DNA of 64,000 nucleotides from an uncultured Parachlamydiaceae bacterium. GTDB taxonomy: Bacteria; Chlamydiota; Chlamydiia; Chlamydiales; Parachlamydiaceae. The stretch is taken from positions 224,001 through 288,000 of the forward strand of contig CAVVXH010000010.1 of assembly GCA_963752155.1 (NCBI GenBank), read 5' to 3'. The position numbers and the translations under genes are program-made. Under the pieces are notes generated by a model. It saw only the letters and a list, made by a program, of their open reading frames with translations, ran no database searches and had not been told where the DNA came from. Shown piece after piece: positions 1 to 64,000 of the stretch; position 1 is the stretch's first letter, and every line of letters starts with the position of its first letter.

Positions 1-240
1 TATAAGAAAAATTCTCTGGATAAGATTACCACTCAATGGATCTCGATTTGAAGATGGAGCGCTTGATTTTAGGAAAGAAATTCCATCATAGCAATTATAC
101 TTGTTCTGATCGAATTGTGTGATAGCAAAGAGATAATAAGGTGAAAATTTTTGAGCGATCTCAAAAATTGATTTCCATGTAATTTGAGTGAAAGGGACAA
201 TTCCATTTGGAGAGATTTTTATATCATCAATCTTTAACAT
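1..240 (-). CDS. Hypothetical protein, 5' part (runs off the window)
   Basis: Read by hand: ATG at 240 preceded by GAGGA, 80 open codons to the window edge (MLKIDDIKISPNGIVPFTQ...). Confidence 0.55.
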   Translation of the reverse strand, partial: MLKIDDIKISPNGIVPFTQITWKSIFEIAQKFSPYYLFAITQFDQNKYNCYDGISFLKSSAPSSNRDPLSGNLIQRIFLI

Positions 241-320
241 TTTATCCTCACTTTTTATTTATTGATAATTATAATAAATTAAGGATTATATAGCAATTCT
301 TAAATGAAGGAATAACCATA

Positions 321-354
321 AAAATTGCGAAAATTGTAGCTCATCATTCCGATG
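321..354 (+). repeat. Left fragment of dispersed repeat family R (AAATTGCGCAAATTGTAGCTCATCATTCCGATG)
   Basis: Matches copies at 13036, 27594 and 29020; an inverted copy lies at 1176-1240. Confidence 0.8.
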
Positions 355-450
355 CATACGCACCAGGATAAGGATAAGGATAAGGATAAGGATAAGGAAT
401 AAGAAAATTGAAATTTTATTTCCTTATCCTGAATCCTGATGCGTATGCAT
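352..450. repeat. Palindromic element with (GGATAA)n arm
   Basis: ATGCATACGCACCAGGAT...ATCCTGATGCGTATGCAT inverted ends enclosing about 5 GGATAA units and a TTATCC. Confidence 0.8.
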
Positions 451-632
451 TTCGAGTATACAGCTTGACACGTTCTGTTGCTACTGTGGATCAACGGTAA
501 AAACGATAAAAACGATAAAAACGATAAGAACGATAGAAACGATAAGAACGATAAGAACGATAGAAACGATAAGAACGATAGAAACGATAAGAACAATAAA
601 AACGATAAGAACGATAAAAAACTATAAAAACG

Positions 633-812
633 ATGGAAGAAGTCTGGTTGTAGGAAAAACGGTAATCGTGGAATTAAAATGTTGTAAAAGTTTGGTTCGC
701 GAACATCAGGCGCAATTATTCAACTATTTAAAAGTTCTCAACTTTAAATTGGTTTGTTAGTAAATTTCCGGCATAGGAAATTACTGCAAAGCAATGAGGA
801 CTCGACTAATCT
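633..812 (+). pseudogene. Internally deleted GxxExxY-family gene
   Basis: ATGGAAGAAG is joined directly to TCTGGTTGTAGGAAAAAC...; closely matches the start and 3' half of 52674-53099, with about 200 bp missing plus small indels. Confidence 0.85.
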
Positions 813-945
813 AATCTCCTTTCTTCAAATAAAATTGAGAATTGTGATAGCGCGCTTTTCCACCCTTTTATTGGCATTACTGTCCACTTTTCTGATAATC
901 CCGCAACAGCAAGAAAAAGCAGTTTAAAAAGGGAAATCTGTGAGG
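806..945 (-). pseudogene. C-terminal remnant resembling an IS256-family transposase
   Basis: SLFKLLFLAVAGLSEKWTVMPIKGWKSALSQFSILFEERR resembles the IS256 C-terminal pattern KLLYLA...KKWTMPI.NWK.AL.QF.I.FE.R. Confidence 0.55.
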
Positions 946-1175
946 CAGTCTCCCACACATTTTTATCGTTCTTATCGTTCTTATCGTTTTTATCGTTCTT
1001 ATCGTTCTTATCGTTTTTATCGTTCTTATCGTTCTTATCGTTCTTATCGTTTTGTTTTATCGTTCTTATCGTTCTTATCCTTCTTATCGTCTTTATCGTT
1101 GTATCGTTTGCATCGTTGATTTCGTCTACATAAAAAAACATATCCCGACAACGTCGTGAATGCGTGTTAATGTTA

Positions 1176-1240
1176 ATGAGCTACAATTTGCGTAATTTCT
1201 TAGCTGTTGCGATTTTACAAAGTAGTTTAGACTATTTAGA
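1176..1240 (-). repeat. Inverted fragment of repeat family R
   Basis: ATGAGCTACAATTTGCGTAATTTCTTAGCTGTT matches 29216-29248. Confidence 0.8.
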
Positions 1241-1344
1241 CCCGTTGTGTCTTTCGGGTCCCTAACATTTAATTGGCTTCTGTGATATAATTAGATAAGA
1301 GGTTTGAGTATAGATCTATGTAAAATTCATATTTATCTTAACCA

Positions 1345-4300
1345 TTGAGCAGAAATCGTATGGAATTGCCAGAAACATTAAAACCTTTTGAACTAGAGGC
1401 CAAAGAGTATCTTGTAAAGGGCTTGATCGGAGAGATAGAATTTTCTGGTGCAACTTATCAAGTTGCCGTGCGAGATCCCGATTCAGGACAAGAAGTCTGG
1501 ACTTTTTTACAACTCACTCCCGAAGGTGACTTAAACGATTATTTCTGCGATGTTGAGGAAGAGGAAGAACTTGCTCCCTGCGTTCACCTTTGTGCTGCAT
1601 ATCTTCGCATTTACAATGGCTATATTCTGCCACTTCATCGTCGATTTGAGAGATCTCTTTGGAATGAACTAGGACGCCTTTTTGCAGACCGCCTCGGTGA
1701 TGATCCTAAAATTTTAAGGAAAGAAGGCCCAGGTAATTACACCTCTCATTCAGTAGGTGGAAAGCTACTCTTTGAAATTAAAGCCAAAAATTCTGAAACT
1801 TCTAGTTTGCTTAAAGGATTATTTGAAAGGCGTCGTTCTGATACCGAAGAAACTTCTCTAAAATTTTCCAATCTTTCTCAAGAAGAAATTAAGATGTGGC
1901 GCGAAGGGCACCCAAGTCCTCTTTTAAGGTACGATCTTTCCTTTTGGAGTGATTTGGCGAAATATCTAATGCTTTTACAAGATTCCGGTAAATCGTATCG
2001 TATTAAGTATCGCTACTCATCAAAAAAAATACCCAATGAAATAGCGGTTTCTTTTGATGCATTAACGCTAAAATTTTATATTTCCGAAGCAAACCTCGCT
2101 TCTATAATCCCTACTTTGGTGACCGTTAAAAGTCCTCTCAAAGTCTATGACGCCCCAGAAGAAGAAATCAAAAAAATCGTTTATGATAAAAAAAATGGTT
2201 GTTTCAACGTAGAAGCAAGTTTTTCTTCGAATAATTCCTCCCCACATGAAGTGAGAACGCAACGAAAAAACATAGGCATCGTCCTAGACCAATGGGTTTT
2301 TGTGCCGATGGACGGATTTTATGCTAAAGAACCCCACTGGCTTCTTTCTAAACAAAAAATTGCTGGATCGGAAATTTCAGATCTCCTAGCTCATAATTTT
2401 TCCTTGATCAATAAGCTTTTGGAGGGGGCAGTTCTCCATGATGGGGTCGTCCAGGCTTCTTATACTCTAGCTTTTGATAGCGAATGGAATTTGCATATCA
2501 CTTGTTATGTATTTACACCAGGCGATCTAAGTTTTCCTGATTCTCGTTTTTTCGGAGAATGGGTTTACATAGACGATGATGGCTTTTATCCTCTCGAAGG
2601 AGCTCTCTTTCCAGACGTCGAGACCGTCGTAACCGTTGAAAATATTTCTGATTTTATCACAAAAAATAAAGCTTGGTTAAATTATCAAGAAGGTTTCCAC
2701 GTCCATCCCGCCGGGATTGAAGCTCAGTTGACCTATGAAGTTAGCAAAGAGGGGCGTCTAAGTTTTATTGGACAGCTTGATGTTAAAGAAAGTGCAGGTG
2801 AAAGTAAAGATTTTGGTTCTTGGGTTTATTTGGCCGGAAAAGGTTTTTATTCTAAAGAAAGTTCCTCAGTGTTGCAGCTGCGGGCAGGCATGAGTTTCTT
2901 ACGCAATCAGATCCCATTTTTTATTAAAATGAATCGTGATGAACTTCAGCTTGTTCATGGGTTTTTTGGTAAGAGCTCTCCATTAGTGAAAATTCAATTG
3001 GATATCGAACTGGATAAATATAACGTGATCGTTGTGAACCCAGTCTATGAATTAAAGCAAGAGTATCTTGATAAGAACGTCCAATTTTTCGATGATATTA
3101 CGTATGTCCCAAATGAAGGATTTTATGAATTTCCCCTTGAATTTCATCTTCCCGAGCGCTACAGCCACCATGTTGAAATTGAACCTGATCAAGTTGAATA
3201 TTTTTTGTATCAAGAGGTTCCTGTTCTTGAACCCTATATAAAGTCAATTGACTTCAGGCTCGTCAAGCCTAGTCATTTGGAACTTATTTCTATAGATTTA
3301 GATAAACAAAAAGAACCAGGTAGTTCTTTAGAATATGTGACTGAATTGAAGTATCAAAGTAATATAGGAGTTGTCAACGTCGTTGATTTATGGAGTGCTA
3401 TAAAAAAGAAGCGAAAATTTTTGTATTCATCTGCAGGATTATTGAATCTTCAAGATAAACGTTTTGACTGGCTGCGTTGGCTTCCTAAAGATCAAGTCGA
3501 TACACAAAAAGGATTTATAAAGCTATCGACAATTGAATTGATGCGTTTATACGCTATTGATGAAATTACAATTCAAGATGTCAAAACTGAAAGACAAAAG
3601 AAATCACTTGCTCTTTTGCAAGCTTTAGTGGATTTAAAACCTCCTGAAGAACCAAATCTTACGGGCCTCACTAGCGCTCTTCGTCCTTATCAAAAGTTAG
3701 GTGTTGATTGGCTTTGGTTTTTGTATCACCATGGCCTCTCAGGATTGCTTTGTGATGATATGGGGCTTGGGAAGACACATCAAACCATGGCTTTGATTGC
3801 AGCATTATTCAATGCTAAAAATCAAGAGGAGCGAAGTGGTCCTTTGCATGTTTTAGTCGTTTGCCCTACGTCCGTGATTTATCACTGGCAAGAAAAGTTA
3901 GCTGCACATTTGCCGAATGCACGCGTTTATACTTTTTATGGTGCAGATCGTACTCTGAAAGGATTTCACGAAGAGTATGATATTTTACTGACCTCCTATG
4001 GTATCTCACGCATTGAAAGTGAACACTTGGAGAAAATCCCCTTTGAGCTTGCTGTTTATGACGAAGTGCAATTAGCAAAAAATCACAATAGTCGTCTTTA
4101 TGCTACCTTGGTAGGAATCAACGCCAAGATGCGGCTTGGATTGACGGGAACGCCTATTGAAAATCATTTGCGTGAACTCAAGGCTCTTTTTGATATCGTT
4201 TTGCCTTTGTATATGCCCAGCGAGGTAGATTACAGAGACTATTTTGTTAAACCGATTGAAAAAGAGCTCGATAGTAATCGGAAAAAGCTTTTATCGCGAA

Positions 4301-5109
4301 TGATTAAACCTTTTGTCATGCGTCGGAGAAAAGAAGAGGTTTTGGAAGACTTGCCTGGTAAAATTGAAGAGGTCTCTCATTGTGATTTAACTCCGATGCA
4401 AGCTCGCCTTTATAATGATGTTTTAAGAAATGGCAAAGGGCGTCTATTAGAAGAATTGGAAGATGAGCGTATACAATTGCCTTATATCCATATTTTTGCT
4501 CTGTTGTCGGCTTTAAAGCAAGTTTGTAATCATCCGGCAGTGTATTTGAAGGCTCCGGAGAAGTATAAAAATTACACTTCTGGAAAGTGGGATCTTTTTG
4601 TTGAGCTTTTAAATGAGGCTCGTGAGAGTCGCCAGAAAATAGTTGTCTATTCACAATATTTGATGATGTTGGATATCATTGAATTCTATTTAGCTGAAAT
4701 GGGGGTAGGATATGCAACCATTCGTGGCTCAACTGTCAATCGTTCCGAGCAACTAGCTCGCTTTAAGCAAGATCCAAATTGTGAAGTATTTGTCGCTTCT
4801 CTACAGGCTGCAGGGTTGGGAATCGATTTAACTGCGGCTTCAGTGGTCATACATTACGATCGTTGGTGGAATGCTGCTCGTGAAAATCAAGCAACTGATC
4901 GGGTGCATAGAATTGGTCAAAAGAAGGGTGTGCAGGTGTTTAAATTAGTGACCAAGGATACTTTTGAAGAGCGCATTGATATCTTAATTAATCGTAAGGG
5001 TGAGCTCATGGAAGAAGTCGTAGGAGTTGATGACCATGAGATTATCAAAAAATTTACTCGCCAGGAATTAATTGAATTTCTTCAAGACAGCAAAGCTTGG
5101 GTTGAATAA
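1345..5109 (+). CDS. SNF2-family helicase with N-terminal SWIM-like region
   Basis: Motifs DDMGLGKT, DEVQ, LTGTPIEN and QATDRVHRIGQ; N-terminal C..PCVH; likely start ATG at 1360. Confidence 0.92.
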   Translation: MSRNRMELPETLKPFELEAKEYLVKGLIGEIEFSGATYQVAVRDPDSGQEVWTFLQLTPEGDLNDYFCDVEEEEELAPCVHLCAAYLRIYNGYILPLHRRFERSLWNELGRLFADRLGDDPKILRKEGPGNYTSHSVGGKLLFEIKAKNSETSSLLKGLFERRRSDTEETSLKFSNLSQEEIKMWREGHPSPLLRYDLSFWSDLAKYLMLLQDSGKSYRIKYRYSSKKIPNEIAVSFDALTLKFYISEANLASIIPTLVTVKSPLKVYDAPEEEIKKIVYDKKNGCFNVEASFSSNNSSPHEVRTQRKNIGIVLDQWVFVPMDGFYAKEPHWLLSKQKIAGSEISDLLAHNFSLINKLLEGAVLHDGVVQASYTLAFDSEWNLHITCYVFTPGDLSFPDSRFFGEWVYIDDDGFYPLEGALFPDVETVVTVENISDFITKNKAWLNYQEGFHVHPAGIEAQLTYEVSKEGRLSFIGQLDVKESAGESKDFGSWVYLAGKGFYSKESSSVLQLRAGMSFLRNQIPFFIKMNRDELQLVHGFFGKSSPLVKIQLDIELDKYNVIVVNPVYELKQEYLDKNVQFFDDITYVPNEGFYEFPLEFHLPERYSHHVEIEPDQVEYFLYQEVPVLEPYIKSIDFRLVKPSHLELISIDLDKQKEPGSSLEYVTELKYQSNIGVVNVVDLWSAIKKKRKFLYSSAGLLNLQDKRFDWLRWLPKDQVDTQKGFIKLSTIELMRLYAIDEITIQDVKTERQKKSLALLQALVDLKPPEEPNLTGLTSALRPYQKLGVDWLWFLYHHGLSGLLCDDMGLGKTHQTMALIAALFNAKNQEERSGPLHVLVVCPTSVIYHWQEKLAAHLPNARVYTFYGADRTLKGFHEEYDILLTSYGISRIESEHLEKIPFELAVYDEVQLAKNHNSRLYATLVGINAKMRLGLTGTPIENHLRELKALFDIVLPLYMPSEVDYRDYFVKPIEKELDSNRKKLLSRMIKPFVMRRRKEEVLEDLPGKIEEVSHCDLTPMQARLYNDVLRNGKGRLLEELEDERIQLPYIHIFALLSALKQVCNHPAVYLKAPEKYKNYTSGKWDLFVELLNEARESRQKIVVYSQYLMMLDIIEFYLAEMGVGYATIRGSTVNRSEQLARFKQDPNCEVFVASLQAAGLGIDLTAASVVIHYDRWWNAARENQATDRVHRIGQKKGVQVFKLVTKDTFEERIDILINRKGELMEEVVGVDDHEIIKKFTRQELIEFLQDSKAWVE

Positions 5110-5157
5110 TTTAAGTTATGCTAATGACAACCTTTGGTTGTCCTTATCTTTTTAATT

Positions 5158-5296
5158 AAACCTCTTTCGAAACTCCTTTTTTCAAATGAGACCAATCTGC
5201 AGCGCTTAGCTCCTCGGCAATAGCTTGGGCTATTACCTCGTCGCTAATCACTGCATCTTGGTCTCATTTGAAATCCTCTGCCTACGCATAGAGGTC
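5158..5296. repeat. Palindromic intergenic element
   Basis: TTTCAAATGAGACCAA...CAATAGC/GCTATT...TTGGTCTCATTTGAAA hairpin with ACCTCT/AGAGGT outer ends. Confidence 0.75.
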
Positions 5297-5530
5297 ATGT
5301 GGTCTGATGCTAAAATTAGAGAACAGGTCTTGACGATGATGCTCAAATCGAATAGATCTCTGTCAAAGCTCCATTTGAATGCTAAAATTGCCTTTTTTTT
5401 GCATCTTTATTGCTAGAATTTTTCGAGCATATGTCCTAAAATATAAAAAAGAAAAAGCAGCAGTATACATATTTTTGAAGTATAGAGATCAGGCAAAATT
5501 GACAAAAACAATATAAATGGGAAGAAGATT

Positions 5531-5830
5531 ATGGATCCAATAACTGGGGGCATCGCTATTACAACGGGCGCAAAGGTCGCAGCGGGCACAGTGGTCACCG
5601 GAGTCATCGGACTGGCGGCGTACTTGTACAGCGATAACAGCAGTTTGAGGGAAACCATAAGGAAACAGATGGAAGAGATATCACGATTGAACATGGAAAT
5701 GACTGCATCAATCGTTGTTAGTATTCTACTGGCAGGTACGCTTATGGTCATTGTGGGTTGCTATTGTAAAACGCCAATAATGAAAACTGTAAAAAGGGTA
5801 AAGCAGTGTGCTAAAGCGAGATTAGGATAA
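5531..5830 (+). CDS. Small membrane protein (TM - coiled coil - TM)
   Basis: 99 aa ORF with two hydrophobic stretches, directly upstream of the protease gene. Confidence 0.6.
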   Translation: MDPITGGIAITTGAKVAAGTVVTGVIGLAAYLYSDNSSLRETIRKQMEEISRLNMEMTASIVVSILLAGTLMVIVGCYCKTPIMKTVKRVKQCAKARLG

Positions 5831-5855
5831 TTAGAGATAGCAAGGAGAAACAACT

Positions 5856-7619
5856 ATGGCAAATCCGATTCAAAGCTCAAGAAACAAGGCTATTTATAGT
5901 GAAGAAGATGAAAGAAAAAACCTCTATAGTTTGAAAACAACTATACCGAATGAGGAACATGCGCGGATTATGAAGTCTGCGCAGAGCGTAGCTTGTATGA
6001 TCCGTATTAATTACACAGAAACCGATGATGGCGGTATTAAGTTAGAAAAAATATCAATACTTAAAGAAACGAAATTCTCCGTTCGACAACTTATTAGCAA
6101 TATGACATGCATGGAGCCCCTCGGCGAGAAGGTGCATTTTGCAAATGAGCCTAGCCTAGGATTTGGAACAGCATTTTATATTGGACATCAGTTAGCGCTT
6201 ACAGCGGCACATTGTGTTTGTAAGAAAGATACAAATTGCTTAGATGAAACTAATATTCGAGTCACTCGATTGATATTTGGCTTCGAGATGTCCGATGAAC
6301 AAACGTATCCAAATACGTTTAAGAAAAAGGATGTATATCGCATTAAAGAAGTTATTGATCATCGATATCTCAGAGCTGAGTATAATAAGGACGATTGGGC
6401 ACTAATTAAATTGGATAGGGAAGTAGAAGATAGATCACCTTTGGAGCTAGACTTTATTCATAAAGTTGTTGATAAAATCAAACTCTATATGTTAGGCCAT
6501 CCTGTGGGTTTGCCATTAAAATTTACAAGTAATGGAATAGTACAAGGTGATCTGGAAAATAAAAATTATTTTGAGGCAAGGCTTGATGCTTTTAGAGGTA
6601 ATTCAGGCTCTCCTGTCTTTGATCAAACCACACATAAGGTTGTTGGTATTCTTTTTGATGGTAATGATGACTATGAGTGGGTACAAGAAACTGGTGAAAA
6701 AAAGGTGACAGAGTACCGTCACAAAGAAGGTGACGGTTATGAAGCGTGCCAACGTATTACTTCGCTTTATCGAGTACAAGTCTATATTAAAAGTCTCAAT
6801 GAACAAAAGTTTGATGAGATTGAGATTGCATTATGGATTCAAAATCAAAAAGAAAAAATTAGTAGTGCAGAAAAGAACATCGTGGGGTTACGTGAAGAGG
6901 TGAGAGAGTTAGAAGAAGGTTATACAAAAAAGTGCTTGTGGAAGTATCCTCCGGATGGGATTGAGTCAACTCCGGAAGAAAAAGGCACAGAAAAACAAGC
7001 GAAAGATTCCGATAGAAGGATTGTTCGATATGTTCTGCTTGACAAAAAATATGAACCTAGTCCTGAGCTTAGAGAAAAAATAGAAGGTAGCAATTTTTAT
7101 ACCTTGGGATTTGCAGCTGGTGGAACTGTTGGATTTACTGCTGCTGCAGCTACTACTGCAACTTTTGCATTACCAGCTATAGCTACAGCTGGTATGGGTA
7201 GTATTGTTTCTGGCGTTCTAGGGGGTGTTGTTTCATTTGTAGCTGGTGCCATGGGAGCTGCTGGGGGAGGTTTTGGAGGTGTTGTTTCTACATCCTTTAT
7301 GCTTGGTTCACCTACTTTCTTTCACGCTGAAGGAAAGGGATATAAGCTCACAGAGATAACAAAACGTGTTCGATACAGAAAAGGCAAATACGTTTATCAA
7401 ATTACCCTCGATGGGAAAGAATCTAGGGTGGAACTTTTTGAGAATCAGCCAAATCATGAAAAGAACTCTGATTTAATCTACCAAAAAAGAACTAAAATAA
7501 AGAAAGAAGAAATGTGGATAGAGGAGGCAAACAAGTTGATAGAGGAGGCAAAAAATAGGATAAAGGGGAAAAAAGAGTGGGAAGAGAAGGTAAAAAAGTT
7601 GACAGAGGGGGAAAGTTAA
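5856..7619 (+). CDS. Trypsin-like (S1) serine protease with C-terminal coiled-coil and Gly/Ala-rich hydrophobic region
   Basis: Catalytic motifs TAAHC, DDWALIKL and GNSGSP; AGGAG RBS. Confidence 0.85.
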   Translation: MANPIQSSRNKAIYSEEDERKNLYSLKTTIPNEEHARIMKSAQSVACMIRINYTETDDGGIKLEKISILKETKFSVRQLISNMTCMEPLGEKVHFANEPSLGFGTAFYIGHQLALTAAHCVCKKDTNCLDETNIRVTRLIFGFEMSDEQTYPNTFKKKDVYRIKEVIDHRYLRAEYNKDDWALIKLDREVEDRSPLELDFIHKVVDKIKLYMLGHPVGLPLKFTSNGIVQGDLENKNYFEARLDAFRGNSGSPVFDQTTHKVVGILFDGNDDYEWVQETGEKKVTEYRHKEGDGYEACQRITSLYRVQVYIKSLNEQKFDEIEIALWIQNQKEKISSAEKNIVGLREEVRELEEGYTKKCLWKYPPDGIESTPEEKGTEKQAKDSDRRIVRYVLLDKKYEPSPELREKIEGSNFYTLGFAAGGTVGFTAAAATTATFALPAIATAGMGSIVSGVLGGVVSFVAGAMGAAGGGFGGVVSTSFMLGSPTFFHAEGKGYKLTEITKRVRYRKGKYVYQITLDGKESRVELFENQPNHEKNSDLIYQKRTKIKKEEMWIEEANKLIEEAKNRIKGKKEWEEKVKKLTEGES

Positions 7620-7669
7620 AATGACAATATTGTTAGGGCTTTTTTTCCTACTTTCTTATGATCATGAAA

Positions 7670-8026
7670 TCAGTTCTCAACGTTATCTTCCATCAAAACA
7701 TTTGCTCTTCTTCTAAGCTGTCTTGCTCTGTTTATAATTGTCATTACTGGCCTTGGATATTGTTGAGCCAAAGTCCACATAAGCACGCATGTTATTAGAA
7801 CACTAACAACCACTAATTGTATGTTTATCGTGTCCGATTGAAATATCCGATTATTCAGTTGATTTATGTGAGTGTCCTTTTGATTCATCTGATGAGATAG
7901 ATCATTTACGCGAGCAGCCTCTTGCCTTATGCGATCATCCCGTTCATTTATATCTCTTCTCAAGTTTCTGTTTTGATCCCAATAGTAGATTCCTACGAGC
8001 AACCCAACTAAATACATAATTTTCAT
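7670..8026 (-). CDS. Small membrane protein (TM - coiled coil - TM)
   Basis: 118 aa ORF with the same layout as 5531-5830. Confidence 0.6.
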   Translation of the reverse strand: MKIMYLVGLLVGIYYWDQNRNLRRDINERDDRIRQEAARVNDLSHQMNQKDTHINQLNNRIFQSDTINIQLVVVSVLITCVLMWTLAQQYPRPVMTIINRARQLRRRANVLMEDNVEN

Positions 8027-8133
8027 CCCCTTATATTGTTTTTTTCAATACTTTTGTTTGATTCCGATTGGTGTGTAACTTTGATGATTCACTTCCATCT
8101 TCGTTCAAGAAGGCAAAGATTGGGTTGAATAAT

Positions 8134-10733
8134 TTAAGTAACACTAAATGAATATCCCTTTTTAGAATGTTCAAGAGTAACTGTCGAGTCTCCAGGGATT
8201 TTTCCTTCAAGCAAGGCATTTGAAAGCATATTGACGATTTCTTGCTGAATTAATCTTTTCAATGGGCGAGCGCCGTAATACGGATCATAGCCAGCTTCAG
8301 CTAAACTGAGCGTGACTGGATGAGTCCATTTCAAAGTGATATGTCTATCTGCAAGCCTTTTCACCAGTACGTTTAATTGGATAACGACAATTTTTTCCAT
8401 GTCTTCTTTTTTCAACGGGAGGAAGGGGATAATTTCATCCAAGCGATTCAAGAAATTCCGGACGAAAATGTGCTTTTAAAATCGGATCGAGAAGATCAAG
8501 AATAGCTTCTTTAGACATCGTACGATGTTGTTCCATTTTCTCTAGAAGCTGTTGAGATCCTAAATTCGAAGTCATGATGAAAAGAGCATTTTTGCAATTG
8601 ACAGTACGTCCTTTGCTGTCGGTGATGCGCCCATCATCAAAGAGCTGGAGTAAAATATTAAACACATCGTGATGGGCTTTCTCGATCTCATCAAAAAGGA
8701 CAACGGAATAAGGACGTCTTCGCAATGCTTCTGTGAGTTGTCCTCCTTCATCATAGCCAATATACCCTGGAGGAGAACCAATCAGTTTTGAAACACTATG
8801 TTTTTCCATGTATTCAGACATGTCTAAGCGGACAAGAGCATCTTCTTTATCAAAAACTGTTCTGCTAGGGCTTTCGCCAACTCAGTTTTTCCGACGCCGG
8901 TGGGCCCCAGAAAGAGGAAAGCTCCAATGGGACGATTGGGATCGCTCAGTCCTGATCGTGAACGGCGGATCGCTTCACTGACGGCGTAGACGGCAAAATT
9001 TTGTCCGACGACACGTTTTTCAAGTTCTTTCTCGAGATCCAGGAGCTTTTTGGCTTCAGTTTCGAGCATTTTGGTCACAGGAATTCCGGTCCATTTCGAT
9101 ACAACGATGGGCAATCAGATTTTCATCGACTTCTTCTTGAAGCAGACGATTTGATTTAGTGTTGAGTTTCGTTTGCAGCTCTTCGATTTCTTTTTTGAGT
9201 TCTGGGATCTCTTTGTAGCGCAGTTGTGCCACTTGATTGTAATCGGATTTTCGTTCGTATTCTTCTTCTTTAAAGCGCAATTTTTCTAAAGTATCTTTTT
9301 TTTCCTTTATCCCTGAGATGAGTTTTTTTTCTTGTTCCCACTGTTGACTGAGCGCTGCAAGCTCTTCTTTAAGTTCTGCGATTTTACTATTAAGTTTTTC
9401 ACTTTCAGATATAGCGCTAGGGGTAGTCTTCACGTCTCAAGGCCTCTTGTTTGACAATGAGAATTCCTAATTCTCGCTCTTTTGCATCGATAGGGAGAGG
9501 TCTTGAGCCAATTTGCATCCGAATTAAGCTGGCGGCTTCATCGATAAGGTCGATGGCTTTGTCAGGTAATTGCCTATCGGGAATATAACGAATCGACAGA
9601 AATACAGCTGCATGTAGAGCTGATTCTGTAATGCGTACACCATGGTAGATTTCATATTTTTCTCTTAGCCCCCTTAGAATAGCGATACAGTCTTCTGCTG
9701 AAGGCTCATCGACAAAGATGGGCTGGAATCGACTTTCTAGTGCGGCATCTTTTTCGATATATTTTTGGTATTCACGCAAAGTTGTTGCGCCGATGCAATG
9801 CAAAGTCCCTCTTGCAAGGGCCGGTTTAAGCAAATTTGCTGCATCCATGGCTCCTTCTGTAGCACCGGCTCCAATGAGAGTGTGGACTTCATCGATGAAG
9901 AGGATGATAGCGTCCTTCGCTTTCTTCGATATCGTGTAAAATGCCTTTAAGCCGCTCTTCAAATTCTCCGCGATATTTCGTTCCGGCAATGAGGCTTCCC
10001 ATATCGAGAGACAATAATCTGCTTATTTTTTAGAGAATCAGGGATGTCACCTTGGACAATGCGTAGAGCCAATCCTTCGGCGATAGCTGTTTTACCTACT
10101 CCTGGTTCTCCTATCAGCATGGGATTATTTTTTGTGCGTCGGCTTAGCACTTGCATGGTGCGGCGGATCTCTTCATCGCGTCCAATGACTGGATCGAGCT
10201 TTCCGTCTTTAGCTAAACCTGTTAAATTTTTGCAATATTTTTCAAGTGTTTGCAAGCTTGCTTCAGCGGCAGGGGAGTCCATATGACGATTTCCTCGAAT
10301 TTTTTTAATTTGTTCTTCGACTTGCTTTAGCAGAAAGACCAGATTGACTTTTCCAACTAGCAAAAGGCTCTCCACCATTTTTCCAGTAGGAAAGCAAAAA
10401 GTGATCGCTGCTAGTGAATGAATCTTTCCATTTTTCTGCAATGGTTTGGGCATCTGCAATTCGGCTTGATAGATTGCGAGAGGGCGTTGGAGTGGTTAGC
10501 TCTTCACCCATTAAAGTGGGTAACCGCTTGAGGTCTTGATTGACGCTTTCGATTAATTTTTGCGGCTGAGTATTCAGATTGAGCAAAAATGAAAAAAATA
10601 AGCCTTCAGGATCGTTAAGAAATGCCTTAAGCAGGTGATTTTCTGTTATTTCTGTATTTTTTTGTTCTTGTGCTAATCTATAGGCTTCTTGAAGTGCTTG
10701 TGTGGTAGCGTCTGTAAAGTTATGTTGAGCCAT
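8134..10733 (-). CDS. clpB: ATP-dependent chaperone ClpB, split by several frameshifts
   Basis: Consecutive fragments: Clp N domain, [14 protein letters not shown], long coiled-coil middle domain, [15 protein letters not shown]. Confidence 0.9.
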
Positions 10734-10975
10734 TTTTTTCTCCTGCTTGTAATTGACCTATAGCAGGTCATTGATTAATGATCAATGATTCTTGAGGATT
10801 TTGTTACGAAGTCATGTGAAAAGATCTATAGTTTTTTGAGCACAAGCATCAACAATTCGCGGGAATTGCTGCTGCTTAACTGATAATTATATTGACAGAG
10901 CTATTTTTTGAGATATAATCTCGAATGTATGGATTTGTTATTAGATACGTTCAGAAAATATAATCTTATGGAGAT

Positions 10976-11329
10976 ATGCTGTTTGTTAAAAGGATTTTTA
11001 AGATGATTAGCGATGAAGAGTTACAAAAAGTTGTACATAAAGTTGTAAATGGTTTTCGTCCAAATAAGATTATTCTTTTTGGATCATATGCTCGAGATGA
11101 AGCAGATGAAGGTTCGGATCTTGATTTATTAATTGTTGAATCTGAGCTTAGCGATAAAGGTCAGGAAATGATTGAAATAAGGCATGCTATAGGCAATATT
11201 GGTATTGGTGTTGGTGTTGATATTCTCGTATGTTCTGAAAGGGAAGTAAATGAATGGGGGCACTTGCCAAGTGGCGCTCTCTATTGGGCGCTCAAAGAAG
11301 GAAAAGTGCTTTATGAAGCAACCTATTGA
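10976..11329 (+). CDS. Minimal nucleotidyltransferase (MNT antitoxin-like)
   Basis: LFGSYARDEADEGSDLDLL motif; ends EGKVLYE. Confidence 0.85.
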   Translation: MLFVKRIFKMISDEELQKVVHKVVNGFRPNKIILFGSYARDEADEGSDLDLLIVESELSDKGQEMIEIRHAIGNIGIGVGVDILVCSEREVNEWGHLPSGALYWALKEGKVLYEATY

Positions 11330-11397
11330 TGCTTCAATAAATATTCAGTTGACGAGTGAGTAGAACATAAAGTAGAATAAAGAATGCGGAGGTGAAT

Positions 11398-11642
11398 GTG
11401 CCAACAGTTCTTATATGTGATGGATTTAGGTTTTTTTTTATTCTAATGAAGGGGATCCAAGAGAATCCTGTCACATTCATGTTCGAAAAGGAGAGGCATT
11501 AGCCAAATTTTGGCTTAATCATGAAATTGTTTTAGCAGAATCTTATAATGTATCGACCAAGGATCTCTCTAAAATGTATAAAATTATTGAAAAAAATAAA
11601 AAATTTTTAGAGGAACAATGGTATGCCTTCTTTTCGCCATAA
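11398..11642 (+). CDS. DUF4160-family protein (one frameshift in a poly-T run)
   Basis: Restoring one T gives MPTVLICDGFRFFFYSNEGDPRESCHIHVRKGEALAKFWL; GGAGG RBS; overlaps the DUF2442 gene. Confidence 0.75.
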
Positions 11643-11892
11643 ACCACTTGCCAAAAAAGTTGAGTTTGATGAAGAAAACATGGGAGTTGAACTTTATGAT
11701 GGGCGCAAAATTATTATTCCTTTAGCCTATTTTCCAAAACTATTAAATGCAAACGAAATAAATCGTCGTGACTATATTATAAGCGGTGGGGGAATTGGTC
11801 TCCATTGGGAAACTCTTGATGAAGATATCTTAGTAGATAACCTTCTGCTTGGAATTTTTGGATCTAATGGACGTTTTCATCAATCCGCTTAA
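11623..11892 (+). CDS. DUF2442-family protein (putative antitoxin)
   Basis: DGRKIIIPLAYFPKLLNA...GIGLHWETLDEDI pattern. Confidence 0.8.
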   Translation: MPSFRHKPLAKKVEFDEENMGVELYDGRKIIIPLAYFPKLLNANEINRRDYIISGGGIGLHWETLDEDILVDNLLLGIFGSNGRFHQSA

Positions 11893-11966
11893 TATTTTCG
11901 ATAAAGGGCTGTCAGACAATTGTATAAAATGATAAAGATTTGTCAAACACTAAATGTGAGACATTT

Positions 11967-13021
11967 ATGCAATTTTTTTCTCTCTTCTCTGCATTCTCTT
12001 CAATTTTTCTTGTATCTACTTGTTTTTTTGGTTTTGCACATGAAGGAGATCATCTAACTGAAGAATTCAATACATCCAATGAGTACCCCTTTCTTCAGAA
12101 TGTTCGACAAATTACATTTTCTGATGATGGGTTTACAAAGTGTGGAGAAGCTTATTTTTCACCTGATGCTTCTACAATTATCTTTCAAGCCGTTCCTAAA
12201 GGAAAAGAACACTATCAAATTTATACATTAAATCTTTCTGAAGGGATTCCTCATTGGTAAGCACAGGCAGGGGAGCTTGTACCTGTGCTTATTTCAGACC
12301 TGATGGTCAAAAAATTATCTTTGCTTCTAGTCATGGAGATCCAAATCTTCAAGAAAATTCATCAAATCCAGTCCCAGGATACCAGAGAGGGACAGGAACT
12401 TATGTTTGGGAGTTTACTCCTTATATGAATATTTATGAGGCCAATCCGGATGGAACTGAATTGACTCCATTGACTTCAGGGCCTGATTATCATGCAGAAT
12501 GCGCTTACTCTGCAGATGGTACTCAGATCGTATTTGCTAGTAATGGTGATGGCAGTATGAATCTTTATACGATGGATAGTTCTGGTGGCAATGTTCAGCA
12601 GATTACTTACACTAAGAATTGTTATAATGGAGGTCCTTTTTTTTCGCCGGATGGTCAACAGATTATTTTCCGTGCTGACAGGGAAAAGCCACATTATCTA
12701 GACATTTATTGTTGTAGAAAAGATGGTTCAGACGAGATAAAAGTAACTTCAAATGGAGCTGTCAACTGGGCACCTTATTGGCATCCTAATGGAAAAGTAG
12801 TCGCTTTTACAACTTCGTTGCATGGGCATATGCATTATGAAATCTACCTTGTTAACATTGAAACAGGGGTACAAAAGCGTTTAACTCATAACGCTACGTT
12901 TGATGGGTTGCCGGTTTTTAGTCCTGATGGGTGTAAAATCATGTGGACTTCAAAACGAAGTGAAGATAAGAGTTGCCAAATTTTCTTGGCAGATTTTATT
13001 CTGTCTTTTGAACTTAACTAA
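11967..13021 (+). CDS. TolB-like PD40-repeat beta-propeller protein (frameshift near 12255)
   Basis: Signal-like N-terminus and repeated FSPDG..IIF motifs across two overlapping ORFs. Confidence 0.8.
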
Positions 13022-13035
13022 AGATTGCTGGTTAT

Positions 13036-13126
13036 CAGTAAGAAATTGCGCAAATTGTAGCTCATCATTCCGATGTTGAGTGCAGCCACGTGGCCTCTAA
13101 GCAGTTCAAACTACTGCGTAAAGCCA
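13036..13126 (+). repeat. Repeat family R, ~90 bp copy
   Basis: Near-identical to 27594-27682 and 29020-29120. Confidence 0.85.
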
Positions 13127-13534
13127 AAAATTTTGTGCAAACTGTATCATCTTCTGATATTGAGTTTAAAAAAGCAATTGACAAGATAATAAATAAATGT
13201 TAAACTTTATATAAGATATATTCAACATTTTGATGTGTTTAAAAATATCAATTTTATTATTTTAACAAACAGACAGGAGTCATTAAAAGCTTAACTTTTA
13301 TACAAAAACAACGGAATTAAAATGATTGTAAATGACCATAGTAAATAATTTTTCTATGCAAGTAGAATATGATAATGGACTAACACTGGCTAATTTTGCA
13401 AAGAAGATGTCTCTTAATCTTTTCACCAAATTGATTTTGGATACGTTTGGTCATTCTTCAAAAAGGAAACATGCTCCTAAAGATGATAAAACTTGAAAAC
13501 TGGACTATATGTAATCCCCGAAGAGCTGACCCAC

Positions 13535-13578
13535 GTGCGCGTGGGTGCCCGTGCACGAAAATTAGCGGGAGTGTTGCT
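13535..13578. repeat. Partial copy of the GGGCAC/GTGCCC element
   Basis: GTGCCCGTGCACGAAAATTAGCGGGAG matches the arm at 31665-31695. Confidence 0.65.
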
Positions 13579-13710
13579 GGTGCGTCTTGAAAATCCTTGA
13601 CAAAATTTGCGTATAGCCTTTACAGATTGCGGAACGGCCATATTCACATCCGTAAACTGTTTTTACGGAGACTGCTTGGTTATACTGAATTTTTAGCAAA
13701 AGGAACACTC

Positions 13711-14619
13711 ATGTACACTACATGTAACAAACTTCTCTCTGTGTTGGCTCTTTCGATGTTTGCATTTTTGAGCCCAACTCTTGACGCCGATAATCCCGTG
13801 TCGGAAGACAAAACAATACTTGATGTCCCTCAAAACCCAAATGTCATTCCTCTAGGCACACCACTGAACCATTACAAGTTGCTCCTACACATAGGACAAG
13901 ATGATCAAGTTCCGGTTGATAGAGCTATTGTTTTCTCGACTGATGGCTTTAGCAGTGTCTTGGGTTGGGATGATGCACAAGTCACTGCCTTTAGAGAAGC
14001 CGCTATTCAATGGTTTATAGAACGGTTTGGAATTGATTTTTCAAATGGTACTTTGGACCCGGTCTCCGGTAGAATCACCACTAATTTCGGAATCATGCTT
14101 CCATATACCTACCAAGGTTATAACCGAGTATTGGCTTCAAACAACCTGCAAATTCCTGCTTACACACCCCTAACACCTTCAAGTGTTAGCCTGGTGCAGT
14201 ACTCAGTTGCTTTCTTTAGCACTCCTACTTATACAGGTACGTATGCCGAGAATGTCCCGGGTGGAGCAATAGTTGGAAATCAATCAGATGATATTAGTTA
14301 TGGTTGCTGGAAGATTTTCCTCAATTATCAAGGAACAAAGACCCAGACATTCTTCTCAAGAACCTATTATCCAAGTATCATCACGGAGGATAATGCGAAT
14401 CCTTCCAGAAATCTGGACAGATATCAATTGTACTCAGAGGAATTCGGACCTGGTTACGCAACTACAGACTCTGCTTTAGGGTTTGGGGGAGAGGTAGTGG
14501 ACGGTAAAATTGGCGCTAATGCTCACACAATTTGGCGTTTCCGAGGAGCATTTTATGACAAATTAAATGACTACAATGGGTTTACTACCGCGCCTGTAGA
14601 TCTGAGAAGCAAATTCTAG
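13711..14619 (+). CDS. Hypothetical secreted protein
   Basis: ATG at 13711 after AAGGA; signal-peptide-like N-terminus; no family recognised. Confidence 0.7.
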   Translation: MYTTCNKLLSVLALSMFAFLSPTLDADNPVSEDKTILDVPQNPNVIPLGTPLNHYKLLLHIGQDDQVPVDRAIVFSTDGFSSVLGWDDAQVTAFREAAIQWFIERFGIDFSNGTLDPVSGRITTNFGIMLPYTYQGYNRVLASNNLQIPAYTPLTPSSVSLVQYSVAFFSTPTYTGTYAENVPGGAIVGNQSDDISYGCWKIFLNYQGTKTQTFFSRTYYPSIITEDNANPSRNLDRYQLYSEEFGPGYATTDSALGFGGEVVDGKIGANAHTIWRFRGAFYDKLNDYNGFTTAPVDLRSKF

Positions 14620-14639
14620 GATGAACCGCCTTGGTTCCT

Positions 14640-14759
14640 GGCTTGACATTCTTACATTTGCCCTTTAAGAGGTCTTGTTTTCGTTTAGGCAAATATCAGA
14701 ATATCAGGTCAGGCACCAATGGCAAGGCTACTTTTAAGATTGGAGCCTCTCGGTTCTAG
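14640..14759. repeat. Copy of palindromic family E (TCAGGTCAGGCACCAATGGCAAGG)
   Basis: Matches 27711-27769 and 42912-43078. Confidence 0.85.
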
Positions 14760-15847
14760 GAGGACATGTCCGAATATTTTCCAACTTTAAAATTACCTAC
14801 ATAACTCTCTCCGTTTGCATAAGTCAATGTTCCATGTCCATGATATCTACCACCACTAAAACTACCAACATATTTATTCCCATTTACACGCGTTAAGGTG
14901 CCGTGTCCATTATATTGTCCCTTTCCAAAATATTTTCCATATACTCCTTGGATGGAACGTGGTAAGGTAGTTATCTTTTTTTTGAATATATCCGTAAAAT
15001 TTCCTACGTATACATCGCCATTTGGATAAATATAGGTTCCGTGATCAGCAGAGCTTTTGCTTTTTGGTCTGCCGTCTACAAAATTTCCTATATATTTTCC
15101 ACCGTCGGAATATGTCAAGAAGCCTTCACCATTAAACAGACCATGTGCAAAACTTCCAACATATTTGAAATCATCTTTAATTAATGTTAGATTATTAAAA
15201 GATGATAGTATACATTTCAGTCTTTTTCTTTTTTCATTCCATTTACAATTTTTAAAAATTAATGTTTGTAAGGCGGAAAAATTTGAAATTATAAATCCTG
15301 CATAGTAAATCTTACAATTTATGAATTCAAGAGTTTTAACAGCTTTGAATGTCTCATATTTATGATTATTACACTTTATAAGGGTATAGAGGTCAGTCAT
15401 CTTACAATCAATTAATTTCCAATAATTTGCTTTAGGGAAAACACGGCAAAAAAAAATCAAGATATCCGGTGTAAATCTTACATCCCCGTAAATTAATTTG
15501 ATCAATTTGATTAATATTAATCTCATTTTTAGAACTGAAAAGATCAAAAAAATTGGCAGGTTTCTCATAATCAACTAAAACACCAGGAAGGTCCGTAGAT
15601 TTAGCAAAACGCTCAAATACTATTCCTTTAAAAAAATATTACATAACTTTGAGAGATAACTCGATTTTACAAGTTCCTTAAATTCCATTTTCTTCATTAT
15701 TTCATGAAATGCTTTCGAAACGTCATCTATATTTAAAGTTTCGCAAAAGTCCATTCTTTTTATCACTTGATCCATTGCTGTATTTAAGACCGGCAATCTT
15801 TCTTCACTTTTAATTTGTGAACTTTCCGTTCTAATTTGACATTCCAT
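14756..15847 (-). pseudogene. Frameshifted, C-terminally truncated MORN-repeat protein, paralog of 16821-18041
   Basis: The two ORF pieces align to the intact paralog; ends GKYSDMSS where the paralog continues GKYDGQG. Confidence 0.75.
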
Positions 15848-16217
15848 TCCGTTTTCCTCATGTTTAAAAATAATTTAATTTAAATTTGATAAATCATCGT
15901 GACAATTTAACTGCTTAAGCAAATTTAATATTGATTATGAGAAGTTTATCAGGTAGAAATGAGAAATGCAAGTATTAAATGAGAAAACTTGGAGACAAAA
16001 TTCATGCATTTGACTCAATTTTTTTTGAAACTCAGGCTCCCTGAGGCTCTAATCTGGAAAATAGCCTAAGGCAGTTCATCCTAGAATTTTGAACTTATAG
16101 TTGTACGTGACGGCGCAGAGGGATGTTTGATTATAAAAAAATTGTAAAGCTTGCTATTTAAAATTTTATTTGTTATCCCAAAGTTAGTGAGACTAATAAT
16201 TTAACAGGAGGGTTCTT

Positions 16218-16514
16218 ATGTTTTCAAGAATTAAATGGATAATATTAGCAAATGCATTCATGTTTTGCCCAACAATAAACTTTGCTGCAAATAATACAGG
16301 CGATAATCAACAGCTCATTGATGAAGCAAATCAAGAAATAAAAGAGTCACACGATAGGACTAAACAGTATACTGATATGCTTAACGCAATGAGTCCGGAA
16401 GATAAACAACGATTTGAACAAATGAATCTTGAAGAGAAATCGCTCCAAATGATGAACTCGCAAGGACAGATGAACTCGCAAGGACAAAGGAATTCTCAAA
16501 GGCGAAGCAGATAA
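16218..16514 (+). CDS. Small hypothetical secreted protein
   Basis: AGGAGG RBS, signal-like N-terminus, MNSQGQ tandem repeat. Confidence 0.65.
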   Translation: MFSRIKWIILANAFMFCPTINFAANNTGDNQQLIDEANQEIKESHDRTKQYTDMLNAMSPEDKQRFEQMNLEEKSLQMMNSQGQMNSQGQRNSQRRSR

Positions 16515-16540
16515 TTGATGCGGATACTTTTTTAAGGATA

Positions 16541-16834
16541 GCGCCTTGCTATTGGTGCCTGACCTGGGAAGAAACGAAACGACGTTGTTCGACCAGAACC
16601 TTGCCATTTCTTCCCCCCATTTCCGGATCCAAAATACCTGACTTCTGATTAAGTATGCACCCTTGATTATAACATCCAAAAACTTTTTGGATGTTATAAT
16701 CAGGGGTGCATACTTAGGTAAGGGACTATGCAATAATAACTTGTATGATTGGGCTTTGGCGCAGCCCAATCGTGCAAGTTATTATTGCGCAGTCCCTAAC
16801 TGGTGCCCATGCCCGAAAATTTAGCGGGAATTGC
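16541..16834. repeat. Stack of palindromic elements (E fragments, F hairpin 16650-16716, G hairpin 16719-16800, GGGCAC-family end)
   Basis: Each part has a separate copy elsewhere: 42912, 63694, 44555 and 31562. Confidence 0.85.
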
Positions 16835-18041
16835 TTATAAAAGCCCCGTCGCAAAACTCCCCAACATACGTATCCCCGTTTCCATACACCAATGTTCCAT
16901 GGCCATGATATTTGCCTACTGCAAAACTGCCCACATATCCACCGCCATGTATATAAGATAACACACCCTGCCCATCATATTTTCCAACTTTAAAATTCCC
17001 GATATATTTGTCTCCGTTTGCATGAGTAAATGTTCCATGTCCGTGATATCTACCCCCACTAAAACTTCCAACATATTTATTCCCATTTATACGTATTAAA
17101 GTGCCGTGTCCGTTATATTGTCCCTTTGCAAAATATTTTCCATATTCTACTCCTCGGATGGAAAGTGGTAAAGTTAACTTTTTTTGGAATATGTCCATAA
17201 AATTTCCTACGTATACATCATCATTTGGATAAATATATGTTCCATGATCAGCAGAGCTTTTGCTTTTTGGTCTTCCCATATCAAAATTTCCTATATATTT
17301 GCCACCATCAGAATAAGTCAAGAAGCCTTCACCATTAAATAGACCATGTGCAAAACTTCCAACATATTCGAAATTATCTTTAATTAATGTTAGATTTTTA
17401 AAATGTAATAGTATACGAAAAAGTTCTCCATCCCTAATCCAGCTACAATTTTTAAAAATTAATGTTTGTAAGGCAGAAAAATTTGACAGTATTAATCCTG
17501 CACAGTAAATCTTACAATTTATGAATTCAAGAGTTTCAAAAGCTTGAGTTCCAAATTGATAACTTCTAATTACGGGGACGGAACATACACTACAATCAAT
17601 TAATTTCAAATGATTTGCTTTATGGAAAGCGCCAAAAAAATCAAGATATCCGGCGCGAATCTGACAATTTCGTAAATTAATTTGATCAATTTGATCAACA
17701 TCAAACTCATTTTCAGACCTGAAAAGGTCAATAAAATGGGCAAATTTCTCAAAATGATTACTTAAAACTAAAACACCCGGAAGGTCTGTAGATTTAGTTA
17801 AACGATCAAAAACTATTATTTTAAAAAAATTATTGCATAACTTTGAAAGATAGCTCGCTTTTACAAGTTCCTGAAATTCCATTTTCTTCATTATTTCTTG
17901 AAATCCTTTCGAAACGTTATTTATATTTAACATTTCGCAAAAATCCATTTTTTGTATTACCTTATCTATTGCTGTATTTAAGACTGGCAAACTTTCTTCA
18001 CTTTTAATTTGTGAACTTTCTGATCTAATTTGACATTCCAT
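16821..18041 (-). CDS. MORN-repeat protein with F-box-like / LRR-like N-terminus
   Basis: Repeated YVGxFxxGxYHGHGTLTYxNGD; N-terminal VIQKMDFCEMLNINNVSKGFQEI resembles an F-box. Confidence 0.8.
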   Translation of the reverse strand: MECQIRSESSQIKSEESLPVLNTAIDKVIQKMDFCEMLNINNVSKGFQEIMKKMEFQELVKASYLSKLCNNFFKIIVFDRLTKSTDLPGVLVLSNHFEKFAHFIDLFRSENEFDVDQIDQINLRNCQIRAGYLDFFGAFHKANHLKLIDCSVCSVPVIRSYQFGTQAFETLEFINCKIYCAGLILSNFSALQTLIFKNCSWIRDGELFRILLHFKNLTLIKDNFEYVGSFAHGLFNGEGFLTYSDGGKYIGNFDMGRPKSKSSADHGTYIYPNDDVYVGNFMDIFQKKLTLPLSIRGVEYGKYFAKGQYNGHGTLIRINGNKYVGSFSGGRYHGHGTFTHANGDKYIGNFKVGKYDGQGVLSYIHGGGYVGSFAVGKYHGHGTLVYGNGDTYVGEFCDGAFISNSR

Positions 18042-18402
18042 GCCTTTCTCCTTATGATGATTAAAAATAATTTAATTTGAATATATGAACTTAAAAATGT
18101 AACTTTGTGTTTTCCAAAATTATTTCTAAGTTGATAAATCATAATAAATGGTGATAATTTAATTGCTTAAACAATTTTAATATCGATTTATGTGAAGTTT
18201 ACCAGATAGAAATGAGAAGTGCAAGTATTAAATAATCATAAATTTTAACGATAGATATTCATTTTAAAACTTTTTTGGGGTGTTGTGGCTCTATGCCACA
18301 GCTTCAATTACGATTGCACAAATATTCCTTTGATGCTATTTCTTAAAATATCATAAAGATAAAGATCAATAATTCCCAAATTCTTACAGGAGAAAGAAAA
18401 AG

Positions 18403-18870
18403 ATGAGTAAAATCCTAACCCCAGGTACTATAGCACCGGATTTCACTCTTAATGTAACTCCAGACCAAAAACTTTCTCTGGACGAACTCAGAGGAAAGCC
18501 AGTGATTTTGGTGTTTTATCCTGCTGATTGGAGTCCGGTTTGTGGAGACCAGTTAGCCGTATTAAATCAAGTTCTGCCTGAATTTAAAAAGTTTAATGCG
18601 GAACTTTTGGGGATTTCAGTAGATGGTTTGTGGTCGCATATTGCTTTTGCCAAAGCTAGAAATTTACATTACCCATTGCTTTCTGATTTTAATCCAAGAG
18701 GAGAAGTCTCGCAGAAATATGGTGCCTTTCGCGAAAAAGAGGGGACCTGTGAGCGTGCGATTTTTGTGATTGATCGAAATGGTGTAATTACTTGGAGTTA
18801 TCTCTCTCCAATAGCGGAAAATCCCGGTGCGGATGGTATTCTAGACGCTCTCGAAAAACTTCCAAAATAA
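18403..18870 (+). CDS. Peroxiredoxin (AhpC/TSA family)
   Basis: FYPADWSPVC motif, ERAIFVID. Confidence 0.9.
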   Translation: MSKILTPGTIAPDFTLNVTPDQKLSLDELRGKPVILVFYPADWSPVCGDQLAVLNQVLPEFKKFNAELLGISVDGLWSHIAFAKARNLHYPLLSDFNPRGEVSQKYGAFREKEGTCERAIFVIDRNGVITWSYLSPIAENPGADGILDALEKLPK

Positions 18871-18882
18871 GATGGTGAACCC

Positions 18883-19419
18883 ATGTTAAAAAATCCGGTT
18901 TCTAATGATGATCATGTCCAAGGTGGAAAAAATGCTAGTATTACTTTGGTCGAATATGGTGACTATGAATGCCCATACTGCGGGCAAGCATACCCGATCA
19001 TCAAACAAATTCAAAAGCATTATGGCTCTAAGCTTAGATTTGTGTTTCGAAACTTTCCATTAACAGAAATTCACCCTTTGGCTAGACTTGCAGCACAAAC
19101 TGCTGAGTTTGCCGGATCCGAAGGAAAGTTTTGGGAAATGCATGATCTTATTTACGAGAACCAATCTAATTTAAATGTAGAACTATTAGTATCATTAACG
19201 GAGTCTTTGGATTTATCTCCGGAAAAATTAAAGAAATCACTGGAAGACCAAACATTTGATCCGAAAATTCAAAGCGATTTCATCGGCGGTGTTAAAAGTG
19301 GAGTCAATGGAACCCCGACCTTTTACATCAATGGCGCTCGCTATACGGGGCCTGTTGAATTTCAAGATCTCGTTTCGGCTATAGATGAGATGATCACGAA
19401 ACCACTACGTAAAGCGTAA
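18883..19419 (+). CDS. DsbA-family thioredoxin-like oxidoreductase
   Basis: DYECPYC and GVNGTPTFYING. Confidence 0.9.
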   Translation: MLKNPVSNDDHVQGGKNASITLVEYGDYECPYCGQAYPIIKQIQKHYGSKLRFVFRNFPLTEIHPLARLAAQTAEFAGSEGKFWEMHDLIYENQSNLNVELLVSLTESLDLSPEKLKKSLEDQTFDPKIQSDFIGGVKSGVNGTPTFYINGARYTGPVEFQDLVSAIDEMITKPLRKA

Positions 19420-19492
19420 CAGCCCAAAGATGTTGAGTGCAGCCACGTAGCTTCTGAGCAGTCCAAACCATTGCGTAAAGTCATAACAGCCC
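19417..19492 (+). repeat. Repeat family R, partial copy
   Basis: GATGTTGAGTGCAGCCACGTAGC...AAACCATTGCGTAAAGTC. Confidence 0.8.
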
Positions 19493-19668
19493 AAAAAAAA
19501 ATTGGAAAAACTGTTTTGAAGCAACGCACAGAAAGACTTATTCATCTTATAAACAAGATTTTCACGGGAAATTTAAGCCAGACAGAACAAATTGCAATGG
19601 GGAAAATTGTGGAAAAGGCCGAGAGCATTTACAAAAAATGTCAAAGTAAAGTCTTTATATGGAAGTGA

Positions 19669-19767
19669 AAGCCTTGTTCACTTCTTCGCTCAATTATTCC
19701 TCCTCTGTGTTCTCTGTGATCTCTGTGGTAAAAAAAATCTACCACAGAGAACACAGAGGAGGAGTAA
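19669..19767. repeat. Palindromic element with 9-bp CACAGAGAW arms
   Basis: CTCTGTGTTCTCTGTGATCTCTGTGGTA...TACCACAGAGAACACAGAG; second copy at 35594-35702. Confidence 0.9.
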
Positions 19768-19769
19768 CA

Positions 19770-20092
19770 GCATTTGGAGCTTTCCAAGTGCTTCCACCCC
19801 TATAGAAGGAGCGGTCCTATTGCTCAATGTAGCCCGTGCACTTGGTGACGTCTCTTTTGCAGGAACGAAAGAGGCGCCAGGAGTTATTCTAGAAGCCGGT
19901 GATATACTCATCCTTGCGTGCGATGGTCTTAAAGATTATGTTTCCGAATACGAAATTATTGAACAGATAGCCAAAAGCAAACCGAGCATAAATCTAGCCA
20001 AAACATTGGTCGATTACGCCATAAATAAAAAAGAATCAAAGGATAATGTCTCTGTCTTGATTCTAAGTATCATTCCCTGCTTCAGCTACTGA
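19770..20092 (+). pseudogene. C-terminal remnant of a PP2C-family phosphatase
   Basis: LNVARALGD, ILACDGL and SKDNVSV motifs; N-terminal motifs absent. Confidence 0.7.
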
Positions 20093-20173
20093 ACAAATTC
20101 TATTGTGAATAAATATTTTTTTATATAACTCAAGAAATGGAGGTTGCAAACGACAATAACAGGGAGGTATACG

Positions 20174-20671
20174 ATGCTGGAACTTTACATGATAAGACAT
20201 AGCTTGGCCGGTAGAAGTCTAGAGGACGAAGCAATGGATCATGAACGACCATTGACGAAAAAAGGGAAAGAAAAGATGAGAGACGTCTCCAAAGGCTTGC
20301 AAAGACTCAAAATTAGGTTTGATGTAGTTGTAACGAGCCCCTTGCAACGGTCAAAAGAAAGTGCTGAGATTGTAAATGCATATTGTAGTGATACCAAAGA
20401 AGTGATAGTCACTGACCTACTTTGCCCTGGCGCGTCCTATAACAATCTGATCAAATTTTTAAATAAGCTTAAAGACTTTAAGAAGGTCGCTATCGTTGGC
20501 CATGAGCCATTCCTTAGTGGCTTTGCTTCTTATTGTTTGACAAACAATAAACACTCGCTAATGAGTCTTAAAAAAGGCGGCGTTCTAAAGCTCGAGATGG
20601 AAAAGGTTATAAAACCCGGAAAATGCATGCTGTCATGGTTGATGGAACCCAGTCAGCTATACGCAAAGTAG
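20174..20671 (+). CDS. sixA: Phosphohistidine phosphatase SixA
   Basis: LYMIRH, RPLT..G, TSPLQR and VGHEP motifs; GGAGG RBS. Confidence 0.85.
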   Translation: MLELYMIRHSLAGRSLEDEAMDHERPLTKKGKEKMRDVSKGLQRLKIRFDVVVTSPLQRSKESAEIVNAYCSDTKEVIVTDLLCPGASYNNLIKFLNKLKDFKKVAIVGHEPFLSGFASYCLTNNKHSLMSLKKGGVLKLEMEKVIKPGKCMLSWLMEPSQLYAK

Positions 20672-20703
20672 GATAAATAAAATAATCCATAGCTTAATTT
20701 TTA

Positions 20704-22799
20704 ATGAATAAAAAATTTTTAATTACCCGTGAAATTAGTTGGCTTAGCTTCAATGCTCGTATTTTGCAAGAAGCTAACGATCCCACTTTACCTTTAAAAG
20801 AGCGCATTCGTTTTTTAGGCATTTACTCGAACAATCAGGACGAGTTTTTTAGAGTACGGGTGTCAGTCTTAAAAAAGCTGATTAAGTTCAACGATAAAAA
20901 AAGCAACAATTATCTTGGAAAGAATCCGCAAAAGATTCTTGAAAACATACATAGTGTAATTTTACGGCAGCAAGAAGATTTCAATCGCATTTGGAAAAAA
21001 CTCATTGTCGATTTGAAAAAAGAAAATGTCTTTTTAGTTGATGATAAGCACCTCAATGTCAAACAAAAAGTTTTTGTAAGAAATTTTTTTGAGCAAGAAA
21101 TTAGCTCATCTATAATTCCATTATTTATTGAAAACATGCCGCAACTGCCTTCCTTTGGGGATGATAATATCTTTTTAGGAATCGTGATGCAGAAAAAAAG
21201 GGATCGCTCGATCAAAGATTTGCTATTATTGAAATCCCGACTAAAAATCATAGTCGTTTTGTGACTTTACCATCCGCTTCCGGTGTACAAAACATCATGT
21301 TATTAGAGGATATGATTCGTTTTAACTTGCCTAGTATATTTTCACATTTAGGGTACACGCATTTCGAAGCGCATATGTTCAAAGTCACTAAAGACGCCGA
21401 GATTGGATATTGACAATGATGTTTCTACAACTTTCATCCAAAAAATTGAAAGGGGAGTGAAAAATCGGCGCAAAGCCCCCGCCATCCGATTTCTTTATGA
21501 TAAAAGGATGAATGCAGAATTATTGGAATTATTAATCCGCAAACTTAATCTTACCCATAGGGATAGCATTATTCCTGGGGGATATATCCGCAATTTTCGT
21601 GATTTTATAGCCTTCCCAGCCATACTGCCTAACTCCCAACCTCGACCACGACCGTTTGAACATCCTGTTTTGGCAAAATCATTGCGCGTTTGCGACGTGA
21701 TTCATGCAACAGGATGTTTTGCTGCATTTTCCCTATCATTCTTTTAATTCGGTCATTGATTTATTGCGAGAAGCAGCGATGGATCCCGATGTAAAAAGCA
21801 TCAAGATCACGGCCTATCGTTTGGCCCCCCATTCAAAAATTTGCAATGCGTTGATAAATGCCGTGCGCAATGGCAAGCAAGTGCATGTAGTTTTGGAATT
21901 GCGTGCAAGCTTTGATGAGGAGGCGAATTTGGAATGGAAAACCAAACTTGAAGAAGAAGGCGTGAAAGTTTTTGTGGGCATTTCTAATATAAAAGTGCAT
22001 GCGAAAATTTGTGTGATTAAAAAACAAGTGGGTAATCGGATTGACTATGTATGGGTTTATCGGTACAGGAAACTTAAATGAAGAAACTGCCTTAAGCTAT
22101 ACGGACCATTTTTTACTGACAAGCAACCGCGAAATCATGGCTGATATTAATCGCATCTTTAAGGTTTTGGAAAATCCCGGAACAAATTGGAAGCGGCGCT
22201 TAGCTGCGTGTAAGACGTTATTAGTAAGTCCAATTAATATGCGCGAAACATTACTCATTATGATTAATCGCGAAATTAAATGCGCTAAAGCCGGTGAACA
22301 GGCAAAAATTATTATCAATCTAAATTCTTTAAGCGATCAAAAGTTAATAAAAAAACTCTATGAGGCTGCTGTAGCAGGGGTAGAGATTAAATTGATTGTA
22401 CGAGGTATTTTTTGCGTGAAGATTGATCAAAAGAAATTTTTGCAACCCATGACTGCGATCAGCATTGTCGATGAATATTTAGAGCATAGTCGAATTTGGT
22501 TGTTTCATAATGGCGGTAATGAAGAAATGTACATTTCTTCTGCTGATTGGATGATACGCAACTTGGATTATCGGATTGAGGTCGCCGTTCCGATCAGGGA
22601 TAAAGCCATAAAAAATGAATTGAAACATGTACTTAAAATCAAACTCAGCGATAATGTCAAAGCACGTTTGTTAGACAATAAGCTTTCGAATCAATACGTC
22701 CCGTCAGTGGGAAAGAAAGTTCATTCGCAACTAGCCATTTATGATTATTTAAAACGCAAAAAGAGGGGATGGCATAGTAATGAAAATAGCTGCTATTGA
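20704..22799 (+). CDS. ppk1: Polyphosphate kinase 1, split by frameshifts
   Basis: REISWLSFNARILQEA, LLHFPY, KVHAK, GTGN, EHSRI and SADWM..RN. Confidence 0.9.
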
Positions 22800-23668
22800 T
22801 ATTGGAAGTAATGCTGCTCGTTTATTGATTGTCGATGTAGTTGTCAACAAGCAGAATGTGGCCGAATTTAATAAGGTAGATATCATAAGACTCCCTTTAC
22901 GTTTGGGTTTTGATGTTTTTGAAAATGGCAGAATTAGCCCTCTCAAAATGGAGAAGATGGTGACAGCGATGCAAGTGTTTCAGAGCTTGATTGCTTTCTA
23001 TGATGTTAAGCATCTTAAAGGCTTGTGCGACGAGTGCTATGCGCGATGCGAAGAATAGCCATGAAATTGTAAATGAAGTGGAACATCAAACTGGAATTAA
23101 AATTGAGATCATTAGCGGAGATGAAGAAGCTGTCTTGGTGAACGAGAATCACATCGCTGAAAACATGGATAAAGAACATGGTTATCTTTATATCAATGTC
23201 GGTGGGGGGAGTACCGATGTAATATTTTATGAAGATGGTAAATTGCGATATAAAAAATCTTTTGATATCGGCACGATTCGCATACTCAAGAATTTAGTCA
23301 CAGAAGCACATTGGAATAATTTCAAAGTGGAACTTAAAGCTAATGTTAAAAGTAATTTGCCATTGGTGGCAATTGGTTCAGGTGGCAATATTAATAAAAT
23401 ATTTTCACTAAGCAAAAAGAAAGAGGGTAAGCCTCTATCATTGGATCTTCTTAAAAAGTATTATGCCGATTTCAATAGTATTTCAGTGGAAGAGCGAATA
23501 CATCGATATAAACTCCGTGAAGATCGGGCTGACGTGATTGTGCCCGCATTGCAAATCTATATTAATTTCATGGAATGGACGAATATCAAAGAAATTTACA
23601 TCCCTAAAATTGGTTTGGTGAATGGTTTGGCCTATGCCCTATACAAAGAAATCGTTAATAAACTGTAG
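22780..23668 (+). CDS. ppx: Exopolyphosphatase Ppx/GppA (one frameshift)
   Basis: IDIGSN, ATSAMRDA, VGGGST and DRADVIVPA. Confidence 0.88.
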
Positions 23669-24535
23669 TCAAGTCAGCTCTTTGCGGATAGTCTTTAATT
23701 CCTGCCTGCGTGTCGCATCGATCGAAGGATAGGCTAGCTTGAGTCCATTAAACGTATCAACAATGGTCTGAGAGATAATCAAACGGGCATTCTCCTTATC
23801 ATCGGCAGGTACGACATACCAAGGTGCGTGATGAGTACTTGTCGCATTCAAGCAATCCTCATAAGCCTTCTTGTAGTCCGGCCAATATGTCCTTTCATGC
23901 ATATCTGAAAGGCTGAATTTCCAGTTTTTAGCGGGGTCGTCAATGCGCTCAAGGAGTCGTTTTCGTTGTTCTTCCTGGGAAAGGTGGAGAAAGAACTTGA
24001 TGATTCGGGTGCCGTTATTGTAGAGATGCTTTTCCGAGTCCACAATGGATTGATACCGCTTATCCCAAATATCCTTATCCTCGCGCAATTCTTTCGGAAG
24101 TCCTTGCTGTAAGAGAATTTCCGGATGCACACGAACAACGAGCACTTCTTCATAGTAGGAGCGATTGAAAATGCCGATCTGTCCACGTTCCGGTAGTCGG
24201 CAGGTCGTGCGCCAAAGAAAATCGTGCTGGAGATCTTCTGCGCAAGGCTGCTTGAAACTGAAAACCTTACACCCTTGCGGATTGATTCCGGACAAGACGT
24301 GTCGAATGGCACCGTCTTTGCCTGCGGCATCCATTCCCTGAAATATAAGCAGCAAGGCATAGCAGCCGGAAGCGTAGTGCAGTTTTTGCAACGAATTCAA
24401 TTCCGCAATATGTTCTTGCAGAATTTTTTGATATTGTTTTTTTGATTTGTAAAAGGGCTTCACAATCGTCGGCCACTCATCGAGTTTAACTTTTTCTCCG
24501 GGCATTACACGGAAATCTTTTGCTTTGATTTTCAT
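23669..24535 (-). CDS. ppk2: Polyphosphate kinase 2 family phosphotransferase
   Basis: [20 protein letters not shown] and [10 protein letters not shown]. Confidence 0.92.
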
Positions 24536-25332
24536 CTTGATCCTTTTGCTAGTGTTTTCAGGTATTGTTTCCAGGCTGTCAAAAATAATTTGCGGGTTCT
24601 TATTTTTTTTAATCCATATTTTTTTTTGATCTGTAAAAATTCATCTTCAGAAAACTTACTTCTATAACGCATTAACATTGAGATTCCTGTAATGATATCT
24701 TGATGATCCCCAAGTAGATCCTGAATTTCTTTGGTTTTCTGAATAAATGTCCCCAAAGGACAAATAAATTTGCTGAATATAGGTTCGAAAAATTCACAGA
24801 CATACCGCAACTTTTTTATGGCGATACGAAGTTTGTGAAGGGTTGTATCATCGACTTGTGAATCAATGGCAGTGCCTAGCTCTAAAACTTTATAGAGTTC
24901 CTTTCGAATTCGATTTCGCGATACCTTGAGAATATTCTTTTTGGTCCTGACAGTTTTTAACTGTACAAGCGTTTCAGTCAGACTTGCATAATATTTTGAT
25001 CTGAGCATCGTAAGAATGTGTTTCTGCAATTGGTTTCTGCGACGTGCCAATTTGAGAAAAGAAATGGATTTGCTGTTAACCGTATCAAAAATGAATTTTG
25101 AGAAAATATCGAGATCTCGTTTTTTCCCAAGCATACGCCCTAACTTTTGAAGTTTGGTCCGAATTTTTTGGGCTTGGCTGGGAAGTATCTTTTGGAAAGT
25201 CTTAATTGCAGCTCGCAGCCTTCGCGTCGCCACACGCATATCATGGAGTGCTTCCGGATTAAGGCTTATCCTGACACCAGCTTCATTTTCCACTAACTTT
25301 TCAAAATTTGCTTTCAGGATTTGATTGGCCAT
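24532..25332 (-). CDS. CHAD-domain protein
   Basis: [25 protein letters not shown] and QDLLGDHQD. Confidence 0.9.
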
Positions 25333-25536
25333 GTCATTATATTGGCCTTCAGTTTGTATTTTCTTAATTTTAGACTCATTGTTGTTTTAGGATTATATGA
25401 TTCCAATTATCAAAAATCTATTTAAAAAGCAAATCCATCCGGAGCTTTCTATAGATCTTTTCACTAAAGAATATCTTTCATTTACTCGGAATCCCCAATG
25501 GTATATAAAAAAAATTTATAACAAAGGGGAGGGGTT

Positions 25537-27561
25537 ATGCGAAATCACACAAAGAATGAAGGAAGAAGGTTCTTTGCTTTCAATCACATCTTCTTCGCCA
25601 TGTTATTAATTTTGCTAGTGTGCACGAACGCCTTGGTAATTGGCTCTGAACTATCAGGCAAGGTTGAAATTGCCGGAAGCCCCATTGCAGGGGCAACGGT
25701 GACGATATACGCTGCCGGCTCCGAGGCTCCTAAGCAATTAGCACAAGGCAATACAGACGGAACAGGTGTCTTCAATATCAATTTCGCCGAAATGCAGTCA
25801 AATAATATAGTTTACTTAATTTCTAGAGGCGGAACATTGAAAGCCTCTACAGATAAACCTCTAAGCGATGGTGTTGTCCTACTGATGCTGTTAGGGCAAA
25901 ACTATCCCAAGAAAGTCACAATTAATGAACTTTCCACCGTCGCCTCAGCTTTCACTGCCGCGCAGTTTACCAATGGGGAAGCGATCTCCGGAAATCTCGT
26001 CGGACTGCGGATCGCCGCTGGAAACGTTCCAAATTTTGTAGATCTTGAGTCTGGTGGATGGGGCAAGGTGATTCTTGATCCTATTAATAGTACCCAAACA
26101 ACGACACTTGTGAACTTTAACACGTTGGGTTCTCTCATTTCGGCCTTTGCCACTAACCCAAATGACGATTGGCGCACCCGCTTCTTTAATGCCACAACAC
26201 CGCCATCCGGAATAATACCTAAAAACACTCTTGAAGTGATGTCCAGCATAGCCCGCGCACCATGGATAAACGCTGTAGCACTCTATGCACTTTTCGACGA
26301 AGCTTACCCTCAGCCCAAAGACGGGTCTCGGCGCACAGCTCCATTTGTACCTTATCTTGCTTGGACTCCACCTGACTTTGCCCTTAGCCTGTGTTTCGCT
26401 GGAGGCGGAATGTATGCCAATGGCCGATTCATGTTTGACGCAGACGGTAATCTATGGAGTGGACAAAATTGGATGCCCGGCTCGCAGTCCGGTGTCATCC
26501 ACAACATTGGCGGCGGTGTGATCAAGTTTGCCCCCAACGGAATACCTCTTTCCCCACCCATCACAGGCTTCACAGGAATGGGATTAGATGGAGTAGGTTG
26601 GGGAACCGCCGTGACGGACGACAATATTTGGGCCTCTAGCTTCAACGGGAAAATTCTGGTAATGGATTTCGACGGACATCCGGTTGGCAAAGAGAGCGAT
26701 TTTCCATTTAAGGAGAAATTAGTCGGTCTGATGGGCATCGGTGTTGCGGCCAATGGTGACGTCTGGATAGCCGATGGATCCGGTGATCAGTTGCTTCATT
26801 TCCCGGGCGGTCGGATTAGGGATGGACAAATTGTAAAAGTCGCGGGATTAAAGTCTCCATTTGACATAGTGATTGATGCTCAGAATCGGATCTGGGTCAG
26901 TAACTCACAATCGGACACTGTTATTAGGTTTCCAGCCGACGATTCTTCCAAAGTGGAATCCTTTCGAGCTGGGATTAGCGTACGGGCGCTTGCCTTAGAC
27001 TCGAAGGGAAACATCTGGGTGGCAAGTAATGCTTCGCTTGACTTTCCGCGGCCGAAGATCCCCGATGGTGCTTCGATTATGGAGCAGTTCCGCATCCTTG
27101 GTGGTGCAATGTTGAGTTATCCAAAGCCTACGGGCGTAATCAATATGATTCGTCCAGATGGTACTCAACCTGATCCTAAGGGTTATAACGGGTCTGGGCT
27201 AATAGATGTACCGTGGGGTTTGAATATCGATGGTAATGATGATGTTTGGATCGGCAACTTTCGTGGTCGTGGAGTTGTTTTAATGGCTGGAGCCGAGCCG
27301 AAAGGTCATCCTGCAAATACTAAGAGCGGTGATATCATCCACGTTTTCCAGAGTGGCAGCATTCAGATGCTCACGGATGTATCGATCGATCCGGCAGGTA
27401 ACGTTTGGGCAGCAAACAACTGGAATCTCCCTGAAGCTGCTGTCGGGGATCCTCCTCATTATCCCACCTCAACTTGGGGTGGAGGGTCTGGTTTGACAAT
27501 TATTTATGGAGTAGCAGCACCGGTAAAGTCGCCACGCATGGGTCCAGTACGGAAACTCTAG
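25537..27561 (+). CDS. Secreted NHL-repeat/beta-propeller-like protein
   Basis: Signal-like N-terminus; repeated D..GNVW.AN blade motifs. Confidence 0.75.
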   Translation: MRNHTKNEGRRFFAFNHIFFAMLLILLVCTNALVIGSELSGKVEIAGSPIAGATVTIYAAGSEAPKQLAQGNTDGTGVFNINFAEMQSNNIVYLISRGGTLKASTDKPLSDGVVLLMLLGQNYPKKVTINELSTVASAFTAAQFTNGEAISGNLVGLRIAAGNVPNFVDLESGGWGKVILDPINSTQTTTLVNFNTLGSLISAFATNPNDDWRTRFFNATTPPSGIIPKNTLEVMSSIARAPWINAVALYALFDEAYPQPKDGSRRTAPFVPYLAWTPPDFALSLCFAGGGMYANGRFMFDADGNLWSGQNWMPGSQSGVIHNIGGGVIKFAPNGIPLSPPITGFTGMGLDGVGWGTAVTDDNIWASSFNGKILVMDFDGHPVGKESDFPFKEKLVGLMGIGVAANGDVWIADGSGDQLLHFPGGRIRDGQIVKVAGLKSPFDIVIDAQNRIWVSNSQSDTVIRFPADDSSKVESFRAGISVRALALDSKGNIWVASNASLDFPRPKIPDGASIMEQFRILGGAMLSYPKPTGVINMIRPDGTQPDPKGYNGSGLIDVPWGLNIDGNDDVWIGNFRGRGVVLMAGAEPKGHPANTKSGDIIHVFQSGSIQMLTDVSIDPAGNVWAANNWNLPEAAVGDPPHYPTSTWGGGSGLTIIYGVAAPVKSPRMGPVRKL

Positions 27562-27593
27562 CCTCTAAACACTGTGTGAAATTGTAGCAACCA

Positions 27594-27682
27594 AAAAATT
27601 GCGCAAATTGTAGCTCATCATTCCGATGTTGAGTGCAGCCACGCAGCCTCCAAGTAGTCTAAACCACTGCGTAGAGTCTTAA
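27594..27682 (+). repeat. Repeat family R copy
   Basis: Near-identical to 13036-13126. Confidence 0.85.
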
Positions 27683-27710
27683 CTGAAACAATCTACCCTG
27701 GAACTCCCTA

Positions 27711-27769
27711 ATATCAGGTCAGGCACCAATGGCAAGGCTACTTTCAAGATTTGAGCCTCTTGGTTCTAA
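27711..27769. repeat. Family E half-copy
   Basis: Near-identical to 14701-14759. Confidence 0.85.
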
Positions 27770-28887
27770 GTTTCAAAAAAAGATTGAGGTAAAAATTTGC
27801 AATTCAGCTCAATTTTATTTGCCAAGCTCGGTATTAAACTCTGAAGGTCTTCTTTTATGATAAAGTCTTCATCACCTAAATAGGAAGGATTTCCTAAATC
27901 AATAGCAATAATTTTTCCTTTGGGGTTGTTACGTTTATACCATCCTAAAAAACCTCTGTCATCATAGCTTAATCCTATACAGATGATATAGTCTATTTGG
28001 CTTAATTGAGAGCCTCCTACTTCTTCTCTTAATTGTTCTGCATTAATTCGATAAGGTATAATTCCGCTATATTCGTGAAGACAATCTAAATTTTCAGTTA
28101 CAATTTTTGTATTTTTAAATAGTGCTAATTTTTTGAGTGCTTTATGTGCTTCTGTAGGTTGACTAAAAAAACAGGCATTATGGAATTGACTTATTTTTTC
28201 TACAAATCTGGAGGGTTGTTTTAAGGTATTTTTTAGCGAATCGATAAATTCTGCTCTTTCTTTTAACCCCAATAGATCATTTAATTGATTCATCGAAGGT
28301 ACTTCAGAAGCTACTGAAAGTCCAGCTCCGGTATAAAAAATAATGTTGCTATTGCAAATAATTGAAGCAATATCATCCGGTGTTAGTGGCTGGGGGCAAG
28401 AATTTTTAAATATTCGTCTTTCATCTACTAGATAAGTGGAATTGTCTGAACCTCTAGCTTTTTCTTGTTTGCGAGGTTGATTAATGATGTGTTGTCCGTC
28501 ATTTTTAACATTGTGAGATTCGTAAGAAAAAATGTAATATTTTTTTTCGTTACCTTCAGAGTTTTCAGTTTCTGGAACAAAAAGTGCTTGAGTTTGTTTG
28601 TCATAGGTATCCGGAACTTTTTCAAATAAAATTTCAAAATAAACTTCGTCTTTTTTAGTGATAAAATGGAAAAAATCATTTTCTCCAAATTGCCAACACA
28701 TATCTAGGGATTTAGAGTCGAGCTCATCTAGGATTTCGTTATAAGCAATAATTTTCGGATTTGAGAAGAAATTGATTTTGGATTCGTTGGATGTGCAGAT
28801 ATTAATTGAAAGAATCGTTAGAAGAAGGGGCATCATAAAGCATTTTTTCATAGTTTGTATTCCTAAAGTAAAGATAATGACGGGCAA
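27766..28887 (-). CDS. Sir2/sirtuin-like domain protein with N-terminal extension
   Basis: IIFYTGAGLSVASEVP, PTEAH, TENLDCLH and ICIGLS. Confidence 0.7.
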   Translation of the reverse strand: MPVIIFTLGIQTMKKCFMMPLLLTILSINICTSNESKINFFSNPKIIAYNEILDELDSKSLDMCWQFGENDFFHFITKKDEVYFEILFEKVPDTYDKQTQALFVPETENSEGNEKKYYIFSYESHNVKNDGQHIINQPRKQEKARGSDNSTYLVDERRIFKNSCPQPLTPDDIASIICNSNIIFYTGAGLSVASEVPSMNQLNDLLGLKERAEFIDSLKNTLKQPSRFVEKISQFHNACFFSQPTEAHKALKKLALFKNTKIVTENLDCLHEYSGIIPYRINAEQLREEVGGSQLSQIDYIICIGLSYDDRGFLGWYKRNNPKGKIIAIDLGNPSYLGDEDFIIKEDLQSLIPSLANKIELNCKFLPQSFFET

Positions 28888-28959
28888 AAGTCAAAAGATA
28901 AATAATAGCAGACTTGGCAAGGATTGTCAAACCGATCAGGATTTCGCGAAAGATTTGGA

Positions 28960-29332
28960 TATTTAGGGTATAAAGTATAGGAAAAATTAAACACAAAGAG
29001 ATCTTACATGTAAAGTATCGTAACAGCTAAGAAATTTGCGCAAACTGTAGCTCATCATTCCGATGTTGAGTGTAGCCACGAACCCTCTAAATAGTCTAAA
29101 CCACTGCGTGAAGTCGTAACAGTTAAGAAATTTGCGCAGTCTTTTGGTTATTACGATTTCACGCAGTGGTTTAGACCACATGGAGGCTACGTGGCTACAC
29201 TCAACATCGGAGTGATGAGCTACAATTTGCGCAATTTCTTAGCTGTTACGATACTTTACATGTGATCTCTTTGTGCTCTTTGTGCCTTCGTGCCTTTGTG
29301 TTTAATCTTTCCTATACTTTATACCCTAATAT
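28960..29332. repeat. ~370-bp composite palindrome: outer element with CACAAAG units enclosing two inverted family R copies
   Basis: TTAGGGTATAAAGTATAGGAAA...TTTCCTATACTTTATACCCTAA ends; arms complementary over about 160 bp. Confidence 0.9.
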
Positions 29333-29535
29333 AGCAGCATCTTTCTCACCTACTAATTTAGAAAAATAATTCATTAAAAATGAAATTAAATCTAAATCAG
29401 ACACGAATAACTTTAGTAATTTGAAGATTATGGAATTCTTGAGCTTCCAAAACATTTAGCCGCCGCTCTCTAAACCCCGCTAAAAATTAAAGACTGGCTG
29501 GCTGCGGACAGCCCTCGCTCAGCCATTCTTTATTT

Positions 29536-31428
29536 TTAAGCAGGGATTGCTGAAAACTTTTGTAATTCCATAAGATTTGTTAAAAAAGTGCCCTTGCTTG
29601 CTTCACCAAGTAAGTTAACACCGGTCAATTCCTCCAGGAGATCTTTTTTGAAGATAAACCCTTCAGCAATTTGTTGAAGATCTACCGATTTGGGATCTTT
29701 TTCAATAGCTGTTTTGATTTCATCAATGAGCTCCTTAAGATGCAAGGGAGCGATCGGGTAATTTTCACGTAAATCAAAACGATATTTTAACTGCTTACCA
29801 GCAATATTCACATGTACACAACCAACAGTTTTGGATTGTCGTTTTTTCAATTTACCCAAAAGAGAACTCGATAGACTGTCGAATTTAATCACAACCTTAT
29901 TGGGCGCAGGAAGATCTTCTTTCTTTAATTCATCTATTTTGCCAAAACAAAGTTGGCTGATTTTATTCGATAGAATTACTAATAGAGGAGGGGCATCATT
30001 TACAGTAGTTGCTGTGAAACTTCCGGCGATAAGTGCTAGTGTAGTTCCGATAGCAAGGGGATAAAAACTAAAGCCAAAAGCACCAAGCATTGTAGCAGAT
30101 GTGGCAACAGCTGCAGCCATTCCTAGAAAGGCAGCGGCATAACTCATGTGACGGTTCCAAACTTGTTTAGCCTTTTCGATTTCATTTTGCGCGCCGTTCA
30201 ACTTGTCGATATTATCTTTTAAATTGGTTTCGATTTTCTTTACAGTATTTTTAATCTCTTTTGCTTGAACTTTTGCCTTTTTTGCAGATGCTACGATACG
30301 GTCAGCTTCTTGCACAATCACCTTTTTGATTTCTTGTTGCATGACTCCAGCGGTCTTAAAATAGGTATCGACAGCCGATACACAAGAATTGACTGCAAAT
30401 AACATCTTTTGCCCATCGTCTGATTCAGCTCGCGCTTTATCTAAAAGTTTTTGGGCCTCATTGTTAAGGGCTACGGCCTGTTCGGCAAGTGAACATAAGT
30501 ATGCAAGTAAGTCCTTTGCTTGTTCTACAGACTTGATGGGGCTAATAAGTACCTTTTTTAATATATTCATTCTCATGGTTGCCTCATTGAGGCATTCGAT
30601 GGCTAATGTAGTTTGCTCTTTGCTTAATTCGAATTTCGTCCGAGCTATATTTATTTTTTCTGAACCTTCTTGAAATTTCTCCCGAGCTTCAGTGAAAAAC
30701 AGTTGTAAAGCTTCTGATCCCTTTTCCATTTCAGTTTTGATTTTATCAGCATAGCCATGGATCTCTTTATGCACAATTTCGAGTTTCTCAAGGTTTTTAT
30801 CGATTCCGGCAATTTCTGCTAAATTGACTTGTTCAGCCATTTTGACCATCGAGATCAGCGCATCTGCATTTCCCAACATTGTTTTTGCTTCTAGAGGGGC
30901 TGTATACACATTTTTGGTGACTCCGGCTATAGTAAGGAATCCTGCAACAAATTGTATTCCGGCTACTGTGGTACCGAAAGGTGTCGTTGCAACACATGCC
31001 GCGGCAATAGCATTCAAGAGGGTGTAACCACCGCTAGTCAATGTTGCCACGTCAATTGTAGCTTGCCCAATTTTATTGTTAATCTCTTTAAGGACTTCAT
31101 GTATGTTTTCTAACTGAGAAGTAATCGAGTTAGGAACCGCAACCTCAGAATCAGAATAGGAAGAGCTTAGCAGAATAAATGAGCTCTCATTTAAGCCGGT
31201 GGTCGGTAATTCAGATTTAGGTTGATTCTCATTGATACTGGAATTAGATTTTGAGAGAACGGTAAAGCTACCAAATAATTGTGAAGAAGCTAAATCGCTA
31301 TTTTCCAGTCGAATTTTCTCAATTTTTGAATTAGTGCTATCAAATTGTTTATTCATTTGATCAATTACAGTATGACCTTCTTTAAGTAAAGGATCAGCTG
31401 CTAATGGACTATTTAAATATATATTCAT
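29536..31428 (-). CDS. Coiled-coil protein with two hydrophobic hairpins (Inc/effector-like)
   Basis: 630 aa ORF, Ser-rich N-terminus, long heptad region. Confidence 0.7.
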   Translation of the reverse strand: MNIYLNSPLAADPLLKEGHTVIDQMNKQFDSTNSKIEKIRLENSDLASSQLFGSFTVLSKSNSSINENQPKSELPTTGLNESSFILLSSSYSDSEVAVPNSITSQLENIHEVLKEINNKIGQATIDVATLTSGGYTLLNAIAAACVATTPFGTTVAGIQFVAGFLTIAGVTKNVYTAPLEAKTMLGNADALISMVKMAEQVNLAEIAGIDKNLEKLEIVHKEIHGYADKIKTEMEKGSEALQLFFTEAREKFQEGSEKINIARTKFELSKEQTTLAIECLNEATMRMNILKKVLISPIKSVEQAKDLLAYLCSLAEQAVALNNEAQKLLDKARAESDDGQKMLFAVNSCVSAVDTYFKTAGVMQQEIKKVIVQEADRIVASAKKAKVQAKEIKNTVKKIETNLKDNIDKLNGAQNEIEKAKQVWNRHMSYAAAFLGMAAAVATSATMLGAFGFSFYPLAIGTTLALIAGSFTATTVNDAPPLLVILSNKISQLCFGKIDELKKEDLPAPNKVVIKFDSLSSSLLGKLKKRQSKTVGCVHVNIAGKQLKYRFDLRENYPIAPLHLKELIDEIKTAIEKDPKSVDLQQIAEGFIFKKDLLEELTGVNLLGEASKGTFLTNLMELQKFSAIPA

Positions 31429-31561
31429 TTTTTTTAAGACTTTGGTTTAGGCATTATTATTTTTTTGTAAAATTATCGGTTTGTGAATTTGGCTTAGGTA
31501 GTTTAAATACAAAGCTTAATACTATCATGGTTTTGCATTTGAATGCAAGACCGTAATTAAA

Positions 31562-31695
31562 AATTCAGCAATTCCCGCTAATTTTCGTGCCCGTGCCCAT
31601 GTGCGTGTCCGAAAATTAGTAAAATCTACGAAATTTTCGGGCACGGGCACGCACACGCGCACACGGGCACGAAAGTTTAGCGGGAATGCTGAATT
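31562..31695. repeat. Palindromic element with GTGCCC/GGGCAC arms
   Basis: AATTCAGCAATTCCCGCTAA-TTTTCGTGCCCGTG...CACGGGCACGAAAGT-TTAGCGGGAATGCTGAATT. Confidence 0.9.
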
Positions 31696-31776
31696 AAATT
31701 TTGTGAATAGTTTTGACGCTGAAAAGTATAAGGTTAATTCTTTTTGGAGCGCTGTGGCAGGGCCACAGCTTGTTTA

Positions 31777-32676
31777 CTAGACATTTATTAGCTCTTCTTT
31801 ATGCAAAGTTGCCCACTCTTTAGTGGACATTCCTTTGTGACCTACTAATTTTGGTAGATCATCCCGTTCTTGACTTAAATAGCTCATTCGACCATCAACA
31901 CACTGTTTAAAACAGTCTTCAACTCCGAAGAAATAAGGGTCTATCGATTTTCTATCCTCACCCATGTCCGGAATGAATTGTTCGGGAGATTTGGCATTAG
32001 CTTCAAATTTTTTCCCTGTGGCTTCAGAAAATATGGCAGCAATCTCATAAATATTTAGAGATTCAGTAGAGAACCAGTAATCTTTTCCATGATGCTTTGA
32101 GGGACCATCGATTAAAATTTTGCATGTTGCCTCAGCAACATCTTCTAAAGCGATCCATCCCAATTTCTTATCATCGGCATAAAAGGTAACCTTTCCATTT
32201 TTTGCCATCCCGTAGAATCCTGTAAAGTTTTGCATAAAACAGTTAGGATGTAGAAAGGTGTAAGGAATACCACTTGCTTTGATGTAAGCTTCGATCATTT
32301 GGTGCCAGGCAAAATGGGCATCGTAACAATCAGGTTCCGGAGTAAATACCCCTAGATGAACAATGTGCTTTACTCCAGCTTTCCTGGCAGCATCGACCAT
32401 AGCTTTGCTTTGGACAAGCATAGAAACTGAGTATCCTGTCAATAAAAAGAGACTTTCAACTCCCTGGAGAGCAGAAGTAAAGGTTCTAGGATCATCGAGA
32501 TCTAGATATACAGCATCCCCATATTTTTCTTTTAATTTAGGGAGCTGTTCTTTTTTTCTTGCTGTTACGCGCATTGAAATGATGTCTTGGTTGAGTAGTC
32601 TTTCGGCGATTAGACCGCCGAGTTGTCCTGTGACTCCTAGAATCATTGCAATAGGTTTTTTGTTAGATTTATCCAT
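31777..32676 (-). CDS. NmrA-family NAD(P)-binding protein
   Basis: ILGVTGQLGG, AGVKHIVHL and YTFLHPNCFMQN. Confidence 0.88.
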   Translation of the reverse strand: MDKSNKKPIAMILGVTGQLGGLIAERLLNQDIISMRVTARKKEQLPKLKEKYGDAVYLDLDDPRTFTSALQGVESLFLLTGYSVSMLVQSKAMVDAARKAGVKHIVHLGVFTPEPDCYDAHFAWHQMIEAYIKASGIPYTFLHPNCFMQNFTGFYGMAKNGKVTFYADDKKLGWIALEDVAEATCKILIDGPSKHHGKDYWFSTESLNIYEIAAIFSEATGKKFEANAKSPEQFIPDMGEDRKSIDPYFFGVEDCFKQCVDGRMSYLSQERDDLPKLVGHKGMSTKEWATLHKEELINV

Positions 32677-32823
32677 TTTGCCTCCATTTTTGGTAGTGGG
32701 TCTATAGAAGCAATGCTATATAGGATTTATAAATAAAATTAAAATCATTAAAAAAACAGCAATTCCTGCTATAAATGTCATGAAAAGTATAATCAACGAT
32801 ATCGTCGCAATTCGGAGTATAAG

Positions 32824-33147
32824 ATGAAGATTATTACAGGTGTTGTTCAGGAAGGAAAAAAAATGGCTCGAACTTTAGGATTTCCAACCGCTAATATTGC
32901 CTGCCCTTTGGGACTTAACGAAGGAGTTTATGCTGCAATCACACAGCTTTCAACAGATTCTAAGAAGTGGCGTTCTTTAGCTTATTTGAAGGATGGTATT
33001 TTGGAAGTCTATTTAATCGATGCTGATCTAGATCTCTATGGGTCAACCATTACTGTTCAATTGACCAAATTTATTCGATCTCCAATTCCTTTTACAACTG
33101 CAGAAGCTATGCAAGCACAAATTCAACAAGATTTATTATTTATGTAA
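32824..33147 (+). CDS. Stand-alone riboflavin kinase domain
   Basis: GVVQEGKKMARTLGFPTAN, GVY, LEVYL.D, DLYG and FIR. Confidence 0.8.
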   Translation: MKIITGVVQEGKKMARTLGFPTANIACPLGLNEGVYAAITQLSTDSKKWRSLAYLKDGILEVYLIDADLDLYGSTITVQLTKFIRSPIPFTTAEAMQAQIQQDLLFM

Positions 33148-33194
33148 TGGTTCAAATAAGGCTCTCATCCTTTATTGCCTTATTTGAAGTTCCT

Positions 33195-34421
33195 CTAATA
33201 TCCTATTGTTTTTGAAACTTCTAAAAGAATCTCAAAAATAACGAATACTGCGAGTAAAAGGAGAGCTATTTTCCCCCCAGGAAACGTGTACGGCGATTGC
33301 ATTCCTAAGCGATAGCGTGCGGTCCATACCATTAAAATCGGAAGTAATCCTAAAAGAAGGGCGCAACCATAACCTCCTGCATAATCTAACGCTGTGAGGA
33401 AGATATGGGGAAATAGATAAGCTATAAAAAGAGCGGGAATAAAAATAAGCAAGCACAAGAGCGTTTTGCCGGAAAGTGATTTTTTTATATTTAAGCCATC
33501 AGCTAAGAAATCCATTAAGCCGAGAGTGACTCCAAAAAATGAAGTAATCAGAGCAAAAAAAGCAAAGTATTGTCCGACGATATAGACGATTGGTGATTTA
33601 ATGAAGTTTTTCAAAGGATGAACAGCATTATCTCCATTGGCTAGGGCTTCGGCGAGTCCTCCAGGACCATGCGTTGGAACAATTCCTTGGATCAACCATT
33701 GCCAAACAATATATGTGACTAGAGGGATGAAACTTCCTATAAGAATTGCTTTTCTTATGCGTTTAACATCGAAATGCATATCATTGACCAAAGTGGGGAT
33801 AATCCCTTGATAGGCAAAGGACGTAAAGGCAATTGGCAAAGCTAAAAGTGATTTCGACCAATCGCGATGTAATAAGAGCTCATTTTGGACAAATCCAAAT
33901 CCAAGGAAAAGAAATGCAAGAAAGGAAATTGCTAATCCTAACATAAATAAAACGTTTATTTTACTTACAAATCGTGTGCCGGCTATGATAAGAGGGGCAA
34001 CAAAAAGGACAAAGATAAATGGTGCTATCCAGCTTGGGATTTGATTCCCTGCAAATTGGGAGATTAAGTCTCCGCATCCGACAATGTAGGCGACAGAGAG
34101 TGAGTAAAATAAAAATAGATAGAGCACCCAAGCAAATGCTTTTCCCCAAAAACCTAGTGTACGTTCTGACATAGAGACAATATTTGCATCCTTATGCATC
34201 CATAGAGAGATTTCCAGAAAAAGTAAGCCGGTGCAAGTCATGAACAACCAGCAAAAAAAGTAAACAGTAATTGAGGGAAGAAAGCCTCCTAAGCTTGTCA
34301 GGACAGGTAAGGCTAGCATTCCTCCGCCAATAGAAGTTCCAGCAACCAATAAAATTCCGTGGAAAGTTGATCCGGTATTTTGTTCCAAAATTGTTCCTTT
34401 TGTTTTCCGAGAGAATAGCAC
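33195..34421 (-). CDS. tyrP: Aromatic amino acid (tyrosine) permease
   Basis: LVAGTSIGGGMLALP, multiple TM helices, TSFFGV. Confidence 0.85.
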   Translation of the reverse strand: MLFSRKTKGTILEQNTGSTFHGILLVAGTSIGGGMLALPVLTSLGGFLPSITVYFFCWLFMTCTGLLFLEISLWMHKDANIVSMSERTLGFWGKAFAWVLYLFLFYSLSVAYIVGCGDLISQFAGNQIPSWIAPFIFVLFVAPLIIAGTRFVSKINVLFMLGLAISFLAFLFLGFGFVQNELLLHRDWSKSLLALPIAFTSFAYQGIIPTLVNDMHFDVKRIRKAILIGSFIPLVTYIVWQWLIQGIVPTHGPGGLAEALANGDNAVHPLKNFIKSPIVYIVGQYFAFFALITSFFGVTLGLMDFLADGLNIKKSLSGKTLLCLLIFIPALFIAYLFPHIFLTALDYAGGYGCALLLGLLPILMVWTARYRLGMQSPYTFPGGKIALLLLAVFVIFEILLEVSKTIGY

Positions 34422-34557
34422 GATCCTTCCGGAGTGGGTTTTTCAGGGTCGTTCAGGTTCAGTTATCCTTAAATAGTATCATTTTGTTAACGATTAGTCT
34501 AGATTTTCTTGAATTCTTTTCGTGTAATCGTGTAATCGTGTAATGACGTCTGTAATG

Positions 34558-34893
34558 AAGAACGATAAGAACGATAGGAACGATAAGAACGATAGGAACG
34601 ATAAGAACGATAAGAACGATAAAAATTATAATTGAACATTATCATGATGAACTATCTGATTAAACTGTGTAAACTAAAATTCAAATCATTTATAATAAAT
34701 TGTTGCATTTTAGTTTGCATAGTTTAATTTACACTTCCAAGAGAAACAATAAAAAAGTTTTTATCATCTTCTTATCGTTTTTATCGTTTTTATCGTTTTT
34801 ATCGTTCTTATCGTTTTTATCGTTTTTATCGTTTTTATCGTTTTTATCGTTCTTATCGTTCTTATCGTTCTTATCGTTTTTATCGTTGCATCG
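34558..34893. mobile_element. Gene-less copy of the inverted 9-bp array element
   Basis: (AACGATARG)x~7 ... (YTTATCGTT)x~14 ending ATCGTTGCATCGT; ~135 bp core with its own inverted repeat. Confidence 0.75.
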
Positions 34894-35081
34894 TGGCAAG
34901 GGGACAAAATATAAATTATCAAGCCCAAATCGAAGCTGAAGATCAACTTGAAATAGCTCCAGATTTAAAAAAAGCAATTAGTTGTTGCAACATATAAACT
35001 GTAAATGATAATATCTAAAATGCGTGATGAATAGAAAATCAAAATATTCAAGATAATATATTAAAATAATTTATTTATACT

Positions 35082-35552
35082 ATGGAGGACAATATGTCTA
35101 CAGAAGTCGGAGTGAATACACCAGTTCAGCAGTCGTTTGTGAATACTGCTGAAGTAAAAACTAAAGATAGCTGGATGAATCGGTTGGCTAAAGGCGCAAC
35201 AACTCTAGTTTCTACAGCAGTAGGTTTACAAGCAAGTGCAATTGTTTCTGCTTGGGCACCTAAAATTATTCTAGATCGTGCCATTGCCGGAAGTTCTTGC
35301 TGGGCGTGGGGAGCATTAGTCACGGGGCCTGCAGCAGTGAAGGCTTCTGCACCGATAATTACTTTGATGACAGCGGGCGCTGGGGTTGCTGCTACCGCAG
35401 GTACCGCAGCTACGATTGTCTGTGCCGGAAAAATACTCTCTTATGGAGTTAATGCGATTAAAGGTAAACTTGAAGAGCGCAGAATCAGAGAAAGTGAAAG
35501 ATTAGCTCAGAATATATTAGCGAATAATTTCAAAGAGGTTATTGCCGCCTAA
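35082..35552 (+). CDS. Hypothetical protein with long hydrophobic Ala-rich segment (Inc-like)
   Basis: 156 aa ORF; GGAGG before ATG 35094. Confidence 0.65.
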   Translation: MEDNMSTEVGVNTPVQQSFVNTAEVKTKDSWMNRLAKGATTLVSTAVGLQASAIVSAWAPKIILDRAIAGSSCWAWGALVTGPAAVKASAPIITLMTAGAGVAATAGTAATIVCAGKILSYGVNAIKGKLEERRIRESERLAQNILANNFKEVIAA

Positions 35553-35593
35553 ACAAGCGGATGCTGGCTATGTTCACCTGTACACGAGAAACT

Positions 35594-35702
35594 TTATTCC
35601 TCCTCTGTGTTCTCTGTGATCTCTGTGGTAAAAAAAAATCTACCACAGAGATCACAGAGAACACAGAGGAGGAATAATTGAGCGAAGAAGTGAACAAGGC
35701 TT
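35594..35702. repeat. Second CACAGAGAW-arm palindrome, in inverted orientation
   Basis: Shares the hairpin and the 25-bp flank TTGAGCGAAGAAGTGAACAAGGCTT with 19669-19767. Confidence 0.9.
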
Positions 35703-35841
35703 GGATGCTCATCCCTTTGCCGCGTCTTAGCCATCCAATTATCCATATGGGTAATTGGATGGTCTCTTTTAAATTCTGGCATTAAATTTGCAGCCATATT
35801 CTAATACTTATATTAATAAGCTTAGCTATAAGGAGGGCAAG

Positions 35842-36021
35842 ATGACTAAATTACAATTATTAAAAAAAATAGCTATACTAGAGTCTATCAATGATCATTT
35901 AAGTACAGAAGTAGCATATATTGATCAACTATTGCGTCTTGTAGGATTTTCAAATGGATTAGAAACTGCAAAATTGACAGCTGAAGAGATAGTAGCTAAA
36001 GGCTTACAAGATGATTTTTAG
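35842..36021 (+). CDS. Small hypothetical protein
   Basis: AAGGAGG RBS; MTKLQLLKKIAILESINDHL. Confidence 0.65.
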   Translation: MTKLQLLKKIAILESINDHLSTEVAYIDQLLRLVGFSNGLETAKLTAEEIVAKGLQDDF

Positions 36022-36037
36022 TCAAAAATTTGATCAA

Positions 36038-36758
36038 TTATTTAATAGCTCGACAAAAAGTGAGTGCATAAATTTCTTTAGGACATCCTTCTCTAAGAGT
36101 CTCTGCACATCGTTTAAGTGTCGATCCAGTTGTCATGACATCATCTATAAGAAGAATCGTTTTATCATAAAGTGATGTCTTTTTTTAACACAATGAAGAA
36201 CTATCTAGAGTGCGCTGTTGCCGATTCATTCCAGCCTGACTATAATCTCCACTTTTGCGTTTTAAGAGAAGATGCAATGGTTTATTTAAGAACACGAGAA
36301 ACATTTTCTGCTAATAATTGACTTTGATTATAGCCTCTTTCTATCCAATGGGTAGAAGAAATAGGAACAGGAACGATAAATCCGGTAGCGGCCAATTAAG
36401 TTGAATGAATTGAGCGACTAAAAATGCTCCGGCTCCCTTTGCCAAATAGGGTTGGTTACCATATTTAAGTTTGCGAATGATGGATGCTGGGGGGCCGACA
36501 TAGTCAAAAGCGGCAGCAACATGATTTAATTCACAGGAAATTTAGATCTTTACTTGGCATATAGGACAAGATTTCAGATCAATAGTATACTCAGATGAGA
36601 AGCAATGGGGGCACCGTTCATGGTGGGTCAATCAGTTGTAGCTTTCCCATACATTCATGGCAAAGATAGGATGAATCAATTTCAATCATTTCGCGGCAAT
36701 GGAGACAAAGCGGAGGGAACAACAAATTGCGAAATGATTTCAAGAGAAGAGGTAACAT
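36038..36758 (-). CDS. comF: ComF family phosphoribosyltransferase-like protein, frameshifted
   Basis: LFPPLCLHC...LCHEC Zn ribbon, RGYNQS and ILLIDDVMTTGSTL read across frames. Confidence 0.8.
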
Positions 36759-36760
36759 TA

Positions 36761-37672
36761 TCAAGGGAAAATGGCTTTCGATAATATTGGAGATGACGGT
36801 TTCGATATGTTGAGCCAATTCAGGATAGTATTTAGGTTCTTTAGCTTTAAGCCAGCGAGCCATCCGACGTGCCACCAGCGCAATGTCATCAGAATAGTAG
36901 GCAGGTTGACGCATGGTCTCTTCGCTTTTAGTTTCCCGACATCGAGGTGAATGGGCATAGCCCCGGCAAACCCAGCATTATGCATGATTCCGTGATCGTG
37001 ATCGTAAATTCCTTTGAGGTATTCAGATAGATAGAGGTCGAAGATTTCTGTGATGCGCAATTTGGCAAGTTCTATTTCATTATTTTCGAGAAGCTCGTGT
37101 AAAACAGTGCGCATAGTTTTAGCTTTGACTTGAACCACAAAAGGGACTGTGTCTAATTCAATGAGTTGAGTTCGCCCTAATTTATCCGTCACAGCTAGCG
37201 ATGGATAGAGTCCTTTGGTTGGATTGAGATGCAAGAAAACAAGCCCACATTCACTTTTATGTTTCATATAAGCGAGATGATATCCTTCAAATACTCCTGC
37301 CATTTTCTTCTCTATCTTTTCCATTTTTTTATCGCGATAGTTGTTAAAAGGTGTCCACGCTGGCAGCCAACTGAGGAGAGGAGAAGGTCTTAGATGCTTA
37401 AACTTGAAAAATTTAATGACATATTTGCCATCTTCAGAACTAAAAGCATAAGATTGAACGCCTTTTCCAATATATGAAAAGCGCTGCTGTAAGATCTCAT
37501 CAAGCTTTGATTGATCAATAGTTGTCAAAGCGGGAACTTCCCATTCTTTTTTTGAGATGTAATCGTTGCTAATGTTGCTAATTCTAAAGTCATCAGTTAG
37601 ATAATAATAGAGCCGACCTATGCCCAAGAGGACAAAGGTCGGTATGAGCAAGTAAATAAATAGTTTCCTCAT
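36761..37672 (-). CDS. Hypothetical membrane-anchored protein (probable frameshift near 36915)
   Basis: 303 aa ORF with N-terminal TM, GKGVQ..AF..YVIKF and IHLDVG (weakly kinase-like). Confidence 0.7.
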   Translation of the reverse strand: MRKLFIYLLIPTFVLLGIGRLYYYLTDDFRISNISNDYISKKEWEVPALTTIDQSKLDEILQQRFSYIGKGVQSYAFSSEDGKYVIKFFKFKHLRPSPLLSWLPAWTPFNNYRDKKMEKIEKKMAGVFEGYHLAYMKHKSECGLVFLHLNPTKGLYPSLAVTDKLGRTQLIELDTVPFVVQVKAKTMRTVLHELLENNEIELAKLRITEIFDLYLSEYLKGIYDHDHGIMHNAGFAGAMPIHLDVGKLKAKRPCVNLPTILMTLRWWHVGWLAGLKLKNLNTILNWLNISKPSSPILSKAIFP

Positions 37673-40272
37673 CTAATTTTCGGAAATTCCTCTTTTGCTT
37701 TTTATTCTGGAACTACTGCTTGAAGAAGATTCCTTGCTGATTAGAGGAAACACTTCTTGATCGATAAAGATCAACTGATCCCCCTCAACGGTGACGAGGC
37801 AGTGTCTTCCTTCATCAGGATTCAGGAGAACTTTTTCTGCTAGAGGATCTTCAGGAATTGTTCAAGTGTGCGTCTTAAAGGGCGAGCGCCCATTTCAGGT
37901 TGGAATCCTTTTTCGACTAAAAACGCTTTGGCTGCATCATCCAATTCGATCACAATTTGGTGAGAAGCAAGCCTGGTGAGCAGTTTTTTAAGCTCGATGT
38001 TAATCACTTGAAGCAGTGCTGCTCGATCAAGAGGTCTAAAGATCACAACATCATTTAAACGATTTAAAAATTCAGGTTTAAAGGCTTTTTTGACCGCAGC
38101 CAGTATCTTTTCTTTAATATGTTCATAATCCATAGAACCTTCTTGAGCTCCAAAACCCACTTCTGTACTCTTTTTGATAAGATCAGCTCCCAAGTTGGAA
38201 GTCATGATGACAATCGTATTGCGAAAATCGATTTTTCTTCCGAAAGAATCGGTCAAACGCCCTTCTTCCAAAATTTGCAGAAGGAGGTCCATGACATCAG
38301 GATGCGCTTTTTCAATTTCATCAAAAAGAACAACAGAATAAGGACGTTGACGGACTTGTTCTGTCAGTTGGCCCCCTTCTTCATGTCCCACATAGCCTGG
38401 AGGAGATCCTGTCATGCGGCTGACAGCAAATTTCTCCATGTATTCTGACATGTCGACTTGAATAAGAGCATCTTCTCCGCCAAACATATTGATTGCAAGT
38501 AGGCGAGCTAGAAGTGTTTTTCCTACTCCTGTTGGACCTAAGAAGAGAAAAGCTCCAATCGGACGATTAGGATCTTTGATATCGGCTCGGCTGCGGCGAA
38601 TCGCGCGGCAGATGGTGTTTAAGGCTTCATCTTGTCCGATGATACTTTCTCTAAGAATTTCTTCCATTTTAAGACTTTTTGCGTTTCCCCTTCGGTCAAG
38701 GCGATTACATAGGAATGCCTGTTTGTTTTGCAACAACATTGGCGACATCTTCATCTTCGACAATGACTTCATGCTCTTCTTTATTGATTTCCCATTCGGC
38801 ACGAATTTGTTGCAGCTGTTCGCGCAAAGTCTTTTCTTTATCGCGCAATTTCGCAGCTTTTTCATATTCTTGCTTGCTGATGGCATCTTCTTTAGCTAAG
38901 CGCGTCTTCTTCAATTTCAGCTTCATATTTGCTAATGTCTTGAGGTTGATTCATCATGGAGATGCGCATTTTGGCGCCGGCTTCATCGATTAGATCGATA
39001 GCTTTATCGGGTAGGAAACGTCCATGAACATAGCGATCAGAAAGAATTGCTGCAGCTTTAATGGCTTGCAGGAGTATAAAAACATTTGTGATGCTCTTCA
39101 TATTTGCTTTTTAAGCCCATCAAGAATTTCAATTGTTTCTTCCACACTTGGCGGTTGGACCATGATTTTTTGAAAACGTCGTTCTAAGGCAGCATCTTTT
39201 TCAATATGCTTGCGATATTCATCGATAGTGGTGGCTCCGATACACTGCAGTTCTCCGCGTGAAAGAGCAGGTTTAAAATATTAGAAGCATCGATAGCCCC
39301 TTCTGCAGCACCTGCTCCTACAATCGTATGCAATTCGTCGATGAATAAGAAGAACATTGCCATTCTTCTTGATTTCATCCATGACAGCTTTAATGCGCTC
39401 TTCAAATTGACCGCGGTATTTTGTTCCGGCAATCATTAAAGCCAAGATCAAGAGTGATCAATTTCTTTTTGCGCAGATTATCAGGCACTTCTCCTTTGAC
39501 AATGGCTTGAGCAAGACCTTCAACAATAGCTGTTTTACCCACACCGGCTTCACCGACGAGTACAGGATTATTTTTACGGCGGCGGCAGAGAATCAGAATA
39601 AGACGTTCGACTTCTTCTTTTCGTCCAATGACAGGATCCATTTTGCCTTCGCGGCACATTTCAGTCAAATCATGTCCATAAGCTTTAAGGGCAGGCATTT
39701 TGTCGGAAATTGGCATTGCATCCTTTTCATAGGATTTATCGGAAGAGCTTACCGGCACTTGCCCAGCGCAGCTGGGGTGGCCGAGGAGTAGGAGGTGATG
39801 ATTGGCCTCCCTAATAGGAGGAAGTTGTAAATTAAAGGTTTCGAGTTCTTTAAGAACTTCTTTGCGACTTCTTTAAGATTGACATTTAGATTTTCAAGTA
39901 CTTGAGCAGCAACACCATCCGTTTGACGTAATAATCCCAATAAAAGATGTTCGGTCCCGACATAGTTATGATTGAGATTCGCAGCTTCTTCATTAGCATA
40001 TTCAAAAACTTTTTTTACTTTTCCTGTTAAAGCTGGATCGCCATAGACTTGAATTTCAGGACCATAGCCTACAAGTTTTTCAACTTCGCTGCGCACAGTT
40101 TCAAAATCGATGTTTAAGATTGCGCAACACATTGACAGCTACACCTTGACCAAGTTTGAGCAAGCCAAGAAGAACATGCTCTGTTCCCAAGATAATTATG
40201 ATTTAGGCGTTGAGCTTCTTTTTTTGCCAATTTAATGACTTGCTTTGCTCGATTGGTAAATTTGTCAAACAT
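37673..40272 (-). CDS. clpC: ATP-dependent Clp protease ATPase ClpC, split by frameshifts
   Basis: [12 protein letters not shown] start, two Clp-N repeats, [11 protein letters not shown]-like [19 protein letters not shown]. Confidence 0.9.
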
Positions 40273-40366
40273 TTGGTGCTCACTTTACAGCTATTTGTAT
40301 ATATTTAAGATCTTAATTGAATTTTACGAGTTCATGTATTGGGGTGCAACAAGAAAAAAAAAGATG

Positions 40367-40771
40367 TTAAAATTCTCTGCTATAGGCAAGAATTAAAGCC
40401 TTTGCGACGTTAGAGATTTGAGGGTCATGCTCGTTTTTAAGAATGGCGGCTAATTTTAGTCCTTCTTCGTGACGATGGGTCATGAATAGAGCTTTGCACA
40501 TATTTAAAAGAGTTGGAGCGTGATCGCCTTCGAGTTTAAGAGCTTTTTCGAGAAAGACGAGTGCTTTTTTGGGCTCATTCATTTGCAAATAAAGAGCTCC
40601 TGTCGTTTGGGCGTCGTAGGCAGAATTTGGATCCAGTACAGCTAGAGCTTCAAAAAATGACATTGCAATGTCATATTTTCCTTGGCGAATATAGGCATAT
40701 CCGATGTAACGCATTTCATCTAACTGATCTTCAGACCAACCCAATGTATTAAGCCAATTGATTCTTCCCAT
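40367..40771 (-). CDS. TPR protein, type III secretion chaperone-like
   Basis: 134 aa with TPR-like helices (GYAYIRQGKYDIA). Confidence 0.7.
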   Translation of the reverse strand: MGRINWLNTLGWSEDQLDEMRYIGYAYIRQGKYDIAMSFFEALAVLDPNSAYDAQTTGALYLQMNEPKKALVFLEKALKLEGDHAPTLLNMCKALFMTHRHEEGLKLAAILKNEHDPQISNVAKALILAYSREF

Positions 40772-40777
40772 AAATGG

Positions 40778-41227
40778 TTAGCCTTGTAAAAATTGACCCA
40801 TGCGTCCAACAACATGCTTCAGCCATTGGTTTATTTTAGTAATTCGAGCAAAACAATCTGTGATAGCTTTTCGTTCTTCTTCCTCTTCTTCGGTCTCACA
40901 TTCTTCTTTTGCCAGTTTTTCTTCATTTTCTTCTTGTTCTTTTTCATCGCCCAAGCTGGGCAAAATGCGGGAAAATCCGAATGGAGAGCGTCTTTTACTT
41001 AAAAATCTCACAGGAGGATAAAAATAGGCCCAAGGAGAATTGAAGGGTGTAATTCCTAGAAGGAGATCGATTTCAGTCAGAGTAGGATAAGCATTCATCA
41101 CCTGGATTTGAGGGGGAATACTGCCAGCTTGATCTAGGCGCAATTGCTGATTGAGCTGTTCAATCATGCGAGTTCGAACAGCATAGAGGTTATAAATATT
41201 TAAGTCTAAATTATCAATAGTTGCCAT
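40778..41227 (-). CDS. Conserved hypothetical protein with acidic tract
   Basis: GAGG RBS, operonic with the TPR gene, ends GQFLQG. Confidence 0.75.
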   Translation of the reverse strand: MATIDNLDLNIYNLYAVRTRMIEQLNQQLRLDQAGSIPPQIQVMNAYPTLTEIDLLLGITPFNSPWAYFYPPVRFLSKRRSPFGFSRILPSLGDEKEQEENEEKLAKEECETEEEEEERKAITDCFARITKINQWLKHVVGRMGQFLQG

Positions 41228-41362
41228 ATAACCCTCCTCTGTTATTTTTATTTTACCAACTCTCTATTAAGTTTGCAAGAGGCCGAATCTTATGCGCCAG
41301 GGCATATGAAATCATAATTCTTTAAAACTGTTCTGATTTCATATACCCTGATCTTATGTATC

Positions 41363-42052
41363 TTATGCGAGTCTCCACATTGTTTTTCTAAATTCCCAGT
41401 TTTCACTTCCTGACCAAGTCGTTCCCAATGATCCTATGTTAGTCCAAGGATTAATCGTAAGGCGTATTCCTGCACAAAGTTCTTCCACACCATCTAAAGC
41501 GGATAAATATTTCATTGCATGATCATTAAGACCGGGAGAATTACCTACTGTAGCGGTTGCAAAAGCAGTCAAAAAAAGTCCATAAGCTAATTCAATTGTT
41601 TTTGTAACAGCAAGTAAGGTTGTACCAAAAAGAAAGCAACAACGTGAAGCGATATGTTTTCTTAAATTGGGATTAGCCTGATTATCAGCCTCTTCAACTC
41701 CTTTTTTAAGGATAGGATAAGCAATTGTTTGGGTAAGAAGCCCAACAAATTTTCCTCTCGATTCAAAATTTTCGATGAACTCCATTCCTTTACTATAAGG
41801 ATTGAAAAATCGAATTGTTATAAAAAATAGACTTGGTAATAAAAGTTGCGCATCAAAGATACTGCTAAATCCTTTGTTTGCGAATCTATTTATTTTCGAT
41901 TTTCCAGTGGAAAATAAGGATAGGGCTGAGCCTGCAATTTTGGCAATTGTGTTACCTGCTGATAATAAAAAAATACTACTCCCATCAAGGAGACTAGGAA
42001 TCGATTTTTGTACCCAAGCATCTTTAAATTCAGTTAATGAAAAATTATGCAT
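41363..42052 (-). CDS. Hypothetical membrane protein (tandem paralog 1)
   Basis: End-to-end similarity to 42135-42821. Confidence 0.75.
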   Translation of the reverse strand: MHNFSLTEFKDAWVQKSIPSLLDGSSIFLLSAGNTIAKIAGSALSLFSTGKSKINRFANKGFSSIFDAQLLLPSLFFITIRFFNPYSKGMEFIENFESRGKFVGLLTQTIAYPILKKGVEEADNQANPNLRKHIASRCCFLFGTTLLAVTKTIELAYGLFLTAFATATVGNSPGLNDHAMKYLSALDGVEELCAGIRLTINPWTNIGSLGTTWSGSENWEFRKTMWRLA

Positions 42053-42134
42053 ATTTACCTGCTTTTTAAAAGAAATTATTTATTGATTTGTTTTATTATA
42101 GCAGTTTTGTTAATTAAATACAAGTCTAAAGTCT

Positions 42135-42821
42135 CTAAAGTCTCCATGTGGATTTTCTGTAATTCCAATTTTTATGTCCTGACCAACTCGCTCCCAGCTG
42201 ACCTAAATTTGTCCAAGGATTAATTAAAATGCGTATCCCTGAGCAAAGTTCATCAAGACCGTCTAAGGCGGATAAATATTTCATCGCATAGTCATTAAGT
42301 TTTGGAGAGCTGCCAAGGAAGATGGCAGCTAGAGTTGTCAAAAAAAGTCCGATAGATATTTCAATTAATTTTGTGACTGTTAATAGGAGGATGCCGGTAA
42401 AAAAACAACAACGTGAAATGACATGCTTTTTTAACTGGGAATTAGCGGGGTTGTCAGCGATTTTAATCCCATTTTTGAAAAGAGGATAAGCGATGGCTGG
42501 AGTTAATGGGCCAATAAATTTTCCTCTGGATTCAAAATTTTCAATAAACTCCATTCCCTCGCTGTAGGGGTTGAAGAACCGAAAAGTTATAAAAAATAAA
42601 CTAGGTAGTAGAAGTTGGGCATCGATTATAGAGCTAAATCCTTTATTTGCGAATCTATTTATACGAGTTTCTCCACTAGAAGGAAGAGCGAACACCGAGC
42701 CTGCAATTTTGGCAATTGTGTTGCCTGTTGCCAGCAAAAGAAGATTACAACCAGTAAGAATGCTCGGTATCGATCTTTGTTCCCAGGTGCTTTTAAATTC
42801 TGTTAACGAAAAATTTTGCAT
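42135..42821 (-). CDS. Hypothetical membrane protein (tandem paralog 2)
   Basis: End-to-end similarity to 41363-42052. Confidence 0.75.
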   Translation of the reverse strand: MQNFSLTEFKSTWEQRSIPSILTGCNLLLLATGNTIAKIAGSVFALPSSGETRINRFANKGFSSIIDAQLLLPSLFFITFRFFNPYSEGMEFIENFESRGKFIGPLTPAIAYPLFKNGIKIADNPANSQLKKHVISRCCFFTGILLLTVTKLIEISIGLFLTTLAAIFLGSSPKLNDYAMKYLSALDGLDELCSGIRILINPWTNLGQLGASWSGHKNWNYRKSTWRL

Positions 42822-42911
42822 AATTACCTATATCGTTTTAGTCCTTTTAATAATATATTTTTATCATACCAGTTTGCAGATTAAATTCAAGTCTCGATAT
42901 ATCGAAGATAG

Positions 42912-43078
42912 GTGCTCTTTTGCGCCTCCTAAAATTCGCACCTTGCCATTGGTGCCTGACCTGATATTCTGACATTTGTCGATGCGATAACATTGCTTCC
43001 TAAAGGGCAAATGTCAGAATGTCAGGTCAGGCACCAATGGCAAGGCGCGAATTTGTTATTTAGGAGGCTCGAAGGCAC
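42912..43078. repeat. Complete family E palindrome
   Basis: CCTTGCCATTGGTGCCTGACCTGATATTCTGACATTTG...CAAATGTCAGAATGTCAGGTCAGGCACCAATGGCAAGG. Confidence 0.9.
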
Positions 43079-43087
43079 AAAGATTTC

Positions 43088-44521
43088 TTACGTTCTAAGA
43101 AGAGCAAGTATTGGCTCAGGATAGCACGACAATGCAACCAGAGCAACAAGGCAAAATGCTGCGACACTCATAGCAGGCAAAGAATGCTCCGGTGCAGTAT
43201 CCTCTAAGGGCTCTTTTGCAAACATAAGGCCAATCAAACGCAAATAATAAAAAGCCGAAAGAATCGTCGTCAAAAGTCCAATGACGACAAGGCCATAATA
43301 TCCGGCTTCAAAGGCCACTTTAAAGATGTAAAACTTAGCAAGAAATCCTGCTGTTGGAGGTATCCCTGCAAGCGTGAGCAAACAAAACGTAAGAATTAGT
43401 GCTAGAAGAGGGGAGCGTCTGTAAAGGCCATGGAGATCAGTAAACATCACCCCTTCTTCTCTCTCGTCTAAAAAAGCGAGAACTGCAAAGCATCCAAGTG
43501 TCGCTAATGCATAAATCACAAAATAGAATAAAAGTGCCATTAAGGCATTTTCACCCCCAGCAGCCAGAGGGATAAGTAAAAATCCAGCATGGGAAATTCC
43601 TGAATAAGCAAAAAATCGACGCAGTTGAGTTTGACGTAAGGCAACATAGTTTGCGTAAATGAGTGTCGGATAGGCTAGTAAAGCGATGCTTTGATTCCAA
43701 ATGGAACTAAATCCAGGCAAAGCGATCATGAAAACGCGAATAAATGCAGCAAAGGCTCCAATTTTTGTAGCTACAGCCATAAAAGCTGTGACAGGCGTAG
43801 GCGCTCCGTCGTAGACGTCTGGAGCCCACAAATGAACCGGGAAAATGGCTGCCTTAAAAGCAATTCCCAAAGTAACAAAAGCGACTCCGCTAAAAAATAG
43901 AATCTTATCTGTAGATGTTTCGAAAGCTTGATAGCTGGGTAAAAGTCCGGAAAATTGTGTTGTTCCTGTTGCCCCATAGATTAAAGCAATGCCATATAAC
44001 AAAAATGCAGCTGCGAGAGCCCCCGTAAGAAAATATTTAGTTGAAGCTTCTCTGGTGAGGGGCCAGTGTTTGATATATCCACACAAGATGTACAAGGCAA
44101 GCGAAAGTGTTTCGAGTCCCAAAAATAAAGTTAAAAAGTCTGTTGCACTTCCGATGAGAAGTAATCCGAAAAGTGAGGCAAGCATCAGAAAATAATATTC
44201 GCTTGGTGAGGCCTCGAAGCGCTTAAAGAACGGCACAGAAATAAGCGTTGTAGCTATGCCTATACAAATAAACAATACCGCAAAGAATCGTGACAAAGGA
44301 TCAAAATAAAGCCAACGCGTAAAATAGGGGTTCTGATCTACTGGAGAATACACCGCAGCTATTAACGCTAAAATTAAGGTTACAAGAGCTATGAATGAAG
44401 CACTTTTTTTCGCAATAGGAGAGAAGAAAGTTTCCATTAATATGAGTAAAAGGCCTCCACCTAAAAGAATAAGTAAAGGGCTAATAGCACAAATATCGGT
44501 GAAATGAATAAGGGTGTTCAC
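43088..44521 (-). CDS. nuoN: NADH-quinone oxidoreductase subunit N
   Basis: FK...FPVHLWAPDVYDGAP and AYSGISHAG; GTG start after AAGGAG. Confidence 0.92.
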   Translation of the reverse strand: MNTLIHFTDICAISPLLILLGGGLLLILMETFFSPIAKKSASFIALVTLILALIAAVYSPVDQNPYFTRWLYFDPLSRFFAVLFICIGIATTLISVPFFKRFEASPSEYYFLMLASLFGLLLIGSATDFLTLFLGLETLSLALYILCGYIKHWPLTREASTKYFLTGALAAAFLLYGIALIYGATGTTQFSGLLPSYQAFETSTDKILFFSGVAFVTLGIAFKAAIFPVHLWAPDVYDGAPTPVTAFMAVATKIGAFAAFIRVFMIALPGFSSIWNQSIALLAYPTLIYANYVALRQTQLRRFFAYSGISHAGFLLIPLAAGGENALMALLFYFVIYALATLGCFAVLAFLDEREEGVMFTDLHGLYRRSPLLALILTFCLLTLAGIPPTAGFLAKFYIFKVAFEAGYYGLVVIGLLTTILSAFYYLRLIGLMFAKEPLEDTAPEHSLPAMSVAAFCLVALVALSCYPEPILALLRT

Positions 44522-44554
44522 TATGACTCCTTTGCAAGAAATGTTTTCCAAGCG

Positions 44555-44722
44555 GTTAAGGGACTGTTCAATAATAACTTGTATGATTGGGCAACGCGAA
44601 AGCTCCCGTGGTTAAGCGATCGAAAGCGACCCCATATTATAATATGGGGTCACTTTCGATCGCTTAACCACGGGGCTTTGGTGCAGCCCAATCGTGCAAG
44701 TTATTGTTGAACAGTCCCTAAC
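44555..44722. repeat. Family G hairpin carrying an ~81-bp hairpin (H) in its loop
   Basis: Outer arms match 16719-16800; insert AAAGCTCCCGTGGTTAAGCGATCGAAAG...CTTTCGATCGCTTAACCACGGGGCTTT. Confidence 0.9.
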
Positions 44723-46140
44723 TTTTCTGTCGTCGGCTTGAGGTCGTTTAAGAGGGGAGCAGGGAAAATCCCAATGCCTAAGATGATCGCAATAAGAGGT
44801 AAAGCAACGAGTAGTTCTTTAATTCCTAGGTCGAGGGATTCATGATTGAGCCCTTTGGGTTCTCCAAAATAAACTTTTTCCATCCATCTTAACATGTAGA
44901 TCGCAGAAAGAATGACTGTTGTTGCGAGGAGCGTTGATAACCAGACGTTTTTTTTGAATAATCCAAAGAGGATGATGAGTTCTCCGACAAAATTATTGGT
45001 GCTAGGTAATGCGATGGAAGCAAGTACAAAAAATAGTGTAAGCCAGCAGAGGCGAGTATACGATTTTGCTGCTCCTCCAATGGTGTCTATGGAAGTTGTC
45101 CCTACGCGTTGTTTCAACCAATAGGCCATTAAAAATAGAGCTGCGATAGTTATTCCATGATTGAAGGCTTGTAGGATAGCCCCTTGTAGGGCTATTTCAT
45201 TGCCAACAAAAAGCCCGGCTAAGATGAAGTTAACATGTGAGAAGCTAGAGTAAGCGATCAGTCGCTTGGCGTCATTTTGTGTCCATGCCGCTATGGCCCC
45301 GTAAAGAGCGCCTATGATTGCCAAGGAGAGGAGAAAAGAGCTATATTGCACAATATAAGTGGGGAAAAATTCGTAGCCAATTCTTGCTATACCATAAATT
45401 CCTGCTTTGGAAAGAAGCGCAGAAAGAAGAATTGTTCCTGCATAAGGGGCTTGGGTATAGGCTTCTGGAAGCCATCCGTGGAAAGGAAAAAGAGGCGTTT
45501 TCACAGCAAATGCTAAGATGAAAATGGCAAAAAAGATGGGTGCATGAGGGTTTTGAGCTGCATAAACGGCAAGTTTATCAAAATTGAACGTGGGATTGGA
45601 GGAAGTGAAATAGAGTCCTAATACTGCTGCAACTAAAAGTGCTGAACCGGCAATCATGTAAACGAGGAATTGCAATGCTGCTTTTTGTCGATGTTCACCC
45701 CCTCTTAGGGTCATGATAAAGTATAATGGAAGCAAGATAGCTTCCCAGGAAATAGTAAAGACAACTAGATCTCGCGTAGTAAAGAGTATGAAAAGAAACC
45801 CTTGCAAAAGGAACGTGAGAAAGTAAAAAAGAGCAGATTGTCTATCTGTGGGAGCTATGTAAATAGCGAGAGGTATGATCAGTGCAGTCAAAGCAACAAA
45901 TATCATCGAGAGCGAGTCCATAGATAAGTGAAAATTGATTCCAAGAGTGGAGATCCATGGTTCATTGATTTCTGCGCCATTCCAGTGAGGATATCCTAAA
46001 AGGAGAAGTCCTAAGGGTAAGAAGCTCAAGACAAGATAAATTCTTTGTTTAGCTGTGGTCGATAGGGAGGTCACTCCTATCGCTAAGGCTATGAAGGAGG
46101 CTATAAATGGCAAGATGATAAGTAGCAGTAGGTTGGGCAC
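44701..46140 (-). CDS. nuoM: NADH-quinone oxidoreductase subunit M
   Basis: AVKTPLFPFHGWLP and KRLIAYSSFSH; GTG start after AAGGAG. Confidence 0.92.
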   Translation of the reverse strand: MPNLLLLIILPFIASFIALAIGVTSLSTTAKQRIYLVLSFLPLGLLLLGYPHWNGAEINEPWISTLGINFHLSMDSLSMIFVALTALIIPLAIYIAPTDRQSALFYFLTFLLQGFLFILFTTRDLVVFTISWEAILLPLYFIMTLRGGEHRQKAALQFLVYMIAGSALLVAAVLGLYFTSSNPTFNFDKLAVYAAQNPHAPIFFAIFILAFAVKTPLFPFHGWLPEAYTQAPYAGTILLSALLSKAGIYGIARIGYEFFPTYIVQYSSFLLSLAIIGALYGAIAAWTQNDAKRLIAYSSFSHVNFILAGLFVGNEIALQGAILQAFNHGITIAALFLMAYWLKQRVGTTSIDTIGGAAKSYTRLCWLTLFFVLASIALPSTNNFVGELIILFGLFKKNVWLSTLLATTVILSAIYMLRWMEKVYFGEPKGLNHESLDLGIKELLVALPLIAIILGIGIFPAPLLNDLKPTTEKLGTVQQ

Positions 46141-46150
46141 GAAGATCTCC

Positions 46151-48040
46151 TTAATTGCTGACTTGCATTGCAAGGATATAGGTGATTAAAAATGCAGCTG
46201 TGGCAGCCATCCAAGCTACGTAAGAGCGAATTTGTCCGCTTTGCATTTCCTGCATAAAGATTGCAAGAGATGATGTTGCTTTCGTAATCCACTGAAGGCT
46301 TCCGGAAAAGATATTTGGTTCCACATGATTTGATAGGGTGTAGGAAATTTTTTTCAGAGGTTGCACAATGTATGAATGATAGATGTCATCAATATAAAAA
46401 GCATTTTTGAAGAGTTGTATAGGTTTTTCTTGTTTTGGATAGATCGTATAAAGAAGGTAGGCTAATCCAATTCCAAGGAAGGCCCCAATCACAGCCATAT
46501 TGAGCTCAAGGGTAATTGCAAAGTGAGTGCTTAGCTCGTATTCCGTCGGAGTAATCCCCACTTCTTTTAAGAAGTTTAGCAAGGGTGGTATGCCTGTTGC
46601 CGAAAAGCCAAGGGCTCCTCCAACGATGGAAAAGGCAAGTAAAACTGAACAGGGGATGAGCATGATTTTTGGAGCTTCATGAAGGGGGGGATTTGCGTTT
46701 TCAATGGCCGGAGGTAAGCGAGAAGTTCCGGTAAAGGTTAAGCAGTAGGCACGGGTCAAGTAAAAAGCTGTTAAAATCGAGGTGAAAAGTCCCATGTAAA
46801 AAAGAAGATCGAAACCAACGAGATGTTCTTGTCCTAAAATGAGTTCTTTGCTGAAGAAGGCCGCCAGAGGGGGGACTCCAGACATAGCAAGCACTCCGAA
46901 CAAAAAGAGATAGTTAGTATAGGGAAATAGTTTGCTGAGGCCTCCCATTTTACGCATATCTGTCAGGCCATGAAGGACATGAACGACATTTCCGGCGGAT
47001 AAAAAGAGGAGGGCTTTCATGAAGGCGTGCATGGTGAGGTGGAACATTGCTGCATAAAAAGCTTTGGCTCCGCAGGCCATAAACATATACCCTAACTGGC
47101 TGACGGTTGAATAGGCTAGCACTCTTTTAAGGTCGTTTTGGCCGATGGCGCAGAGGGCTGCAAAAAGGGCCGTTATCGCTCCGACGGTTCCGATCACTTG
47201 TAATGCTAGGGGGGAAAGAACATAAAGTGCATGCATTCTAACAACTAGGTAGACTCCAGCTGTGACCATTGTCGCAGCATGGATTAGGGCAGAGACGGGA
47301 GTAGGACCTTCCATCGCATCTGCTAACCACACGTGCAAAGGAATTTGTGCTGACTTGCCGCAAGCTCCGACAAAAAAGAGGAGCGCTATAATGGTGATGA
47401 GCGGATCTCCAATAGAAAATTTGTCTAATTGTGCTGTAATGTCTACAATGTTGGAGGTTCCGAAAGTACGGAAAGTTAGCAACAAACCTATTAAGAGGCC
47501 TAGGTCTCCGATGCGATTGACGACAAAAGCTTTGACCGCTGCAGCAGCAGCTTTAGGTCGGTAATAGTCGTATCCGATTAATAAATAGGAAGCTAGACCA
47601 ACTCCTTCCCATCCTACAAAGAGAAGAAGTAGGTTGTCCGCTAATACAAGGAGGAGCATAGCAAAGACGAATAAATTTAAACAGGCAAAATAACGTACAT
47701 AATCTTCTTCGTGATCCATGTAGCCAACAGAATAGATATGGATCAGCGATCCAACGCCAGTGATAATGAGAGCCATCATGAGAGAGACAGAGTCTATATG
47801 TATGCCGAAAGTTGCATTAATTCCTTTTATGGGAATCCAATCATATAAGGTGAGATTTGAGTCTTGCATATTGGTATGTAGGTAGCCCATTAAGATGGCC
47901 ACAAAAAGTAAGAAAGAAAGGGTGAGAGACCCACATGCAATATAGGCCGTTTGTTTTCGTGATAAAACCGGGTAGGTGATGAGCTGTAGGATAAAACCTA
48001 GTAAAGGTAAAAATAGGGCTAACCAGGGTGCATACGACAT
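46151..48040 (-). CDS. nuoL: NADH-quinone oxidoreductase subunit L
   Basis: GKSAQIPLHVWLADAMEGPTPVSALIHAATMV. Confidence 0.95.
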   Translation of the reverse strand: MSYAPWLALFLPLLGFILQLITYPVLSRKQTAYIACGSLTLSFLLFVAILMGYLHTNMQDSNLTLYDWIPIKGINATFGIHIDSVSLMMALIITGVGSLIHIYSVGYMDHEEDYVRYFACLNLFVFAMLLLVLADNLLLLFVGWEGVGLASYLLIGYDYYRPKAAAAAVKAFVVNRIGDLGLLIGLLLTFRTFGTSNIVDITAQLDKFSIGDPLITIIALLFFVGACGKSAQIPLHVWLADAMEGPTPVSALIHAATMVTAGVYLVVRMHALYVLSPLALQVIGTVGAITALFAALCAIGQNDLKRVLAYSTVSQLGYMFMACGAKAFYAAMFHLTMHAFMKALLFLSAGNVVHVLHGLTDMRKMGGLSKLFPYTNYLFLFGVLAMSGVPPLAAFFSKELILGQEHLVGFDLLFYMGLFTSILTAFYLTRAYCLTFTGTSRLPPAIENANPPLHEAPKIMLIPCSVLLAFSIVGGALGFSATGIPPLLNFLKEVGITPTEYELSTHFAITLELNMAVIGAFLGIGLAYLLYTIYPKQEKPIQLFKNAFYIDDIYHSYIVQPLKKISYTLSNHVEPNIFSGSLQWITKATSSLAIFMQEMQSGQIRSYVAWMAATAAFLITYILAMQVSN

Positions 48041-48049
48041 AGAAGTTCC

Positions 48050-48349
48050 TTATCCCTTAAGTTCATTGTAACAGTCAACATCGACAGCTTGTTTTGAACG
48101 AAATAGGTTGATGATGAGGGCAAATCCTACTGCGGCCTCTGCAGCAGCGACAACAAGGACAAAAAAAACCCAAATCAATCCTATTTGATTATTCCAATGG
48201 TTTGCGAAAAATACAAAGAGAAGATTGGCAGCGTTTAGCATAAGCTCAAGTGATAAAAAGAATATTAACACGTTGCGCCTCACTAGGACTCCAATTAATC
48301 CGATTGTAAACATCGCAAGACTGACAAAAATCAGAAAAAAATCGTCCAT
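48050..48349 (-). CDS. nuoK: NADH-quinone oxidoreductase subunit K
   Basis: RRN, ELMLNA and AAEAAVG. Confidence 0.93.
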   Translation of the reverse strand: MDDFFLIFVSLAMFTIGLIGVLVRRNVLIFFLSLELMLNAANLLFVFFANHWNNQIGLIWVFFVLVVAAAEAAVGFALIINLFRSKQAVDVDCYNELKG

Positions 48350-48860
48350 TTAAATTTCCTTTTTTCCGATGTAAAGGGCACCAATCGAGGCGATTAAAAA
48401 TAAAAAAATGACAGCTTCAAATGGGAAAGAAATAATCGATGTAGAGGAGTTTTCCAAGAGAATATGCGGTACCAAAATCTTTTGAGGGGCTTGTTTGTGA
48501 AGGGGAAAAGATGGCGAGTTCTCTAGCTAAGTAAATGAGAGCGAGTGTAAATGTGCCACCTGCTGCGGCAAGGAGTAACGGAGTGCTTTTTCCATGTGTG
48601 AGTGCAATTTTTTCATGAGCATTTTGGAAAAGGAGCATAATAAACATGAAAGTGACCAAAATGGCTCCGGCATAGATCAACACTTGCATGACAGCTATAA
48701 ATTCAGCAGAAAGTTGAAGGTATATAACAGCCAAGAGAAGAAGTGTTAACAAAAAATAGAGGCATGAGTGGACTGGTTTTTTGGCTAAAATGACTCCTAG
48801 GGAAGAGAGGATAAGGATGATCCCAATAATTATTTGCATTGGATGGTCTAAATGCATCAC
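48350..48860 (-). CDS. nuoJ: NADH-quinone oxidoreductase subunit J (frameshift near the 3' end)
   Basis: AEFIAVMQVLIYAGAI; the C-terminus FEAVIFLFLIASIGA lies in another frame. Confidence 0.88.
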
Positions 48861-48872
48861 CTAGTTCTCCTC

Positions 48873-49358
48873 TTAAATTTCTCGATTCGGGTCACGACCT
48901 GAGTCTCCCGGGTTTTTTTCGGTTAAAATGTCTTTAGTAAAGATCAGCTCTTGTCGTGAGTAAGCAGAGAATTCATATTCATTACTTAGGATGATTGCTC
49001 CGGTGGGGCAGGCTTCTTCGCAATATCCACAGTAAATACATCGCAACATATTGATTTGAAAGTCTTTAGCGTAGCGTTCACCATGTGAGTTAGGAGCATC
49101 CGGATCATTTTGTTCCGGCTTGACGTAGATAGCTTGAGAAGGGCATACAATTGCGCATAATTCACATCCGACGCAACGCTCAAGGCCATCGTTCCATTTT
49201 GTAAGGTAATGACGTCCTCGTGAACGTGGCGGCAATTTTCTCTTTTCTTCCGGATAGCGTAAGGTAACAGGGCGTTTAAAGGCATATTTTAAAACGATAA
49301 ATAGTCCGTGGAATACGGATAAAATCTGTTTATATACTCTTGGAGCTGTTTTTTTCAT
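48873..49358 (-). CDS. nuoI: NADH-quinone oxidoreductase subunit I
   Basis: Two CxxCxxCxxxCP ferredoxin motifs. Confidence 0.95.
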   Translation of the reverse strand: MKKTAPRVYKQILSVFHGLFIVLKYAFKRPVTLRYPEEKRKLPPRSRGRHYLTKWNDGLERCVGCELCAIVCPSQAIYVKPEQNDPDAPNSHGERYAKDFQINMLRCIYCGYCEEACPTGAIILSNEYEFSAYSRQELIFTKDILTEKNPGDSGRDPNREI

Positions 49359-49359
49359 G

Positions 49360-50349
49360 CTATACCAATAAAAAGTAAGCTGTAATTAAAAGATTCAACG
49401 TAGCAATGGGGGTAAGTACTTTCCATCCAAAGCTCATTAGCTGGTTGTAGCGCAAACGGGCCATAGTTGCGCGTACCCACATAAATATAAAGACTAAAAT
49501 AGCAACTTTTAAAATAAACCAAACGAATGGGGTATCTGTTGGCCCGTACCAGCCACCTAAAAATAAGGTTGTTGCAATAGAACAAACAGCTAGGATGTTG
49601 ATGTACTCGGCAAGGAAAAAGCTTGCAAATCTCATTCCACCATATTCTGTATGGTAGCCTCCGGTGAGTTCCTGTTCCGATTCTGGAAGATCGAAAGGAG
49701 CGCGGTTTGTTTCTGCAAAAGCAGTTATGAAATAGATGATGAAGCTGATGGGATTGGTCCAAATGAACCAATGATTTTGCTGAGCCTTGACTATTTCCGG
49801 TAAGCTTAAGGAGTTTGCAGCGATGACTACGGTGATGATCGATAATCCCATGGGAATTTCATAGCTAATGAGTTGTGCTGTGCTGCGCAGTCCTCCAAGT
49901 AGAGAGTAGCGGTTGTTAGATGACCAGCCGGCTAAGACGATTCCATAAACTGCGAGTGAAGAGAGTGCGAGAAGCACGAGGATTCCGGAGTTAAGATCAG
50001 CAATATACAGTTTGACTGTGCGGCCAGCTATTTCGATGGTATCTCCGAAGGGGATGAGGATGAAAGCCATCAGGGCAGTAAAAACAGAAATGGCTGGAGC
50101 TAGGATATAAGTAAATTTATCGACATTTTCTGGGCAAAAACTTTCTTTGCTAAGGAGTTTAAGGCCATCGGCAATAGGCTGTAGAAGGCCAAAGGGTCCT
50201 ACTCGATTAGGGCCAAGCCTTAGTTGGACTCTGGCCATAATCACCCGTTCGCAAAAGGTCATATAGGCAGCCGCCCCCATAAGGACCAAAACGAGAAGGA
50301 TGCTTTTGATAAGTACTTCGATTAAATCGCCTAACACGGGATACCTCAT
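49360..50349 (-). CDS. nuoH: NADH-quinone oxidoreductase subunit H
   Basis: GPNRVGPFGLLQPIADGLK and AETNRAPFDLPE. Confidence 0.95.
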   Translation of the reverse strand: MRYPVLGDLIEVLIKSILLVLVLMGAAAYMTFCERVIMARVQLRLGPNRVGPFGLLQPIADGLKLLSKESFCPENVDKFTYILAPAISVFTALMAFILIPFGDTIEIAGRTVKLYIADLNSGILVLLALSSLAVYGIVLAGWSSNNRYSLLGGLRSTAQLISYEIPMGLSIITVVIAANSLSLPEIVKAQQNHWFIWTNPISFIIYFITAFAETNRAPFDLPESEQELTGGYHTEYGGMRFASFFLAEYINILAVCSIATTLFLGGWYGPTDTPFVWFILKVAILVFIFMWVRATMARLRYNQLMSFGWKVLTPIATLNLLITAYFLLV

Positions 50350-50438
50350 TATCCACTTTTATTCATTATTTTGGACGTTAGCGGAAAAGCTTTTGTCTGT
50401 AAATAAAAAAATTCAAAGGGGTGGGGTATTGTGAAATG

Positions 50439-50575
50439 TAGCAAGGACGACAAGGACGGCAAGGACAACAAGCAAGGACAAGCAACAAAGATATAAGATA
50501 ATACCATTTCTCGTTTATTTTATATGTCCTTGCTTGCCGTCCTTGTTGTCCTTTTCGTCCTTGCTGTCCTTGTTA
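50439..50575. repeat. Palindromic element with 9-bp CAAGGACRR arms
   Basis: CAAGGACGA CAAGGACGG CAAGGACAA ... CCGTCCTTG TTGTCCTTT TCGTCCTTG CTGTCCTTG. Confidence 0.85.
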
Positions 50576-52216
50576 GTTCTTTTCTTTAATACGATTAAGT
50601 TCTCTATAGAACGCATCAAGTTCGACATCTTCATCGTTTTCAGAAGCTGGAAATTGCTTTGAGATTAATTGTTCTCTCTTAGAATTTAGATAATTCAGAG
50701 CGTTTTTAATAGGGTCTTTTACACTATCAATTTCATTATTAACGTTCCAAGAATCACAATAAAGCTCTATGCTTCCATTAGCTAAAATATATAAATCAGT
50801 AATTTCTTTGGGTAGCCGAGTTAAAAAGCCTGGAGATTGATGAGTCCATTGATCCATCAAATCTAAGAGTTCTGCATCCAAAGCATGCAATTCCTCAATG
50901 CTGCAACCACTCTTAGAATTGGTTAATTCGACGATTTGATGCGCGATGATGCGAAATTGAGATTTAATTTCTTCTAGATGATCCTCCTTTTCAAGATAAG
51001 CACGCATTTCTGGAATTTCAGTATCAACTTCCTCAATAGAAGAATCGTTATTAAGTTTATCTTGAAAATCGGTATTTAACCAATCATTAAAACTTTCATC
51101 ATTAAAACTTTCATCATCTTCAAAAAAGGAGTCTGATTCATAGCCATCCTCTAAAATTCCCTCGTTTGAATTTTCGATCTCGCAAGCCGGAGATAGATGT
51201 TTATTTTCTAAAGACTGATTTTTTTCATAGTTCGCCATGAATTGTTGTGCTTTTTTGAAGTATTTCTGGGCTTTAATTAAATCATGATCCCTATCAGGCT
51301 GATTGCTTTCTGTAACTGCAAAAGAAGGATTTAATTGCTGAAGGACTTCTTCGGCATCAGAACGAAATTTATCAGAAAGTGCATCGGTTTCTTGGTTTAT
51401 ATTTTCGACATCTGATTGAGCAATATCTTTAAGTGTAGTAACTATATTGCAATCTAGGTACGGATTCAGGCTCTCGTGTGATGGTTTGATATTTATTTTG
51501 GGCTGAATTTGTGGGCGTTCGTACACCTGAAACATTTCAATTTTAAGTAAATTTTCTTCCGTAATTCTTTTTAAGTTAGACTCATTTTTAGAAGATAATG
51601 GATTCTTTATTTCATTTATTTGTTGTCCCATTAGATCTACTTCGATTTTAAGTAATTCTAACTTTTCTTGTTGTTGATTTGCAGATAAGTTAATGGACGC
51701 ATAAAGAGTATCAATTGCTTCTCCTTGTTTATAAGCTTCTTCTAACAAGTTTTCAACAAATTTATTTTGAAAGAATAGATCAATTTCATTTTCATTTTCT
51801 TTAGAAATTTTTAGAAATGCTGCAATCTTTTCACTAATAGCAGAGGAGGGGAAATTTTTTTGATCGATGTTTTTTGAGAAAACATAATCGATTTTGGTCA
51901 TTTTGAAAGGAATAGATTTGAGTTGTTGCCAGATAGAGTTCAGTTCATTTGTGGCCTCAGGATCGTTTTTTTTAATGAGGGCTTTAATTTTTGAGCTTAG
52001 GATGAATTGATTTTGAAGTAAATTTTCTATAACCGAAGGTAATTTCCTCGCATTGATTTGTGAAGTTGTTTGGGGGTCCGCTTCTGATGTCTGTTTTGAG
52101 TCCAGAACCAAAGCAATCTCCTTTATTTTGCGAGTTTGCACATTGTCAATTCTTATAGAAAAAAAATTTTGATATAAATTTTGGAAAAAATTTAAAGAAA
52201 AAAATGAATAGATCAT
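50573..52216 (-). CDS. Hypothetical acidic helical protein
   Basis: 547 aa ORF with GAGGT RBS; no family recognised. Confidence 0.7.
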   Translation of the reverse strand: MIYSFFSLNFFQNLYQNFFSIRIDNVQTRKIKEIALVLDSKQTSEADPQTTSQINARKLPSVIENLLQNQFILSSKIKALIKKNDPEATNELNSIWQQLKSIPFKMTKIDYVFSKNIDQKNFPSSAISEKIAAFLKISKENENEIDLFFQNKFVENLLEEAYKQGEAIDTLYASINLSANQQQEKLELLKIEVDLMGQQINEIKNPLSSKNESNLKRITEENLLKIEMFQVYERPQIQPKINIKPSHESLNPYLDCNIVTTLKDIAQSDVENINQETDALSDKFRSDAEEVLQQLNPSFAVTESNQPDRDHDLIKAQKYFKKAQQFMANYEKNQSLENKHLSPACEIENSNEGILEDGYESDSFFEDDESFNDESFNDWLNTDFQDKLNNDSSIEEVDTEIPEMRAYLEKEDHLEEIKSQFRIIAHQIVELTNSKSGCSIEELHALDAELLDLMDQWTHQSPGFLTRLPKEITDLYILANGSIELYCDSWNVNNEIDSVKDPIKNALNYLNSKREQLISKQFPASENDEDVELDAFYRELNRIKEKN

Positions 52217-52511
52217 ATAAACACCTCGATTTATTAAATTACATGTAAAAATATTTTTTTTATATTTTAATATTTTTGTTTTTTTATAGGCAATTAAATT
52301 CTATTGTACCTCTTGCGTTTTTCTATTGTCAAGTCAAAAACAGTATTTTAGTGAGAAATTAGATATTAGATAAAATAGAAATGAACTGCAATAAGAGACA
52401 TTGTTTGAATCAATGCGTATTTCTGGTATTTCTGGCAACTTCTCATATAAGTGGACGTTGCATTTTTTTGTAGATGAAACGTTCATCTGGAAATCGTTAT
52501 ATTAGATTGAG

Positions 52512-53395
52512 TATGTGGACGTAATCAACGATGCAAACGATACAACGATAAAAACGATAAAAACGATATAAACGATAAGAACGATAGGAATGATAGGAAC
52601 GATAGGAACGATACAACGATAAAAACGCTTTTCAAGATTATTTACAAAAGTCTAGACACTCCCACTCCCTACGTCACAATTTCTCATAGACTTCTTCTAG
52701 ACTAGTCGAAAAGTCCTCATTGCTCTGCAGTCTTTTCCATTCCAATTTCCTATGTCGGAAATTTACTAACAAACCGATTTGAAGTTGAGAAGCTTTTAAA
52801 TAGTTGAATAATTGTGCCTGATGTTCGCGAACCAAACTTTCACAACATTTTAATTCCACGATCACGGTTTTTCCTACAACCAGATCTGCGTGATATCGAC
52901 CGATTACTTTGCCTCTAAACATTACTTCAAAAGGTCGTTCTACTTCGACCTCTAGGCCCATCTGTCTCATCGCAATCAATAGCGCATTTTTGTAGACTTT
53001 TTCCAGAAATCCTGGCCCAAGCTCCTTCATGACCTCAAAACAACAGTTCAGAATGGTGCCCGTCAATTCATGATGAGGTAATTTTTTGTCTTCTTCCATC
53101 GTTCTTATCGTTCCTATCATTCTTATCGTTTTTATCGTTTTTATCGTTCTTATCGTTCTTATCGTTTATATCGTTTTTATCGTTTTTATCGTTCTTATCG
53201 TTCTTATCGTTCTTATCGTTTTTATCGTTTTTATCGTTTTTATCGTTCTTATCGTTCTTATCGTTCTTATCGTTTTTATCGTTTTTATCGTTTTTATCGT
53301 TCTTATCGTTCTTATCGTTTATATCGTTTTTATCGTTCCTATCGTTCTTATCGTTTATACCATTGATCTATAGTTAGTAGCAACAGTCTGAACGG
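52512..53395 (-). mobile_element. Putative element: GxxExxY gene enclosed by inverted 9-bp tandem arrays
   Basis: AACGATARR x~11 at 52527-52627 and YTTATCGTT x~29 at 53097-53360; flanks shared with 471-1132. Confidence 0.75.
52674..53099 (-). CDS. GxxExxY family protein (PD-(D/E)XK nuclease fold)
   Basis: LGPGFLEKVY, ADLVV, IVELK, HQAQLFNYLK and GLLVNF. Confidence 0.92.
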   Translation of the reverse strand: MEEDKKLPHHELTGTILNCCFEVMKELGPGFLEKVYKNALLIAMRQMGLEVEVERPFEVMFRGKVIGRYHADLVVGKTVIVELKCCESLVREHQAQLFNYLKASQLQIGLLVNFRHRKLEWKRLQSNEDFSTSLEEVYEKL

Positions 53396-53478
53396 TAGCT
53401 CACTTCACTTTTTCTAGAGCTGTCAAAGGCCTTCACCACTTCACTCCCATAATTAGAAGTTGCTATTGCTATCTCTTG

Positions 53479-55167
53479 CTATCTCTTCCTATCTCTGTTG
53501 AGAAAAATAAATGGAAACAAAACCCCAAGACAACAAAGCAAAAGAATTGGACTATTTCCAAATCGACTATAAATTGTGGGGTAATGGTATCTCGGAACTT
53601 CGACGTATAGAGCATCGGCAATCCATTGTGATTCCGGCGATGTATCTCCTAACATCGCAATGATTTGCCCAAAACTGTCGCAGGCTGTCGTAATTCCTGT
53701 ATTGCAAGCTCGAACAATAGGGACTCCATTTTCAACGCTACGCAATCTAGCAAGATCGAAATGTTGTTTAGGTAGATTGGAATTGGGGTACCATACATCG
53801 CTCGAAAGATTGACAAGCAGCTCTGCTCCGTTTTGACGGCATTCTCGCATGATATTTCCAAAGGTCTCTTCATAGCAAATAGAAACCCCAAAAGGAATAG
53901 TACTTCCATGGAAAACTGTCGCTTCGGTTCCGAAAGTTAAAGATCCTTGAATTCCATATTTTGCTGCCAGGTTGTGGAAGATTGAAAAAGGGATATATTC
54001 AGCCATCGGAAGTAAGATCCGTTTAGCATAGTGTGGAGAGGCAGCATAAACAGACTCATCTGTTGAATTGGGTTTAAAATGGATCGCTGCACTATAATGT
54101 TGTGCCTTGGCATTTTCATCTTGAATAACATTTTCTAGACCAGCGATGACTTCAGACTGAAAGATATTGGCAACGGCTTGTGCCCAGAAAGCATTATTAA
54201 CGAACCATCTATTTCCTTGATTTGAGATAGATTGACGAGCAAATGGCTCTTGTAGGGGAGGAAACTTTTGTTTAACAGATTCACCGTAAGTTGCGGTAAT
54301 CGCTTTTTCTACCTCTTCATAGGGATAGATAGGTAAATAGGTTGCAAAAGGAACGACGTATTCGGGCAAAGCAATCAGGTCAATATTCTTTTCACGATAA
54401 GGGTGTAAAATTTTAAAAATTTGAGCCCACTCGTCTATGACGTAATCGACATACTGCGATCTCGTATCAAAGACTAGAGCCTCTTCCGCTGGAAAAGCTG
54501 TTTGCACTAACAGAGTTCTATAAGGATTCGACGGTTCTTGAATGGGGTAATGAAAATGAAATATTCCAAATAGATAAGGGAATGCAGCGAGCGATATCCA
54601 TGCGACTAAGTTCTTTTTACTTTGGTAAAACCAAGCTCTTAATCCCATCATATTTACAAGAATAACCCAGAAAGAAAGTAAATAGATTCCTCCAATGGAA
54701 GCTAATTGCATTGAATAAAGATGATTGGTTAGGGCAATTCCTGCGGGATTCCAGGTATATCCTGAGAGAAAATAGAGTCGACTCCATTCAAACAAAGTCC
54801 ACAAAGAGGCTAAAGCGATCGCTTGAGAGATTTTTTGAAGTCGTTCAGGTTTAATAAAAATAGACAACACCCCCCATTGCATTCCCCATAAAATGCAAAA
54901 CAACGCATAGACAAAATAGATATAATTGAAAGGGTGATACAGTAGCCATTTAAGTTGTATCGCTTGTACCGCGAGGAACCATAGTGTCCCTATTAAAAAG
55001 CGCTGTTTTGCTGAAGTAATTTCAAGCAAGACTCTGCACATCAGTGCATAGCCGCACAGAGCTGATAGAGTGCTCAACCAAGGAATGCCGGCAGGCTGCC
55101 CATAACTCACAATGACGAAGGAAATAAAGAGCAAAAGGAGCGCTCGGATCATGCCTAATGTTGCCAA
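53479..55167 (-). CDS. lnt: Apolipoprotein N-acyltransferase
   Basis: ALPE, KRILLPMAEYIP, ICYE and RSVENG. Confidence 0.92.
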   Translation of the reverse strand: MATLGMIRALLLLFISFVIVSYGQPAGIPWLSTLSALCGYALMCRVLLEITSAKQRFLIGTLWFLAVQAIQLKWLLYHPFNYIYFVYALFCILWGMQWGVLSIFIKPERLQKISQAIALASLWTLFEWSRLYFLSGYTWNPAGIALTNHLYSMQLASIGGIYLLSFWVILVNMMGLRAWFYQSKKNLVAWISLAAFPYLFGIFHFHYPIQEPSNPYRTLLVQTAFPAEEALVFDTRSQYVDYVIDEWAQIFKILHPYREKNIDLIALPEYVVPFATYLPIYPYEEVEKAITATYGESVKQKFPPLQEPFARQSISNQGNRWFVNNAFWAQAVANIFQSEVIAGLENVIQDENAKAQHYSAAIHFKPNSTDESVYAASPHYAKRILLPMAEYIPFSIFHNLAAKYGIQGSLTFGTEATVFHGSTIPFGVSICYEETFGNIMRECRQNGAELLVNLSSDVWYPNSNLPKQHFDLARLRSVENGVPIVRACNTGITTACDSFGQIIAMLGDTSPESQWIADALYVEVPRYHYPTIYSRFGNSPILLLCCLGVLFPFIFLNRDRKR

Positions 55168-57692
55168 AAAATATAAGGGAGTTCTAGAGGTGTTAAATTC
55201 GGCGCATTTGGAACTATACGAGGCGTATAGTAACTAATCGGATAATCAGCAGGGACTTCTGCTTGAAAAATATGCATGTTGGAAGGGTTTATGGATTTCC
55301 CTATTTCTTTCATAATGTAAATTGATGGCATAGAACCTCCATTTTTATAAAGTTCGACTCTTATATCATTAGGATCTATTTTATCTAAAAAGACTTCAAT
55401 ATTAAATCGATAAATGTCACCAAGGTTCTCTGTGCTTATCTTACCAAAGTATAAATTATTCCAGCTTTCATTGATAGTCTTAATTTGTTTTGTAACATTT
55501 CCACTTAGTCGATTTTGATAAAGCTGAGCTGCAGGAAGATAGTATTTTTCAGTATACTCACGTACACAACGATTACTTGAAAAATAGGGGGTAAGTTCGG
55601 CCATGCTAGATCGGATACGTTTAACCCAATCAACTGGGATGTTTTCCCCATTTCGCGTATAAAAAGAGGGGATGACTTCGTTCTCTAACAAAGTGTAAAG
55701 GGCATCTGCATCTTGGGCATCGCGAGCTTGTTCATCGATTCCCTTCCCATTGTGAGATTGGCCGATTGCCCAACCGACTTGAGGTGAATAGGCTTCAGCC
55801 CACCAGCCGTCAGGGATAGATAAATTGAGCCCTCCATTGACAAGAACTTTCATTCCACTTGTTCCGCAAGCTTCCCAAGGGCGTAGAGGGGTATTAATCC
55901 AGACGTCGACTCCTTGCACTAATTCTTTGGACAAGAGCATGTTGTAATCGCTCAAGAAAATAACATGAGGGGATACTTCAGGCCGTTTAATAAATTCGGA
56001 CCATTGTCGAATGAGGGCTTGGCCAGGCAGATCAGCAGGGTGAGCTTTACCGGCAATCAAAAGTTGGATTGGGTGTTTAGAGTTATTGAGGAGGGCAATA
56101 AAGCGTTCAGGATTGTGCAATAATAAATTGGGACGTTTGTAAGTTGCAAAACGTCTTGCAAAACCTAGTGTCAAAGTATTGGGATCGAAAATTTTCTTGG
56201 CCTTCTCTATTTCTTCTGCGGTTGCACCAGCGATTGCCAGTTGAGTCGGAAGACGGCGTCTTGTAAAGTCTACAAGATTTTGACGCAGGAGTGAACGCAT
56301 ATTCCAAATGGGAGCATCGGGAACGGCATTCATCTTTTTTTCTAAACATTTAGTATCTTGCATCCACCGTTCTTTTCCACATGCATTAGTCCATAATTCA
56401 TCAGAGTGAATAGAGTCCCAGCTAGGCATGTGTACGCCATTGGTGATGTGTCCAATAGGGACTTCTTCTTCAGGCCAACGAGGGAATAAAGGAGCAAACA
56501 AACGTTTACTGACTTTTTCGTGCAAACCACTAACAGCATTGGCAAAAGCGCTTCCACGCATCGCTAAATAAGCCATATTGAAGTATTCTTTATCGTTGTT
56601 AGGATCTATCCTGCCGAGAGCTAACAATTCTTTTAAGGATATTTTTAGAAGATTTTGAGTATAGTAATTTAGGAATTTTTCAATGAGTTCCGGACTGAAG
56701 CGGTCAAAACCAGCTTCAACAGCTGTGTGAGTAGTGAAAAGATTACCTGAACGTGTGATTTGAAGGGCTGTATGAAAGTCCACTTGATGCTCGATCATAT
56801 AAGAACGTGCACGTTCAAGTATTGCAAAAGCTGCATGACCTTCATTGAGATGACAAACTGCAGGTGAGAGATTTAAGGCTTCAAGAAGCCTCCATCCTCC
56901 TAAGCCAAGAATGATTTCTTGTCTAAGACGAAGCTCGGCATCACCTCCATAAAGTTCACTTGTAATGGCCCTATAGGCTGGAAAATTTGCGGGATCATTG
57001 GTGTCGAGGAGAAGCAATTTGACTCTGCCTACGATCACTTGCCATGTTCTTACCCAGAGGGTATATCCGGGGAGTGCAATTTCGAGGCGGAGCCATTCGC
57101 CATCCGATTTGCGTAAGGGTGTGATGGGCATTTGGCCAGGGTCATTATAAGGATAAAAAGCTTGCTGGGCTCCGTGGTTATCCAAAACTTGCCTAAAATA
57201 ACCTTGTTGATAGAGCAATCCGATCGCTACAACAGGAAGACCTAAATCGCTAGCAGCTTTTAATTGATCTCCGGCGACATTACCTAGACCCCCGGAATAG
57301 ATAGGAAGAGCTTCGGTAAGCATATATTCCATGCTGAAATAGGCGACACAGTTTAATGGGCTATTTTGATGCGTTTCGCTAAACCAGCTGGGTTGTGACT
57401 TTTCTAGACGGTTATTTTCGACCAGATCCTGAGCAAGAGTATGAAAATGGGGATCTGACAATAATTTTTCAAGCTTTTCTCGCGAAGCGACTTGCAAAAC
57501 ATCTTTAGGATTGCGAGTAAGTTTCCACAATTCTGGATTGAGTTTTTCCCATAACGCATCTGAACTACGATTCCAGGACCAATGAAGATTTTCGGTAAGT
57601 TGTTTCAAGAGCTCGTAGCCGAGGATATTGCAGTGATCTTCGATAGGTGATTGAGTTTTCGTCTCCATAAGATTCCTAATCCTCCACTGCAA
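55155..57692 (-). CDS. glgP: Alpha-glucan (glycogen) phosphorylase
   Basis: YSGGLG, ARRFATYKR and EACGTSGMK. Confidence 0.93.
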   Translation of the reverse strand: MQWRIRNLMETKTQSPIEDHCNILGYELLKQLTENLHWSWNRSSDALWEKLNPELWKLTRNPKDVLQVASREKLEKLLSDPHFHTLAQDLVENNRLEKSQPSWFSETHQNSPLNCVAYFSMEYMLTEALPIYSGGLGNVAGDQLKAASDLGLPVVAIGLLYQQGYFRQVLDNHGAQQAFYPYNDPGQMPITPLRKSDGEWLRLEIALPGYTLWVRTWQVIVGRVKLLLLDTNDPANFPAYRAITSELYGGDAELRLRQEIILGLGGWRLLEALNLSPAVCHLNEGHAAFAILERARSYMIEHQVDFHTALQITRSGNLFTTHTAVEAGFDRFSPELIEKFLNYYTQNLLKISLKELLALGRIDPNNDKEYFNMAYLAMRGSAFANAVSGLHEKVSKRLFAPLFPRWPEEEVPIGHITNGVHMPSWDSIHSDELWTNACGKERWMQDTKCLEKKMNAVPDAPIWNMRSLLRQNLVDFTRRRLPTQLAIAGATAEEIEKAKKIFDPNTLTLGFARRFATYKRPNLLLHNPERFIALLNNSKHPIQLLIAGKAHPADLPGQALIRQWSEFIKRPEVSPHVIFLSDYNMLLSKELVQGVDVWINTPLRPWEACGTSGMKVLVNGGLNLSIPDGWWAEAYSPQVGWAIGQSHNGKGIDEQARDAQDADALYTLLENEVIPSFYTRNGENIPVDWVKRIRSSMAELTPYFSSNRCVREYTEKYYLPAAQLYQNRLSGNVTKQIKTINESWNNLYFGKISTENLGDIYRFNIEVFLDKIDPNDIRVELYKNGGSMPSIYIMKEIGKSINPSNMHIFQAEVPADYPISYYTPRIVPNAPNLTPLELPYIFWQH

Positions 57693-58125
57693 TGGATTTG
57701 TTTAAAAGTTCTCGCGTGCAGTAAATGGGTACATTGTTCATTAAGGCTAGGATGATACAGTCACTTGGTCTCGAATCTATCTCTAAGATATGTCTGATTT
57801 CATCTTTTTCTAATTCAAGATATAAACGTGAATAGTAGATGGTGTCTTCAACATCATTGATGATGACCTGTTTGATGCGAACTCCAAAGCCTTTGAAAAT
57901 TCCGTTTAGGAGTTCATGAGTCAAAGGCCGTTGGGTTTCGACTCCTGTCAGGTACATCTGAATAATTTTGCCGATGTTGGGGTCTGTATAGATGGCAAAG
58001 CGTTTTTCAGGAGTTCCCATGACGATGACAGTGTACGTCTTGGTTTGCATAATCTTGTCAAAAGTCAATTGTATGAGTTCATTTAGCATTTCAAAGTTCC
58101 TTAAAAAGCTTTTATATTCTTTCAA
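57676..58125 (-). CDS. Bifunctional nuclease (DUF151) family protein
   Basis: RPLTHEL and IDSRPSDCI. Confidence 0.85.
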   Translation of the reverse strand: MKEYKSFLRNFEMLNELIQLTFDKIMQTKTYTVIVMGTPEKRFAIYTDPNIGKIIQMYLTGVETQRPLTHELLNGIFKGFGVRIKQVIINDVEDTIYYSRLYLELEKDEIRHILEIDSRPSDCIILALMNNVPIYCTRELLNKSIAVED

Positions 58126-61096
58126 TGACTAATGGAACTTCTCCTTTTTCTCGGAGAATCTCATTTTCTTTTTCCAGAAGATCTTTGCTTGCAAAGATGA
58201 TAGGAATTCCTAAATTTATTTGAGGCACAATTTCGGCTTTTACAGCTTCTATAACATCTTCTTTTGTTAGCGAAAGGATAGCTGTACGGAATTTTTGACG
58301 TAAAGGTTGCGGTTTACCTTCTCGTAGCCATCCATAGGCAACATCGCCTCGGCTTCCAGGAGAAATTGGCACATCTAGGGATTGGATCATTTCAAGTTTT
58401 GCTTCTTCTAGATCGATCTCGTCGAAATCTCCTCTGATCAGTAAATCGATAGATTCATTAAAGGCATCTAGGGTTGCGCTGATGTTGGGATCTCGATAGG
58501 AATAAAAATAAAAATTGGCAGCCATCGAATTGCATATAGCTCCTCCGCCGTAGGCCCCACCCTGTTCTCTGATTTTGGGATGCAAGATAAGGTTATCGGC
58601 CAAAAAGGCAGCGATATTTAATCCTGGAGCATGTGGATGTGAGTAGGAAACAGTTTTCAAAACCTTGCCTATAAAGGCAATTGGAGAAGCTGTCATCTTT
58701 CCTTGAGGAACAATTTTTGGCAATGTGTAGTTTTCAGTATTCCAAGGTTGGAAAGGTTTTGTTGGGATTGACGTTAGGCCATAAAACTTGTGTCGCTTGA
58801 GTTCATCATACATGGCTGCATCGCAAGTCGTGATCAAGTTGGGGTTGTCTAGACCAAGCAAAGAGTCTTTGAAACGAGAAAGTTGTTCAGCAAGCCATGG
58901 GAGGCGCATATCGACGTTGTCGGCAATATCCTTAATTTGCTTGTAGTAGTCGAGCCCATACCAGGCGTTGGCTATTTTTGAAGGGAAATCGAGACTAGCC
59001 GCTGAAAGATTGATGGCATAGCGTAGGGAGCTCTGATGCAACGAATTTTGCAAACTGATAAAATGCTTCATGACCACTTCTCGAAGACGGGGCAAGTCAG
59101 TAAAATCTAGAGATGTCACAATTTCCTGCATTAATGTCATTAACCTTTGGCTCTTACGGTGCAAAGCTTTGCCGCGAATGTAGAGGGACGGGAAAAAAAG
59201 TTCAGAATTTTGAGCTTGCAAGTTAAATGTGAGCGAGGCTTTTATTCCACCTGTATGGGCCTGAACATATTCCAAATTATCTGCATAGTTGCGCCCTCCA
59301 CATCCCATTTGAGGAAGTAAAACAGTGAATAAACGCACCAATGGAAGATCAGCCTCGGCAATTTTTGGAAGATCGTAAACTAAGTCAGCATAAAGAATAC
59401 TATTGGTAAATGTTGTATGTTGAAAAATTTGTAGACCATTAACTTCTTCCTTCATCAGGGGAAAATCGCGTGCAATTTTCGGCACATCATCGAGAGTCAC
59501 CTTTGGAAGAATACTTTGATCTGCTTCTTCTTGCATCAGTTGAAAGGTTGAAAGTGCAGCAGTTTGTGATTGAATCTTTTCAATTTTTTCAGGGGTTAAG
59601 TTTTTTTGAATTGAATTTAGAGTCGCTTCTTCTTCAGCTAATTCCTTAGCGGCTAATTGACTATCTGGTTCCAAGACAACGCGGACGGAATGGGGATTAT
59701 TGATCAGATGCTTATAGATGAGGTTGCTAAAGTAGTGAGGATTGGCCAAATTATTTTTGTGAACAGCTTCTACTAACCGATGAATTTGCAGCCCTTCTTC
59801 TGGGTTAGCTCCGTGTTGTTTCAGTAATGCTGAACGCATAAATAACGATAATCCATAGGGGCCATGATCTCCCGTGATCTCACTTCGATGGATTTCCAAT
59901 TGATGAAGTGCGTTTTCTATTTGATGCAGAGGGATGCCGACTTCAGCAATTTTCGTTAAGGTAAGCTCAATCAGTTCTTCTAGATAAGAAGCATTTTCTG
60001 GTTTGCATCCTCGTAAAGTAATTGTGAATGGAATTTCACTTTGATCAGTTTCGATGTAGCTGCTGACTTGTTTACAGAGTCCTGATTTTAAAAGAGCCAT
60101 TTTTAACGGCGAAGCATCAGTGTCGAGGAGTATAACCTCCAAGATACTCAGAGCTAAAATTTCTTCTTGTTCGAGAACATGGCATGTGAGCCATCCAAAA
60201 GAAATGATTGTCTGTTCTTCTAGAGTTTCATCTTCTTGGATAGGGTAATGAGCATTGACATACTTCCGTTCGGTAAAACGTTTTTGTTTAGGTATCGGTG
60301 GTAGTGGTGAAACTTTTTTAGTTTCTTTTAGGGTGTGGCTGGAAATGAAATCTAAGTGGCCGGCCAACGATTGATTTCCATAGAAGAAAAATAAACAGCG
60401 GCTAGGATGATAATAATAGCGATGGAATTCTTTGAGTTCTTCGTAGGTAAGTGAAGGGATATTTTGGGGGTCTCCCCCTGAGTTATAGCCATATGTTAAA
60501 TCGGGAAAAAGGGCAGCATTGAGAGCCTCGCTTAAACGTGCATTGGCAGATGACATGGCCCCTTTCATTTCATTGAATACGATCCCTTTATATTCCAAGG
60601 GAGAGGACGGGTCTTCGTTATCCAGGAATTCTAATCGATGTCCTTCTTGTAAAAAACTTAAGTAATTGAGTTCGGGATGAAAGACGGCATCGAGATAGAC
60701 ATCGAGTAAATTATAGAAATCATTGATGACCTGTGTCGCAGCGGGGTAACAAGTGAAGTCAGCGCCTGTCAGAGCATTCATAAAGGTGTTTAAGCTGCGG
60801 CGAGTCATGGCAAAAAATGGATCTTTGACAGGGAATTTTTCAGATCCGCACAGAACAGTATGTTCAAGGATGTGAGCCACACCATTTGAACTATGAGGGT
60901 GTGTTTGAAAAGAAAGGCAGAAAAGATTTTCAGAGTCATCATTGGCGATATGCATGATCTGAGCTCCCGTTGGCAAATGAATGAGCTCATAGAGGTGACA
61001 TTGCAGTTCATCGATAGCAAGTGATTTGATGACTTCAAAATCGTGATAGCGCTGTCCTACAGTTGCAAATAATTTATCTACTTTACCTGTTGCCAT
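58112..61096 (-). CDS. M16 (insulinase/PreP-like) zinc metalloprotease
   Basis: HILEH, MNALT and IREQGGAYGG. Confidence 0.92.
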   Translation of the reverse strand: MATGKVDKLFATVGQRYHDFEVIKSLAIDELQCHLYELIHLPTGAQIMHIANDDSENLFCLSFQTHPHSSNGVAHILEHTVLCGSEKFPVKDPFFAMTRRSLNTFMNALTGADFTCYPAATQVINDFYNLLDVYLDAVFHPELNYLSFLQEGHRLEFLDNEDPSSPLEYKGIVFNEMKGAMSSANARLSEALNAALFPDLTYGYNSGGDPQNIPSLTYEELKEFHRYYYHPSRCLFFFYGNQSLAGHLDFISSHTLKETKKVSPLPPIPKQKRFTERKYVNAHYPIQEDETLEEQTIISFGWLTCHVLEQEEILALSILEVILLDTDASPLKMALLKSGLCKQVSSYIETDQSEIPFTITLRGCKPENASYLEELIELTLTKIAEVGIPLHQIENALHQLEIHRSEITGDHGPYGLSLFMRSALLKQHGANPEEGLQIHRLVEAVHKNNLANPHYFSNLIYKHLINNPHSVRVVLEPDSQLAAKELAEEEATLNSIQKNLTPEKIEKIQSQTAALSTFQLMQEEADQSILPKVTLDDVPKIARDFPLMKEEVNGLQIFQHTTFTNSILYADLVYDLPKIAEADLPLVRLFTVLLPQMGCGGRNYADNLEYVQAHTGGIKASLTFNLQAQNSELFFPSLYIRGKALHRKSQRLMTLMQEIVTSLDFTDLPRLREVVMKHFISLQNSLHQSSLRYAINLSAASLDFPSKIANAWYGLDYYKQIKDIADNVDMRLPWLAEQLSRFKDSLLGLDNPNLITTCDAAMYDELKRHKFYGLTSIPTKPFQPWNTENYTLPKIVPQGKMTASPIAFIGKVLKTVSYSHPHAPGLNIAAFLADNLILHPKIREQGGAYGGGAICNSMAANFYFYSYRDPNISATLDAFNESIDLLIRGDFDEIDLEEAKLEMIQSLDVPISPGSRGDVAYGWLREGKPQPLRQKFRTAILSLTKEDVIEAVKAEIVPQINLGIPIIFASKDLLEKENEILREKGEVPLVIERI

Positions 61097-61294
61097 TCTG
61101 ACTCTTTGTTATGCGTTATAGGAAGTGAAATAGATGACTAGTTCTTTCTTTAGCATACTGGCATCAAGAGTTTTTTGCCAAGCATGAAGTCTAGTAGTTC
61201 AGGGCGCATGAAATTAGATGCCTGATTTAGCACTGAAGTTCATGCTGCTGTATTTTCTCTTCGATAAAAAAGATTAAAACTGTTAAGTTAGTAG

Positions 61295-61429
61295 AAGAAC
61301 TTCGGAATTAGAAAGGTCGCACAAAAGATGATTAAAGAAGATATTAACATACAAATAATTGCAATCTCTACGGGTCTTTCAATTGAGGAAGTTAAAACAA
61401 TTGCAACAACTTCTGAGCGATTATTATGA
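61295..61429 (+). pseudogene. Isolated Rpn-family (PD-(D/E)XK putative transposase) C-terminal segment
   Basis: KVAQKMIKEDINIQIIAISTGLSIEEVKTI; TGA overlaps the recR ATG. Confidence 0.55.
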
Positions 61430-62025
61430 GATATCCACAGCATTTAACAAAATTAATTGAAGTCCTTAAAAAGCTTCCTGGTGTTGGGGGTAAAAGTGCA
61501 GAACGCTTTGCCTTTCAACTTATTCAATGGCCCGAAATTCAGCTTGGAGAAATGGCCGATATCATTGCTACCAGCAAGCAAAAGTTGCGTTATTGTTCCA
61601 CTTGTGGTTGCCTGGGCGATGAAAATAGTTGTCATTTCTGCACCGATCAACGTACAGCCTGCGGGACTCTATGCGTGACAGCCTCCGCTCGCGATGTTTT
61701 CGCAATCGAAGAGACCCGCGAATTTAAAGGGACTTACCACGTTCTCGGAGGACTGCTTTCACCATTGGAAGGACAAGGGCCTGAAGTTCTAAAACTTCAA
61801 AAATTAAAGGAACGTCTGGTTCAAGCCAATATTTGTGAGGTAGTGATCGCTATTGACTCAACTGTTGAAGGAGATGCTACAGCCTTATACCTTAAAGGAG
61901 AGCTTGCTGCGCTACCTGGCGTAAAAGTTTCTCGTTTGGCTTTTGGTTTGCCAATGGGCAGTCCACTCGATTATGTAGATGGTGGAACTTTAGCTCGTGC
62001 TTTTTCCGGTCGCTCTTTCTATTAA
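61426..62025 (+). CDS. recR: Recombination mediator RecR
   Basis: LPGVGGKSAER, C4 Zn finger, YHVLGG and EGDATA. Confidence 0.95.
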   Translation: MRYPQHLTKLIEVLKKLPGVGGKSAERFAFQLIQWPEIQLGEMADIIATSKQKLRYCSTCGCLGDENSCHFCTDQRTACGTLCVTASARDVFAIEETREFKGTYHVLGGLLSPLEGQGPEVLKLQKLKERLVQANICEVVIAIDSTVEGDATALYLKGELAALPGVKVSRLAFGLPMGSPLDYVDGGTLARAFSGRSFY

Positions 62026-62039
62026 AGGACTGTTGCAAC

Positions 62040-63014
62040 TCATTTAAAATGACATTCTAATAGAGGCAGTGTTTCGTTTAAAAAAGCCTCCACGTTAAGG
62101 TGGGTAATACGTAAAATGGCTTGACGTTGTTCCAAAAGAAGGGGGTTGATTTTGAACAAAAAAGTCATCAATTGCTTGAGCTTACCGACTTTAGTTTTTT
62201 CTGACATTTCAGGAGGCATCTCGGCTAAATACACATTAAAATAGTGCTTAAGATTTGCCCATGAGCACTTATACTCTTTTCCGTCAAAATGAGATTGAAT
62301 TTGATGAAAAATAAAAGGGTTGATGAGGCTTCCTCTACCAATCATCAAAGCATCGCATCGCGTTGTTTTTAACATTTTGAGCGCATCTTCAACATTGAGA
62401 ATGTCTCCATTGCCAACGACAGGGATCGTAAGCAAAGATTTGGCTTCTGCAATGAGGTCCCAACGGGCTGGTGGGCCATACCCTTCAGCTTTTGTTCGTG
62501 GATGGAGTGTGATGTAGCGAACTCCGCTTTCTTGCGCTGCCAATAAGTTTTCTTTAAATAATGAAGTATCATCAAATCCTGAACGCAATTTTGCAGTTAC
62601 AGGAATAGGAACAGCTTTTACCATGGCTTGAGCAATATGGTATAGATGATTTGGATCTTTAAGTAAACTAGAGCCCGCTCCTCTTCCTGTGACTGTATTG
62701 GAAGGACATCCACAATTTAGATCGATTCTGGGGGCCCCTCGTGCAGCTATTTCTCGACTCATGTCAGCCATCAGTTGAATATCTGAACCCATAATTTGTG
62801 CAGCCAATGGAATTGGAGTCATTTCATTGGCTTGGTAACGAATAGCCAGACTTTGGACATGAGCATTTGAAGGTACGCGTAGAAAATCTCGAACAGCTTC
62901 GTTAAAACCTCCAATGGAAGCCATGGCTTTGCGAAAGCATTGATCCCCAACACCTTCCATAGGAGCTAGAATGAGATAAGGGCAACCATTACTGTTTTTA
63001 TGAAGAAGATTCAT
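62040..63014 (-). CDS. tRNA-dihydrouridine synthase family protein
   Basis: LAPMEG, DLNCGCP, LHPRT and GNGDI. Confidence 0.9.
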   Translation of the reverse strand: MNLLHKNSNGCPYLILAPMEGVGDQCFRKAMASIGGFNEAVRDFLRVPSNAHVQSLAIRYQANEMTPIPLAAQIMGSDIQLMADMSREIAARGAPRIDLNCGCPSNTVTGRGAGSSLLKDPNHLYHIAQAMVKAVPIPVTAKLRSGFDDTSLFKENLLAAQESGVRYITLHPRTKAEGYGPPARWDLIAEAKSLLTIPVVGNGDILNVEDALKMLKTTRCDALMIGRGSLINPFIFHQIQSHFDGKEYKCSWANLKHYFNVYLAEMPPEMSEKTKVGKLKQLMTFLFKINPLLLEQRQAILRITHLNVEAFLNETLPLLECHFK

Positions 63015-63182
63015 TTTTATGAAAGGTTATTTTTATTAGAAAGTATAGATGGGTAGCTATATTTTTGCAATTCCTACTATGGCAAAAAAAAGAGGTGTGG
63101 CAGAATTCAGATAATAGGCTATATGATTCTTTTGCATTGCATCGGAAGATAGCCAATGACCCTTTTCACATTGGTTTGAAAG

Positions 63183-63647
63183 ATGGTTCTGAATAAAGAG
63201 AAAGAAGGGGCTGTGCTTCTCGAGACAACTGAAAATTATTACTTTGAATATCAAAAAGATCCTGAGCAAAAGGATCTTATGATCCTTCAAGAAGGAATCA
63301 ATGCTGATGCGGTTGAATATGGGATGCAGCGTATTCACCCTTTTGGAATTTTTATTAAAGATTTTGATGAAAAAGTCGCCGGAGGTATTTATGGCCATTA
63401 CCTCTATGGCTGTGTTCAAATAGAAATGCTTTGGGTAGCAAAAGAATTACGTCATAAAGAATGGGGATTGAAGCTTATGCGCGAGGCAGAAGCTATCGCT
63501 CGTGAACGCAAATGTCGATTTGCAACTGTCAATACAATGGAATGGGAGGCATTGTCGTTTTATCAAAAGATTGGCTATCAGATAGAATTCACTAGAGAAG
63601 GGTATGATAAGCAATCTAAAATGTATTACTTACGCAAAAAAATTTAA
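63183..63647 (+). CDS. GNAT-family acetyltransferase
   Basis: LWVAKELRHKEWGLKLM and ALSFYQKIGY. Confidence 0.85.
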   Translation: MVLNKEKEGAVLLETTENYYFEYQKDPEQKDLMILQEGINADAVEYGMQRIHPFGIFIKDFDEKVAGGIYGHYLYGCVQIEMLWVAKELRHKEWGLKLMREAEAIARERKCRFATVNTMEWEALSFYQKIGYQIEFTREGYDKQSKMYYLRKKI

Positions 63648-63693
63648 ACACAAGCGAGAAAGCGCCTTGCTATTTCCCCCCCTTTCCAGGTCC

Positions 63694-63797
63694 AAATACG
63701 TGACTTCAAATTAAGTATGCACCCTTGATTATAACATCCAAAAAGTTATTGGATGTTATAATCAAGGGTGCATACTTAATTAGAAGTCACATATTTT
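63694..63797. repeat. Family F hairpin
   Basis: AATTAAGTATGCACCCTTGATTATAACATCCAA / TTGGATGTTATAATCAAGGGTGCATACTTAATT; copy at 16650-16716. Confidence 0.9.
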
Positions 63798-64000
63798 AGG
63801 GGAGACATCTGGTCTTACACTATCCTTTTCCTCATGAATGAAAACGCGTTGAATGCGAGGGCCAAGGCAGGTGATCAGTTCATGGACAATAGAGTTTCCG
63901 TTTTTGGCAAATTCTTCAGCCGGAAGATATTGGCCAAATTCATCTTCTCCAAAAATTAAGACAGGGTCTCCTATGGAAGCGTAGGGAATATGTGTGATGT
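63780..64000 (-). CDS. alr: 3' end of alanine racemase (or a MurF-Alr fusion)
   Basis: Read by hand: ITHIPYASIGDPVLIFG...SIVHELITCLGPRIQRVF. Confidence 0.7.
   Translation of the reverse strand, partial: ITHIPYASIGDPVLIFGEDEFGQYLPAEEFAKNGNSIVHELITCLGPRIQRVFIHEEKDSVRPDVSPKICDF

What the first reader, a model, noticed from the sequence alone, without database searches (positions are those of the whole stretch)
471..1132. Second, decayed copy shows that gene, arrays and flanks moved as one unit
Seen: the array runs into ATGGAAGAAG and then jumps about 200 bp to the 3' half of the GxxExxY gene. Both outer flanks match 52512-52545 and 53360-53395 in inverted orientation, 52 kb away and in a different gene context. 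The arrays persist while the gene has decayed. Inference: the arms are cis-acting ends rather than independent microsatellites.
Basis: seen in the sequence. Interest (0 to 1): 0.75.

Follow-up and report, generated by a model that had tools for sequence, protein, structure and literature searches.

The report
Nuclease gene framed by inverted arrays
A small nuclease gene bracketed by mirror-image runs of a 9-base repeat sits in this window as one intact, one broken and one gene-less copy, and looks like a so far undescribed kind of selfish hairpin DNA element that also turns up around related genes in other bacterial phyla.

Summary
Copy A (475-1132) matches copy B (52512-53386, opposite strand) and nothing beyond. 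Both run flank, (AACGATARR)n array, ATG of a GxxExxY/PDDEXK_3 nuclease gene, inverted array, flank. Copy A lacks 205 bp after ATGGAAGAAG. A third, gene-less inverted array pair lies at 34558-34887.

The same array-to-ATG architecture recurs in other chlamydial genome bins, with the gene intact, frameshifted or internally deleted. Eleven of 18 chlamydial loci carry inverted array pairs.

GxxExxY genes found by protein search in other phyla are also bracketed by short-period, mostly 9-bp, inverted arms of different sequence. Seven of 12 genes score at least 34 in a flank inverted-repeat test, against 1 of 432 control ORFs, and that one control is a REP-flanked IS200-like transposase. One such hairpin occurs at 79 or more places on two Gemmatirosa replicons that hold three gene copies.

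Best reading: a hairpin ("foldback"/REPIN-like) selfish element family whose only gene is a minimal PD-(D/E)XK nuclease. No target duplication or sharp ends were found, and the mechanism is inferred. I found no prior description in seven literature searches.

The parts
449..492 (+). Copy A, 5' outer flank of the unit (TTCGAGTATACAGC...CTGTTGCTACTGTGGATCAACGG)
   Evidence: 39/44 identical to the L056 copy in a different gene context. Only the 11-nt core and GATCAAYGG are shared with copy B.
493..634 (+). Copy A, 5' arm: 15.7 units of AACGATARR
   Evidence: TRF; pattern scan.
633..805 (+). Copy A, decayed GxxExxY gene. The start ATGGAAGAAG (633-642) is joined to the 3' half, with 205 bp missing, a frameshift, and further 1-bp and 12-bp deletions.
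   Evidence: Alignment with copy B; 152/160 identity in the retained part; own-HMM hit 1.2e-14 on ORF 440-757.
806..962 (+). Copy A, interior 3' of the gene remnant. Partly alignable to B's 3' untranslated stretch, with about 95 extra bases.
   Evidence: alignment.
963..1108 (-). Copy A, 3' arm: 16.9 inverted units (CTTATCGTT on the + strand)
   Evidence: TRF; arms 500-593/960-1053 are 93% complementary.
1109..1175 (+). Copy A, 3' outer flank. 1093-1132 is shared with B (38/40); 1105-1175 is shared with L056 (61/70).
52512..52526 (-). Copy B, 3' outer flank
52527..52627 (+). Copy B, 3' arm (11.4 units; inverted relative to the gene's sense)
   Evidence: TRF.
52674..53099 (-). Copy B, intact GxxExxY / PD-(D/E)XK nuclease gene, 141 aa. 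G30-x-x-E33-x-x-Y36, D72 and E82-x-K84 are present.
   Evidence: TIGR04256 1e-40; PF13366 1.2e-39; nearly invariant columns in a 114-sequence alignment; AF2 pLDDT 89.8; PD-(D/E)XK nuclease neighbours by Foldseek.
53098..53356 (-). Copy B, 5' arm: 28.7 units with a 45-bp higher-order period. The last unit contains the ATG.
   Evidence: TRF; sequence.
53357..53386 (-). Copy B, 5' outer flank
34558..34631 (+). Copy C, + arm (about 7-8 units)
34632..34756 (.). Copy C, AT-rich spacer with its own internal hairpin. No detectable gene remnant.
   Evidence: Local alignment to the B and A interiors is no better than shuffles (26/300 and worse); fold.
34757..34894 (-). Copy C, inverted arm (14.3 units)
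   Evidence: The whole of 34540-34900 folds as a hairpin: -79 kcal/mol, z -13.2.

Best explanation
The window holds three members of one family of hairpin-shaped (foldback-type) selfish elements of environmental Chlamydiota. The full unit is a short outer flank, an array of the 9-bp unit AACGATARR, a 141-aa GxxExxY (PDDEXK_3) nuclease gene whose ATG lies inside the last repeat unit, the same array inverted, and a short outer flank.

Copy B (52512-53386) is intact. Copy A (449/475-1132/1175) is an internal-deletion derivative that keeps both arms. Copy C (34558-34894) is a gene-less arm pair.

Shown:
- Gene and arms are inherited and duplicated together, in different contexts and genomes.
- Derivatives lose the interior and keep the arms.
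- Arm lengths vary freely.
- The same design (a GxxExxY gene inside inverted arms of about 9-bp period, plus gene-less hairpins of the same unit) recurs with other unit sequences in other phyla.

Inferred:
- The nuclease, probably acting as a dimer, recognises or cuts its cognate arms.
- The breaks are repaired by copying from another arm-homologous copy, or the unit is excised and re-inserted. Either would spread the unit and its gene-less derivatives, often into the centres of other palindromes.
- In read-through transcripts the arms probably also pair and keep translation of the nuclease low. The genes are co-oriented with their neighbours and have no recognisable promoter of their own.
For: 1. 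Unit structure and A-B homology limits.

2. Other chlamydial genomes carry the same array-to-ATG junction.
- L065 (Simkaniaceae MAG) has an intact gene at 70.7% aa identity.
- L035 has a frameshifted gene with both arms.
- L056 keeps codons 1-46 and both arms. Its outer flanks are 87-89% identical to copy A's, but its flanking ORFs match nothing in the window.

3. Inverted arm pairs occur in 11 of 18 chlamydial loci, and 4 more loci are cut by contig ends. L003, L005 and L061 keep an ATG-start remnant next to one arm.

4. Of 28 N-terminally over-called close homologues, 20 begin with the array-encoded peptide ND.TI[RK]T. Most of the 120 listed homologues lie on contigs of about 0.5-3 kb, as expected if repeats break assemblies.

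5. Generality. In the flank inverted-repeat test, 7 of 12 GxxExxY genes score at least 34 (winB 125, L091 64, L035 51, L085 45, L089 41, L065 38, L090 36), against 1 of 432 control ORFs. That control is a Y1_Tnp gene flanked by REPs. Taking only the 9 loci found by protein search, which are unbiased with respect to arms, 4 of 9 score at least 34. TRF finds period-9 arrays next to the gene in L085, L086, L087, L088 and L091, and period 8 in L089.

6. Gene-less hairpin populations. The Gemmatirosa (CGCAGAGGN)3 hairpin has at least 40 and at least 39 places on two replicons, against 3 gene places. The Prevotella unit has 5 places.

7. The protein is a compact PD-(D/E)XK nuclease with its catalytic residues in place. 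Of the 150 family representatives, 21 are tandem two-domain forms, which suits a dimeric enzyme.

8. The gene is co-oriented with both neighbours in 7 of 7 annotated cases. No promoter-like site above the shuffle expectation was found.

9. Nesting. Copy A and an AGGATA hairpin sit between inverted arms of another repeat family. The L003 and L005 elements sit inside longer palindromes.
Against: - No target-site duplication was seen at any copy (inspection).
- Ends are not sharp or uniform. Homology decays outward, and A-B and A-L056 end at different points.
- Copy C and several MAG hairpins show no gene remnant, so they need not be deletion derivatives.
- The same 9-mer array lies in frame within a 601-aa coding sequence (L060), so not every array is an element arm.
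- Five of 12 GxxExxY genes score within the control range in the flank test (L083 22, L088 18, L086 15, L087 14, L084 13). L084 is flanked by direct, not inverted, repeats.
- The non-chlamydial sample is small: 9 loci from 8 plasmid or chromid records. The chlamydial loci were found through the array itself, which is an ascertainment bias.
- No PD-(D/E)XK protein of this size is known to move DNA on its own (my knowledge, not a call).
- Foldseek places the protein nearest to lambda-exonuclease and Cas4-type enzymes, with only TM about 0.5. That says nothing on substrate.
- No experiment on this family was found in print.
Confidence: 0.6

Rival explanations
1. A REPIN/RAYT-like arrangement. The hairpins are a long-lived population of repeats, possibly useful to the host as terminators or mRNA stabilisers. 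The GxxExxY nuclease is their dedicated, largely vertically inherited caretaker. It happens to sit between its substrates and does not itself travel as part of a transposon.
For: - The gene is flanked by inverted repeats exactly as in the RAYT positive control picked up by the same test.
- There are at least 79 gene-less hairpins against 3 genes in Gemmatirosa.
- In L091 the gene lies between two complete hairpins rather than inside one.
- Gene-less hairpins of a second unit type (CACAGAGAN) occur in the window without any cognate gene.
Against: - Decayed gene copies that keep both arms (A, L035, L056, L003, L005, L061) show that the gene itself is duplicated along with the arms and then lost. 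That is the autonomous/non-autonomous pattern rather than a single domesticated gene.
- The array-to-ATG junction is part of the repeated unit.
Confidence: 0.2
2. The arms act only at the RNA level. A selfish or passenger ORF has inserted into operons. The inverted arms pair in read-through transcripts to sequester its start codon or to direct RNase III processing, as in rRNA intervening sequences. They play no part as DNA ends.
For: - The gene is co-oriented with both neighbours in 7 of 7 cases and sits in tight intergenic gaps, for example between fabD and fabG.
- The array runs into the ATG, with no promoter-like site above chance.
- The arms would enclose the whole ORF in a long stem.
Against: - An RNA stem needs complementarity, not a conserved unit. 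Yet the AACGATAAG unit is kept while the protein diverges to 70.7% identity.
- The approximately 9-bp period is kept across phyla.
- Gene-less hairpins are amplified to dozens of copies.
- No Rfam family matches.
- This reading can be true in addition to the best explanation.
Confidence: 0.12
3. Independent microsatellites that arose by slippage near a duplicated gene, or a plain segmental duplication.
For: - Array lengths differ between arms and copies (7 to 29 units), so slippage certainly acts.
- The same array occurs in a coding sequence.
Against: - Homology stops within about 25 bp outside the arrays.
- The pattern scores 66 matches against 0 in shuffles, all in inverted pairs.
- The architecture is conserved in other genomes and phyla.
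Confidence: 0.02

Closest known systems
REP/REPIN-RAYT systems (REPtrons)
   Same: A small nuclease-type gene is bracketed by inverted copies of a short repeat, with many gene-less inverted doublets of the same repeat dispersed in the genome. My flank test picked up a genuine example: L032, Y1_Tnp 9e-20, score 88. Background comes from the abstracts listed (PMC5581495, PMC8266576, PMC3479197).
   Different: The enzyme is a PD-(D/E)XK fold (PF13366), not an HUH/Y1 transposase. The arms are tandem arrays of a 9-bp unit, up to 29 units long, rather than single 20-40-bp palindromes. The gene decays together with the arms in several copies, whereas RAYTs are described as single-copy.
MITEs and their autonomous TIR transposons
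   Same: One copy has an intact gene, and internal-deletion or gene-less derivatives keep both inverted ends. Copies sit in intergenic gaps.
   Different: No DDE or other known transposase. No target-site duplication found. Ends are not sharply defined, and the arms are long arrays of variable length.
Eukaryotic Foldback (FB) elements (recalled from general knowledge, no call)
   Same: Long terminal inverted repeats are built from short tandem subrepeats. Their number differs between copies and between the two arms. Many copies lack any coding interior.
   Different: FB elements are eukaryotic and unrelated in sequence, their coding partners differ, and no prokaryotic counterpart is known to me. 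A search for 'foldback' + 'terminal inverted repeats' + 'subrepeats' + 'bacteria' found 0 papers.
Insertion sequences that target REP hairpins (ISPpu9: abstract in the listing; IS1397: recalled)
   Same: Elements are found nested in the centre of other palindromes, as with copy A inside the 'Y' repeat arms and L003/L005 inside longer palindromes.
   Different: Those are ordinary ISs with transposases and defined ends. Here the nesting is an observation without a demonstrated targeting step.
PD-(D/E)XK nucleases of known function: lambda exonuclease, Cas4, Hjc, and free-standing or intron homing endonucleases of this fold (the last recalled)
   Same: Same catalytic fold and motif (D...ExK). Foldseek top hits are 3syy, 4ic1 and 1avq (E about 1e-4), with Hjc 2wcw lower.
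   Different: TM is only about 0.5, there is no sequence-level match to any solved structure, and no substrate inference is possible.

Membership tests
GxxExxY protein (TIGR04256) / PDDEXK_3 (PF13366) | Profile match above the curated cut-off | tested here: met
   TIGR04256 138.7 bits against a cut-off of 35. PF13366 135.7 bits against a cut-off of 22.
GxxExxY protein (TIGR04256) / PDDEXK_3 (PF13366) | GxxExxY motif and PD-(D/E)XK catalytic residues | tested here: met
   G30, E33, Y36, D72, E82 and K84 are nearly invariant in 114 sequences and present in copy B. Copy A lacks the part holding E33 and D72.
REP-RAYT (REPtron) | Gene encodes an HUH/Y1 (IS200-like) transposase | tested here: not met
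   Pfam gives only PF13366. The true RAYT in L032 gives PF01797.
REP-RAYT (REPtron) | Gene flanked by inverted copies of the genome's dispersed palindromic repeat, with gene-less doublets elsewhere | tested here: met
   Window copies A-C. Flank test 7/12 against 1/432. Gemmatirosa hairpin at 79 or more places.
TIR transposon / MITE | Terminal inverted repeats | tested here: met
   Arms 93% complementary over 94 nt in A. The terminal GATCAACG...CGTTGATY is shared by A, B, L056 and L035.
TIR transposon / MITE | Target-site duplication at defined ends | tested here: not met
   Inspection of the junctions of A, B, L003, L005, L085, L089 and L090 found no direct repeat. The ends differ between pairs of copies.
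TIR transposon / MITE | Recognised transposase in the autonomous copy | tested here: not met
   The only ORF with a family match is the PD-(D/E)XK nuclease.
Foldback-type element | Long inverted arms made of tandem subrepeats, variable between arms and copies | tested here: met
   15.7/16.9, 28.7/11.4 and 7.2/14.3 units in A, B and C.
Homing endonuclease gene | Cleavage of the gene-less allele and copying into it | not testable with these tools
   No pair of filled and empty orthologous sites was available, and no biochemistry.
Known RNA family (Rfam) | Covariance-model match at gathering score | tested here: not met
   0 matches in the whole window.
Anti-phage defence system (PADLOC) | Match to a defence-system protein model | tested here: not met
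   0 families.

The most novel reading that the evidence does not exclude
GxxExxY/PF13366 proteins are a huge family of unknown function (14,144 clusters at 50% identity with E<=1e-3). On this reading they are the dedicated nucleases of a phylum-spanning class of hairpin repeats with arms of about 9-bp period. That would be a second, independent REPIN-RAYT-type or foldback-type selfish system, built on a minimal PD-(D/E)XK enzyme instead of an HUH transposase. Each protein clade would be matched to its own repeat unit: a CGAT/CGGAT core with the GFLE clade, and CAGAG-type cores in 3 of the 5 GLLES-clade members.
Probability: 0.4. Interest if true: 0.85.

Novelty: new variant of a known kind. 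Interest (0 to 1): 0.75.

Why it matters
- It would give a first functional context to PDDEXK_3/GxxExxY, one of the large families still listed as 'unknown' (Steczkiewicz et al. 2012, table row seen).
- It would explain a class of short-period palindromic repeats that break metagenome assemblies of Chlamydiota and other phyla.
- It would add a nuclease-based counterpart to the HUH-based REP/RAYT systems.
- It is directly testable. The cognate pairs of protein and 9-mer arm are defined by sequence, and tractable hosts (Bacteroides, Sphingomonas, Prevotella) carry compact examples in short intergenic gaps.

Tried and rejected
- **Gene remnant in copy C's spacer:** not better than shuffles.
- **Promoter and terminator scan of 52300-53600:** 5 promoter-like sites against 4.7 expected and no terminator. 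Nothing lies upstream of the 5' array.
- **Rfam over the whole window:** nothing. PADLOC: nothing. PHROGs: one weak 'endonuclease' hit, E 0.008. PDB by sequence: nothing meaningful.
- **Phage collection:** only a weak partial match in one haloarchaeal virus (the same virus under two accessions), not followed up.
- **Genome-contig scan:** The genome-wide copy count therefore stayed unchecked, and no second scan was allowed. The 64 non-chlamydial loci of that scan (mostly 3-7 units, none with a GxxExxY gene) were not analysed further, except as a source of control ORFs.
- **My own array-inventory script:** too strict, finding only the three long pairs, so it was not used.
- **Tripeptide periodicity in terminal extensions of the 150 representatives:** only 3 cases, too few to count as support.
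- **Target-site duplications:** looked for by eye at seven elements, none found.
- **DnaA-box reading of the 9-mer:** considered and dropped. Only copy A's flank has TGTGGATCA.
- **CRISPR-like reading:** rejected, because the arrays have no unique spacers.
- **Literature:** 'GxxExxY' gave 3 papers, 2 listed. I saw a passage of one and only the listing of the other. 'PDDEXK_3' and 'PF13366' led to a table row that says 'Unknown'. 'Parachlamydiaceae' + 'miniature inverted-repeat' gave 0. Chlamydiae + palindromic + repetitive elements + intergenic gave 3 irrelevant papers. The foldback search gave 0. REPIN + RAYT + palindromic + nuclease gave 11 papers, abstracts only seen, none on this family. 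Papers outside the held library and supplementary files were not searched.
Full report
**1. The observation**

The window carries the pattern AACGATARRAACGAT 66 times, against none in 100 dinucleotide-preserving shuffles. All matches lie at three places. TRF describes the arrays as follows:

| Copy | First arm | Second arm (opposite sense) |
|---|---|---|
| A | 493-634, 15.7 units | 963-1108, 16.9 units |
| B | 53098-53356, 28.7 units, with a 45-bp higher-order period | 52527-52627, 11.4 units |
| C | 34558-34622, 7.2 units | 34757-34887, 14.3 units |

At each place the two arrays are inverted relative to each other.

In copy B the long array runs directly into an ATG at 53099, on the minus strand. 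The last repeat unit contains the start codon. The ORF that follows is 141 aa long and ends at 52674. It matches TIGR04256 'GxxExxY protein' (1e-40) and Pfam PF13366 PDDEXK_3 (1.2e-39).

In copy A the array likewise runs into ATGGAAGAAG (633-642). The next base then corresponds to a point 205 bp further into the gene, which breaks the frame. The retained part is 95.0% identical to B (152/160) and carries two further small deletions.

BLASTN restricts A-B homology to A 475-1132 and B 52512-53386. Homology to C is restricted to the arrays.

The three copies have unrelated neighbours:
- A lies between an unknown ORF and a SNF2 helicase.
- B lies between lnt and a 547-aa ORF.
- C lies between a Trp/Tyr permease and a 156-aa ORF.

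**2. The same unit in other genomes**

Eighteen loci come from records titled as Chlamydiota. The window's own genome was not among them, so its total copy number remains unknown.

Three of the 82 loci, all chlamydial, encode the protein next to the array:
- L065 (Simkaniaceae MAG) has an intact gene at 70.7% identity. The array ends ...GGAAGG before ATGGAAGAAG, and only about two inverted units follow the stop.
- L035 has a frameshifted gene between a degenerate 5' array that runs into ATG and an inverted 3' array.
- L056 keeps codons 1-46 (130/138 identical to B) and both arms.

L056's outer flanks match copy A beyond the point where A and B diverge: 39/44 on the 5' side and 61/70 on the 3' side. 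Yet none of its flanking ORFs matches anything in the window. The repeated unit therefore includes 25-65 bp outside the arrays in that sub-lineage.

A relaxed arm detector applied to the 18 chlamydial loci gave the following:

| Arrangement | Loci | Count |
|---|---|---|
| Pair, + arm then - arm | L003, L005, L007, L012, L035, L045, L056, L061, L066 | 9 |
| Pair, - arm then + arm | L016, L033 | 2 |
| Cut by a contig end | L022, L031, L040, L074 | 4 |
| Single arm | L053 | 1 |
| Array inside a coding sequence | L060 | 1 |
| + arm split by an N-run, no inverted arm detected (two inverted units after the stop seen by eye) | L065 | 1 |

L003, L005 and L061 show a remnant of the gene start abutting one arm.

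Among the 120 closest proteins in the large protein set, most come from contigs of roughly 0.5-3 kb. Of the 28 that were called with at least five extra N-terminal residues, 20 begin with the peptide that the array encodes in the gene's frame (ND.TI[RK]T). Most of the remaining eight carry variants of it. The array-to-ATG junction is therefore a conserved part of the gene's locus and is not peculiar to this window.

**3. A wider pattern**

TBLASTN against the plasmid/chromid collection found GxxExxY genes in 8 records at 10 places, from seven phyla. I examined 9 of the 10 places.

| Locus | Organism | What flanks the gene |
|---|---|---|
| L085 | Bacteroides finegoldii | Inverted (CACAGAGGA)3 arms, filling the gap between radA and the next gene |
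| L090 | Bernardetia | Inverted CACAGAGAN arms |
| L089 | Sphingomonas | Gene between fabD and fabG, inside inverted (CGCGAAGR)3 arms that run straight into its ATG |
| L086 | Prevotella | (ACAAATCGR)3 twelve bases before the ATG, an inverted remnant after the stop, then three tandem gene-less hairpins of the same unit |
| L091 | Gemmatirosa | Frameshifted gene between two complete (CGCAGAGGN)3 hairpins |
| L088 | Gemmatirosa | A (CGCGGATNN)3 hairpin just downstream |
| L087 | Persicobacter | AATCC-core short-period arrays on both sides |
| L083 | Treponema | Only a 16-nt inverted repeat (11-nt exact core) |
| L084 | Fusobacteria | Direct repeats of about 45 bp |

TRF reports period 9 next to the gene in five of the nine loci and period 8 in one.

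I then ran a uniform test: the best local alignment of the 150 bp upstream against the reverse complement of the 150 bp downstream. Results for the 12 GxxExxY genes were:
- At least 34: winB 125, L091 64, L035 51, L085 45, L089 41, L065 38, L090 36.
- Below 34: L083 22, L088 18, L086 15, L087 14, L084 13.

Among 432 other ORFs of at least 100 aa from the same loci, the window and L001-L082, one scored at least 34 (mean 17.1, sd 4.5). ORFs without full flanks or with N were dropped, as were those at the elements themselves. That single outlier, with score 88, is an IS200-like Y1 transposase flanked by REP palindromes. It is a genuine REP-RAYT locus and serves as an unplanned positive control.

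Counting only the nine loci found by protein similarity, which avoids the ascertainment bias of the array scan, four score at least 34.

Gene-less hairpins can be numerous. The 89-nt Gemmatirosa hairpin has at least 40 and at least 39 places on two replicons (the per-record limit was reached). The gene has three places on one of these replicons and none detected on the other. The Prevotella unit has five places.

The window itself holds two gene-less hairpins of the CACAGAGAN type, at about 19690-19760 and 35590-35680. This is the unit class that brackets the Bacteroides and Bernardetia genes.

**4. The protein**

A 114-sequence alignment shows L27, G28, G30, F31, E33, Y36, D72, E82, K84, H93, Q96 and Y100 to be nearly invariant. 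The AlphaFold2 model is confident (pLDDT 89.8), with the alpha-alpha-beta-beta-beta-beta-alpha-beta order of a PD-(D/E)XK core.

Foldseek against the PDB gives alkaline and lambda exonucleases and Cas4 SSO0001 first (E about 1e-4, TM about 0.5). The Hjc resolvase is lower, but with the smallest rmsd. This confirms the fold and says nothing about substrate.

The family is very large: 14,144 50%-identity clusters at E<=1e-3. Twenty-one of the 150 best representatives are tandem two-domain proteins. In at least one I looked at (P0122), the first domain has lost the ExK motif. I take this as a hint that the working unit is a dimer. The direct homodimer prediction could not be run.

The only statement of function I found in print is 'Unknown', with a note of multiple horizontal transfers. 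It is a table row of Steczkiewicz et al. 2012 (PMC3424549), of which I saw one passage.

**5. How it most likely works**

Shown:
- Gene and arms are copied together.
- Derivatives lose the interior and keep the arms.
- Arm length is free to vary.
- The unit sequence is kept while the protein diverges.
- Different protein clades carry different units. The five proteins with a G-x-G-F-L/Q-E motif go with CGAT/CGGAT-core units. The five with G-x-G-L-L-E-S go with CAGAG, CGAAG or CAAATC units. This is a small sample and only suggestive.
- The gene is co-oriented with both neighbours in 7 of 7 annotated cases.
- Elements are often nested inside other palindromes. Copy A and an (AGGATA)6 hairpin lie between inverted arms of a further repeat family, at 322-354 and about 1170-1200. 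That family also occurs as a full palindrome at 29033-29252 and as a solo arm at 27581-27682. In L003 and L005 the palindrome continues about 60 bp beyond the arrays.

Inferred: the nuclease recognises its own arms, and the breaks it makes are repaired from another copy that shares the arms. The arrays offer homology in any register, which would also explain the variable unit numbers. Alternatively the unit is excised and re-inserted. Either route would spread both full and gene-less units.

In read-through transcripts the arms would enclose the ORF and cover its start codon, so expression would stay low. I put 0.6 on this overall reading: about 0.8 on 'one heritable selfish unit' and well below that on the specific enzymatic steps.

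The main rival (0.2) is a REPIN-RAYT-like relationship in which the gene is a resident caretaker of a hairpin population and is not itself a passenger.

**6. What argues against**

- No target-site duplication was found.
- Endpoints differ between pairs of copies.
- Copy C's spacer has no detectable gene remnant.
- Five of 12 genes fall in the control range of the flank test.
- L084 has direct repeats.
- The same array encodes an (NDK)n linker inside a 601-aa ORF in L060.
- The non-chlamydial sample is small.
- There is no experiment on any family member.

**7. Novelty**

The protein family is known but uncharacterised. Hairpin repeats with an associated nuclease gene are known as a kind (REP/RAYT), and so are foldback-type arms, in eukaryotes.

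The combination seen here is a minimal PD-(D/E)XK gene inside inverted tandem arrays of about 9-bp period, with deletion derivatives and gene-less hairpins, across phyla. I found no description of it in seven literature searches. Those searches cover only the held open-access library. I therefore file it as a new variant of a known kind, with a substantial chance that it marks a distinct class.

Noticed in passing
window 19688-19762 and 35588-35682: Two copies, in opposite orientation, of a perfect hairpin built from three 9-mers (CTCTGTGNT ... ANCACAGAG), with about 30 bp of shared flank. There is no gene inside. The unit is of the same type as the arms that bracket the GxxExxY genes of Bacteroides finegoldii (L085) and Bernardetia (L090), but its polarity relative to the loop is reversed.
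   Followed up: partly
window 355-450: A hairpin of (AGGATA)6 against CCTTATCC..., enclosed by a further inverted pair GCATACGCAC/GCGTATGC, directly beside copy A. CAGGAT-type repeats also flank the array elements of L003, L005 and L074.
   Followed up: partly
window 322-354 and 1170-1200; 27581-27682; 29033-29252: Another repeat family (AAATTGCGCAAATTGTAGCTCATCATTCCGATG...). It occurs as a full 220-bp palindrome at 29033-29252 and as a solo arm at 27581-27682. Two inverted arm fragments enclose the AGGATA hairpin plus copy A, which gives nested palindromes.
   Followed up: partly
window 50442-50574: An inverted pair of (CAAGGACRA)n 9-mer arrays with a 66-bp spacer, abutting the 3' end of the 547-aa ORF 50573-52216.
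   Followed up: no
window 53466-53496 and 34520-34544: Further short arrays next to the elements: (TTGCTATCTC)3 overlapping the 3' end of lnt beside copy B, and (TCGTGTAA)3 just outside copy C's + arm.
   Followed up: no
L060 3689-5494 (and probably L022 1-60): The same AACGATAAG array lies in frame within a 601-aa ORF, encoding (NDK)n followed by (DEK)n. Five of the six reading frames of the unit are open, so such arrays can be tolerated in coding sequence.
   Followed up: partly
L032 1780-2620: A textbook REP-RAYT locus in an uncultured Bacteroides MAG: an IS200-like Y1 transposase gene between arrays of GCCCTGAAAGGGC/CCCAGGGC palindromes. It was found only because it was the single outlier among the controls.
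   Followed up: yes
proteins P0047, P0056, P0073 and others: In several close homologues the codon at the array-gene junction is ATA (I) rather than ATG, and the called protein starts further upstream. In those genomes the array-encoded peptide may really be translated.
   Followed up: no
proteins P0122-P0251: Twenty-one of the 150 family representatives are tandem two-domain GxxExxY proteins. In P0122 the first domain lacks the ExK motif.
   Followed up: partly
L089 1480-1945: In Sphingomonas parapaucimobilis the GxxExxY element sits between fabD and fabG of the fatty-acid synthesis operon. Its 3' arm ends about 20 bp before fabG's ribosome-binding site.
   Followed up: partly

Follow-up and report, generated by a model that had tools for sequence, protein, structure and literature searches.

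Results

A GxxExxY gene between inverted arrays downstream of lnt

The window, by which we mean the whole stretch of 64,000 nucleotides that was analysed, carries on its minus strand a compact unit in which an intact GxxExxY gene lies between two inverted arrays of a 9-bp word. The unit follows lnt on that strand at a distance of 84 bp. Its parts, in window coordinates, are as follows.

53479–55167, minus strand: lnt (TIGR00546)
52513–53386, minus strand: the whole unit
53358–53386, minus strand: left end motif LT, read on the gene strand as CTGTTGCTACT..GATCAATGGTA, directly outside the upstream array (assigned from the sequence)
53098–53356, minus strand: upstream arm, made of 28.7 units that read AACGATARR on the gene strand; the ATG of the gene comes from the last unit
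52674–53099, minus strand: GxxExxY gene, intact, 141 aa plus stop, its ATG overlapping the last array unit
52628–52673, minus strand: spacer of 46 bp from the stop codon to the downstream arm
52527–52627, minus strand: downstream arm, 11.4 units that on the gene strand read YYTATCGTT and so have the opposite orientation to the upstream arm
52513–52533, minus strand: right end motif RT, which on the gene strand reads CATCGTTGATTACGTCCACAT (the genome-wide motif match at C10 276513, which is window position 52513)

Tandem Repeats Finder returned the downstream array as 11.4 copies of AACGATAAA (52527–52627, score 97) and the upstream array as 28.7 copies of ATCGTTCTT (53098–53355, score 390) with a higher-order period of 45 bp. 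It also returned two other array pairs in the window, at 493–634/963–1108 and 34558–34622/34757–34887, and at all three loci the plus-strand array comes first and the minus-strand array second. The two-unit pattern AACGATARRAACGATARR matches 61 times in the window and not once in 100 shuffles. In the predicted fold of the element strand, approximately 100 nt of array pair with array (z = −8.1 against 20 shuffles). Written as a repeat, the word is (AACGATAAG)n, a candidate substrate of the GxxExxY protein. Both end motifs recur across the genome: CTGTTGCTACT..GATCAAYGGTA has 24 matches with at most 5 mismatches, a set from which the diverged LT of the intact copy is itself absent, and CATCGTTGATTACGTCTACAT has 38 matches with at most 4 mismatches, a few of which are distant from arrays and look like chance.

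The other two array loci of the window are a copy with a deleted gene and a gene-less pair.

475–1131, plus strand: second copy, deletion class alpha, composed of LT (475–499), an array (493–634), a gene remnant (643–813), approximately 150 bp of unrelated filler, an inverted array (963–1117) and RT (1111–1131)
329–1191, no strand assigned: palindromic frame that carries the second copy, with GCAAATTGTAGCTCAT at both ends (329–344 and 1176–1191)
365–440: (AGGATA)n hairpin inside this carrier
34558–34898, no strand assigned: third locus, gene-less, with an array at 34558–34622 (7.2 units) and an inverted array at 34757–34887 (14.3 units)

The gene remnant of the second copy corresponds to interior positions 216–402 at 87% identity and has an internal deletion. 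The third locus has a loop of 134 bp that holds part of a second palindrome family, which we call loop B, and no gene remnant was found at 34558–34893. The anatomy described in an earlier note on this DNA is thus borne out. The note had placed an intact 141-aa gene between about 29 and about 11 inverted units, for which we measured 28.7 and 11.4. It had held that the arrays could pair into a long stem, which the predicted fold reproduces, and that the intact copy and a copy at 471–1132 have their flank motifs in common, which now belong to the families of 24 and 38 matches. The deleted gene of the latter copy and the lack of a gene in the pair at 34558–34893 were both found as it had described them.

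The encoded protein is a predicted PD-(D/E)XK nuclease

The window ORF matches TIGR04256 (GxxExxY) at 1e-40 with 138.7 bits (cut-off 35) and PF13366 (PDDEXK_3) at 1.2e-39 with 135.7 bits (cut-off 22), and PF13366 is the only family that Pfam gives. The catalytic triad D72, E82 and K84 and, in addition, Y36 are invariant in an alignment of 48 sequences, in which G30 and E33 are at least 90% conserved, and the triad is intact in the window protein. An AF2 model of the protein has a pLDDT of 90, and Foldseek places it closest to Cas4 SSO0001, lambda exonuclease and archaeal Hjc; a sequence search against solved structures gave nothing below E = 0.4. The window protein is a member of the GxxExxY/PDDEXK_3 family with the PD-(D/E)XK fold in its model and the catalytic D...E-x-K, and hence a predicted nuclease, which agrees with the superfamily named in the earlier note. 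In a 2012 catalogue of the superfamily, PDDEXK_3 is entered with the function ‘Unknown’ (PMC3424549). PADLOC gave no match for the window protein and weak Cas4-like matches only for the two intact paralogs described below. The ORF is the sole one between the arms, and no DDE, Y1, serine or tyrosine transposase accompanies it there. Compared with the two closest foreign copies, L029 and L030, the gene has pN/pS values of 0.16 and 0.19; purifying selection acts on the protein.

Intact, decayed and gene-less copies across the genome

The genome from which the window comes (3.13 Mb in 22 contigs, 38.4% G+C) contains 46 loci with period-9 ACGAT arrays, distributed over 15 of the 22 contigs. At 29 of these an array is followed by an inverted array, with interiors of 18–473 bp; 8 have the reverse order with a constant centre of approximately 107 bp (R-107bp-F), and 9 are single arrays. 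Arms are 3–57 units long, and the arrays comprise 926 nine-nucleotide units and cover approximately 10.8 kb. The word consists of ACGATA, two A/G positions and A, and the 926 units vary almost only at these two purine positions. The period is 9 bp in 926 of 1054 successive core spacings. A CRISPR array was considered and rejected, because the units abut without unique spacers. All array loci of at least 4 units are intergenic, between protein-coding frames; two single 3-unit arrays lie inside long ORFs, probably by chance, and every other array is intergenic.

TIGR04256 has 14 matches in this genome, of which 3 are full-length and open and 11 decayed. Remnants of the window gene are present in 22 of the 46 array loci at 78–97% identity, and the window copy is the only intact member of its lineage; approximately 21 other gene-bearing loci are decayed, and approximately 20 are gene-less, being orphans or holding other loops. 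The dispersal of intact, decayed and empty copies over unrelated intergenic loci, which had been proposed from three loci in the window, therefore extends to 46 loci, 22 of them with remnants. The other two intact genes encode paralogs that are 29–34% identical to the window protein, and these are associated with a different word, CACAAAG. At one of them (L003) the gene has a hairpin of this word on either side, within a longer inverted repeat, and at the other (L001) the word is found upstream only. Gene-less inverted arrays of two further words also occur in the genome, namely CACAGAG (22 and 24 arrays, 18 paired) and GACAAGGAC (34 and 38 arrays, 24 paired).

Derivatives, carriers and inversion

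Two classes of deletion recur among the copies. In class alpha, interior positions 1–10 are joined to position 216 (9 loci), and in class beta the junction is 63|323 (4 loci, plus 3 variants). Deletion breakpoints common to different loci indicate that already-deleted copies multiplied. Deletion derivatives with the same ends at unrelated loci are a trait of DNA transposons and MITEs, to be read here with the fact that the alpha copies share a carrier: all 9 sit in one composite made up of the GCAAATTGTAGCTCAT-ended palindromic frame and the AGGATA hairpin, so that the copy number of class alpha may reflect the carrier. The frame has 61 matches in the genome and also occurs as units of approximately 190 bp with another interior, and the AGGATA hairpin adjoins arrays in 19 of its 21 matches. 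The 4 beta loci share element-sized homology only, with flank beyond the arrays of at most about 120 bp, a pattern that would fit either mobility of the unit as such or conversion that carries interiors from one array pair to another.

The 8 reverse-order loci are composed of an inverted array, the right end, 66 bp, the left end and an array. On each side they are bordered by one half of the loop B palindrome, which fills the interiors of several gene-less pairs, and they lie in a repeat of approximately 810 bp that has 18-bp ends of its own. These loci are a head-to-tail junction, or a circular permutation, of the loop B element. At least 9 copies show the head-to-tail junction of ends (RT, 66 bp, LT). 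Among the 20 copies in which an end motif remains, 5 have an interior that runs opposite to the end motifs, and these flipped interiors indicate that the arms recombine; a further 2 copies lack end motifs. Interiors also differ between loci with the same arms, and the gene-less array pairs may be possible targets of a homing type.

No direct repeat was found as a target-site duplication at the ends of the window-genome copies, L029 and L030, the true ends being uncertain because copies are nested in other repeats. A comparison of filled with empty palindromic frames showed that the element-free frames of approximately 190 bp have a different interior, and no pre-insertion state was found among them. 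Because these frames differ inside and the AGGATA hairpin is restricted to arrays, no target duplication can be read there. Given these carriers, much of the copy number is apparently due to hitchhiking in larger repeats. The earlier note had proposed an autonomous element with non-autonomous derivatives; its anatomy, its spread and its deletion derivatives are upheld, but self-movement is not, with the alpha copies in a composite and the reverse-order loci in the ~810-bp repeat.

The family in related genomes

Two genomes of the same genus (G001 and G002) contain decayed copies of the array family at other places. The genes that flank the array locus at lnt and two other window loci are only 67–76% identical in these genomes, and synteny is broken on the other side. 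Arrays are absent from 8 of 8 regions beside orthologs of one flank gene (four G000 loci, two same-genus genomes), and because synteny is broken on the other flank, these array-free regions are not clean empty sites. The comparison of the lnt locus in relatives that the earlier note had called for gave a divided answer: the loci are not fixed (0 of 8 regions with arrays), but a clean empty site and a target duplication were not found.

TIGR04256 is distributed patchily across the order: 26 of the 61 genomes carry a match, and the number per genome ranges from 0 to 61. Besides intact genes, the genome with 61 matches (G035) shows a burst in which one truncated form has multiplied, with arms of 3+3 units of CACAGAG. 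Near-identical flanks of at least 560 bp are common to all 6 of the truncated copies examined, and in the one copy scanned (L129) an ORF for a DDE_Tnp_1 transposase starts right after the cassette. This burst is probably hitchhiking in an IS. Outside chromosomes, a phage collection gave no GxxExxY match, and the family is rare on plasmids (8 of 72,556 records).

Gene and arms are associated across phyla

For the association of gene and arms in other taxa, 80 homolog loci from many phyla were fetched from one-genome-per-species contigs, 77 of which had enough flank for the test. The inverted-arm score was defined as the best inverted match between the 350 bp upstream and the 350 bp downstream of the gene. 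It exceeds the 95th percentile of the control at 59 of 77 loci when 242 shifted windows from the same loci serve as the control, and at 55 of 77 when the control is anchored on 294 other ORFs of the same loci. A score of at least 20 is reached by 39 of the 77 homolog loci and by 3 of the 294 control ORFs, and tandem words repeated on both sides occur at 17 of 77 loci and at none of 244 controls. No arms above controls were found at 18–22 of the 77 foreign loci. Flanking inverted arrays are therefore general among homologs in other taxa, with 55–59 of 77 loci above controls, contrary to the general lack of them that the earlier note had named as counting against its reading. The arms are nearly always runs of a unit of 8–9 nt with a constant core, which is CACGGATT, CACAGAG, CGCAAAGG, CACGAA, CAGGAA or AACGATA.

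Word and protein are inherited together. Mapped on the protein tree, the word class requires 9 changes, whereas 500 shuffles gave 24.4 on average and never fewer than 19; the test used the 38 of 80 rows that were labelled and left out the remaining 42. Within single word classes, short branches connect proteins from several phyla, and the word follows the protein tree rather than the host phylum. Linkage by itself would be enough to produce such clustering of word and protein. Stronger evidence comes from the two foreign copies closest to the window gene. Relative to the window gene their synonymous sites are saturated (pS 0.82 and 0.87), and L029 and L030 nevertheless both have arms of 4+4 AACGATA units at the 9-bp period; the ATG that overlaps the last unit survives in L029 and has decayed to ATA in L030. 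Retention of the word despite synonymous saturation indicates that the word is constrained, and the protein is the only partner that travels with it.

Discussion

Comparison with known systems

The system that the earlier note had chosen for comparison is that of the REP/REPIN sequences with their RAYT (TnpA-REP) enzymes, including GTAG-tagged REPs and TIR-flanked RAYTs, where likewise one small enzyme gene is flanked by repeats dispersed in the genome (Di Nocera et al. 2013, PMC3733652). The likeness also includes intergenic repeats that form hairpins and one or few genes with many gene-less copies. The two systems differ in the enzyme, which is an HUH Y1 transposase in REP/RAYT and a PD-(D/E)XK nuclease in the GxxExxY cassette, and in the repeats, which are single palindromes of 20–40 bp in the former and 9-bp tandem arrays of 3 to 57 units in the latter. 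The window gene has no match to the HUH Y1 model (PF01797), and the two PF01797 matches of the genome lie at other loci. At the better-scoring of these two Y1 loci (L015), the Y1 gene is bordered by palindromes (GGCAAATGTCAGAAT...) that bear no resemblance to the 9-bp arrays, and a RAYT as the mobiliser was rejected on this ground. The comparison therefore holds as an analogy, but the gene is not a Y1 transposase and the Y1 gene of the genome has unrelated palindromes.

The Ssn GIY-YIG nucleases with their NTS/SRM repeats are likewise small nuclease genes flanked on both sides by a dispersed cognate repeat (Chenal et al. 2025, PMC11893778). According to the same source, repeat variants co-vary with the nuclease homologs and the pairing is widespread across phyla. 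The nuclease superfamily is a different one, the window protein matching PF13366 only, and the Ssn repeat is described as a single hairpin motif whereas the GxxExxY cassette has inverted tandem arrays. Furthermore, Ssn is presented as a host function that modulates transformation, whereas most copies of the GxxExxY gene are decayed. The intervening sequence (IVS) of the Coxiella 23S rRNA is likewise a small selfish unit with an ORF between two pairing arms (PMC4990558). It differs in that it lies in 23S rRNA and has an ORF of another family, whereas the cassette loci are intergenic and their arms lack a signature of RNA-stem selection.

In anatomy, the cassette resembles a eukaryotic group. 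Foldback (FB-type) transposons have long inverted arms made of short tandem subrepeats in variable number and a loop with or without an ORF, and many of their copies are ORF-less. The likeness to the GxxExxY cassette is one of anatomy only, namely the inverted arms of variable-number tandem subrepeats. Foldback transposons are eukaryotic, use a different enzyme and make target-site duplications, whereas the cassette is bacterial, carries a 141-aa gene and showed no duplication.

For the enzyme, related precedents are available. Rpn/YhgA proteins are PD-(D/E)XK recombination-promoting nucleases, and TnsA of Tn7 is a PD-(D/E)XK enzyme that takes part in DNA mobility. The TnpB nuclease is reported to maintain IS200/IS605 elements (PMC10690162). 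The three provide examples of an element spread or maintained by its nuclease through break-induced recombination, and of PD-(D/E)XK enzymes in mobility. Unlike the TnpB and Tn7 precedents, the GxxExxY cassette has no guide RNA and no partner transposase, and its activity is only predicted.

A proposed selfish cassette

The gene lies within arms, broken and empty copies are present in the same genome and the arrangement recurs in many phyla; the gene-between-arms design thus looks like an undescribed kind of selfish DNA cassette. No published description of a unit of gene plus arms was found in the literature searched on GxxExxY, PDDEXK_3, PF13366, foldback and IVS. We propose, with about even confidence, that it is a selfish cassette composed of the gene for a minimal PD-(D/E)XK nuclease and two inverted arms of the lineage's own 9-bp word. 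In this proposal, we infer that the protein binds the word and cuts there and that the cutting drives spread. The protein would read the word many times over on both arms, and the inverted arms would either serve as binding sites, as the subterminal sites of a transposon do, or form a foldback or cruciform. The protein would then nick or cut at the arms, after which host recombination and repair would move, copy, flip or delete the DNA between them and would also change the length of the arrays. Gene-less arrays would be landing pads and homology arms for gene conversion, and the window copy would be the sole member of its lineage in this genome still able to make the protein. Several results count against the proposal: the carriers could account for much of the copy number with no contribution from this nuclease, neither a target-site duplication nor a clean empty site was found, 18–22 of the 77 foreign loci lack arms above controls, the paralog L001 has its word upstream only, and the orientation of the gene relative to its neighbours is unbiased.

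A bolder version of the proposal, which we put forward only tentatively, is that GxxExxY cassettes make up a new class of prokaryotic mobile element. This class would be of the foldback type, with a nuclease of approximately 125–140 aa as its sole enzyme, and each clade would read its own word of 8–9 bp (ACGATA, CACAGAG, CGCAAAGG, CACGGATT, CAGGAA or CACGAA). The cassettes would then form a natural library of tiny DNA binders or cutters that crosses phyla, and the RT-LT junctions would be relics of a circular or tandem intermediate.

Alternative explanations

We rank three other biological explanations below the selfish cassette. The cassette may be a passive passenger that is moved only by other elements and by host recombination, with a nuclease for defence or for toxin-like addiction and with arms that are operator arrays for autoregulation or a recombination-prone satellite. 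We consider this unlikely, while giving it more weight than any of the other alternatives. The residence of all alpha copies in one composite carrier and of the reverse-order loci in the ~810-bp carrier agrees with it, as do the G035 burst beside or inside a DDE_Tnp_1 IS, the lack of a target-site duplication at the copy ends and the decay of 11 of the 14 TIGR04256 matches in the window genome. However, carriers leave three findings unexplained: that 55–59 of 77 homologs, from many phyla, have arms directly at the gene, that the word outlasts synonymous saturation and that the beta copies share only element-sized homology. The PADLOC result, in which the window protein had no match and its paralogs were weakly Cas4-like only, also counts against a passive passenger. 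A host function has also been weighed in another form, that of a domesticated nuclease-repeat pair like Ssn/NTS, in which the protein would cut the single-stranded or hairpin word anywhere and thereby modulate host recombination or DNA uptake, the arrays at its own gene being part of a genome-wide set. The approximately 10.8 kb of arrays at 46 loci would suit such a pair, and Ssn genes are described as flanked on both sides by cognate hairpin repeats in 42% of homologs (PMC11893778). We nevertheless regard it as quite improbable, given that most gene copies are pseudogenes and that the family occurs patchily, in 26 of 61 genomes of the order. Because the word classes cross phyla with the gene, a selfish unit fits better than a host function.

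The arms may alternatively act at the RNA level, in the manner of the ORF-bearing intervening sequences of 23S rRNA. RNase III would cut the paired arms of a read-through transcript, freeing the mRNA and sparing the host operon, and the arms would be selected as an RNA stem. The setting of the intact copy is what such a cassette would need, since it follows lnt after 84 bp, on the same strand, with no promoter-like site upstream of it on that strand, and no terminator-like site was found; the arms can form a long stem, and the units vary almost only between A and G, which tolerates G-U pairs. The variation between arms points the other way. At 53 foreign loci, 48 arm mismatches are compatible with wobble pairing in the sense strand and 54 with wobble pairing in the antisense strand, so that there is no strand asymmetry, and a further 119 are transversions; in the window genome the order of unit variants in the two arms is no more mirror-like within a locus than between loci (23 loci), on which basis mirror-image arms were rejected for this genome. 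Gene orientation relative to the upstream gene is unbiased, being co-directional in 11 of 20 copies. We see no sign of selection for an exact or RNA-level stem, against which these three results speak, and 0 loci lie in an rRNA gene; the RNA-level explanation is accordingly rated improbable, marginally above the domesticated pair. An assembly artefact or chance repeats would be a more trivial explanation, and the loci are known here from assembled contigs alone. It is hardly credible for a two-unit pattern that matches 61 times where 0 are expected, for 46 loci spread over 15 of 22 contigs and for a family that is also found in the other assemblies G001, G002, L029 and L030.

Significance

GxxExxY/PDDEXK_3 is a large and widespread family, and arms of a clade-specific word are its first candidate substrate. 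The window genome is a good object for studying the proposed selfish cassette, as one intact copy, approximately 21 decayed and approximately 20 gene-less loci, flipped interiors and end-to-end junctions are all found within it. If the protein does read the word, the cassette would be a mobile-element design, new to bacteria, in which a minimal nuclease is the enzyme, and the family would offer compact sequence-specific nucleases. Many ‘orphan’ tandem-repeat hairpins in the intergenic DNA of bacteria would, in that case, be given an origin.

Repeat arrays and palindromes accompanying the GxxExxY loci

Several other repeats, together with one reading frame, lie beside the intact GxxExxY cassette and the two other array loci or elsewhere in the window.

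Features in the window
50573-52216 (-), 547-aa ORF adjoining the cassette
50442-50472 and 50539-50574, inverted 9-bp tandem array pair, (CAAGGACGA)n and (GTCCTTGTT)n
35603-35668 and 19703-19727, small hairpins of (CTCTGTGAT)/(CACAGAGAA) units
34520-34544, (TCGTGTAA)x3.1 tandem array immediately left of the third, gene-less locus
365-403, (AGGATA)x6.3 tandem array, hairpin-forming, left of the second locus, where the gene carries a deletion
329-344, 1176-1191 and 29040-29230 (the last being 253040-253230 of the contig), palindromic family with GCAAATTGTAGCTCAT arms

Asn, Glu and Ser are abundant in the product of the 547-aa ORF, for which Pfam and NCBIfam gave no match, nor did a DNA comparison with 40 related genomes. 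Arrays of (CAAGGACGA)n and (GTCCTTGTT)n occur 34 and 38 times across the genome, respectively, with 24 paired, and at some loci they enclose the AACGATA arrays from outside; no gene was seen to accompany them. The (CTCTGTGAT) and (CACAGAGAA) arrays number 22 and 24 genome-wide, with 18 paired. CACAGAG is the arm word (the short repeat unit of the cassette arms) of GxxExxY cassettes in G035, another genome of the same order, and in other phyla, and no intact gene with this word was seen in the genome containing the window.

The palindromic family, whose arms of approximately 36 bp contain GCAAATTGTAGCTCAT, has 61 matches genome-wide, the majority of which are units of approximately 190 bp with an inner palindrome nested inside, while certain members enclose a GxxExxY remnant composite instead.

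A separate RAYT-like system

Outside the window, the same contig carries a transposase locus.

G000:C10:595230-598553 (L015), ORF 1453-2478, 341-aa ORF matching Y1_Tnp (PF01797)

Near-perfect inverted repeats of approximately 100 nt, made of a 37-nt palindrome (GGCAAATGTCAGAAT...), lie on either side of this ORF, and the ORF and its palindromes are a separate, RAYT-like repeat system.

GxxExxY cassettes in other genomes

The foreign copy nearest to the window cassette (L029, JBBRMU010000064.1) shares 78% protein identity and an identical word with it. Its contig is 2 kb long and comes from a MAG labelled Patescibacteria, reflecting either a recent transfer of the cassette between phyla or a mis-binned contig.

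The 1.9-Mb genome of G035 contains 61 TIGR04256 matches. About 40 copies represent a single truncated cassette form, which covers profile positions 65-115, is flanked by 3+3 CACAGAG units, and is located directly 5' of a DDE_Tnp_1 transposase ORF, as at G035:C24:42200-43400 (L129). The truncated cassette appears to have been transported in this genome by an IS burst.
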